Made by a program: the position numbers and the translations under genes
Notes under the pieces: generated by a model
Databases searched by the model: none
Told to the model about the DNA's origin: nothing
Seen by the model: only the letters and a program-made list of their open reading frames with translations
Virus record (IMG/VR): IMGVR_UViG_2529292719_000021
Location: 1-6,341 of that record
DNA from: a virus
Taxonomy: Duplodnaviria > Heunggongvirae > Uroviricota > Caudoviricetes
Length of the DNA: 6,341 nucleotides
Reading direction: 5' to 3' (one strand)
Part shown: positions 1-6,341 of the stretch, one piece after another
How the letters are laid out: the number at the start of each line of letters is the position of its first letter
Position numbering within the stretch: the stretch's first letter is position 1

Positions 1-56
1 GGTATCCGTTCTGCTGAAGTGTCATGGCGTTGATTTTACGGTGACTCTTCGACAGT

Positions 57-83
57 GAAAAGAAAAAAGGCCGCAGAGCGGCC
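57..83 (-). terminator. Rho-independent terminator closing the minus-strand repressor-int-cargo transcription unit
   Basis: Perfect 6-bp GC stem GGCCGC/GCGGCC with 3-nt loop at 69..83; on the minus strand it is followed by a U-run (plus-strand A-run 57..68). Lies about 110 bp downstream of the stop of the 193..759 gene. Confidence 0.6.
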
Positions 84-192
84 ATAATCACATTCAAAAA
101 TCAACAAGTTAAATAATTATCAATAACTTACAGACACACAAAAACACAGTCAACCACAACAAGTAACAGTGATGTGGTCACTTTGTGGATCA

Positions 193-759
193 TCAGCCAA
201 CAAATTTTGCAATGAAATACGTAGCCGCCGCTGTAAAAAGCGAAGTAAAGATGGCTATACACACAGGTATAATGATGCCACTCAACCGCCACTTCGTATT
301 ATCATCAACTTTGTCAAACCGCCGATTCATCTCATCCATAATCTTGTCAAAGCGTTTATCCATCGCTTCGGCAATCTCCCCCTTCAGGCTGTTAATGTCT
401 GATTTGAGCTGCTCTTTCAGGTTAGCTGTATCAGATTTAAGCTCACCTTTCAGATTCGCAATATCGCATTTAAGCTCACCTTTCAGATGTGCTATGTCTG
501 CTTTGAGTTCACCTTTCACCTCACCAACATCGGCTTTAGTTGAGAGGTTTGTAGTGCGTTCAGCAAGCGTCGCAAGGTCGTTTCTTGTTAGCGATAAATC
601 ACCTTCGAGCCGCTCAATTCGCCTTTCAAGTTTATCTGACATTCCGCCTCCACTACTGCCGCCATCGCCACCATGATAAAGCACATCACGCTCAGAATGC
701 GACACACTACCTGCTGAATTACCGAAAAGATTTCTTGCTACATTACCCATTATCACCAT
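193..759 (-). CDS. Tail-anchored membrane protein with 11-residue (hendecad) tandem repeats and a single C-terminal transmembrane helix; function unknown
   Basis: ORF of 188 aa. Contains repeats VGEVKGELKAD / IAHLKGELKCD / IANLKGELKSD / TANLKEQLKSD, then RFDKIMDEMNRRFDKVDDNTKW, then a hydrophobic stretch GIIIPVCIAIFTSLFTAAATYFIA at the C-terminus. Start is ambiguous: the ATG at 759 overlaps the upstream gene by 17 nt, while an internal ATG at 642 (MSDKLERR...) is preceded by GGAGG. The antisense plus-strand translation is Ser-rich low complexity, so minus is taken as the coding strand. Confidence 0.6.
   Translation of the reverse strand: MVIMGNVARNLFGNSAGSVSHSERDVLYHGGDGGSSGGGMSDKLERRIERLEGDLSLTRNDLATLAERTTNLSTKADVGEVKGELKADIAHLKGELKCDIANLKGELKSDTANLKEQLKSDINSLKGEIAEAMDKRFDKIMDEMNRRFDKVDDNTKWRLSGIIIPVCIAIFTSLFTAAATYFIAKFVG
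403..534 (-). repeat. Four contiguous 33-bp tandem repeats, in frame, inside the 193..759 CDS
   Basis: Plus-strand units at 403..435, 436..468, 469..501 and 502..534 (TTTGAGCTGCTCTTTCAGGTTAGCTGTATCAGA / TTTAAGCTCACCTTTCAGATTCGCAATATCGCA / TTTAAGCTCACCTTTCAGATGTGCTATGTCTGC / TTTGAGTTCACCTTTCACCTCACCAACATCGGC), with degenerate copies on both sides. Each unit encodes one 11-aa repeat. Confidence 0.85.
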
Positions 760-1243
760 CCTGCGCTTTGTCTTTCTCCAACCACTTCAGCACCGCAGAC
801 GTACGATAAAGGCTCAGGTAACCACAATTCAGGCAATGCAGCGTGTAATAAGTTTTGCGCATATCAGGTATGCTCTTAACATCACCCAAAAAAGTATAAG
901 ATACATAATGCTTTATGTTCTCTTTAATTAACTCACTCTGCTCCTCCAGGGGTAGATTGTTAAAATTTTCTGGTTTCTTATTTTTATCCCAGCAAAGATC
1001 CATACTTTCAGGAACAGATAATCGCGACGATCCACATGAAGGGCAGACACTGGAGACCCCCTTCTCAGACAAGAAACGGAAGAAGATTTCTGGCGTAATC
1101 TCCATCAGCCGCTCTTTATGTTTTTTGACACGACTCATCGACTTCTTATTGATTTCATCAGCTTCTTCTTTGCATTTATCTTCTATATATTTCGATAGTA
1201 AATAGTCATATAACTCTTTTTTTGTAGGTTTTTTTATTTCCAT
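743..1243 (-). CDS. Lys/Glu-rich protein with two distant CxxC pairs (possible split zinc ribbon); function unknown
   Basis: ORF of 166 aa. CPSC at residues 67-70 and CLNC at 146-149, preceded by His. ATG at 1243..1241 sits 2 nt after the integrase stop (TAA at 1248..1246), with GGAGG 9 nt upstream inside the int 3' end, indicating co-transcription with int. Low GC, roughly 33-43% by hand count on sampled 120-nt stretches. Confidence 0.6.
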   Translation of the reverse strand: MEIKKPTKKELYDYLLSKYIEDKCKEEADEINKKSMSRVKKHKERLMEITPEIFFRFLSEKGVSSVCPSCGSSRLSVPESMDLCWDKNKKPENFNNLPLEEQSELIKENIKHYVSYTFLGDVKSIPDMRKTYYTLHCLNCGYLSLYRTSAVLKWLEKDKAQDGDNG

Positions 1244-1245
1244 AG

Positions 1246-2223
1246 TTACATTCCTCCCAAGGGATTAAACCTCACCGCATCCTGCAAGTAATCCGGCGCA
1301 AGATGGGCATAAATCATCGTTGTCTGAATCTTTGCGTGCCCCAGAATTTTCTGGAGCGTCAGAATATTGCCGCCGTTCATCATGAAATGACTGGCGAAGG
1401 TGTGGCGCAGCGCATGAACAGCCTGGCCGTCAGGAACATCAGGTGCGACCGTTTTGATGACATCGCGAACCAATGAATAATCCAGCGTCGGAAACACCAG
1501 TTTCCCGCCCCGTTTTTTGATCTTTTCAAACAGGCTTTCAGAAATAGGAACGGTACGGTTTTTGCTGTTCTTCGTTTTTGAAAAAGTGATTCGACAATGA
1601 AGAACACGGCGCTGCTCCAGTGCCGCTACCTCGCCCCATCGCGCCCCGGTCGACAGAAGGATTTCGACGGCCAGCCGTTCATCGGGATTTTCAGCCAGTG
1701 CATCCAGCAACTGAACACATTCAGACTTACTCAGATATCCCATTTCACGCTCGTTAACCTTCATTCCTTTAAGGCCTTGAACGGGGTTATCGTTAAGAAA
1801 ATGGCCGGATGAGATGAGTGCGGTAAACATCGCGCTTAACGCCCCAATCTCTCGATTTATGGTGCTGGGCTGTATCCCCTGCTCTATCCTGGACACACGT
1901 AGCTCGGTGAGCATCGTTGTATTAAGTTTATGCACGCACGGGTCATCCATTGCCTCACTCAAGCGCAGCAATTTAAGGCGCGTGTTATGCCCTGACTTCA
2001 TTAGCTGGCCGTGGTATTTCCACCACAAGTCAATAAGCACTGACAGCGGACGGCGATCAATGGAGTTTCCTTTCCACTCATTGTTATGCTGTTGCGCCAG
2101 CACCCACCGCTCATATAAAACTGCATCCGATTTCGTTTTAAATTTTTTGCGAATGCGTTTGCCTTTACGCCCCTCAGGACGCATGTCAAGAAGATACCCT
2201 CCCGGAATTGATTTTATGCTCAT
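1246..2223 (-). CDS. int: Tyrosine site-specific integrase, P2-Int-like family
   Basis: Translation from the internal ATG at 2223: MSIKSIPGGYLLDMRPEGRKGKRIRKKFKTKSDA... Carries the recombinase boxes STGARWGE, HALRHTFASHFMMNGG and LGHAKIQTTMIYAHLAP (catalytic Tyr). The N-terminal pattern matches what I recall of P2 Int. The ORF-track start at 2373 would overlap the upstream repressor, so 2223 is preferred. Confidence 0.9.
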   Translation of the reverse strand: MSIKSIPGGYLLDMRPEGRKGKRIRKKFKTKSDAVLYERWVLAQQHNNEWKGNSIDRRPLSVLIDLWWKYHGQLMKSGHNTRLKLLRLSEAMDDPCVHKLNTTMLTELRVSRIEQGIQPSTINREIGALSAMFTALISSGHFLNDNPVQGLKGMKVNEREMGYLSKSECVQLLDALAENPDERLAVEILLSTGARWGEVAALEQRRVLHCRITFSKTKNSKNRTVPISESLFEKIKKRGGKLVFPTLDYSLVRDVIKTVAPDVPDGQAVHALRHTFASHFMMNGGNILTLQKILGHAKIQTTMIYAHLAPDYLQDAVRFNPLGGM

Positions 2224-2272
2224 TCGTGAAGCCCCAGCGTTACAAGACCACCATGCCCCCAGCGTTCCATGA

Positions 2273-2584
2273 TTAGCCGGGCTGTGTGCCAGTCTTGCGG
2301 GATTTTTGAGAAGACGATGTGTTTTCTGGCCCATCAGGGGAGAGAGAAGGACTGATCTGCCCAGCAGCCTCATTTGTTTCGTTACTCATCAACCACGTAG
2401 TGTATTTTTTAAATTCCGGGTGCATTGTGATTTTCAGTAAAACCTCCGTTCCCACACCTCGAATACCAGTCTCGTATTGCTTAACCGTACCAACCGCAAT
2501 ACCTATTGAATCCGCGAACTTTGCCTGACTAAGCCCCTCAGATTCTCGAATTGCTTTTAGCTTCTTTGATATCTCTATTGACAT
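2273..2584 (-). CDS. HTH immunity repressor (P2 C-like / XRE-type), upstream of and co-oriented with int
   Basis: Translation from the ATG at 2584..2582: MSIEISKKLKAIRESEGLSQAKFADSIGIAVGTVKQYETG..., a helix-turn-helix followed by FKKYTTWLMSNETNEAAGQISP, resembling the recalled C-terminal motif of P2 C. AGGTG lies 7 nt upstream. The repressor-then-int order on one strand with a divergent early operon matches P2/186 organisation. Confidence 0.7.
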   Translation of the reverse strand: MSIEISKKLKAIRESEGLSQAKFADSIGIAVGTVKQYETGIRGVGTEVLLKITMHPEFKKYTTWLMSNETNEAAGQISPSLSPDGPENTSSSQKSRKTGTQPG

Positions 2585-2679
2585 GGTGTGCACCTGAATA
2601 CTATATTGGTTATCAGTTGAGTACCACTTGACGCTACAAAGAGCCACAAATAGCACCAGATTGAATAGGTTATCACACC
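2585..2679. promoter_or_regulatory. Divergent promoter/operator region between the repressor and the early operon (Pc/Pe-like switch)
   Basis: 95-bp intergenic region between divergent genes. Direct repeats ATTGGTTATCAG (2605..2616) and ATAGGTTATCAC (2665..2676) share the core GGTTATCA. Plus-strand TTGACG at 2628..2633 is a possible -35; minus-strand TATAGT (complement of 2600..2605) is a possible -10 for the repressor transcript. Confidence 0.5.
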
Positions 2680-2958
2680 ATGGCAAAAGTCCTTAACACA
2701 TACGAACAAGCGGATTTTGAGCGTTTGGCGGCGTTCTACCCATACCGTAATGAACATGGGCTACCGGTACTTGAAGAAAGCCTAGAGGATTATGCGAAAC
2801 GCACAAATCAAAGCATTCTCGCTGTAAGAAGGCAGGCTGATAGATCGGTAATTCCCGTTACTCAAGAAGGAAGAAACACAAAACGCAAAGTAAATCTCTT
2901 CGCAATTTTCCTGAAAACCATCAGAAACGCAGAGAAATACGTGCAGATGACAAAATAA
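2680..2958 (+). CDS. Cox/Apl-like small early protein (putative excisionase and switch regulator)
   Basis: 92-aa basic ORF, first gene of the operon divergent from the repressor; position and size match P2 Cox / 186 Apl. The role is inferred from position, not from sequence similarity. Confidence 0.45.
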   Translation: MAKVLNTYEQADFERLAAFYPYRNEHGLPVLEESLEDYAKRTNQSILAVRRQADRSVIPVTQEGRNTKRKVNLFAIFLKTIRNAEKYVQMTK

Positions 2959-2972
2959 CGAGGTGTCATTTT

Positions 2973-3311
2973 ATGCTGAAGCAACGCCGTAATTTTTGTA
3001 CCGGAACAGAACGCCACGCTAACCGTTTCACTACCAGTGCATCACGCAGCAACATCCGCTACAGCCTGAGTGATACACACGCAACGCCGGATGGCTACCC
3101 AGTAAAACAAATCGGCGAGCACGCCTGGCTGATTGAGAAAGCTGGAATCGTGATCCACAAATGCCCACGCAATCCGTTTACCGGAAACCGCATTTTTGCT
3201 CTAAGCAGTGGCGACAATCAGTTCGGGCAGGATTTCACATTATACGAAGCACTTCGCACGGTTGATCGTCTGCTTCGCGGGCAAAGTTTTATTAAACAGG
3301 CTGATTTATAA
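2973..3311 (+). CDS. Hypothetical early protein
   Basis: 112-aa ORF; GAGGTG sits 7 nt upstream of the ATG; starts 14 nt after the previous stop. Confidence 0.5.
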   Translation: MLKQRRNFCTGTERHANRFTTSASRSNIRYSLSDTHATPDGYPVKQIGEHAWLIEKAGIVIHKCPRNPFTGNRIFALSSGDNQFGQDFTLYEALRTVDRLLRGQSFIKQADL

Positions 3312-3321
3312 CAGGTGCTTT

Positions 3322-3609
3322 ATGACCAAAGACCATGCACAAGGTGTATTTATCCGTTTTATTGATTTTCGCGGTGAACTGTTATTACGTGCATCCGCTA
3401 TTGACGGAGTGACTCCGGCGGGTAAAAACGGAGCCGACGAAGCCACTTACGTTTATCTGAACGGCACGCGACTGCTTGTGGAACTTCCGTACCAGACCGT
3501 ACGAGAAATCATTAGCGAAGCTGAAAAGGCACGCCAGGTTAATGGCGATGAACCCTATATCGAAATTATTTGTATGGATTCAGAAGCTGAAATACAGAAA
3601 GCAGATTAA
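3322..3609 (+). CDS. Hypothetical early protein
   Basis: Track ORF 3208..3609 trimmed to the internal ATG at 3322 (MTKDHAQGVF...), which follows the previous stop at 3311 and has AGGTG upstream. The longer form would overlap the upstream gene by about 100 nt. Confidence 0.5.
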   Translation: MTKDHAQGVFIRFIDFRGELLLRASAIDGVTPAGKNGADEATYVYLNGTRLLVELPYQTVREIISEAEKARQVNGDEPYIEIICMDSEAEIQKAD

Positions 3610-3617
3610 AGGGCGTT

Positions 3618-3863
3618 GTGATGGGCAAAGAATATAAAACTCTCATTAACAAAGCACTTGAGCGTTTTTATTTTCGCTTAAGTGCATCAGGCGCTCATGC
3701 TGAACGTGCGGCCCGTGACTCATTGACCAGAGCAATCCGAAGTCTGTATGACGTGGCTTTTTACGCTGATGATCTGGATGCACTTAACGAACTTTCCGAG
3801 CTAATCTGTGCCGCAGAATGCGGGGAACATATTGAACCGTATAAGCTGGGGAATATCGCATGA
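3618..3863 (+). CDS. Hypothetical early protein
   Basis: 81-aa ORF. The track starts at GTG 3618; the adjacent ATG at 3621 is the more likely start. Its stop overlaps the next start (ATGA). Confidence 0.5.
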   Translation: MMGKEYKTLINKALERFYFRLSASGAHAERAARDSLTRAIRSLYDVAFYADDLDALNELSELICAAECGEHIEPYKLGNIA

Positions 3864-3973
3864 GTATATTTATCTCATGGCTTGTTCTGATTATTTCTGT
3901 GGCCTGCGCCATTGGGATTATGCGAATTATTCATTCAGTAAAAAAGATTGAACGCTTTTTCACTGGCGAATAA
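3860..3973 (+). CDS. Small hydrophobic peptide (37 aa), putative single-pass membrane protein
   Basis: ATG at 3860 overlaps the upstream stop (ATGA). Translation MSIFISWLVLIISVACAIGIMRIIHSVKKIERFFTGE has a hydrophobic core followed by a basic tail. Absent from the ORF track, presumably because of size. Confidence 0.35.
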   Translation: MSIFISWLVLIISVACAIGIMRIIHSVKKIERFFTGE

Positions 3974-4059
3974 CAGAGCAAATAAAACCACAGGTTAAAT
4001 AAGAAAATGTAAAAACAATCCGCATTCGCGGAGGTATTCGCATACGCCAAGGAGGCGTA

Positions 4060-4263
4060 ATGGCAATTAAGCATTTTCCTGTCGTTCGTTTTACCTCCAG
4101 AGGACGTGAATACGAAGTCGACGAACGCCTGATTACCACAATCGACAAACACCGTTCAGAAAAGGATGCACATCACATCTATCTCACTGACGGCACTTAC
4201 TTCTGCGCCACGAATGTGGTGCAGGTGAACCTTATCCGACAGGTACAGGAGTCACGCAGATGA
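4060..4263 (+). CDS. Hypothetical early protein
   Basis: 67-aa ORF with a strong Shine-Dalgarno AAGGAGG at 4049..4055. Confidence 0.55.
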   Translation: MAIKHFPVVRFTSRGREYEVDERLITTIDKHRSEKDAHHIYLTDGTYFCATNVVQVNLIRQVQESRR

Positions 4264-4505
4264 CCATTCTGGATTATATCGCTGCCAATCCGGGGTGTAG
4301 CGGTGGAGAAATCGCCGCAGCACTGAATACCCCAACCACAGCCATTAATGCGGAGTTACGCCGACTCTGGCGCAGCGGTTCAGTCATAAGAAAAGAGCGC
4401 AAAACAGGCGGTCGCTTTTCTTACCAGATAAACCCGATGCCGTTCGGGTGCGGCAATCCACTTACCAACATGTTTAACCAGCTACTGAAGGAAGCCAGAG
4501 CATGA
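4260..4505 (+). CDS. Small putative winged-helix DNA-binding protein
   Basis: 81-aa ORF; ATGA overlap with the upstream stop. The N-terminus MTILDYIAANPGCSGGEIAAALN... has the look of a wHTH regulator; this is weak pattern recognition only. Confidence 0.5.
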   Translation: MTILDYIAANPGCSGGEIAAALNTPTTAINAELRRLWRSGSVIRKERKTGGRFSYQINPMPFGCGNPLTNMFNQLLKEARA

Positions 4506-4801
4506 GCGCCATCAACCACCAGGAATTACGCGAACTGGCAACTGACCTTCAACGAATGGCAACGCATCAAAAATTACTGGCGTTTCGCGCAATGCTCTCG
4601 CCGTCTGCTGTGCTGGCACTGCTGGATGAGCTGGAGCACGCCAAAACCACGGCTCCTGCCATTCGCCTGACGCTCCATCATGAAATCGCTGATTTCTGCG
4701 CAACGCTGGGGGCACCTGGCGAACCGGAAACGCCGGAAGCAATGCAGCAAGAGCTGCTGCAACGCATTGACAAGGTTTTTGATTTTTTTCTGAACCAGTA
4801 A
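4502..4801 (+). CDS. Hypothetical acidic early protein
   Basis: 99-aa ORF; ATGA overlap with the upstream stop; last gene before the 322-bp non-coding region. Confidence 0.55.
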   Translation: MSAINHQELRELATDLQRMATHQKLLAFRAMLSPSAVLALLDELEHAKTTAPAIRLTLHHEIADFCATLGAPGEPETPEAMQQELLQRIDKVFDFFLNQ

Positions 4802-4923
4802 GAAACCAGAACATGCACACACAAAAAAACCGCTTGCCATGCCGCAATCGGTCAGGTTACATTTCCGCTGCACCTCATAAAACGGGTGCCGGGATTCTCA
4901 ACCCGATACAGAGCAAAGCGCAT

Positions 4924-4945
4924 AACCGCGCCAGCGGTTTTTTTG
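4924..4945 (+). terminator. Candidate intrinsic terminator
   Basis: AACCGC-GCCA-GCGGTT hairpin (6-bp stem) followed by TTTTTTT at 4939..4945, about 120 nt after the stop at 4801. Confidence 0.4.
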
Positions 4946-4956
4946 TGCGTACTGTA

Positions 4957-4985
4957 TTGCCACGTCTTTTTCGCGTCAGAATTAT
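4957..4985 (+). promoter_or_regulatory. Candidate sigma70 promoter for the downstream genes
   Basis: TTGCCA (4957..4962), 17-nt spacer, AATTAT (4980..4985). A transcript from here would carry a leader of about 130 nt containing a UUCG-loop hairpin (about 5000..5018). Confidence 0.3.
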
Positions 4986-5123
4986 GGCGGGGCGTACGGG
5001 GCCGACTTCGGTCGGGCCGGATTCTTTGCTCTCCGGTGTTGAGAACCCTGTACGTCTCGCCACCCCGAGATTCTCAACTCTGGATGGTGAGCTATTTCTA
5101 TCACCGAGCAAAGAGGCCACACC

Positions 5124-5354
5124 ATGGCAAACCGCAAACAACAGCGCGCATACGCTGCGCGTCGTCACATCCAGACTGAAATCAACCGCAGACTTTCCCG
5201 CGCATCACGCGTCGCGCAAATCATGCACATCAATATGCTGCATGAGCGCAGCCACGCACTATCAAACATTTATTCCGCCTCTGTTTTCAGCTATCTGGCG
5301 GATGATCTGCACGAGCTTCAACAGCTCATCCAGCAGCAAAACAAACTCCATTAA
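5124..5354 (+). CDS. Small basic hypothetical protein
   Basis: 76-aa ORF; AAGAGG sits 7 nt upstream. Arg-rich N-terminus MANRKQQRAYAARRHIQTEINRR. Confidence 0.45.
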   Translation: MANRKQQRAYAARRHIQTEINRRLSRASRVAQIMHINMLHERSHALSNIYSASVFSYLADDLHELQQLIQQQNKLH

Positions 5355-5426
5355 TTCCTGTTCCGGGCCTTTCCTGCACCTTGCGGCGGGAGGCCTTCGC
5401 ACATCTGTAACAAGAGGATTGCCGCA

Positions 5427-5792
5427 ATGATTCTCGCCAACGACTTTCTTGAATACCTGCTCAACACAGAGCGTGATCTTGCCGCTCGCGTGCGTGATCG
5501 TTATGACATGTACCTGAAATCCCTGCCTGTACCGCAGCTCGCTGACGGAAAGATTGTTATTGATGGTCGCTACATGATTGACAGCCACGAGGGAAATTAC
5601 AGGCTTTACCGCATTGAAGGTGGCACCCCGTCCGTTATTGGCATTTACCAGCGCCCATCCTCTGCAATCGTCGATGTGATTGCCGACAGCATCCGCATCA
5701 CACATCGCCATGCCGACACAGAAGACACCGTGCTGGAAATTCAGCGGCTGGCTACAGTCTGCCGCGACACCCTGAATGGCATGACGAAGTAA
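5427..5792 (+). CDS. Hypothetical protein
   Basis: 121-aa ORF; AAGAGG sits 9 nt upstream; only 6 nt before the next start. Confidence 0.5.
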   Translation: MILANDFLEYLLNTERDLAARVRDRYDMYLKSLPVPQLADGKIVIDGRYMIDSHEGNYRLYRIEGGTPSVIGIYQRPSSAIVDVIADSIRITHRHADTEDTVLEIQRLATVCRDTLNGMTK

Positions 5793-5798
5793 ATCACT

Positions 5799-6341
5799 AT
5801 GACGGCAGAGTACATCAGGGACTGGCAACAACCGCGCCACGCAGTGGGGCGTGAAGGAACGGGGATCCCCGCTCCTGAATCCGCGCTTTCCTCCTGGCTG
5901 GATGCCTACCGGGCAGAGAACGAGCGCCGCCAGGAAATGGCTGATGCGGCGTTCTCCGCCACGCCGCTGGGCAACCTGATTAATAAAAGCCTGGACGCAC
6001 AGGAAAAACAGGACAAAACCATCACACTGGCAGGAGACGCCAGAAAGCAGGCACGCGGCGCGGTGGATGAAGCCATGGCCTCGCTGCGCCTGCTGCCGTC
6101 CTATCTGCGCGATCCGCTTATTCGCCACCTCTCCTTCCTGCGCAAAAAACAGGAATCTGACCGCCAGAAAGGTAAAAAGAACCAGCAGGCTGAACGCTAC
6201 GCGCGCGGGACCCTGCGCAAAATATTCGAACGTCTGGACCGCACCGACCACCGCTGGCTGACACCGGGTTATCGCGCCCTTGCCGGACGCGAACGCCTGG
6301 ATGATTTGCTTTACCTCCCGCAGCTCAACAAGCACCAGATA
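5799..6341 (+). CDS. 5' part of a larger ORF running off the window; possibly a P2 gpA-like replication initiation protein
   Basis: Open frame with no stop from the ATG at 5799 to the window end (181 codons, checked by hand). Not in the ORF track because it is unterminated. The motifs RHAVGREG and LPSYLRDPLIRHLSFLRKK resemble what I recall of the P2 A N-terminus, and the position after the small early genes fits. The family call is tentative. Confidence 0.45.
   Translation, partial: MTAEYIRDWQQPRHAVGREGTGIPAPESALSSWLDAYRAENERRQEMADAAFSATPLGNLINKSLDAQEKQDKTITLAGDARKQARGAVDEAMASLRLLPSYLRDPLIRHLSFLRKKQESDRQKGKKNQQAERYARGTLRKIFERLDRTDHRWLTPGYRALAGRERLDDLLYLPQLNKHQI

Follow-up and report, generated by a model that had tools for sequence, protein, structure and literature searches.

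The locus

The window that we have analyzed is a stretch of 6,341 nucleotides of phage DNA. From the gene order, a leftward lysogenic unit begins with a C-type helix-turn-helix repressor as its first gene, and includes a tyrosine integrase (int) followed by two open reading frames, ORF1 and ORF2 (Table 1). The integrase gene lies upstream of ORF1 and is transcribed in the same direction, and just two nucleotides separate its stop codon from the ORF1 start, as an earlier sequence-only reading of this DNA had it. That reading had also expected the second gene to overlap or closely follow the first, and this is borne out: the ORF2 frame taken from the ATG at 750 overlaps the end of ORF1 (stop codon 745..743) by 8 nt. 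An identical overlap is found in the relatives L005, L006, L010, L021 and L046. The pair is self-contained within 1.05 kb, and a promoter and terminator scan of the stretch from int to the pair gave no promoter-like and no convincing terminator-like site.

Table 1. Positions of the genes and other features discussed in the text, in window coordinates.
Feature	Position	Strand	Basis or remark
C-type HTH repressor, 103 aa	2273..2584	minus	Pfam HTH_3; PGAP annotation
Tyrosine integrase int, 325 aa	1246..2223	minus	Pfam Int_N and Phage_integrase; PGAP annotation of sibling prophage
int stop (TAA)	1248..1246	minus	
ORF1 start ATG	1243..1241	minus	2-nt gap after int stop
ORF1, 166 aa	743..1243	minus	ORF list; stop codon 745..743
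ORF2, 185 aa	193..750	minus	ORF list; frame open from ATG 759
Internal ORF2 ATG, residue 37 of the 185-aa form	640..642	minus	Met nearly invariant
Beta-layer-type motif L-S-T-K-A-D, stalk start	529..546	minus	Invariant alignment columns
33-nt tandem repeats	414..518	minus	TRF: period 33, 3.2 copies
ORF2 C-terminal transmembrane anchor	208..279	minus	Hydropathy maximum
Phage-side spacer, att core to ORF2 stop	84..192		Comparison of same-int genomes
Intrinsic terminator = att core, AAGAAAAAAGGCCGCAGAGCGGCC on the plus strand	59..83	minus	Terminator scan

A terminator does follow the pair, 110 nt beyond the ORF2 stop, with a hairpin at 83..69 (GGCCGC-TCT-GCGGCC on the minus strand) and a T-run at 68..59. 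It is not a feature of the cargo. Positions 1..83 of the window are host DNA, matched in 5426 of 5426 E. coli genomes, and the hairpin is the terminator of the host ihfA gene, which is also the att core of ~24 bp. We located attB in BW25113, and a copy of the core is repeated at attR of a sibling prophage. The prophage is P2-like and integrated in the ihfA terminator. Since the terminator downstream is the prophage att core, the ORF1/ORF2 pair lies inside the phage, and the prophage end that had been presumed on the far side of the pair from int is attL. The spacer between the core and the ORF2 stop is kept in almost all prophages of this int family irrespective of their cargo, and within the cargo region only positions 100..193 match in ~270 same-int genomes, at ~92% identity. 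The spacer is probably an arm of attP. A Hok/Gef gene is present in the sibling prophage as well, and the lysis cassette of this prophage is separate from the pair.

Distribution and contexts of the pair

The integrase gene of the window is present in 299 of 5426 E. coli genomes, about 5.5% of complete genomes, and strains with this int family include O157:H7, O26, O145 and O104:H4. Among the 299 carriers, 23 have the window-type pair and 86 a divergent homologous pair, and some version of it occupies the int-att slot of at least 109 of roughly 300 int genomes. Some other carriers have an unrelated 131-aa gene in the int-att interval. Siblings with the same int (≥95% nucleotide identity) that lack the pair are widespread and include O104:H4 2011C-3493. 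Because same-int sibling prophages hold other content at this place, the pair is accessory cargo. The idea that it is a fixed, 'semi-core' feature of the lineage was dropped when int-only and cargo-only searches showed the alternative contents. The alternative cargo and neighboring genes were also considered as known defence genes and rejected as such, with one weak match to PDC-S64 the only one obtained.

In 15 of 15 lineages inspected, the gene right after the ORF1 relative encodes a tail-anchored coiled-coil partner, so that conservation as a unit, a point the sequence-only reading had left to genome comparison, is found. The pair lies between repressor and int in L018 and L049. In the lambdoid L048 a CI-like repressor gene immediately precedes it, with stop and start overlapping, and a P22-Cro gene lies opposite. 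It is found elsewhere after int, adjoining ogr and within tail gene clusters. Among the genera with relatives are Salmonella, Klebsiella, Providencia and Morganella. When genome, viral and metagenome contigs were scanned for sequence patterns, most of the copies obtained were near identical. Every context found was a prophage or phage, with no non-phage defence island or chromosomal setting among them. We conclude that temperate phages carry the pair as a mobile accessory module of two genes, which moves as a unit between phage types.

These contexts bear on a possible role in the life cycle of the phage itself, as an accessory of integration or excision, a membrane tether of phage DNA or a participant in the lysis-lysogeny decision. 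The close linkage to int or repressor in most contexts would fit such a role, and there are parallels among the relatives of ORF2: Borrelia bdr genes lie near replication loci, the bdr gene of B. turcica cp33 is just downstream of a tyrosine recombinase gene, and a Liberibacter phage homologue is placed after a primase gene. However, the widespread same-int siblings without the pair indicate that it is dispensable for integration, it is also found beside ogr and in tail gene clusters, and canonical P2, as far as is known, manages without it. We regard a life-cycle function as improbable.

Allelic variation

Comparison with L010 reveals a marked gradient of identity, from 99.7% for int and 95% for the repressor to 88% for ORF2 and 55.6% for ORF1. 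The DNA identity breaks sharply at ~1290 and ~650, and drops again to 66-74% in the membrane helix of ORF2. The differences between the window and L001 cluster at 208..286 and include a 12-nt indel, an insertion in the window; the ORF2 anchor is hypervariable among alleles that are otherwise near identical. From these alignments, the pair varies unusually fast.

This variation has to be set against the possibility of a toxin-antitoxin-like maintenance module, in which ORF2 would be a membrane-damaging toxin and ORF1, encoded upstream and translationally coupled, its protein antidote, the pair stabilizing the prophage with any exclusion of other phages a side effect. The ORF1-ORF2 order with its 8-nt overlap fits an antitoxin-then-toxin layout, the two genes are always co-inherited (15/15 lineages), and ORF2 is small, membrane-anchored and, below threshold, similar to the membrane-active prophage protein XhlA; moreover the Hok/Gef gene of the sibling prophage implies that this type of phage tolerates such modules. 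Yet strong allelic diversification of a supposed antitoxin in identical backbones is atypical of addiction modules, ORF1 has no DNA-binding domain for autoregulation, the ORF2 relatives DUF1640 and Bdr stand alone elsewhere, and there is no similarity to any toxin-antitoxin family in Pfam, NCBIfam or PADLOC. An addiction function is therefore unlikely in our view.

ORF1 is a four-cysteine protein

ORF1 contains exactly two CxxC motifs (CxxCG ... CxxCG). In an alignment of 54 sequences with identity down to 20%, C67, C70, C137, C140, G141 and W154 are invariant, and all 54 relatives have exactly two CxxC pairs, spaced by 52-77 residues. The AF2 model (pLDDT 82, pTM 0.64) combines a small alpha/beta domain with a long helix at the N-terminus and another helix at the C-terminus, the second CxxC knuckle lying between strands 131-137 and 143-147. 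Matches to Pfam zinc ribbons were all below threshold. There was no match to ORF1 in Pfam above cut-off or in PADLOC, none in a sequence search of the PDB, and no fold match in searches of the PDB or BFVD. The protein corresponds to phrog_4293, labeled in PHROGs as of unknown function, and its family comprises about 90 clusters among 1.84 billion representatives. A tblastn search with ORF1 of deposited phages and plasmids gave no match, and divergent alleles matched only a few Klebsiella phage records. As judged by its sequence relationships, ORF1 is the founder of an unannotated orphan family. The protein is small and soluble, and its Cys4 site probably binds zinc. Its relatives are usually acidic, with a median pI of 5.35, which makes nucleic-acid sensing by ORF1 unlikely.

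ORF2 is a tail-anchored coiled-coil protein

From its N-terminus ORF2 has a disordered tail (residues 1-36), then a poly-Gly/Asp run, a long helix and finally a membrane helix at the C-terminus. In the AF2 model of the 188-aa reading frame, taken from the ATG at 759, residues 1-37 are disordered and helices span 41-155 and 163-187. Hydropathy peaks at the very C-terminus, as it does in the C-terminal segment of all 14 partners tested, and the protein is predicted to be nearly all cytoplasmic. The 33-nt array within the gene encodes 11-residue units (LKGELKxDIAN), of which there are about five in ORF2. The lengths of homologues step by 11 residues (e.g. 112/123/134/145/156), and the number of repeats differs among alleles, with a 156-aa and a 145-aa core found in near-identical modules.

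At the start of the stalk T74, K75 and D77 (188-aa numbering) are invariant in alignments A2 and A4, and partners from other lineages have NYASKGD, FATKSD or FVTKEN in this position. The beta-layer motif of DUF1640 proteins, [aliphatic]-A-T-K-[polar]-[D/E], marks the start of their C-terminal stalk (PMC4786415), and the LSTKAD of the window fits it with Ser replacing Ala. ORF2 scores 25.6 bits (E 1.3e-5) against the CCDC90-like family PF07798 of Pfam, below the gathering cut-off of 33.5. Some of its close homologues carry precomputed PF07798 matches, PGAP names close homologues as DUF1640 or CCDC90 family, and the best sequence matches in the PDB, although weak, are engineered beta-layer coiled coils. 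ORF2 is thus no orphan, in contrast to ORF1, and is recognizably like DUF1640/CCDC90 and Borrelia Bdr proteins. Proteins of these families sit in the inner membrane, resemble scaffolds and still have no known function (PMC10016077).

This resemblance raises the possibility of a lysogenic-conversion or host-physiology module with no anti-phage role, in which ORF2 would be a membrane scaffold that together with ORF1 alters the membrane or stress physiology of the lysogen. The scaffold-like character of the relatives (cf. MCUR1/CCDC90B in mitochondria) is consistent with this, as are the probable expression of the pair in the lysogen and the lack of a link to defence by homology. In near-identical prophages, however, the sharp allelic replacement of ORF1, the ORF2 N-tail and the membrane helix suggests conflict-type selection, and the pair is confined to phages of several types and was not found on chromosomes. 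We consider a purely physiological role rather unlikely.

Two possible starts for ORF2

In some genomes PGAP calls a shorter ORF2 from an internal ATG at 642. In 14 of 14 divergent lineages the 24-40 codons between this ATG and the ORF1 stop are uninterrupted. Shuffled sequences give a chance of 0.04-0.2 per lineage of such an open frame, and 38 and 68 stops occur in the other two frames. We therefore take the long form of ORF2 to be real. In the window the internal ATG is preceded by GGAGG, made of Gly codons, and in most of the 14 lineages there is a Shine-Dalgarno-like GGAGG or GGAG within ~8 nt upstream of it. The internal ATG is a candidate second start, from which a short ORF2 may be made.

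The shorter PGAP calls, together with the predicted disorder and fast evolution of the N-tail, might suggest that the N-terminal extension is a non-coding leader, or even that one or both frames are not real genes. Against this, conserved motifs recur in the many divergent homologues of both proteins, the extension is open throughout the lineages, the poly-Gly run is kept at the protein level, and the geometry of the 8-nt overlap is found repeatedly. This explanation is hardly credible.

A possible role in phage exclusion

A search of PADLOC-DB 2.0 identified neither protein as a known or candidate defence component beyond coiled-coil noise: ORF2 gave coiled-coil-type matches to LmuB and ZorA (E 1e-3 to 3e-5), and there was nothing for ORF1 or the L016 alleles. 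Scans of both proteins and their allelic variants against Pfam, NCBIfam and PHROGs gave coiled-coil noise, sub-threshold zinc ribbons and two PHROGs of unknown function, and searches of the literature by DUF name, protein accession and key words turned up no account of the pair. In line with the proposal that the system is undescribed, the pair matches no known one in PADLOC, Pfam, NCBIfam, the PHROGs function labels, the PDB or the literature. The argument that defence systems commonly join a soluble metal-binding protein to a membrane effector is too general to serve as evidence.

We infer that the pair is expressed in the lysogen, as had been proposed. The inference is sound because in relatives it lies between repressor and int or right after a CI-like repressor, and in the window no signal separates it from int. 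Some relatives, namely L005, L021 and L044, must transcribe the pair from a separate promoter. An independent study reports the stretch between int and att in P2-like phages as a minor defence hotspot (PMC13586616). It is the position and evolutionary pattern of the pair that suggest a lysogen-expressed exclusion or abortive-infection module, and this is the interpretation that we tentatively favor, with something short of even confidence. With somewhat less assurance, we suggest as a possible specific form of this an undescribed immunity or exclusion system in which a hypervariable Cys4 sensor controls a tail-anchored beta-layer effector, made as two isoforms by dual starts.

In such a system the pair would be transcribed in the lysogen with the repressor-int message, ending at the att-core terminator. 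Like its DUF1640/CCDC90 relatives, ORF2 would trimerize into a stalk at the inner membrane, on the cytoplasmic side, and ORF1 would be the fast-evolving specificity subunit, docking on the equally variable ORF2 N-tail; contact between the two is suggested by their shared recombination boundaries. The short isoform from the conserved internal start may modulate the long one. The pair would act against incoming phages, either by interfering with the entry of their DNA or with early membrane-associated steps, or by permeabilizing the membrane once ORF1 senses infection. A mostly cytoplasmic ORF2, as predicted, would be ill-suited to a classical periplasmic block of DNA injection.

The evolutionary pattern of the pair is of the type that earlier led to new defence systems. 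ORF2 also ties coliphages to Borrelia Bdr and to mitochondrial MCUR1/CCDC90B, the functions of which have been open for decades. If the immunity or exclusion reading is true, this would be the first bacterial function for the DUF1640/CCDC90/Bdr superfamily. A phenotype in E. coli would make a tractable model for it. If the pair is not a defence system, it would still show what else temperate phages keep on the repressor transcript.

Comparison with known systems

DUF1640/CCDC90 (PF07798; MCUR1, CCDC90B and prokaryotic relatives) is a family without an established bacterial function. ORF2 shares with it the single C-terminal membrane helix and a long coiled-coil stalk with a beta-layer-type motif at its start. 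In contrast to these proteins, ORF2 is phage-borne and paired with a Cys4 protein, and in the model it probably lacks their folded N-terminal head, having the disordered N-tail and poly-Gly run instead.

The Bdr proteins of Borrelia, encoded on cp32-type prophage plasmids, are like ORF2 carried by prophages and located in the inner membrane through a C-terminal hydrophobic anchor, and they too have central 11-residue repeats of the ELKxDI type in a number that varies between alleles. The similarity extends to tblastn E values down to 4e-7 and an hhalign probability of 97% over coil and anchor only, although it falls within coiled coil of low complexity, which may inflate it. A Bdr protein passes PF07798 with 39.3 bits; ORF2 had no match to the NCBIfam Bdr model at E ≤ 0.1, and the Bdr N-terminal domain was also unmatched. 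No ORF1-like Cys4 partner was found beside bdr, and the DUF1640 and Bdr relatives of ORF2 occur alone in other elements.

XhlA (PF10779), from lysis cassettes of Bacillus prophages, resembles ORF2 in being a prophage-encoded short coiled coil with a C-terminal membrane helix. The window ORF2 scores 13.9 bits and the 99-aa partner in L048 24.3 bits, against a cut-off of 34.7. Unlike XhlA, the pair occupies lysogenic or accessory positions, and this prophage has its lysis cassette separately.

A parallel in position and logic would be with lambda rexA-rexB and with the sieB genes of lambda and P22. Such accessory genes ride on the transcript of the repressor, are expressed in the lysogen and have soluble and membrane partners. 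PADLOC, Pfam and fold searches gave no sequence or fold similarity to RexA, RexB or sieB, and RexB is polytopic whereas ORF2 has a single terminal helix. SieB uses an internal in-frame start, and ORF2 may do likewise. In L048 the pair fills the very slot of rexAB, directly after the CI-like repressor.

Organization of the locus

The window covers the left end of a P2-like E. coli prophage. The first 83 nucleotides of the window, found in 5426/5426 complete E. coli genomes searched, are the short btuC-ihfA interval. At the unoccupied site ...GGCCGCAGAGCGGCC continues into the ihfA stop codon, whereas in the window it continues into phage DNA. The core AAGAAAAAAGGCCGCAGAGCGGCC of ~24 bp is present at both prophage junctions and in attB, and this att core of the P2-like family is the intrinsic terminator of ihfA itself. 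The phage therefore brings its own copy and restores the ihfA terminator upon integration, leaving a second copy downstream of its leftward operon and just upstream of btuC. A sibling prophage in E. coli O26 RM8426, 98.3% identical to the window over 1..2700, is ~35 kb in length, terminates at ihfA and has the full P2 gene set of replication endonuclease, portal, terminase, capsid, lysis, tail, gpD and ogr.

ORF1 and ORF2 lie between int and this junction. The sequence-only reading had placed the first ATG 2 nt beyond the int stop, with the second gene overlapping or closely following the first and a terminator after the pair. The gap from int to ORF1 is indeed 2 nt, and ORF2 read from ATG 750 overlaps the ORF1 stop by 8 nt, an overlap that is identical in the comparison loci L005, L006, L010, L021 and L046. 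The terminator is present at 83..59, and the only correction to these statements is that it is host sequence, the att core. A sequence scan gave no promoter-like site on the minus strand between int and the pair, and a terminator scan gave a single match in the int interior, weak and within chance expectation. The original observation stands and was accurately described; reading it as a candidate defence module is reasonable but unproven.

At the other end of the window the replication endonuclease (gpA) gene runs off the end on the plus strand, and a 357-aa ORF inside it is most likely a spurious antisense ORF. Rfam matches to the Hfq-binding sRNA IsrK (62.8 bits) and an adjoining C4 antisense RNA (78.5 bits) in the early region look like a c4/isrK-type antirepressor control element. 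The O26 sibling (also L001) is ~780 nt shorter here and appears to be without this element.

Coordinates of features in the window and in comparison loci (L-numbers; L023 is the O26 sibling prophage, L051 B. turcica cp33)
Feature	Location	Strand	Remarks
C-type HTH repressor	2584..2273	-	103 aa
Tyrosine integrase (int)	2223..1246	-	325 aa
ORF1	1243..743	-	166 aa
ORF2	750..193	-	185 aa; frame open from 759
SD-like site and internal Met of ORF2	640-665	-	same position in 13 other loci
Spacer	192..84	-	~110 nt
Terminator	hairpin 83..69, T-run 68..59	-	terminator scan
att core / ihfA intrinsic terminator copies	59-83; L023 35427-35450; L003 1559-1583
IsrK sRNA	4870-4944	+
C4 antisense RNA	4980-5067	+
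ORF inside gpA gene	5262-6335	-	357 aa
Orphan, int-att slot	L017 2591-2986; L053 1344-1739	-	131 aa
Further cargo, int-att region	L019 5056-6840; L020 4886-6075; L018 5687-6766
PIN-domain gene	L023 32822-34324	+
Hok/Gef toxin gene	L023 35019-35159	+
Recombinase-bdr region	L051 18-1959

The two genes travel together

Wherever the DNA could be read, a relative of ORF1 is followed directly by a partner of the same layout, whose start usually overlaps the ORF1 stop. The partner has a variable N-tail, a Gly/Asp run, a conserved Met and a helix of LERRxxxLE type, with a beta-layer-like (S/A)(S/T)KxD motif in most, none to several repeats and a terminal membrane helix. P2-like prophages of several hosts, among them E. 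coli, Salmonella and Klebsiella, have the pair after int; in L018 and L049 it lies in the repressor-int interval, and in Providencia L005 and in L021/L022 it adjoins ogr at the other prophage end. In a lambdoid prophage (L048) it comes directly after a CI-like repressor gene, with overlapping stop and start, opposite a P22-Cro gene. In phage lambda the slot directly after the repressor is occupied by rexAB, and the position of the pair is the same. Elsewhere it lies in a tail cluster between the tape-measure and DNA-circulation genes (L044), and upstream of the tail genes in Klebsiella phage ST101-KPC2phi6.1. None of the contexts found was outside a phage or prophage.

Co-occurrence in 15/15 lineages in differing contexts thus identifies the pair as a mobile module of temperate phages. 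It moves as a unit, its genes are coupled, and the places it occupies are within lysogenic operons or beside them. That it serves the cycle of the phage itself is improbable, given sibling prophages that have the window int without the pair, and the presence of the pair in tail clusters as well.

ORF1 is a protein outside any described family

ORF1 has no match in Pfam, NCBIfam or PADLOC, and its sole family label is phrog_4293 (PHROGs, no function given). A word-indexed search returned 18 relatives, in E. coli, Shigella, Salmonella and Providencia, and a profile search of 1.84 billion representatives returned 90 clusters at E ≤ 0.001, of which 37 reach E ≤ 1e-10; the proteins are ~100-180 aa long. 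All named relatives are labelled 'hypothetical', none having a functional name. Among 54 aligned members, the most distant at 20% identity, C67, C70, C137, C140, G141 and W154 are invariant, and each sequence contains two CxxC motifs and no more, spaced by 52-77 residues. The earlier term Zn-ribbon-like is a fair description, with metal binding putative. The family is mostly acidic (median pI 5.35).

The AF2 model is confident (pLDDT 82, pTM 0.64). A long N-terminal helix (residues 8-46), missing from short family members, is followed by a short helix, a small alpha/beta domain bearing both knuckles, and a C-terminal helix. No relative of this fold is known.

ORF2 is a tail-anchored repeat protein

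Modeled with AF2 from ATG 759 (188 aa), ORF2 begins with a disordered N-tail (1-37), continues as a single long helix (41-155) and closes with a terminal helix (163-187). Hydropathy peaks in this last helix, which only a few residues follow, and ORF2 is therefore tail-anchored, the bulk of the protein being predicted to be cytoplasmic. A 33-nt tandem array (414..518) encodes units such as LKGELKCDIAN, with hydrophobic residues spaced 4-3-4. Homologue lengths advance in 11-residue steps, both in short-form calls (112, 123, 134, 145 and 156) and in long-form calls (148, 159, 170, 181 and 192), and cores of 145 and 156 aa both occur among modules with near-identical ORF1.

ORF2 resembles the DUF1640/CCDC90 and Bdr proteins in how it would work, and is probably distantly related to them. 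PGAP names close homologues as DUF1640 or CCDC90 family, and ORF2 scores 25.6 bits against Pfam CCDC90-like (formerly DUF1640), where the cut-off is 33.5. Its L-S-T-K-A-D motif, with T, K and D invariant, fits the beta-layer consensus reported for DUF1640 at the start of the stalk (PMC4786415), and the top PDB sequence matches, themselves weak, are engineered beta-layer coiled coils. Using tblastn against plasmids, ORF2 matches the Borrelia Bdr proteins, which are inner-membrane proteins of cp32 prophages with function still unknown (PMC10016077). A Bdr protein of B. turcica cp33 exceeds the CCDC90-like cut-off (39.3 bits), and its coil and anchor match the ORF2 profile at 97% probability, a figure that coiled-coil composition may inflate. 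Because ORF2 is below the Pfam cut-off and lacks the N-terminal domains of these proteins, we do not assign it to either group.

Other DUF1640 proteins with 11-residue repeats are encoded behind the primase gene of Liberibacter phages and on a conjugative plasmid of Aliivibrio, in neither case beside an ORF1-like gene. In cp33, a cp32-type prophage plasmid, the gene order is tyrosine recombinase, 60-aa Cys-free ORF, bdr, portal, with bdr only a short way beyond the recombinase gene. This loosely mirrors the window order of int, small gene and tail-anchored repeat protein.

The start of ORF2

PGAP sometimes places the ORF2 start at the internal ATG 642. In 14/14 divergent lineages the frame 5' of this Met is open for 24-40 codons, reaching back to a start that lies at the ORF1 stop or overlaps it, while the other two frames of the same stretches contain 38 and 68 stops in total. 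The chance of such an open stretch, estimated by shuffles, is 0.04-0.2 per lineage. The extension ends in a Gly/Asp-rich run (GGDGGSSGGG, GNDGGDG, GGGGGGD etc.), with the exception of L018. The open frame in all the lineages together with this run argues that the long form is translated, and we consider it extremely unlikely that the pair is not genic.

The internal Met is nearly invariant, and Gly codons of the poly-Gly run supply an SD-like GGAGG or GGAG, at most ~8 nt upstream of it, in most of the 14 lineages. Together these make plausible a second, shorter isoform from the internal start. Long and short forms would then coexist as in holin/antiholin pairs or sieB/esc.

Variation at the int-att locus

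The window int is present at 95% or greater nucleotide identity in 293/5426 complete E. coli genomes (299 with any match). Only 23 genomes contain pair DNA of the window type, and most other int carriers share just the spacer (100..193). In 86 genomes the place is taken by a homologous but very divergent pair, in which the CxxCG...CxxCG protein has 120 aa and its partner 145 aa, and some int carriers, such as the outbreak strain O104:H4 2011C-3493, have a single unrelated orphan with no match in Pfam, NCBIfam or PADLOC.

A third pair type is that of L010. Compared with the window, int is 99.7% identical, the repressor 95%, the cox-like gene 98% and ORF2 88%, but ORF1 only 55.6%. DNA identity drops from ~100% to 50-60% at ~1290 and rises again in part where the conserved C-terminal knuckle is encoded. 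The ORF2 N-tail shows 74% identity; from the internal Met (~650), and exactly there, the match is again 100%, before a further drop to 66-74% in the membrane helix. Differences between the O26 sibling and the window lie nearly all in the membrane helix, including a 12-nt indel. Variation is therefore partitioned into blocks, one made up of ORF1 and the N-tail of ORF2, one of the repeat number and one of the membrane helix. The pair has diversified block by block within an otherwise uniform prophage.

In a 2026 survey of P2-like phages the int-att interval is a minor defence hotspot, with 3% of systems in P2 (PMC13586616); we did not find the pair described in the searchable part of that survey. 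In some relatives the stretch from the pair (or int) to the prophage end contains further unannotated cargo, which is either a 594-aa orphan, a 210-aa protein with a weak PDC-S64 match together with a membrane protein, or a PIN_12 protein. The int-att region can hold more than one module. In the O26 sibling the gpD-ogr interval contains a PIN-domain gene and the ogr-attR interval a Hok/Gef toxin gene, and therefore the other prophage end is also a cargo site.

Possible function and comparison with known systems

The reading we prefer, with somewhat less than even confidence, is that the lysogen expresses the pair as a device directed at other phages. In this reading ORF2 would assemble on the cytoplasmic side of the membrane into an oligomeric stalk, probably a trimer. 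ORF1 may be a specificity subunit bound to the ORF2 N-tail, since these two parts vary in concert. Incoming phages would be excluded early on, or the membrane would be permeabilised once infection is sensed, and the short ORF2 isoform could act as a brake.

Several observations count against a defence role. Neither protein has homology to any defence protein, the mostly cytoplasmic ORF2 predicted here is ill-suited to a periplasmic block of entry, the acidic character of ORF1 argues against nucleic-acid sensing, and the pair is confined to phages in the contexts found. A scaffold or other function in host physiology, unrelated to phages, seems unlikely, and a toxin-antitoxin-like maintenance module rather unlikely.

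Searches of the literature, of accession mentions and of defence databases gave no record of the pair. Its strict conservation as a unit, rex-like position and variable locus, with block-wise diversification and a possible dual start, make the putative exclusion device a good candidate for simple experiments. As a presumed accessory module on the lysogenic transcript of temperate phages it is of a known kind; a genuinely novel system of exclusion or immunity is a minority prospect. Its nearest analogues at the system level are rexAB and sieB, by position and logic only.

Follow-up and report, generated by a model that had tools for sequence, protein, structure and literature searches.

A hendecad repeat array in a probable tail-anchored stalk protein of a P2-like prophage and its relation to the DUF1640/CCDC90-like and Bdr families

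The DUF1640/CCDC90-like family comprises the mitochondrial proteins MCUR1 and CCDC90B, yeast Put6/Put7 and many bacterial membrane proteins, with the structure entry 6H9L as a bacterial-type member. A beta-layer motif of the form [aliphatic]-A-T-K-[polar]-[DE], which opens the C-terminal stalk, is a hallmark of DUF1640 proteins (PMC4786415). In Borrelia, the bdr genes are carried on cp32 prophages, and their products are associated with the inner membrane and have no known function (PMC3303823, PMC10016077, PMC2525819). Variable numbers of 11-residue units ahead of a membrane anchor are ordinary for both bacterial DUF1640 and Borrelia Bdr proteins. The present analysis concerns a repeat-bearing gene within a window of 6,341 nucleotides (positions 1 to 6,341 of the IMG/VR record IMGVR_UViG_2529292719_000021). 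Its repeats very probably encode the hendecad stalk of a small tail-anchored protein of the inner membrane, a headless relative of the DUF1640/CCDC90-like and Bdr proteins.

Positions 1-83 of the window are identical to the btuC-ihfA spacer of K-12 and the sequences diverge after 83; phage DNA starts at about position 84. The genes and signals which define the surroundings of the repeats are the following:

69 to 83, minus strand: terminator hairpin GGCCGCTCTGCGGCC followed by a T-run (terminator scan), the host ihfA terminator kept at the prophage junction
193 to 759, minus strand: gene of the tail-anchored coiled-coil protein (stalk gene), a long ORF of 188 aa from the ORF list
193 to 195, minus strand: stop codon of the stalk gene
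193 to 642, minus strand: short form of 149 aa, starting at Met40 (642-640) as annotated in RefSeq relatives
750 to 743, minus strand: ATGGGTAA, where the ATG of the long ORF (750-748) and the stop codon of the partner gene overlap
743 to 1243, minus strand: partner gene encoding 166 aa, among them four conserved cysteines (CxxC ... CxxC), phrog_4293
1246 to 2373, minus strand: tyrosine integrase of a P2-like prophage (Pfam Int_N E = 2.1e-28, Phage_integrase E = 5.7e-20)
2273 to 2686, minus strand: ORF of an HTH (C/cI-type) repressor (Pfam HTH_3 E = 2.1e-9)

Repressor, integrase, partner and stalk protein form a co-directional run, with the integrase stop 2 nt ahead of the start of the partner gene, and the same order is found in the loci of relatives. 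The stalk gene is the last gene of the P2-like prophage, located beside btuC and adjoining the attachment site. The four-cysteine partner is conserved, and the prophage version of the stalk gene always occurs together with it and next to the integrase. Being the last gene, packed co-directionally downstream of repressor, integrase and partner, the stalk gene probably belongs with the latter to a lysogen-expressed accessory (moron) pair, and from the gene packing only we infer expression from the repressor-integrase transcript. A promoter scan detected none on the repressor-integrase strand, and neither megablast against the phage collection nor tblastn of the four-cysteine partner against phages returned a match. 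PADLOC matches to defence systems (LmuB, ZorA and others) coincide with extended coiled-coil regions and most plausibly reflect composition; no defence family was assigned.

The start of the long ORF at or over the stop of the partner gene also occurs in loci of E. coli, Klebsiella and Providencia. The start codon of the short form, which is identical to an E. coli protein found on 66 contigs (P0238), is preceded by GGAGG (651-647). The encoded protein and its repeats are arranged as follows:

643 to 672, minus strand: Gly-rich linker of the long form (GGDGGSSGGG), whose DNA also contains the ribosome-binding site of the short form
547 to 639, minus strand: N-terminal helix (SDKLERRIERLEGDLSLTRNDLATLAERTTN), an AlphaFold2 helix at short-form residues 2-31 with pLDDT 82-90
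529 to 546, minus strand: beta-layer motif L-S-T-K-A-D, residues 72-77, opening the stalk and fitting the DUF1640 signature
511 to 543, minus strand: degenerate first 33-bp unit STKADVGEVKG upstream of the core, sharing 14-20/33 bases with the core units
379 to 510, minus strand: four core 33-bp units, i.e., four hendecads, delimited in phase with the codons of the stalk ORF
510 to 478, minus strand: core unit 1, ELKADIAHLKG
477 to 445, minus strand: core unit 2, ELKCDIANLKG
444 to 412, minus strand: core unit 3, ELKSDTANLKE
411 to 379, minus strand: core unit 4, QLKSDINSLKG
378 to 346, minus strand: degenerate C-terminal unit EIAEAMDKRFD, downstream of the core
345 to 313, minus strand: degenerate C-terminal unit KIMDEMNRRFD, downstream of the core
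196 to 312, minus strand: juxtamembrane KVDDNTKWRLS followed by the C-terminal transmembrane helix (GIIIPVCIAIFTSLFTAAATYFIAKFVG)

A Gly-rich linker of this type is present in every N-terminal variant and has grown to (GGD)n at one locus (L018). K36 and D38 of the beta-layer motif as well as the juxtamembrane Trp W118 are invariant (alignment A1). The last 27-28 residues of the protein are hydrophobic, and a 12-bp (TSLF) indel in the C-terminal region (196-312) distinguishes alleles.

An earlier note on this DNA had described four near-identical contiguous 33-bp units with degenerate flanking copies at 403-534, encoding an 11-residue periodic helix. The 33-bp repeat is real, in frame and far beyond chance, as confirmed by Tandem Repeats Finder, lag-33 self-identity and codon shuffles. 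A period-33 array was reported at 414-518 (3.2 copies, 79% matches, zero indels, score 119), and self-identity amounted to 0.67 at lag 33 and 0.64 at lag 66, compared to roughly 0.13-0.38 at other lags. At lag 33, 72/99 positions matched, a value which was reached in 0/2000 codon shuffles (mean 35.5, maximum 48). The four contiguous units and their degenerate copies, one upstream and two downstream of the core, were recovered as well, and the span 403-534 covers the same array, its phase being off by 24 nt from the codon phase. Units share 20-26/33 bases in the phase of 403-534, and 21-25/33 bases and 6-9/11 residues in codon phase; with a DNA identity of only 64-76%, "near-identical" was too strong a description. 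The longest exact lag-33 repeat, from a computation of such runs by script, comprises 21 nt (435-455), and the two degenerate C-terminal units (313-378) agree at 22/33 bases. No family was returned for the array by a general repeat-family search. Since the core units are 64-76% identical and 37/64 of the differences between units are located at third codon positions, the units are old and constrained at the protein level.

The same distribution bears on whether the repeat matters as DNA, e.g., as integrase/IHF arm sites or iterons, or by way of the plus-strand ORF 185-676, with the minus-strand repeat being incidental. Some 300-450 bp separate the array from the prophage junction, and the opposite-strand ORF is indeed open over 163 aa. 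Nevertheless, substitutions between alleles, like the differences between units, concentrate at third codon positions of the minus frame, and the stalk frame of this strand has the largest synonymous share. In addition, protein homologues occur in alpha-proteobacteria, Borrelia and Liberibacter phages in unrelated DNA context. Both a DNA-level role and the plus-strand ORF were therefore rejected on the codon-position evidence, and the probability left to them is close to negligible.

The protein-level reading of the array was borne out insofar as an 11-residue periodic helix adjoins the C-terminal transmembrane helix. AlphaFold2, run on the monomer, predicts an uninterrupted helix through all units (pLDDT 92-96), with helices at 36-109 and 114-148. 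The helix breaks at short-form residues 32-35 (N-L-S-T), the last three of which already belong to the beta-layer motif. A second break lies ahead of the membrane helix. For the type of helix, the earlier note had offered two alternatives: a 3-11 amphipathic helix on the membrane surface and a right-handed (hendecad) coiled coil. The former would have the 11-mers lie flat on the membrane in the manner of apolipoproteins, perilipins or LEA proteins, the number of units tuning the length of the juxtamembrane helix. The 11-residue periodicity is shared by this alternative, and the database matches seem to speak for it at first sight: Pfam Apolipoprotein (PF01442) matches the stalk protein with E = 1.6e-5 to 3.6e-5, comparable to the CCDC90-like family, apolipoprotein A-IV of the PDB matches with E about 2e-5, and a cluster member bears the name 'apolipoprotein A1/A4/E family protein' in one source. 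Among the distant relatives, i.e., the best 139 short proteins of 3232 profile matches among 1.84 billion representative proteins, 123/139 are matched by Pfam Apolipoprotein. Still, the score of the stalk protein is 24-25 bits versus a cut-off of 90, and the wheel does not suit a surface-bound helix. At 11/3 residues per turn, the residues run E D, L L I, K K and A G A/C/S H/N around the helix. The non-polar face takes only 3/11 residues (L, L, I); D/E border it on one flank, K/K border the other, and A/G/S/H lie across from it. For the repeat core, the hydrophobic moment is low (0.19 at a mean hydrophobicity of -0.13). Acidic and basic residues thus occupy opposite flanks, whereas class-A helices bear basic residues at both interfaces; judged from the sequence, the arrangement of charges and stripe is a coiled-coil pattern and not class-A. 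Moreover, a beta-layer motif, as found in coiled-coil stalks, stands ahead of the array, and among solved structures the best match is a DUF1640-type entry with three chains. Exchangeable apolipoproteins with their class-A 11/22-mers have the 11-residue periodicity in common with the stalk protein, which leads to weak HMM cross-matches, but lack the narrow stripe, the coiled-coil-like charges, the membrane anchor and the beta-layer motif found here. Thus, a flat amphipathic helix is very unlikely, and the evidence favours the hendecad coiled coil.

The assignment of this hendecad stalk to the DUF1640/CCDC90-like family is suggested by several searches. CCDC90-like (PF07798) is the top Pfam family of the stalk protein with 25.6-26.6 bits (E = 6e-6 to 1e-5), which is below the cut-off of 33.5. 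The family matches 19/21 close relatives (best E 6.4e-12) and 123/139 of the distant relatives (best E 4.1e-24), and close relatives are named 'DUF1640 domain-containing' or 'CCDC90 family' protein in RefSeq. The best 139 short relatives follow the consensus ATKxD-(ELKxDIAxLRx)n; 111 of them feature a C-terminal hydrophobic segment and 124 a periodicity at lag 11 or lag 22. Likewise, the best PDB match, 6H9L, contains three chains with ATKEDIEALRK 11-mers (E = 1.3e-5). A Foldseek search of the stalk model, a single long helix, against the PDB gave one non-significant match (E = 7), the Tcar0761 construct, as a helix of this shape carries little information for comparing folds, and the NCBIfam scan of the stalk protein gave weak coiled-coil cross-matches only, with no Bdr model among them. 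L-S-T-K-A-D agrees with the DUF1640 beta-layer signature, and the coiled-coil stalk and subsequent C-terminal transmembrane segment are present according to the hendecad pattern and the predicted helices. The head domain of DUF1640 proteins was not found. As the Pfam match is limited to profile positions 69-166/175, the canonical head domain is absent, and AlphaFold2 places only one 30-residue helix before the beta-layer motif.

The C-terminal part of the protein had also been compared with XhlA-type phage membrane proteins. XhlA belongs to the xhlA-xhlB-xlyA lysis cassette and acts together with the holin (PMC5589764), and a lysis accessory of this type would likewise be a small phage protein in which a helix is followed by a C-terminal membrane segment. 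The C-terminal third weakly matches Pfam XhlA (PF10779, E = 0.061) and phrog_1193 'hemolysin' (E = 6.8e-4). However, the Pfam XhlA score of 13.9 bits is far from the cut-off of 34.7, the family matches just 1/21 close relatives and does not rank among the top 25 families by number of matches to the 139 distant relatives. While XhlA is part of Bacillus PBSX-type lysis cassettes, the stalk gene is located at the lysogeny end of the prophage, by the integrase and attachment site on the repressor strand, with neither a lysis cassette nor a holin or endolysin nearby and no holin partner. The XhlA resemblance did not hold, and the chance of a lysis function of this kind is very slight. Both the apolipoprotein-like and the XhlA labels are artefacts of periodicity.

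The number of units, which had been expected to vary between strains, was counted in homologous loci and is not identical. Close homologues contain 1 to 6 units in steps of always 11 residues, the segment between two anchoring motifs comprising 27, 38, 49, 60, 71 or 82 residues, and a homologue from Providencia has zero hendecads. In a Salmonella strain (s1), the same prophage carries an exact 33-bp insertion, i.e., one extra unit, and at one locus (L004) and in related proteins one degenerate C-terminal unit is missing by a clean 33-bp gap. A search for related loci with the single protein retrieved two species-level genome loci only. Such differences between strains are typical of the family and not new. 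Changes by whole units were found as expected, whereas the idea that frequent slippage tunes the length of the helix fared poorly: four units are present in 28/29 IMG/VR loci and, among the 39 complete genomes of E. coli with the gene, in essentially every one. With this allele by far the most common, length tuning is at most occasional. The same figures weigh against a contingency locus, at which fast, reversible slipped-strand mispairing would switch or modulate the protein within a population. The repeats are tandem, contiguous and of equal length, they contain the 21-nt exact repeat at lag 33, the homologues span 1 to 6 units, and one fresh duplication with units alike at 30/33 bases was found, all of which would suit such a locus. 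Nevertheless, a unit length that is a multiple of three makes a frame switch impossible, and units of 64-76% identity, constrained at the protein level, are old. Besides, the repeat number of the related bdr genes, which varies between strains, is stable in culture (PMC3303823). There is little chance that the array acts as a contingency locus.

Taken as a hendecad stalk, the array would belong to a protein composed of a short variable N-terminal peptide, the Gly-rich linker, a helix, LSTKAD, the hendecad helix, the Trp and the C-terminal transmembrane helix. The hendecad helix of ~74 residues would extend over about 11 nm, and each unit would lengthen the stalk by about 1.6 nm. By homology, the stalk is most likely a parallel trimer located in the cytoplasm. 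In a hendecad coiled coil, 11 residues correspond to three helical turns. Gain or loss of a unit would thus keep the register of the core, which would explain the occurrence of whole-unit changes only; such changes probably arise when the imperfect 33-bp repeats slip or recombine unequally. At the membrane, the stalk might act as a scaffold or as a spacer of modular length, although the Providencia homologue without hendecads indicates that it is dispensable for the job of the anchor and the N-terminal parts. It is further conceivable, though rather unlikely, that partner and headless stalk constitute a conserved, translationally coupled module, which lysogens express from the repressor-integrase transcript, which acts on the cytoplasmic side of the inner membrane and in which the number of hendecads sets a functional distance. 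In the P2-like phages of Enterobacterales, such a module would occupy the end that carries the integrase, and it could, for example, exclude superinfecting phages, serve in defence or tether a factor of the phage or the host. If this were true, E. coli could offer a tractable model for the Bdr proteins that Borrelia prophages encode. Since the bacterial members are without known function, the pair of the E. coli P2-like prophage is in any case convenient for asking what the stalk does and whether its length is relevant, and natural alleles of the E. coli-type pair offer 1 to 6 units (0 in Providencia).

In comparison with known systems, the stalk protein has the x-A/S-T-K-x-D beta-layer, the coiled-coil stalk of ELKxDIAxLRx-type 11-mers in variable number and the C-terminal membrane helix in common with DUF1640 proteins. 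It differs from them in that the head of ~70 residues is replaced by a short variable peptide and the Gly-rich linker, that its gene is prophage-borne and paired with a four-cysteine partner and that one homologue lacks hendecads. Regarding Borrelia, hhalign against a Bdr protein of Borrelia turcica gave 97% probability (E = 1.1e-10) over 92 columns, which take in KNNKW and the membrane helix, and tblastn matched 21 Borrelia/Borreliella plasmids, the matched genes being annotated bdr in the records listed. By these alignments, the stalk protein is homologous to Bdr at the superfamily level. The strain-variable central in-frame direct repeats and C-terminal membrane anchor by which Bdr proteins are recognized are present in it. 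Both are prophage-borne, with imperfect in-frame direct repeats, whose number changes from strain to strain yet is stable over short times, and an end of K-N/T-K-W and a membrane helix, and the bdr gene of B. turcica cp33 also comes after an integrase and a small ORF. Unlike the protein described here, Bdr proteins have kept an N-terminal head-like region, combine spacings of 11 and 7 residues around a TKID motif in their repeats and form large paralogous families within one cell. One stalk-and-anchor module is common to the enterobacterial prophage proteins, Bdr and the MCUR1/CCDC90B family.

Tandem Repeats Finder places an array of period 33 at 414-518 (score 119; 3.2 copies with 79% matches and without indels), which confirms the in-frame 33-bp tandem repeat of the earlier note; the interval proposed there, 403-534, is the same array, phase shifted. 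The reading frame and the units set in codon phase are as follows.

193-759, minus strand: ORF of the stalk protein, 188 aa
543-511, minus strand: degenerate unit ahead of the core units, STKADVGEVKG
510-379, minus strand: four core units, ELKADIAHLKG, ELKCDIANLKG, ELKSDTANLKE and QLKSDINSLKG
378-313, minus strand: two degenerate units after the core units, EIAEAMDKRFD and KIMDEMNRRFD

Self-identity of the array reaches 0.67 at lag 33 compared with roughly 0.13-0.38 at other lags except 66, the observed lag-33 match was attained by none of 2000 codon shuffles, and the longest exact lag-33 repeat comprises 21 nt (435-455). The units are not near-identical, as had been stated, since they have 21-25 of 33 bases and 6-9 of 11 residues in common. 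Half of the codons differing between units are synonymous and third codon positions account for 37 of the 64 base differences, which argues that the units are old and kept together by selection at the protein level. Likewise, inter-allele substitutions favor the minus-strand frame. An antisense ORF of 163 aa (185-676, plus strand) stays open throughout the array and features a periodic SPFR/SDLS pattern of its own. It was rejected as a gene, being a shadow of the minus-strand frame according to codon-position statistics.

Plotted on a helical wheel with 11/3 residues per turn, the units give the order E D / L L I / K K / A G A/C/S H/N, i.e., a non-polar stripe three residues wide with an acidic flank, a basic opposite flank and small residues across. 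Judged from the sequence, this is the pattern predicted for a parallel coiled coil whose helices are linked by salt bridges. For the whole stalk, the hydrophobic moment amounts to 0.24, a value equalled by 96 of 5000 shuffles, and the repeat core has a mean hydrophobicity of -0.13. A 3-11 amphipathic helix lying on the membrane surface, as suggested earlier, was not borne out, given the narrow stripe, a moment of 0.19 in the repeat core and no class-A pattern. Directly ahead of the array, L-S-T-K-A-D conforms to the signature of a beta-layer, [aliphatic]-A-T-K-[polar]-[DE]; according to Hartmann et al. (PMC4786415), this signature is prominent where the C-terminal stalk begins in DUF1640 membrane proteins of prokaryotes and mitochondria. 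In the family alignment, no column is invariant except those of the K and D of this motif and of a Trp shortly ahead of the membrane helix. The AlphaFold2 model of the stalk protein, based on a 21-sequence alignment (mean pLDDT 80.7), places a first helix at residues 2-31, which breaks at 32-35 (N-L-S-T, where the beta-layer motif begins); a single unbroken helix then runs from 36 to 109 across all units (pLDDT 92-96), and after a second break the membrane helix follows at 114-148. A helix of 74 residues spans about 11 nm, with about 1.6 nm per unit. In the membrane helix (214-279, minus strand), alleles differ by an indel of 12 bp (four residues, TSLF), and the hydrophobic stretch is longer in the window, O55:H7 and IMG/VR type (about 27 residues) than in the O26 and Salmonella type (about 23).

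The predicted variation in copy number holds, and it proceeds in whole 11-residue steps. Among 56 relatives returned from 5.8 billion proteins searched, the LSTKAD-to-AMDKRFD segment of E. coli-type proteins comprises 27, 38, 49, 60, 71 or 82 residues, i.e., 16 + 11n with n = 1 to 6, and 11-residue steps likewise occur in Salmonella-type proteins. Nearly identical proteins, e.g., the 170-, 181- and 192-aa forms, are separated by exactly one unit. In Salmonella strain s1, where the same prophage occupies the same site, the DNA contains an in-frame insertion of exactly 33 bp, the two copies of which are alike in 30 of 33 bases, and another E. coli allele misses exactly 33 bp inside the degenerate RFDK units. 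As three turns of a hendecad coiled coil take 11 residues (PMC4786415), gain or loss of whole units preserves the register of the core, which would account for only multiples of 33 bp being seen. In practice, variation of the unit number is rare: four units were counted in 28 of 29 IMG/VR loci and five in the remaining one, and in the 39 of 5426 complete E. coli genomes that carry the gene the alignment spans fit four units. An E. coli protein found on 66 contigs has the identical sequence to the 149-aa form of the window.

The start codon of the stalk gene is ambiguous (region 640-759, minus strand). The RefSeq annotation uses Met40 (642), which is preceded by GGAGG. In every lineage examined, the ORF is open back to the stop of the four-cysteine partner gene and has a start codon there; in the window, this start overlaps the partner's stop (ATGGGTAA at 750-743). 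In E. coli, Salmonella, Klebsiella and Providencia, the long form is conserved as an open ORF with a start codon and with similarity of the encoded protein, and its N-terminal peptides are conserved across genera at the protein level (MAYAKSEHGITLIRE, MAALKRDRGITLL, MSYAKGVQGVTPIR, VNKSIKDRDVTYM). The open frame and the conserved peptides point to a long form that is likely translationally coupled to the partner, with the short form possibly being made alongside. The same DNA encodes a Gly-rich linker and the ribosome-binding site of the short form. This linker represents a second in-frame repeat of the stalk gene with a 9-bp unit, and its length varies, with GGDGGDGGDGGDGGSSGGG upstream of Met40 in a homologous locus (L018) vs. 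GGDGGSSGGG in the window (643-672).

The partner (743-1243, minus strand, 166 aa, phrog_4293) has four conserved cysteines, is homologous among E. coli, Klebsiella and Providencia with about 30-60% identity, and lies upstream of the stalk gene in 29 of 29 IMG/VR loci. In some RefSeq genomes it is unannotated, leaving a gap of about 480 bp between the stalk gene and the integrase. The corresponding positions in two homologous loci are:

L002, 6587-7000: position of the partner
L003, 6480-6959: gap

A fold search with the confident AlphaFold2 model of the partner (pLDDT 83) gave no structural match. Directly after the partner and beside ogr, Providencia stuartii encodes a minimal homologue of 107 aa (locus L010, 4494-4817), in which hendecad units are absent and the N-terminal peptide, Gly-rich linker, a single helix, an AKKED motif, the Trp and the membrane helix are retained.

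Positions 1-83 of the window are identical to the K-12 btuC-ihfA spacer through the ihfA terminator hairpin and diverge from 84.

69-83: retained ihfA terminator hairpin, followed by a T-run, downstream of the last prophage gene and just ahead of the btuC start, which lies upstream of the window

As the identity ends at 83, the junction immediately follows the hairpin (region 1-110), and no other prophage gene lies between it and the stalk gene. Upstream of the stalk gene on the same strand follow the partner, a tyrosine integrase and an HTH repressor, packed so that neighbors overlap or lie 2 nt apart. E. coli O26, O55:H7 and other strains share both this gene order and the chromosomal site, as does Salmonella, and a P2-like element of 32 kb in Klebsiella encodes repressor, integrase, partner and stalk protein, then tail genes. 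The remaining genes are P2-like (DUF4761, DUF4754, replication endonuclease, Ogr, gpD, tail sheath protein). Additionally, the following features resemble an antisense-RNA cassette for immunity or derepression, in the style of P1/P7, within a P2-like early region.

4870-4944, plus strand: isrK (Rfam, 62.8 bits)
4980-5067, plus strand: C4 antisense RNA (Rfam, 78.5 bits)
5124-5354, plus strand: ORF of the Pfam 'Derepression protein' family, after isrK and C4 RNA

At this position, the closest E. coli prophage has an 'ash family' remnant only.

The best Pfam match of the stalk protein is CCDC90-like (PF07798) with 25.6-26.6 bits, under the cut-off of 33.5 bits and restricted to profile positions 69-166 of 175. 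The same family is matched by 19 of 21 close relatives (best E-value 6.4e-12). In RefSeq, close relatives already go by the names 'DUF1640 domain-containing' or 'CCDC90 family' protein. From 1.84 billion representative proteins, a profile search retrieved 3232 matches at E < 0.001. Among the best 139 short matches of these, 123 match CCDC90-like, a hydrophobic segment at the C-terminus occurs in 111, the strict beta-layer motif in 82 and lag-11 or lag-22 periodicity in 124, with the consensus head ... ATKxD ... (ELKxDIAxLRx)n ... membrane helix. A chromosomal homologue from Paracoccaceae represents the canonical form with the head domain present, and the best solved relative, 6H9L (E = 1.3e-5), features three chains and a stalk of ATKEDIEALRK 11-mers. 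A Liberibacter phage DUF1640 protein, about 40% identical to the window protein across the stalk, adjoins the primase gene in SC1, SC2 and relatives (SC1 gp26; locus L006, 3917-4294).

The resemblance to XhlA, raised in the earlier note, found no support at 13.9 bits vs. a cut-off of 34.7. XhlA matches one of the 21 close relatives and is outside the 25 commonest families among the best 139 distant relatives; moreover, xhlA is part of the xhlA-xhlB-xlyA lysis cassette (PMC5589764), and the stalk gene lies outside any lysis cassette. Although the apolipoprotein model picks up many members of the family, it scores about 25 bits here vs. a cut-off of 90, and its matches are due to the shared 11-mer periodicity and not to homology. 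PADLOC and NCBIfam scans gave weak matches only, on long coiled-coil stretches, which are read as cross-matches and not as a family assignment.

Borrelia Bdr proteins were found by tblastn against plasmids, and hhalign of the family profile with B. turcica Bdr gave 97% probability (E = 1.1e-10), with KNNKW and the membrane helix within the alignment. Bdr proteins are encoded by genes of the cp32 prophages, associated with the inner membrane and made during infection, and their function has not been found; bdrT has about nine repeats in strain B31 vs. about six in a 99.4% identical ortholog, and the number is unchanged in culture (PMC10016077, PMC3303823, PMC2525819). In B. turcica cp33, an integrase and a small ORF precede bdr. 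Based on the Bdr analogy and the gene packing, the stalk gene and its partner may form an accessory pair expressed in the lysogen. The stalk, its length changing by whole units, would act as a rigid spacer or scaffold on the cytoplasmic side of the membrane. As regards structure, this proposal is well supported, and expression, topology and cellular role of the pair are suggested by the analogy and the packing. With the DUF1640/CCDC90-like proteins, the stalk protein has the stalk-and-anchor module in common, while it fails two features of membership, i.e., the curated score and the head domain. By its sequence, it is best classified as a reduced, headless relative of this superfamily, Bdr included.

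Follow-up and report, generated by a model that had tools for sequence, protein, structure and literature searches.

An AT-rich zinc-ribbon and coiled-coil gene pair in the variable slot between int and attL of a P2-like Escherichia coli prophage

[quoted passage not shown] Phage P2 itself carries variable genes elsewhere, namely old and tin between gpA and the portal gene, and Z/fun in the tail region. In phage lambda, rexAB lies directly after CI. The prophage end analysed here resembles the int-att hotspot and the P2 loci old, tin and Z/fun in that close relatives differ in cargo, and its cargo, like the P2 conversion genes, is AT-rich relative to late genes; however, it occupies a different slot from old/tin and Z/fun and, unlike the defence systems of the int-att hotspot, is not recognised by PADLOC. 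A jump in composition of this kind is a textbook mark of accessory genes in phages, and the slot itself is already known; the interest lies in the cargo, a two-gene cassette in which gene 1 codes for a zinc-ribbon protein and gene 2 for a coiled-coil membrane protein with a tail anchor.

The window, i.e. the whole 6,341-nt stretch that was analysed (positions 1 to 6,341 of IMG/VR record IMGVR_UViG_2529292719_000021), is the left end of a ~35-kb P2/P88-like prophage (Xuanwuvirus-like) in E. coli, inserted at the terminator hairpin between ihfA and btuC; its features are collected in Table 1. Positions 1–83 matched at ~100% in 5426 of 5426 complete E. coli genomes, and btuC is annotated as finishing one base short of this match. 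A related prophage in E. coli O26 RM8426 (L009) is 98% identical over positions 1–3000 of the window, and positions 59–83 were taken as the att core because L009 holds an exact 25-bp copy 35.1 kb off, beside ihfA. On the minus strand, positions 83 to 69 plus the T-run read as an intrinsic terminator (hairpin GGCCGCTCTGCGGCC, then TTTTTTCTTT), from which we infer that the att-core hairpin serves as the ihfA terminator and is restored at each end of the prophage. A tRNA or tmRNA gene was rejected as the att site, as none was present in the window and the att core is a terminator hairpin.

Table 1. Features of the window (att, attachment site; TM, transmembrane; TRF, tandem repeat search).
Feature	Position	Strand	Remarks
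Host chromosome, just upstream of btuC	1..58		btuC start codon immediately left of position 1
attL core, 25 bp, AAAGAAAAAAGGCCGCAGAGCGGCC	59..83		Exact direct repeat ~35.1 kb away beside ihfA in L009
Phage attP arm	84..192		Kept whichever cassette is present
Gene 2, tail-anchored coiled-coil membrane protein, 185 aa	193..750	-	ATG at 750
Gene 2, C-terminal TM helix	about 199-303	-	Layout
Gene 2, coiled coil	about 313-642	-	Layout
33-nt tandem repeat, 3.2 copies, encoding 11-residue repeats LKGELKxDIAx	414..518		TRF
Gene 2, disordered N-peptide and Gly-rich linker	643-750	-	Layout
Gene 1, cytoplasmic zinc-ribbon protein, 166 aa	743..1243	-	ORF; invariant C67, C70, C137, C140
Tyrosine integrase (int), 325 aa	1246..2223	-	Pfam Int_N 2.1e-28, Phage_integrase 5.7e-20; conserved backbone
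Right-hand recombination breakpoints, within the last int codons	1253..1262		Homology to L002-L008 resumes here
C-type HTH repressor	2273..2584	-	HTH_3 2.1e-9, phrog_147 1.2e-33; same place annotated in L001

Between its att copies, L009 carries int, a C-type repressor, a cox-like gene, an early operon, the gpA replication endonuclease and a portal gene, as well as terminase, capsid, lysis and tail genes, gpD and ogr; gpA, int and structural genes bounded by 25-bp att repeats mark it as P2-like, and the early region is 92–97% identical to P88/Xuanwuvirus phages. A P4-like satellite or PICI had been suspected from an Rfam C4 antisense RNA, isrK and small genes near int, and was rejected once the 35-kb element as a whole turned out to be a P2-like prophage equipped with a full complement of head, tail and lysis genes. 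The lysis cassette, located elsewhere in the prophage, is complete and comprises a holin, an M15 endolysin, and DUF2570 plus LysC, which in our own reading form a spanin pair. A Hok/Gef toxin is found at the opposite prophage end, and a serine O-acetyltransferase annotation is found among the prophage's other cargo. The C repressor gene, int and the cargo are all co-oriented on the minus strand, and a strong promoter-like site at 2578–2607 (plus strand) is divergent from the C repressor and faces the cox-like gene.

Comparison with related prophages showed that the genes between int and the nearest att site (cargo at 193–1243, between the attL core at 59–83 and int at 1246–2223) are variable. 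The integrase was found in ~300 of 5426 complete E. coli genomes and the cassette in only 23, and at least four cassette types were found in the slot. The initial annotation had proposed that the cargo was acquired separately from the prophage backbone, and this was borne out by strain 2014C-3011 (L007), which is 99.94% identical to the window over 1262–3000 and 94.8% identical over 1–193 and has an unrelated 131-aa gene between these conserved flanks. The same holds more broadly: int is 97–99.9% identical among prophages bearing other cassettes, and window positions 1–193 are 94–95% identical in L002, L007 and L008, all of which have other cassettes. The single 131-aa gene (L002/L007), unrelated to the pair, is another cargo of the slot and probably its commonest. 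In a circular Klebsiella phage record, int is followed by a related pair and then by tail genes, which places the slot inside the packaged genome.

The edges of the exchanged segment were sharp, with homology breaking at 193/194 on the left and at 1253–1262 on the right. At the left junction, the variants share ...TTTGTGGATCA up to 194/195, i.e. the stop codon of gene 2. At the right junction, int is shared up to the ...VRFNP codons and then continues into one of the tails LGGM, IAG, LGDALYEAS or LGGA, each closed by a stop codon. Because the right-hand breakpoints sit inside int, past VRFNP, the cassette supplies the end of int: each one brings the last 3–9 int codons together with its own Shine-Dalgarno sequence. 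Cassette exchange therefore rewrites the final codons of int, which may affect Int function. The search for related prophages lacking genes between int and att, which had been suggested as a check, showed that the cargo moves independently but revealed no empty slot among the loci inspected, so that what took place is the replacement of cassettes at a hotspot and not a one-off insertion. Only GGAT was common to both cassette edges, a motif too short to be meaningful; a site-specific cassette mechanism was therefore set aside, homologous recombination being simpler. Cassettes are replaced between conserved flanks on either side, namely the attP arm (as far as 193) and int (as far as the ...VRFNP codons), and this accounts for the jump in GC and codon usage within a few bases of the int stop; the exchange itself most likely proceeds by homologous recombination in these flanks. 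In our view it is very probable that the segment represents exchangeable cargo, carried as a cassette in a hotspot.

The base composition of the window fitted this picture, with qualifications. The GC content of 193–1243 was 41.8% (38.5% in ORF 743–1243 and 44.4% in ORF 193–759), compared to 49.4% in int (1246–2223; chi-square p = 7e-4), so that the reported drop was real, although the value of about 54% given for int had been too high and the contrast is smaller. Indeed, 120-nt bins overlapped, with 28–52% GC in the cargo and 42–58% in int; the lowest bin (28%) was at 1153–1272, straddling the int stop. When a single GC change point was fitted by maximum likelihood over 84–2223, it fell after position 1252, six bases from the int stop (40.6% GC to the left and 49.6% to the right), with a log-likelihood ratio (LLR) of 8.7 relative to a maximum of 7.87 in 500 shuffles and with positions 1226–1398 lying within 2 LLR units. 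This change point coincides with the right-hand breakpoints. The break had been placed exactly at the int stop; the change point agrees closely, but the right edge of the cassette lies 7–16 nt inside int. GC at third codon positions (GC3) was 40–42% in the cargo and 54% in int, and synonymous codon usage, scored with the core late genes of the prophage as the reference, placed the two cargo genes at z = -6.1 and -4.5 and int at z = -2.0. Thus the GC and codon-usage comparison that had been called for does separate cargo from int, and, as GC3 and synonymous codon usage shift too, the change is not merely one of amino-acid content.

The whole 35-kb prophage of the 98%-identical relative has a GC content of 52.1% and just three ~1-kb regions at or below 43%, each an accessory locus: one is the int-att slot, another a serine O-acetyltransferase gene that follows the gene for tail-fibre assembly, and the third a gene for a PIN-domain protein located between gpD and ogr. 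All 11 of the alternative cassettes measured beside an int were AT-rich relative to that int (39.6–46.3% compared to 48.6–53.2% GC). The largest GC shift in the window, however, is near 4204 (45% to 55%) and not at the int stop. In codon usage, the C repressor gene and cox depart as far from the norm as the cargo does (z = -7.7 and -6.5). Overall, the discontinuity proposed in the initial annotation was partly confirmed: the break does exist, but it is less pronounced than claimed and has parallels elsewhere in the window.

A moron-type insertion had also been suggested. The cargo resembles morons in the sense of Hendrix and colleagues in being extra genes of some close relatives that lie at a module boundary, with a base composition and codon usage unlike those of the surrounding phage genes, and it is replaced in close relatives. 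It does not look like a classical, self-contained moron, however, since no promoter of its own was detected, only a 2-nt spacer separates it from int, and its terminator is the att core. The cargo would seem to prolong the int transcript instead of standing as a unit of its own.

Gene 1 begins 2 nt past the int stop, and the final codons of int contain its Shine-Dalgarno sequence (GGAGG). In the alignment, the cysteines of two CxxC pairs of gene 1 are invariant. Gene 1 matched only phrog_4293 (1.1e-22), a family of unknown function, and no family in Pfam or PADLOC. The gene 1 family is small (90 clusters at 50% identity among 1.84 billion proteins). The AlphaFold2 (AF2) model of gene 1 was confident (pLDDT 82), and a structure search with it found no relative in PDB or BFVD; tblastn of gene 1 against 50,697 phage records likewise gave no match, and a profile scan of genome contigs with the gene 1 alignment yielded two loci, too few for a census.

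Read from its ATG at 750, gene 2 has an 8-nt overlap with the stop of gene 1 (ATGGGTAA), an arrangement that recurs in homologous pairs elsewhere, and we infer that the two genes are translationally coupled. Alternative starts are 759, chosen by the ORF finder (188 aa), and the equivalent of 642, used by NCBI for the homologue in L001 (149 aa). In the AF2 model of gene 2, residues 1–36 had a pLDDT below 50 and were followed by helices at 37–70 and 75–146 and a hydrophobic helix at 150–184. Residues 58–167 matched PF07798 (CCDC90-like) with 25.6 bits (E = 1.3e-5), short of the gathering threshold of 33.5 bits; gene 2 also matched phrog_9415 (2.6e-15) and, at 6.8e-4, the 'hemolysin' family phrog_1193. 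PADLOC returned only weak coiled-coil matches for gene 2 (LmuB, ZorA; E about 1e-5 to 1e-3) and nothing for the alternative cassettes, and tblastn of gene 2 against plasmids gave just three weak coiled-coil matches.

The architecture of gene 2, a coiled coil plus a single C-terminal TM helix, is that of DUF1640/CCDC90-like proteins; a long repeat coiled coil with one C-terminal TM helix is shared with DUF1640/CCDC90 (PF07798; MCUR1, CCDC90B), Borrelia Bdr and XhlA-type proteins. Relatives of gene 2 are labelled 'DUF1640 domain-containing' or 'CCDC90 family' by NCBI, and gene 2-like proteins occur in the Liberibacter phages SC1/SC2 and on a Borrelia turcica plasmid. Gene 2 differs from these proteins in its N-terminal peptide, its Gly-rich linker and its obligate zinc-ribbon partner, which are absent from these annotations of the DUF1640, Bdr and XhlA families. 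The 33-nt repeat within the coiled-coil region is a likely site of repeat-number change and recombination: coiled-coil length varies between alleles, and gene 2 is split at the repeats in L021. The cassette of the window is itself a mosaic relative to L001, with 37 mismatches over 88–475 and 2 over 476–2700.

Most of what looked like alternative cassettes were in fact distantly related forms of this pair. Their gene 1 types include zinc-ribbon proteins of 120 or 132 aa that are 20–30% identical to gene 1, and in L003 and L004 gene 1 is present but had been left unannotated. Gene 1 homologues (120–180 aa) always precede a partner composed of an N-peptide, a Gly-rich linker, a coiled coil and a C-terminal TM helix, usually with an overlap of 1–11 nt between the two genes, and in all partners the strongest hydrophobic 19-residue stretch lies near the C-terminus (Kyte-Doolittle mean of ~2 or more). 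The two halves of the cassette can also be recombined. L013 and L004 are 97% identical in the coiled-coil/TM part, whereas their gene 1 and N-peptide are of different types, and the breakpoint (655–672) lies in the codons of the Gly-linker. The N-peptide of gene 2 changes along with the gene 1 type; as both travel together when cassettes recombine, the N-peptide probably contacts gene 1.

Among the sampled loci, the pair was restricted to temperate-phage contexts. It lies beside ogr in Providencia and in a metagenomic P2-like contig. Three gene orders link it to a repressor: C-int-pair in the window; cI, other genes, the pair and then int in the 186-like prophage L020; and the pair directly after the CI repressor, and co-oriented with it, in the Rac/lambda-like prophages L024 and L025, the same arrangement relative to CI as that of lambda rexAB. 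In L026 the pair lies within a tail module and not in a lysogeny operon, flanked by a putative tape-measure gene and a DNA_circ_N gene. The pair further resembles RexA/RexB in consisting of one gene for a soluble and one for an inner-membrane protein, which, to judge from gene order, may be placed on a lysogenic transcript; no sequence or structural homology was found between the pair and RexA/RexB. A search of the literature retrieved nothing on the pair.

A consensus scan of the minus strand from 193 to 2800 found no promoter, either Pc or one for the cargo, although the scan was crude and a weak promoter within int is possible. The sole terminator found for the cargo was the att-core hairpin (83–69). 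The C repressor gene, int and the cargo may form one lysogenic transcript, with the C repressor presumed to be the first gene, and the pair would probably be read through from the C-int operon in the lysogen, with transcription ending at the att-core hairpin. From the order of the genes, it is reasonably likely that the pair is expressed in the lysogen.

With respect to function, the reading judged likeliest is a RexAB-like defence against other phages expressed by the lysogen, in which a variable cytoplasmic sensor (gene 1 and the N-peptide) would control a membrane-anchored effector. This reading was suggested by the hypervariability of the pair at a hotspot, the swapping of the sensor module and the positions of the pair in lysogeny operons, including the rexAB position; on this pattern in the sequences, the pair may be an anti-phage system, although we favour this only tentatively. 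Several observations count against defence: the PADLOC search revealed no homology of the pair to a known defence protein, gene 1 has no structural relative, the pair occurs once in a tail module (L026), and weak XhlA/haemolysin-like matches, obtained for gene 2 as well as for its partners, would suit a part in lysis or at the membrane equally. The explanation of the locus that we prefer as a whole, namely an exchanged cassette whose pair is read through in the lysogen and which would most likely serve RexAB-like defence, appears likely. Counting against this explanation, AT-richness is common to the non-cargo C and cox genes, and the slot also holds the unrelated single 131-aa gene. It is conceivable, but somewhat doubtful, that zinc-ribbon and coiled-coil pairs represent an unrecognised family of two-component systems for exclusion or abortive infection, borne on lysogeny operons by P2-like, 186-like and lambdoid phages, with a rapidly swapped sensor, a Gly-linker and a conserved membrane effector tuned in length by the 11-residue repeats.

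The low GC of the segment need not, in principle, signal foreign origin, as it could arise from the encoded Lys/Glu/Asn/Ile-rich coiled-coil and helical proteins together with the AT-rich attP arm. In favour of this view, both cargo genes are poor in GC at the second codon position (0.31 and 0.39), and the attP arm and host flank are also at ~39–40% GC, while the non-cargo C and cox genes are similarly AT-rich. This view does not, however, account for the fall in GC3 from 54% in int to 40–42% in the cargo or for purely synonymous codon usage as strongly atypical as z = -6.1 and -4.5, nor does it explain an unrelated cassette on a near-identical backbone or the AT-richness of unrelated cassettes as well. 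The synonymous-codon and comparative results largely refute this explanation, which we regard as very improbable.

Two other explanations accept the pair as real cargo and assign it a role other than defence. The pair could act at the membrane as an XhlA-like accessory of lysis, or could keep the prophage stable as a toxin-antitoxin or addiction module. The match of gene 2 to the phrog_1193 'hemolysin' family (6.8e-4), a weak match of one partner to Pfam XhlA, and the combination of a single C-terminal TM helix with a coiled coil are consistent with the former; the tight translational coupling is typical of toxin-antitoxin pairs, and the Hok/Gef toxin at the other prophage end indicates that addiction-type cargo occurs in the element. 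Nevertheless, the prophage has a complete lysis cassette elsewhere, the pair lies in lysogeny operons downstream of a repressor or int rather than among late genes in 4 of 5 contexts, and extreme allelic diversity at one slot with swapping of a sensor-like sub-module suits conflict systems better, making such a role unlikely. More unlikely again is a lysogenic-conversion factor for host physiology or the envelope (cf. Borrelia Bdr, MCUR1/CCDC90B) that has no part in phage-phage conflict. Here the weak resemblance of gene 2 to DUF1640/CCDC90, Borrelia Bdr and Liberibacter prophage proteins, as well as the serine O-acetyltransferase annotated among the other cargo of the prophage, would be in keeping with such a factor, but the matches are limited to the low-complexity coiled-coil/TM part and fall below the Pfam cut-off, and the hypervariability of the pair and its restriction to temperate phages would be left unexplained.

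The pair recurs where temperate phages keep exclusion genes that are expressed by the lysogen, including the lambdoid rexAB position. If it is antiviral, it would be a small two-gene system in which sensor and effector are split by a glycine-rich recombination joint, and it would offer a tractable case of how prophages shuffle specificity.

In two related prophage loci, the interval between int and the attP arm carried a different cargo from the window's cassette, a single gene encoding a 131-aa protein that had no match in Pfam or PADLOC. This gene is probably the commonest cargo of the slot, as judged from its right-hand breakpoint (window 1262), which is common to most of the sampled genomes. 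Accessory genes were also found at four other locations in the full 35-kb prophage of E. coli O26 RM8426 (L009), which is 98% identical to the window over positions 1-3000 (see the table).

On the int side, the stretch at 1262-2379 was 98-99% identical to four related prophage loci (L002, L004, L005 and L008), with homology ending at 2379 and restarting at ~2642 at only 81%. Window 2379-2642 is a second recombination joint, so the repressor/operator segment has been exchanged separately from int. Further into the early operon, window 4532-4800, which falls within a 99-aa ORF (4502..4801), was missing from the L001 prophage, elsewhere 97-100% identical, where the annotation gives an 'ash family' pseudogene; this difference is an early-operon indel. 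The isrK and C4 antisense RNA matches were adjacent, in this operon upstream of gpA, and overlapping ORFs were also called there by the ORF finder. The long ORF antisense to gpA can almost certainly be dismissed as spurious.

Features of the window and of related prophage loci
Feature	Location	Strand	Remarks
131-aa protein, single gene	L002 6190-6585; L007 1190-1585		in slot; unrelated to window's cassette
ParM and partition protein	L009 7973-9248		after gpA
Serine O-acetyltransferase, AT-rich	L009 24815-25387		after tail-fibre assembly gene; 34.6% GC
PIN-domain protein, 500 aa	L009 32622-34124		between gpD and ogr; 38.4% GC
Hok/Gef toxin	L009 34819-34959		adjoins attR
Promoter-like site TTTTCA, 17-nt spacer, TAAAAT	window 33-61	-	faces btuC; overlaps att core
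isrK	window 4870-4944	+	Rfam, 62.8 bits, above gathering score
C4 antisense RNA	window 4980-5067	+	Rfam, 78.5 bits, above gathering score
357-aa ORF	window 5262-6335	-	antisense to gpA replication endonuclease gene (high GC)

In one 186-like prophage (L021 3931-4483), the coiled-coil partner gene was broken into ORFs of 89 aa and 99 aa at its tandem repeats, which suggests that repeat slippage can inactivate this gene. A copy of gene 1, the zinc-ribbon gene, that was 98% identical to the window's was found in strain s1 of Salmonella enterica (CP191473.1, host as labelled in the record), with the same att core and a flank that does not match the equivalent window 1-58, which indicates that both cassette and phage cross genus boundaries. 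After prophage insertion, the cargo operon lies with its terminator immediately upstream of btuC, and btuCED expression might consequently be affected in lysogens.

Follow-up and report, generated by a model that had tools for sequence, protein, structure and literature searches.

A probable C4/IsrK-type antisense RNA switch upstream of an epsilon-like gene in a P2-family prophage

Introduction

The DNA analyzed here (the window) is a stretch of 6,341 nt, in which an island at positions 4802 to 5123 lies within the early region of a P2-like prophage, directly upstream of an antirepressor-like gene and a replication gene. The original prediction regarded this island as a non-coding interruption of a coupled operon and offered two explanations for the repeats found in it, protein-binding sites on the one hand and a riboregulator or small RNA on the other. 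What does the island encode, and which of these explanations applies? Judged by its sequence, the island appears to belong to a known kind of phage RNA switch, in which a small structured antisense RNA is combined with a decoy and target sites, as in P1, P4 and N15. We assign a probability of about 0.8 to the core of this reading, namely that a C4/IsrK-type antisense switch acts on the epsilon-like gene. As a whole, the island is best explained as a switch by which a P88-like prophage of the P2 family would control secondary immunity (anti-immunity) at the RNA level.

Results

Genes located downstream of the island

Three genes follow the island in the window:

5124-5354, plus strand: gene for a 76-aa P4 epsilon-like protein (derepression/antirepressor family, Pfam PF25738)
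5427-5792, plus strand: ORF121 (phrog_3237)
5799-6341, plus strand: start of a P2 gpA-type replication endonuclease gene, which runs off the window (phrog_91, 'nicking at origin of replication')

The 76-aa ORF matched the Pfam family PF25738 'Derepression' with 32.9 bits (threshold 27; P4 epsilon reached 170 bits on the same model) and phrog_3688 over its full length. A BLASTP comparison with P4 epsilon revealed 33% identity over 51 aa (E 1e-9), while similarity to P1 Icd was not detected and a search of PDB sequences yielded nothing. When species-representative genomes were searched with the 76-aa protein, only three loci were obtained. The repressor of the prophage, encoded at 2273-2584 on the minus strand, is 40% identical to P2 C, which is described in passages of PMC2669165 as a known target of P4 epsilon. 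By analogy, the epsilon-like protein may act on the resident P2 C-type repressor.

At the position of the gene starting at 5799, relatives of the prophage have a replication endonuclease annotated. ORF121 exhibited no similarity to P4 orf151 or P2 orf83; its only hit was a sub-threshold match to DUF5405. Polar control of ORF121 and gene A is presumed. As to gene A, the chances for polarity are about balanced, and the evidence consists of two observations, the absence of an intrinsic terminator between 5300 and 6341 and a C-over-G bias at 5100-5350.

Two predicted structured RNAs reside in tandem within the island

The following elements were identified in and around the island, all of them on the plus strand:

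4817-4837, plus strand: A-run segment (ACACACAAAAAAACCGCTTGC); 21 nt with 90% complementarity to 4930-4950, where the 3' arm and the U-run of the IsrK-like terminator lie
4834-4863, plus strand: predicted internal sigma-70-type promoter, TTGCCA-18-TACATT, with a start near 4870 (9 of 12 consensus matches)
4870-4944, plus strand: IsrK/seqA-like leader RNA (Rfam isrK RF01394, 62.8 bits)
4980-5067, plus strand: C4/CI-type antisense RNA gene (Rfam C4 RF01695, 78.5 bits)

Both RNAs matched their Rfam models over the full length and above the thresholds, which are 45 bits for C4 (model positions 1-87, E 1e-14) and 50 bits for isrK. The riboregulator variant of the original prediction was essentially right. 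Most of the individual features that it had named were also recovered, at the predicted positions or 1-2 nt away: the candidate promoter (4834-4863), the terminator-like hairpin with its T-run (4924-4939, followed by T7) and the UUCG hairpin CCGAC-UUCG-GUCGG (5002-5015). A scan for tRNA and tmRNA genes was negative.

The C4-like RNA is closed by a stem of 16-17 bp, within which the UUCG hairpin, a second hairpin presenting the segment b' in its loop and a single-stranded junction containing the segment a' are arranged; its 3' end reads ...GCCACC. The minimum free energy (MFE) structure, which is identical to the family structure, has -47.1 kcal/mol (z -5.3), a value that none of 200 shuffled sequences attained, and folded alone it has an ensemble frequency of 0.73. 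Covariation, which the original prediction had named as a means to probe the region, disclosed compensatory changes in 15 of the 27 C4 pairs (19 sequences). Conserved are also the 5' flank AAUUAU|GG (AAUUAUGG) and the GCCACC end. From an alignment with P1 c4, the ends of which are annotated, a mature RNA of 79 nt reaching from about 4986 to 5064 would be expected. Cleavage by RNase P at its 5' end and an action in trans may be expected from the homologues. In P1/P7, P4 and N15 the processed RNA is reportedly the trans-acting immunity factor, as Citron and Schuster in 1990, Sabbattini in 1995 and Ravin in 1999 are said to have found. For P4, this role has been summarized (PMC10111431).

The IsrK-like RNA comprises a first hairpin (4870-4889), a second hairpin (4890-4905) with the segment a1 in its loop, the single-stranded segment b1 and an intrinsic terminator (4924-4939 plus U7); its fold has -24.2 kcal/mol (z -3.1). 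Hence, it possesses the three hairpins ending in an intrinsic terminator that characterize the isrK family, and it also lies directly upstream of a C4-type RNA, with a promoter at a fixed distance. In all 15 further loci scanned, isrK and C4 occur in tandem as well. The gap between the two RNAs amounts to 35 nt in the window and to 21-107 nt in the other 17 loci. With the Rfam model c4-a1b1 (RF03163), the window gave only 15.9 bits, which is below the threshold of 46.7 (P1, 51.0; P4, 44.1). The upstream element is functionally equivalent to c4-a1b1, but it is captured by the isrK model.

In 18 of 18 aligned loci the -35 and -10 hexamers of the internal promoter are situated at the same distance from the start of the isrK model, and the -10 region annotated for P1c4 of P1 ends 7 nt before this point. 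By position, the predicted promoter is the counterpart of P4 PLE and P1 P51b (P1c4). The epsilon-like gene is the first translatable gene on transcripts originating from it.

Two further candidates were discarded. A second putative promoter at 4957-4985 (TTGCCA-17-AATTAT) has as its '-10' the AAUUAU flank at the 5' edge of C4, which is kept in 18 of 21 loci; its '-35' is not conserved beyond the P88 group and reads TCGCCA in P88 and Shae_phiSM. In Gifsy-1, moreover, the downstream RNA vanishes upon deletion of the isrK promoter (PMC4825925). This candidate was not counted as a promoter. On the minus strand, a terminator with hairpin and U7 can be drawn at 4818-4850, the energy of which is no better than that of shuffled sequences (z +0.31).

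The A-run segment (4817-4837) may have a function of its own. In the MFE fold of 4802-4960 (z -4.1) it is paired with 4930-4947, and the terminator hairpin is lost. The segment is invariant in five P88-like loci from about 4820 onward and showed no covariation; about 4820 is also where the homology between modules begins, even where the upstream gene is a different one. Equivalent pairs are lacking in the lambdoid loci and in P1, and those of N15 are weak. According to the folding model, the segment could be an antiterminator arm on transcripts coming from upstream; alternatively, it could be an UP element of the promoter.

Antisense segments of the C4-like RNA match two pairs of targets

The original prediction had pointed out a TTCTCAAC-core motif with two direct copies and one inverted copy. 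This triplet was verified: exactly three copies exist in the 6,341-nt window (4895-4902 and 5071-5078, direct; 5038-5045, inverted), whereas shuffled sequences contained 0.24 copies on average and reached three in only one of 200 cases. A second triplet of the same layout had been missed. Its motif GAGCAAAG is located at 4911-4918 and 5106-5113 (direct) and at 5024-5031 (inverted), with 0.33 copies expected and three copies again reached in one of 200 shuffles. The two triplets constitute the set a1/b1, a'/b' and a2/b2 that makes up a C4-type antisense system:

4892-4902, plus strand: a1, upstream target or decoy copy complementary to a' (GGATTCTCAAC; duplex -16.1 kcal/mol)
4910-4918, plus strand: b1, upstream target or decoy copy complementary to b' (AGAGCAAAG; duplex -12.5 kcal/mol)
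5023-5032, plus strand: b', putative antisense segment, located in the loop of the second hairpin of the C4-like RNA (TCTTTGCTCT; assigned by complementarity, unpaired in the fold)
5038-5048, plus strand: a', putative antisense segment in the single-stranded junction (GTTGAGAACCC; assigned by complementarity and the C4 fold)
5069-5078, plus strand: a2, downstream target copy (GATTCTCAAC; assigned as repeat and by complementarity to a')
5106-5116, plus strand: b2, downstream target copy (GAGCAAAGA, 5106-5114) with overlap of the Shine-Dalgarno sequence (duplex -18.0 kcal/mol, reaching over the Shine-Dalgarno sequence)

The long-range pairing that had been proposed between about 4891-4917 and 5030-5049 corresponds to the interaction of a1/b1 with a'/b'; in detail, 4892-4902 is complementary to 5038-5048 and 4910-4918 to 5024-5032. 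As is typical of C4 RNAs, two unpaired segments are complementary to one pair of targets upstream and another one downstream on the same transcript. The segment a2 starts 5 nt past the predicted 3' end of the C4-like RNA, and its pairing with a' can be extended to 5084 (14 nt, 86% complementary). The segment b2 overlaps the Shine-Dalgarno sequence AAGAGG (5111-5116) of the 76-aa ORF, the ATG of which is at 5124. In all loci read (21 of 21), a b2-type target overlaps the ribosome-binding site of the first downstream ORF. The layout of the island resembles that of the P4 PLE leader (seqA, CI, seqC) and of the P1/P7 immI region (a1 b1, c4, a2 b2).

Antisense segments and targets change together

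To what extent the complementarity is maintained can be seen from related loci. In 18 of them, among which 11 alleles of a and 14 of b occur, a' and b' pair with the targets of their own locus over 7.1-8.8 contiguous Watson-Crick bp, but with the targets of foreign alleles over only 3.1-4.1 bp. Three further loci contributed new concerted alleles, so that in a total of 21 related loci RNA segments and targets were found to change together while their complementarity was kept. Near-identical P88-like prophages vary mainly in six a/b patches: among five such loci, 45 of the 80 columns inside the patches are variable, compared to 24 of 237 outside (odds ratio 11, p 4e-16). P88 itself has a and b alleles other than those of the window. 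All single departures from Watson-Crick pairing in the b cores are G.U pairs on the transcribed strand (seven cases, of which about five are independent), and A.C does not occur. Hypervariable antisense and target patches that change in concert, while the remaining sequence is invariant, represent a natural experiment on the diversification of RNA-RNA specificity.

A long reading frame passes through the island

That the island is strictly non-coding, as originally supposed, is questionable and probably does not hold true. An additional open reading frame spans it completely:

4813-5430, plus strand: predicted 205-codon through-reading frame, analogous to P4 eta (ORF call and frame conservation)

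The stop codon of the upstream ORF precedes the start of this frame by 12 nt, and the -35 region of the internal promoter follows that start after about 20 nt. The frame crosses the whole RNA module as well as the epsilon-like ORF, from which it differs in frame, and ends with a TGA overlapping the ATG of ORF121 (ATGA, 5427-5430). The notion of a non-coding interruption of a coupled operon thus needs revision, as the through-reading frame joins the upstream ORF to ORF121. It is open in eight of eight P88-like loci, which are close relatives and therefore not independent observations. Relative to C4, the same frame contains no stop codon in 14 of 14 loci in which the module is embedded in an operon (P88-like, mEp460-like, P4), while it contains one to three stops in seven of seven stand-alone loci. 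Hence, a long eta-like ORF starting upstream of the internal promoter and reading through the RNA module, which is a mark of the P4-type cassette, is present here at the sequence level.

The Shine-Dalgarno sequence in front of ATG 4813 is only weak, and the product of 205 aa predicted from the frame resembles out-of-frame sequence. With the Pfam family Phage_ASH the ORF of the window gave 19 bits (below the threshold of 26), the P88 version 27.1 and P4 eta 82.2; the similarity of the product to P4 Eta is not significant (E 0.056). In Escherichia albertii, a pair of +1/-1 indels shifts about 170 nt into another frame and the ORF is still open, which indicates that the amino acid sequence is not what is conserved. 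In P4, translation through the regulatory RNA by means of eta makes upstream transcripts immune to this RNA (PMC10111431). The contrast between embedded and stand-alone loci extends this principle to P2-like and lambdoid phages. Whether ribosomes on the through-frame exert an eta-like override in the prophage studied here is, on the analogy with P4, an even bet.

Discussion

A model for the switch

Based on the homologous systems, we propose that the internal promoter initiates transcripts at about 4870, most of which would end at the IsrK-like terminator (4944) and yield a 75-nt RNA displaying a1 and b1. Transcripts reading through would be processed to the structured C4-like RNA of about 79 nt (4986-5064), whose loop b' and junction a' would pair with b2 and a2 just downstream. 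Since b2 covers the Shine-Dalgarno sequence of the epsilon-like gene, translation of the 76-aa protein would be blocked, and Rho-dependent polarity, as known from the homologues, would then curtail transcription of ORF121 and the replication gene A. On the short RNA, a1 and b1 would act as decoys competing for the same antisense segments, so that production of the antirepressor-like protein would depend on the ratio of short RNA to C4-like RNA. Pe, the early promoter located upstream, would give rise to transcripts carrying the start of the 205-codon frame, which runs through the module; ribosomes translating this frame would open both the terminator and the C4 fold and exclude Rho, rendering lytic transcription insensitive to the switch, as shown for P4 eta (mechanism summarized in PMC10111431). 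Folding of the leader gave two nearly isoenergetic conformers (-107.2 and -106.0 kcal/mol) in calculations that consider nested structures without loop-loop contacts (including RNAcofold of C4 with mRNA or IsrK) and do not separate action in cis from action in trans.

Other explanations for the island

The same elements may operate differently. In a logic like that of Salmonella Gifsy-1, the read-through leader would repress itself in cis by pairing of a'/b' with a2/b2 or a1/b1, and the short IsrK-like RNA would be the main regulator in trans, activating translation of the epsilon-like gene by invading this structure; a processed C4 repressor acting in trans would not be involved. In Gifsy-1, the short IsrK indeed activates orf45-anrP translation in trans more than 100-fold, and mutations map to an IsrK helix (PMC4825925). 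In addition, the MFE structure predicted for 4870-5140 contains the cis pairings b'-b2 and a'-a2, and the Shine-Dalgarno sequence is buried in it. We nevertheless consider it rather unlikely that this logic dominates, given the high stability of the C4 fold on its own, the conserved GCCACC end and AAUUAUGG flank, and the reported role of the processed RNA as a trans-acting immunity factor in P1/P7, P4 and N15; hypervariable, co-varying alleles are also what would be expected of a specificity determinant acting in trans. The cis and trans modes are not mutually exclusive.

A role of the repeats as DNA sites for a protein (the basic 76-aa protein, the repressor or a replication initiator), the reading that the original prediction had put first, found no support and is extremely improbable. 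The excess of direct and inverted copies over expectation would fit it, and a concerted change of all copies would be expected of DNA sites, too. However, the inverted copies are placed exactly in the loop and the junction of an RNA that is backed by covariation and a full-length Rfam match, one copy overlaps the Shine-Dalgarno sequence in all 21 loci, and the mismatches in the b cores are G.U on the sense strand only. Two unrelated motifs, each forming a triplet in fixed order, suit two RNA contacts better than one operator, and the replication nick site of P2 lies inside gene A and not upstream of it. It is also very improbable that the region is simply protein-coding, with a functional 205-aa product and incidental RNA matches. 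This possibility draws on the open ORF of the P88-like loci, on annotated coding sequences in O157 Sakai and PhiR44_2 and on the Phage_ASH match of the P88 version, to which the sub-threshold score of the window version, the insignificant similarity to P4 Eta and the E. albertii indels must be opposed. Moreover, the variation sits in the RNA-pairing patches, where it keeps complementarity rather than codons, and stand-alone homologues without the ORF (P1, N15) retain the RNAs. Finally, P2 and 186 do without the module, as one might expect if it were an inactive relic carried along by recombination, an idea to which we give hardly any credence: module and epsilon-like gene occur together in 1154 of 5426 complete E. 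coli genomes (~21%, at least 80% coverage), and structure and target complementarity have been kept through many changes of alleles. The antisense switch proposed above remains the explanation that we favor.

Implications for P88-like prophages

Database records that we inspected are either blank in this region or contain only protein coding sequences, and none of them lists an RNA gene; in some genomes the through-frame is labeled 'antirepressor' or 'Ash family'. An example is prophage Sp13 of O157:H7 Sakai, which is P2-like and whose module and epsilon-like gene are 98% identical to those of the window; the module of strain GF31 reaches 100% identity. The Sakai annotation shows two overlapping coding sequences in Sp13, ECs_2630 (the through-frame, 'antirepressor protein') and ECs_2631, and no RNA. 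According to passages of PMC2669165, the P4 epsilon-like gene of Sp13 was noted in 2009 and proposed to be the cause of the unexpected induction of this prophage by mitomycin C, its repressor lacking a cleavage motif; RNA elements at Sp13 go unmentioned in these passages. The module is a testable candidate for an answer to the question raised there, why Sp13 is inducible by mitomycin C in spite of such a repressor.

More generally, it is conceivable, at somewhat less than even odds, that P88-like P2-family phages, residing in about one fifth of the complete E. coli genomes, use a P4-type RNA cassette to gate their own epsilon-type antirepressor and replication gene. If this were true, the IsrK-like/C4-like pair would be the unexplained route of induction of prophages like O157 Sp13 that possess a non-cleavable repressor, and the hypervariable, co-varying a/b patches would be RNA 'barcodes' defining heteroimmunity groups among near-identical prophages. 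The through-frame would be kept open only for the ribosomal override of the switch on lytic transcripts, and the immunity/derepression cassette of the satellite P4 would share a recent ancestor with a cassette residing in its helper family.

Comparison with known systems

Among the characterized systems, P4, with its experimentally defined CI and seqA region, is matched by both Rfam models in identical order (isrK, 60.8 bits, for seqA; C4, 74.9 bits, for CI). Further features that it shares with the window are the position of the promoter, the b2-type target overlapping the Shine-Dalgarno sequence of the first downstream ORF, and a downstream epsilon-family gene followed by replication genes. 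In both cases a long ORF (about 200 codons) begins ahead of the promoter and crosses the module, its frame being identical with respect to the RNA. There are also clear differences. The module resides here in a P2-like phage that possesses a complete early operon and gpA as rolling-circle initiator, while P4 is a satellite with the alpha primase; the IsrK-like RNA and C4 are separated by 35 nt in the window and by 107 nt in P4. In the window, the epsilon-like gene comes directly after b2, in a frame other than that of the long ORF. In P4, by contrast, kil is nested in frame within eta and epsilon is located further downstream, and a Rho-dependent terminator (timm) also belongs to the cassette; an arrangement with kil inside eta and the alpha primase downstream was not found in the window, whose replication gene is of the gpA type. 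ORF121 is unrelated to P4 orf151.

The immI region of P1/P7 matches the window in order and spacing of a1, b1, c4, a2 and b2, and P1 scores 68.8 bits with the C4 model. In P1, a2 starts 4 nt after c4 (5 nt in the window), and b2 lies over the Shine-Dalgarno sequence of a small first ORF gating the antirepressor function, similar to the situation described here. The a/b segments are the specificity determinants by which P1 and P7 differ; in the window and its relatives, such a role is seen in the form of alleles. On the other hand, P1 regulates icd followed by ant1/ant2, for which the window has no homologues (epsilon-like gene, ORF121 and gpA instead), the upstream element is of the isrK type here, and the P1 module stands alone with a C1 operator and no through-ORF, whereas that of the window is part of an operon.

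The Gifsy-1 locus isrK/STnc1160 (orf45)/anrP is alike in that it acts as an antirepressor switch. There, a single promoter gives rise to a short terminated IsrK and to a read-through transcript, and a stable processed RNA is found downstream. The antirepressor gene is controlled at the level of translation, and the locus is involved in prophage induction; Hfq binding of IsrK and trans-activation of the downstream cistron are known for Gifsy-1 only (PMC4825925). Unlike the prophage studied here, Gifsy-1 is lambdoid and employs a Rha/Ant-type antirepressor via orf45 coupling, not a protein of the epsilon family. The phage-plasmid N15 contains isrK (62.4 bits) and C4 (78.8 bits) in tandem within immA (CA RNA; antA, icd, antB), and its a' segment is identical to that of the window (TGTTGAGAAC). 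As judged by the title of Ravin 1999, cited in PMC4488713, a small processed RNA controls the anti-immunity operon of this phage. N15 differs in the b allele and the downstream genes, and its module stands alone, with stop codons in the through-frame. Taken together, the mechanism is not of a new kind, as every part of it has a characterized precedent, and it is the set of downstream genes by which the prophage differs from every characterized system.

Prophage setting

The window corresponds to the left end of a P88-type prophage of the P2 family (genus Xuanwuvirus). Its minus strand encodes an integrase and a repressor in addition to two cargo genes. The early operon is transcribed rightward; it consists of short, mostly abutting ORFs and ends with ORF121 and a P2 gpA-type replication endonuclease. 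The nearest complete E. coli chromosome showed 94.9% identity across the whole window, and strain GF31 was 100% identical to positions 4819-5354.

Features of the window (Rfam matches from a scan of the whole window with the curated thresholds)
193-759, minus: cargo gene, 188-aa DUF1640-type coiled-coil protein with KGELKxDIAxL repeats and a hydrophobic C-terminal tail
743-1243, minus: cargo gene, 166-aa protein with two CxxC-like pairs
1246-2223, minus: integrase
2273-2584, minus: repressor, 40% identical to P2 C over the full length
2578-2607: strong Pe-type promoter
4834-4863: candidate internal promoter, TTGCCA-18-TACATT
4870-4944: isrK, full length, 62.8 bits (threshold 50)
4980-5067: C4 antisense RNA, full length, 78.5 bits (threshold 45)
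5023-5032: antisense segment b', loop of the second C4 hairpin, inverted motif copy
5038-5048: antisense segment a', single-stranded junction of the C4-type RNA, inverted motif copy

The cargo genes overlap by 17 nt and are sited between the attachment end and the integrase; no family match was obtained for the 166-aa protein. At the outer end (1-130, minus strand) the enterobacterial sRNA STnc540 is matched below threshold (27.1 bits, threshold 38); the centre of the match is a GGCCGC...GCGGCC terminator hairpin where prophage and chromosome meet, and btuC is the adjoining gene in L001.

Two RNA families upstream of the epsilon-like gene

The original prediction had interpreted 4802-5123 as a non-coding island harboring either protein-binding sites or a riboregulator. 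The latter reading was supported by the full-length C4 and isrK matches, both above the curated thresholds, and the UUCG hairpin (5002-5015) and the terminator (4924-4939 plus T7) were also found as described. The predicted mature C4-like RNA (4986-5064), whose ends were set by alignment to the annotated P1 c4 ends, adopted the family structure when folded alone (-47.1 kcal/mol, z -5.3). The proposed covariation analysis revealed compensatory changes in 15 of the 27 C4 pairs among 19 homologues. Moreover, isrK and C4 occurred in tandem in all 15 further phage and prophage loci fetched.

A promoter had been proposed as well, and two promoter-like sites exist. The one at 4834-4863 stops 7 nt short of the isrK model start, and its -35 and -10 hexamers are present at the matching position in 18 of 18 loci, including P4 PLE and the annotated P1c4 (P51b) of P1. 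The other, at 4957-4985, was not accepted, since the supposed '-10' coincides with the AAUUAU flank conserved at C4 and the '-35' lacks conservation.

Some alternative pairings were noticed in addition. The A-run segment directly 5' of the internal promoter (4817-4837) and the terminator 3' arm plus U-run of the IsrK-like RNA (4930-4950) form a 21-nt pair of 90% complementarity, predicted to abolish the terminator on upstream-started transcripts (z -4.1); the A-run could equally well be a promoter UP element. Just 3' of the downstream target a2, TGGATGGTGAG (5081-5092) is a partial repeat of the closing-stem 5' strand of C4, ATGGCGGGG (4984-4992), and is able to pair with the 3' strand (CTCGCCA), placing a2 in a hairpin loop. 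This feature, also seen in P4 and the lambdoid loci, may be an alternative fold of the transcript before processing. Folding of the whole leader gave two nearly isoenergetic conformers with the Shine-Dalgarno sequence paired in both, so that cis and trans modes of action are inseparable in silico.

Complementary segments and their covariation

The motif reported in three copies was verified: TTCTCAAC resides at 4895-4902 and 5071-5078 in direct and at 5038-5045 in inverted orientation, and nowhere else in the window (0.24 copies expected from shuffles, three reached in 1 of 200). A second triplet with the same layout had been overlooked, GAGCAAAG at 4911-4918 and 5106-5113 (direct) and 5024-5031 (inverted). 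The direct copies represent the targets a1 and b1 upstream, within the IsrK-like RNA, and a2 and b2 downstream. The copy at 5106-5113 overlaps the Shine-Dalgarno sequence AAGAGG (5111-5116) of a 76-aa ORF starting at 5124, and b2 overlaps the Shine-Dalgarno sequence in all 21 loci read.

Conservation of the motif copies in homologues, on which the original prediction had been staked, took the form of concerted change at all three copies with complementarity kept. Among 18 loci with 11 distinct a' and 14 distinct b' sequences, targets formed on average 7.1 to 8.8 contiguous Watson-Crick pairs with their own antisense segment, but only 3.1 to 4.1 when taken from loci with other alleles. Three extra loci from genome assemblies disclosed new alleles, again changed in concert at all three copies. 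In five P88-like elements, which share about 90% identity elsewhere, the six patches vary in 45 of 80 alignment columns and the remainder in 24 of 237 (odds ratio 11, p 4e-16); compensatory changes in the closing stem of C4 are part of the module's leftover variation. The direct-plus-inverted arrangement had also suggested protein-binding sites on the DNA. Since single departures from Watson-Crick pairing in the b core were G.U on the transcribed strand in 7 of 7 cases (about five independent) and never A.C, RNA pairing is favoured over this explanation. Complementarity, covariation and Shine-Dalgarno overlap thus constitute sequence-based evidence for functional pairing, and the allele-like hypervariability of the patches deserves a specialist's attention.

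The a' segment of the window (5037-5046, TGTTGAGAAC) is identical to that of N15, whereas the b' segments differ; P88 shares a' with Salmonella s1 and b' with E. albertii. The a and b alleles appear to reassort independently.

An open frame through the module

The island is probably not simply non-coding, contrary to the original prediction. A 205-codon ORF (4813-5430) starts 12 nt past the stop codon of the preceding ORF and about 20 nt before the -35 hexamer, traverses the promoter, the two RNAs and the two target sites, crosses the 76-aa ORF in a different frame and ends in an ATGA overlap with ORF121. It is open in eight of eight P88-like loci and corresponds, relative to C4, to the frame of P4 eta and to that of the long CDSs that are annotated as 'antirepressor' across the module in mEp460 and other lambdoid phages. 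In the interval from -150 to +140 relative to the C4 start, this frame contains no stop triplet in 14 of 14 operon-embedded modules (P88-like, mEp460-like, P4), whereas one to three are present in all seven stand-alone modules (P1, N15, Klebsiella NAR688, PhiR12_2, three Stx phages); the remaining two frames usually contain stops. This contrast, too, merits specialist scrutiny. Compared with the window, the E. albertii NBRC 107761 locus (about 1270-1450) has one extra nucleotide in the a1 loop and lacks one at a2, which moves about 170 nt of the ORF to another frame; the ORF nevertheless stays open (215 codons).

The predicted protein showed no significant similarity to P4 Eta. It weakly matches Pfam PF10554 (Phage_ASH, Ash protein family), whose model spans the translated promoter-IsrK-C4 region in P4, mEp460 and P88. 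The 'protein family' may largely reflect RNA-imposed conservation together with the need for an open frame.

Frames matching Phage_ASH
Window, 4813-5430: 19 bits
P4 (L003), 8168-8767, minus: 82.2 bits
mEp460 (L009), 1141-2292: 57.4 bits
P88 (L002), 4968-5588: 27.1 bits

The epsilon-like gene and a proposed switch

Judged by sequence, the 76-aa ORF (5124-5354) is a member of the family founded by P4 epsilon: it matches Pfam 'Derepression' with 32.9 bits (threshold 27; P4 epsilon, 170 bits) and P4 epsilon itself with 33% identity over 51 residues (BLASTP, E 1e-9). Comparison with P1 Icd revealed no relationship. P4 epsilon derepresses P2 by binding the P2 C repressor (PMC2669165). Because the repressor of the prophage is homologous to P2 C, the epsilon-like protein could plausibly serve as an antirepressor directed at its own phage. 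In P2 and 186 a DUF5405 gene lies directly 5' of A; ORF121 matched DUF5405 only below threshold.

We propose that in the lysogen the internal promoter would yield the short IsrK-like RNA, and read-through transcripts would be processed to the C4-like RNA, which would pair with a2 and b2 and block epsilon-like translation. The untranslated region 5100-5350, which is C-rich and has no intrinsic terminator between it and A, might then let Rho halt transcription ahead of ORF121 and A. On the short RNA, a1 and b1 would compete for the antisense segments; in Gifsy-1 a homologous short RNA turns on the antirepressor and prophage induction (PMC4825925). On lytic transcripts started at Pe, the switch would be overridden by ribosomes translating the long frame. 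For P4, PMC10111431 states, citing Forti et al. 1999, that eta translation on upstream-promoter transcripts prevents termination and that transcripts of the internal constitutive promoter terminate via CI and seqA interactions, yielding CI. By analogy, Pe would be the counterpart of the upstream promoter, and we give this logic about an even chance of applying here.

Distribution and comparison with known systems

Of 5426 complete E. coli genomes, 1154 contained the module together with the epsilon-like gene. The version in Sp13, a P2-like prophage of O157 Sakai, is 98% identical to ours; the P4 epsilon-like gene of Sp13 was noted in 2009 and put forward as a possible explanation of the prophage's unexpected induction by mitomycin C, and the passages of that account consulted (PMC2669165) mention no RNA. 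NZ_JBQPOM010000071.1, a 226-kb contig labelled Vagococcus sp. WN89Y (a Firmicute), carries a P88-like module with an epsilon-like protein 93% identical to that of the window, which is probably due to assembly contamination or mislabelling. In mEp460/SfV-type lambdoid phages (L008-L012, about 1140-2300) the isrK and C4 pair resides between cII-like and replication genes, inside a long CDS annotated as 'antirepressor', 'transcriptional regulator' or 'peptidase' with a Rha-family domain as its C-terminal part; here the RNA genes are hidden by the protein annotation. Phage P13374 harbors a full-length Rfam sRNA-Xcc1 match (2523-2606, 79.6 bits, threshold 53), which adjoins a small antB gene and lies downstream of the C4 module at a distance of about 0.9 kb.

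We found no description of an RNA switch in P88-like phages in the literature searched and no RNA annotation at the module in the records inspected. Already established are both RNA families, the P1, P4, N15 and Gifsy-1 systems and the eta principle, and earlier work has also equated isrK with seqA and C4 with CI (PMC4825925, PMC10111431). P2 and 186 are without such a module. The P4 immunity region is matched by both models, C4 with 74.9 bits on the CI RNA and isrK with 60.8 bits on the seqA leader. P1 c4 scores 68.8 bits with the C4 model, and the annotated P1 order a1, b1, c4, a2, b2 is that of the window, with nearly equal spacings; in P1, icd comes next, and b2 is just before the icd start codon.
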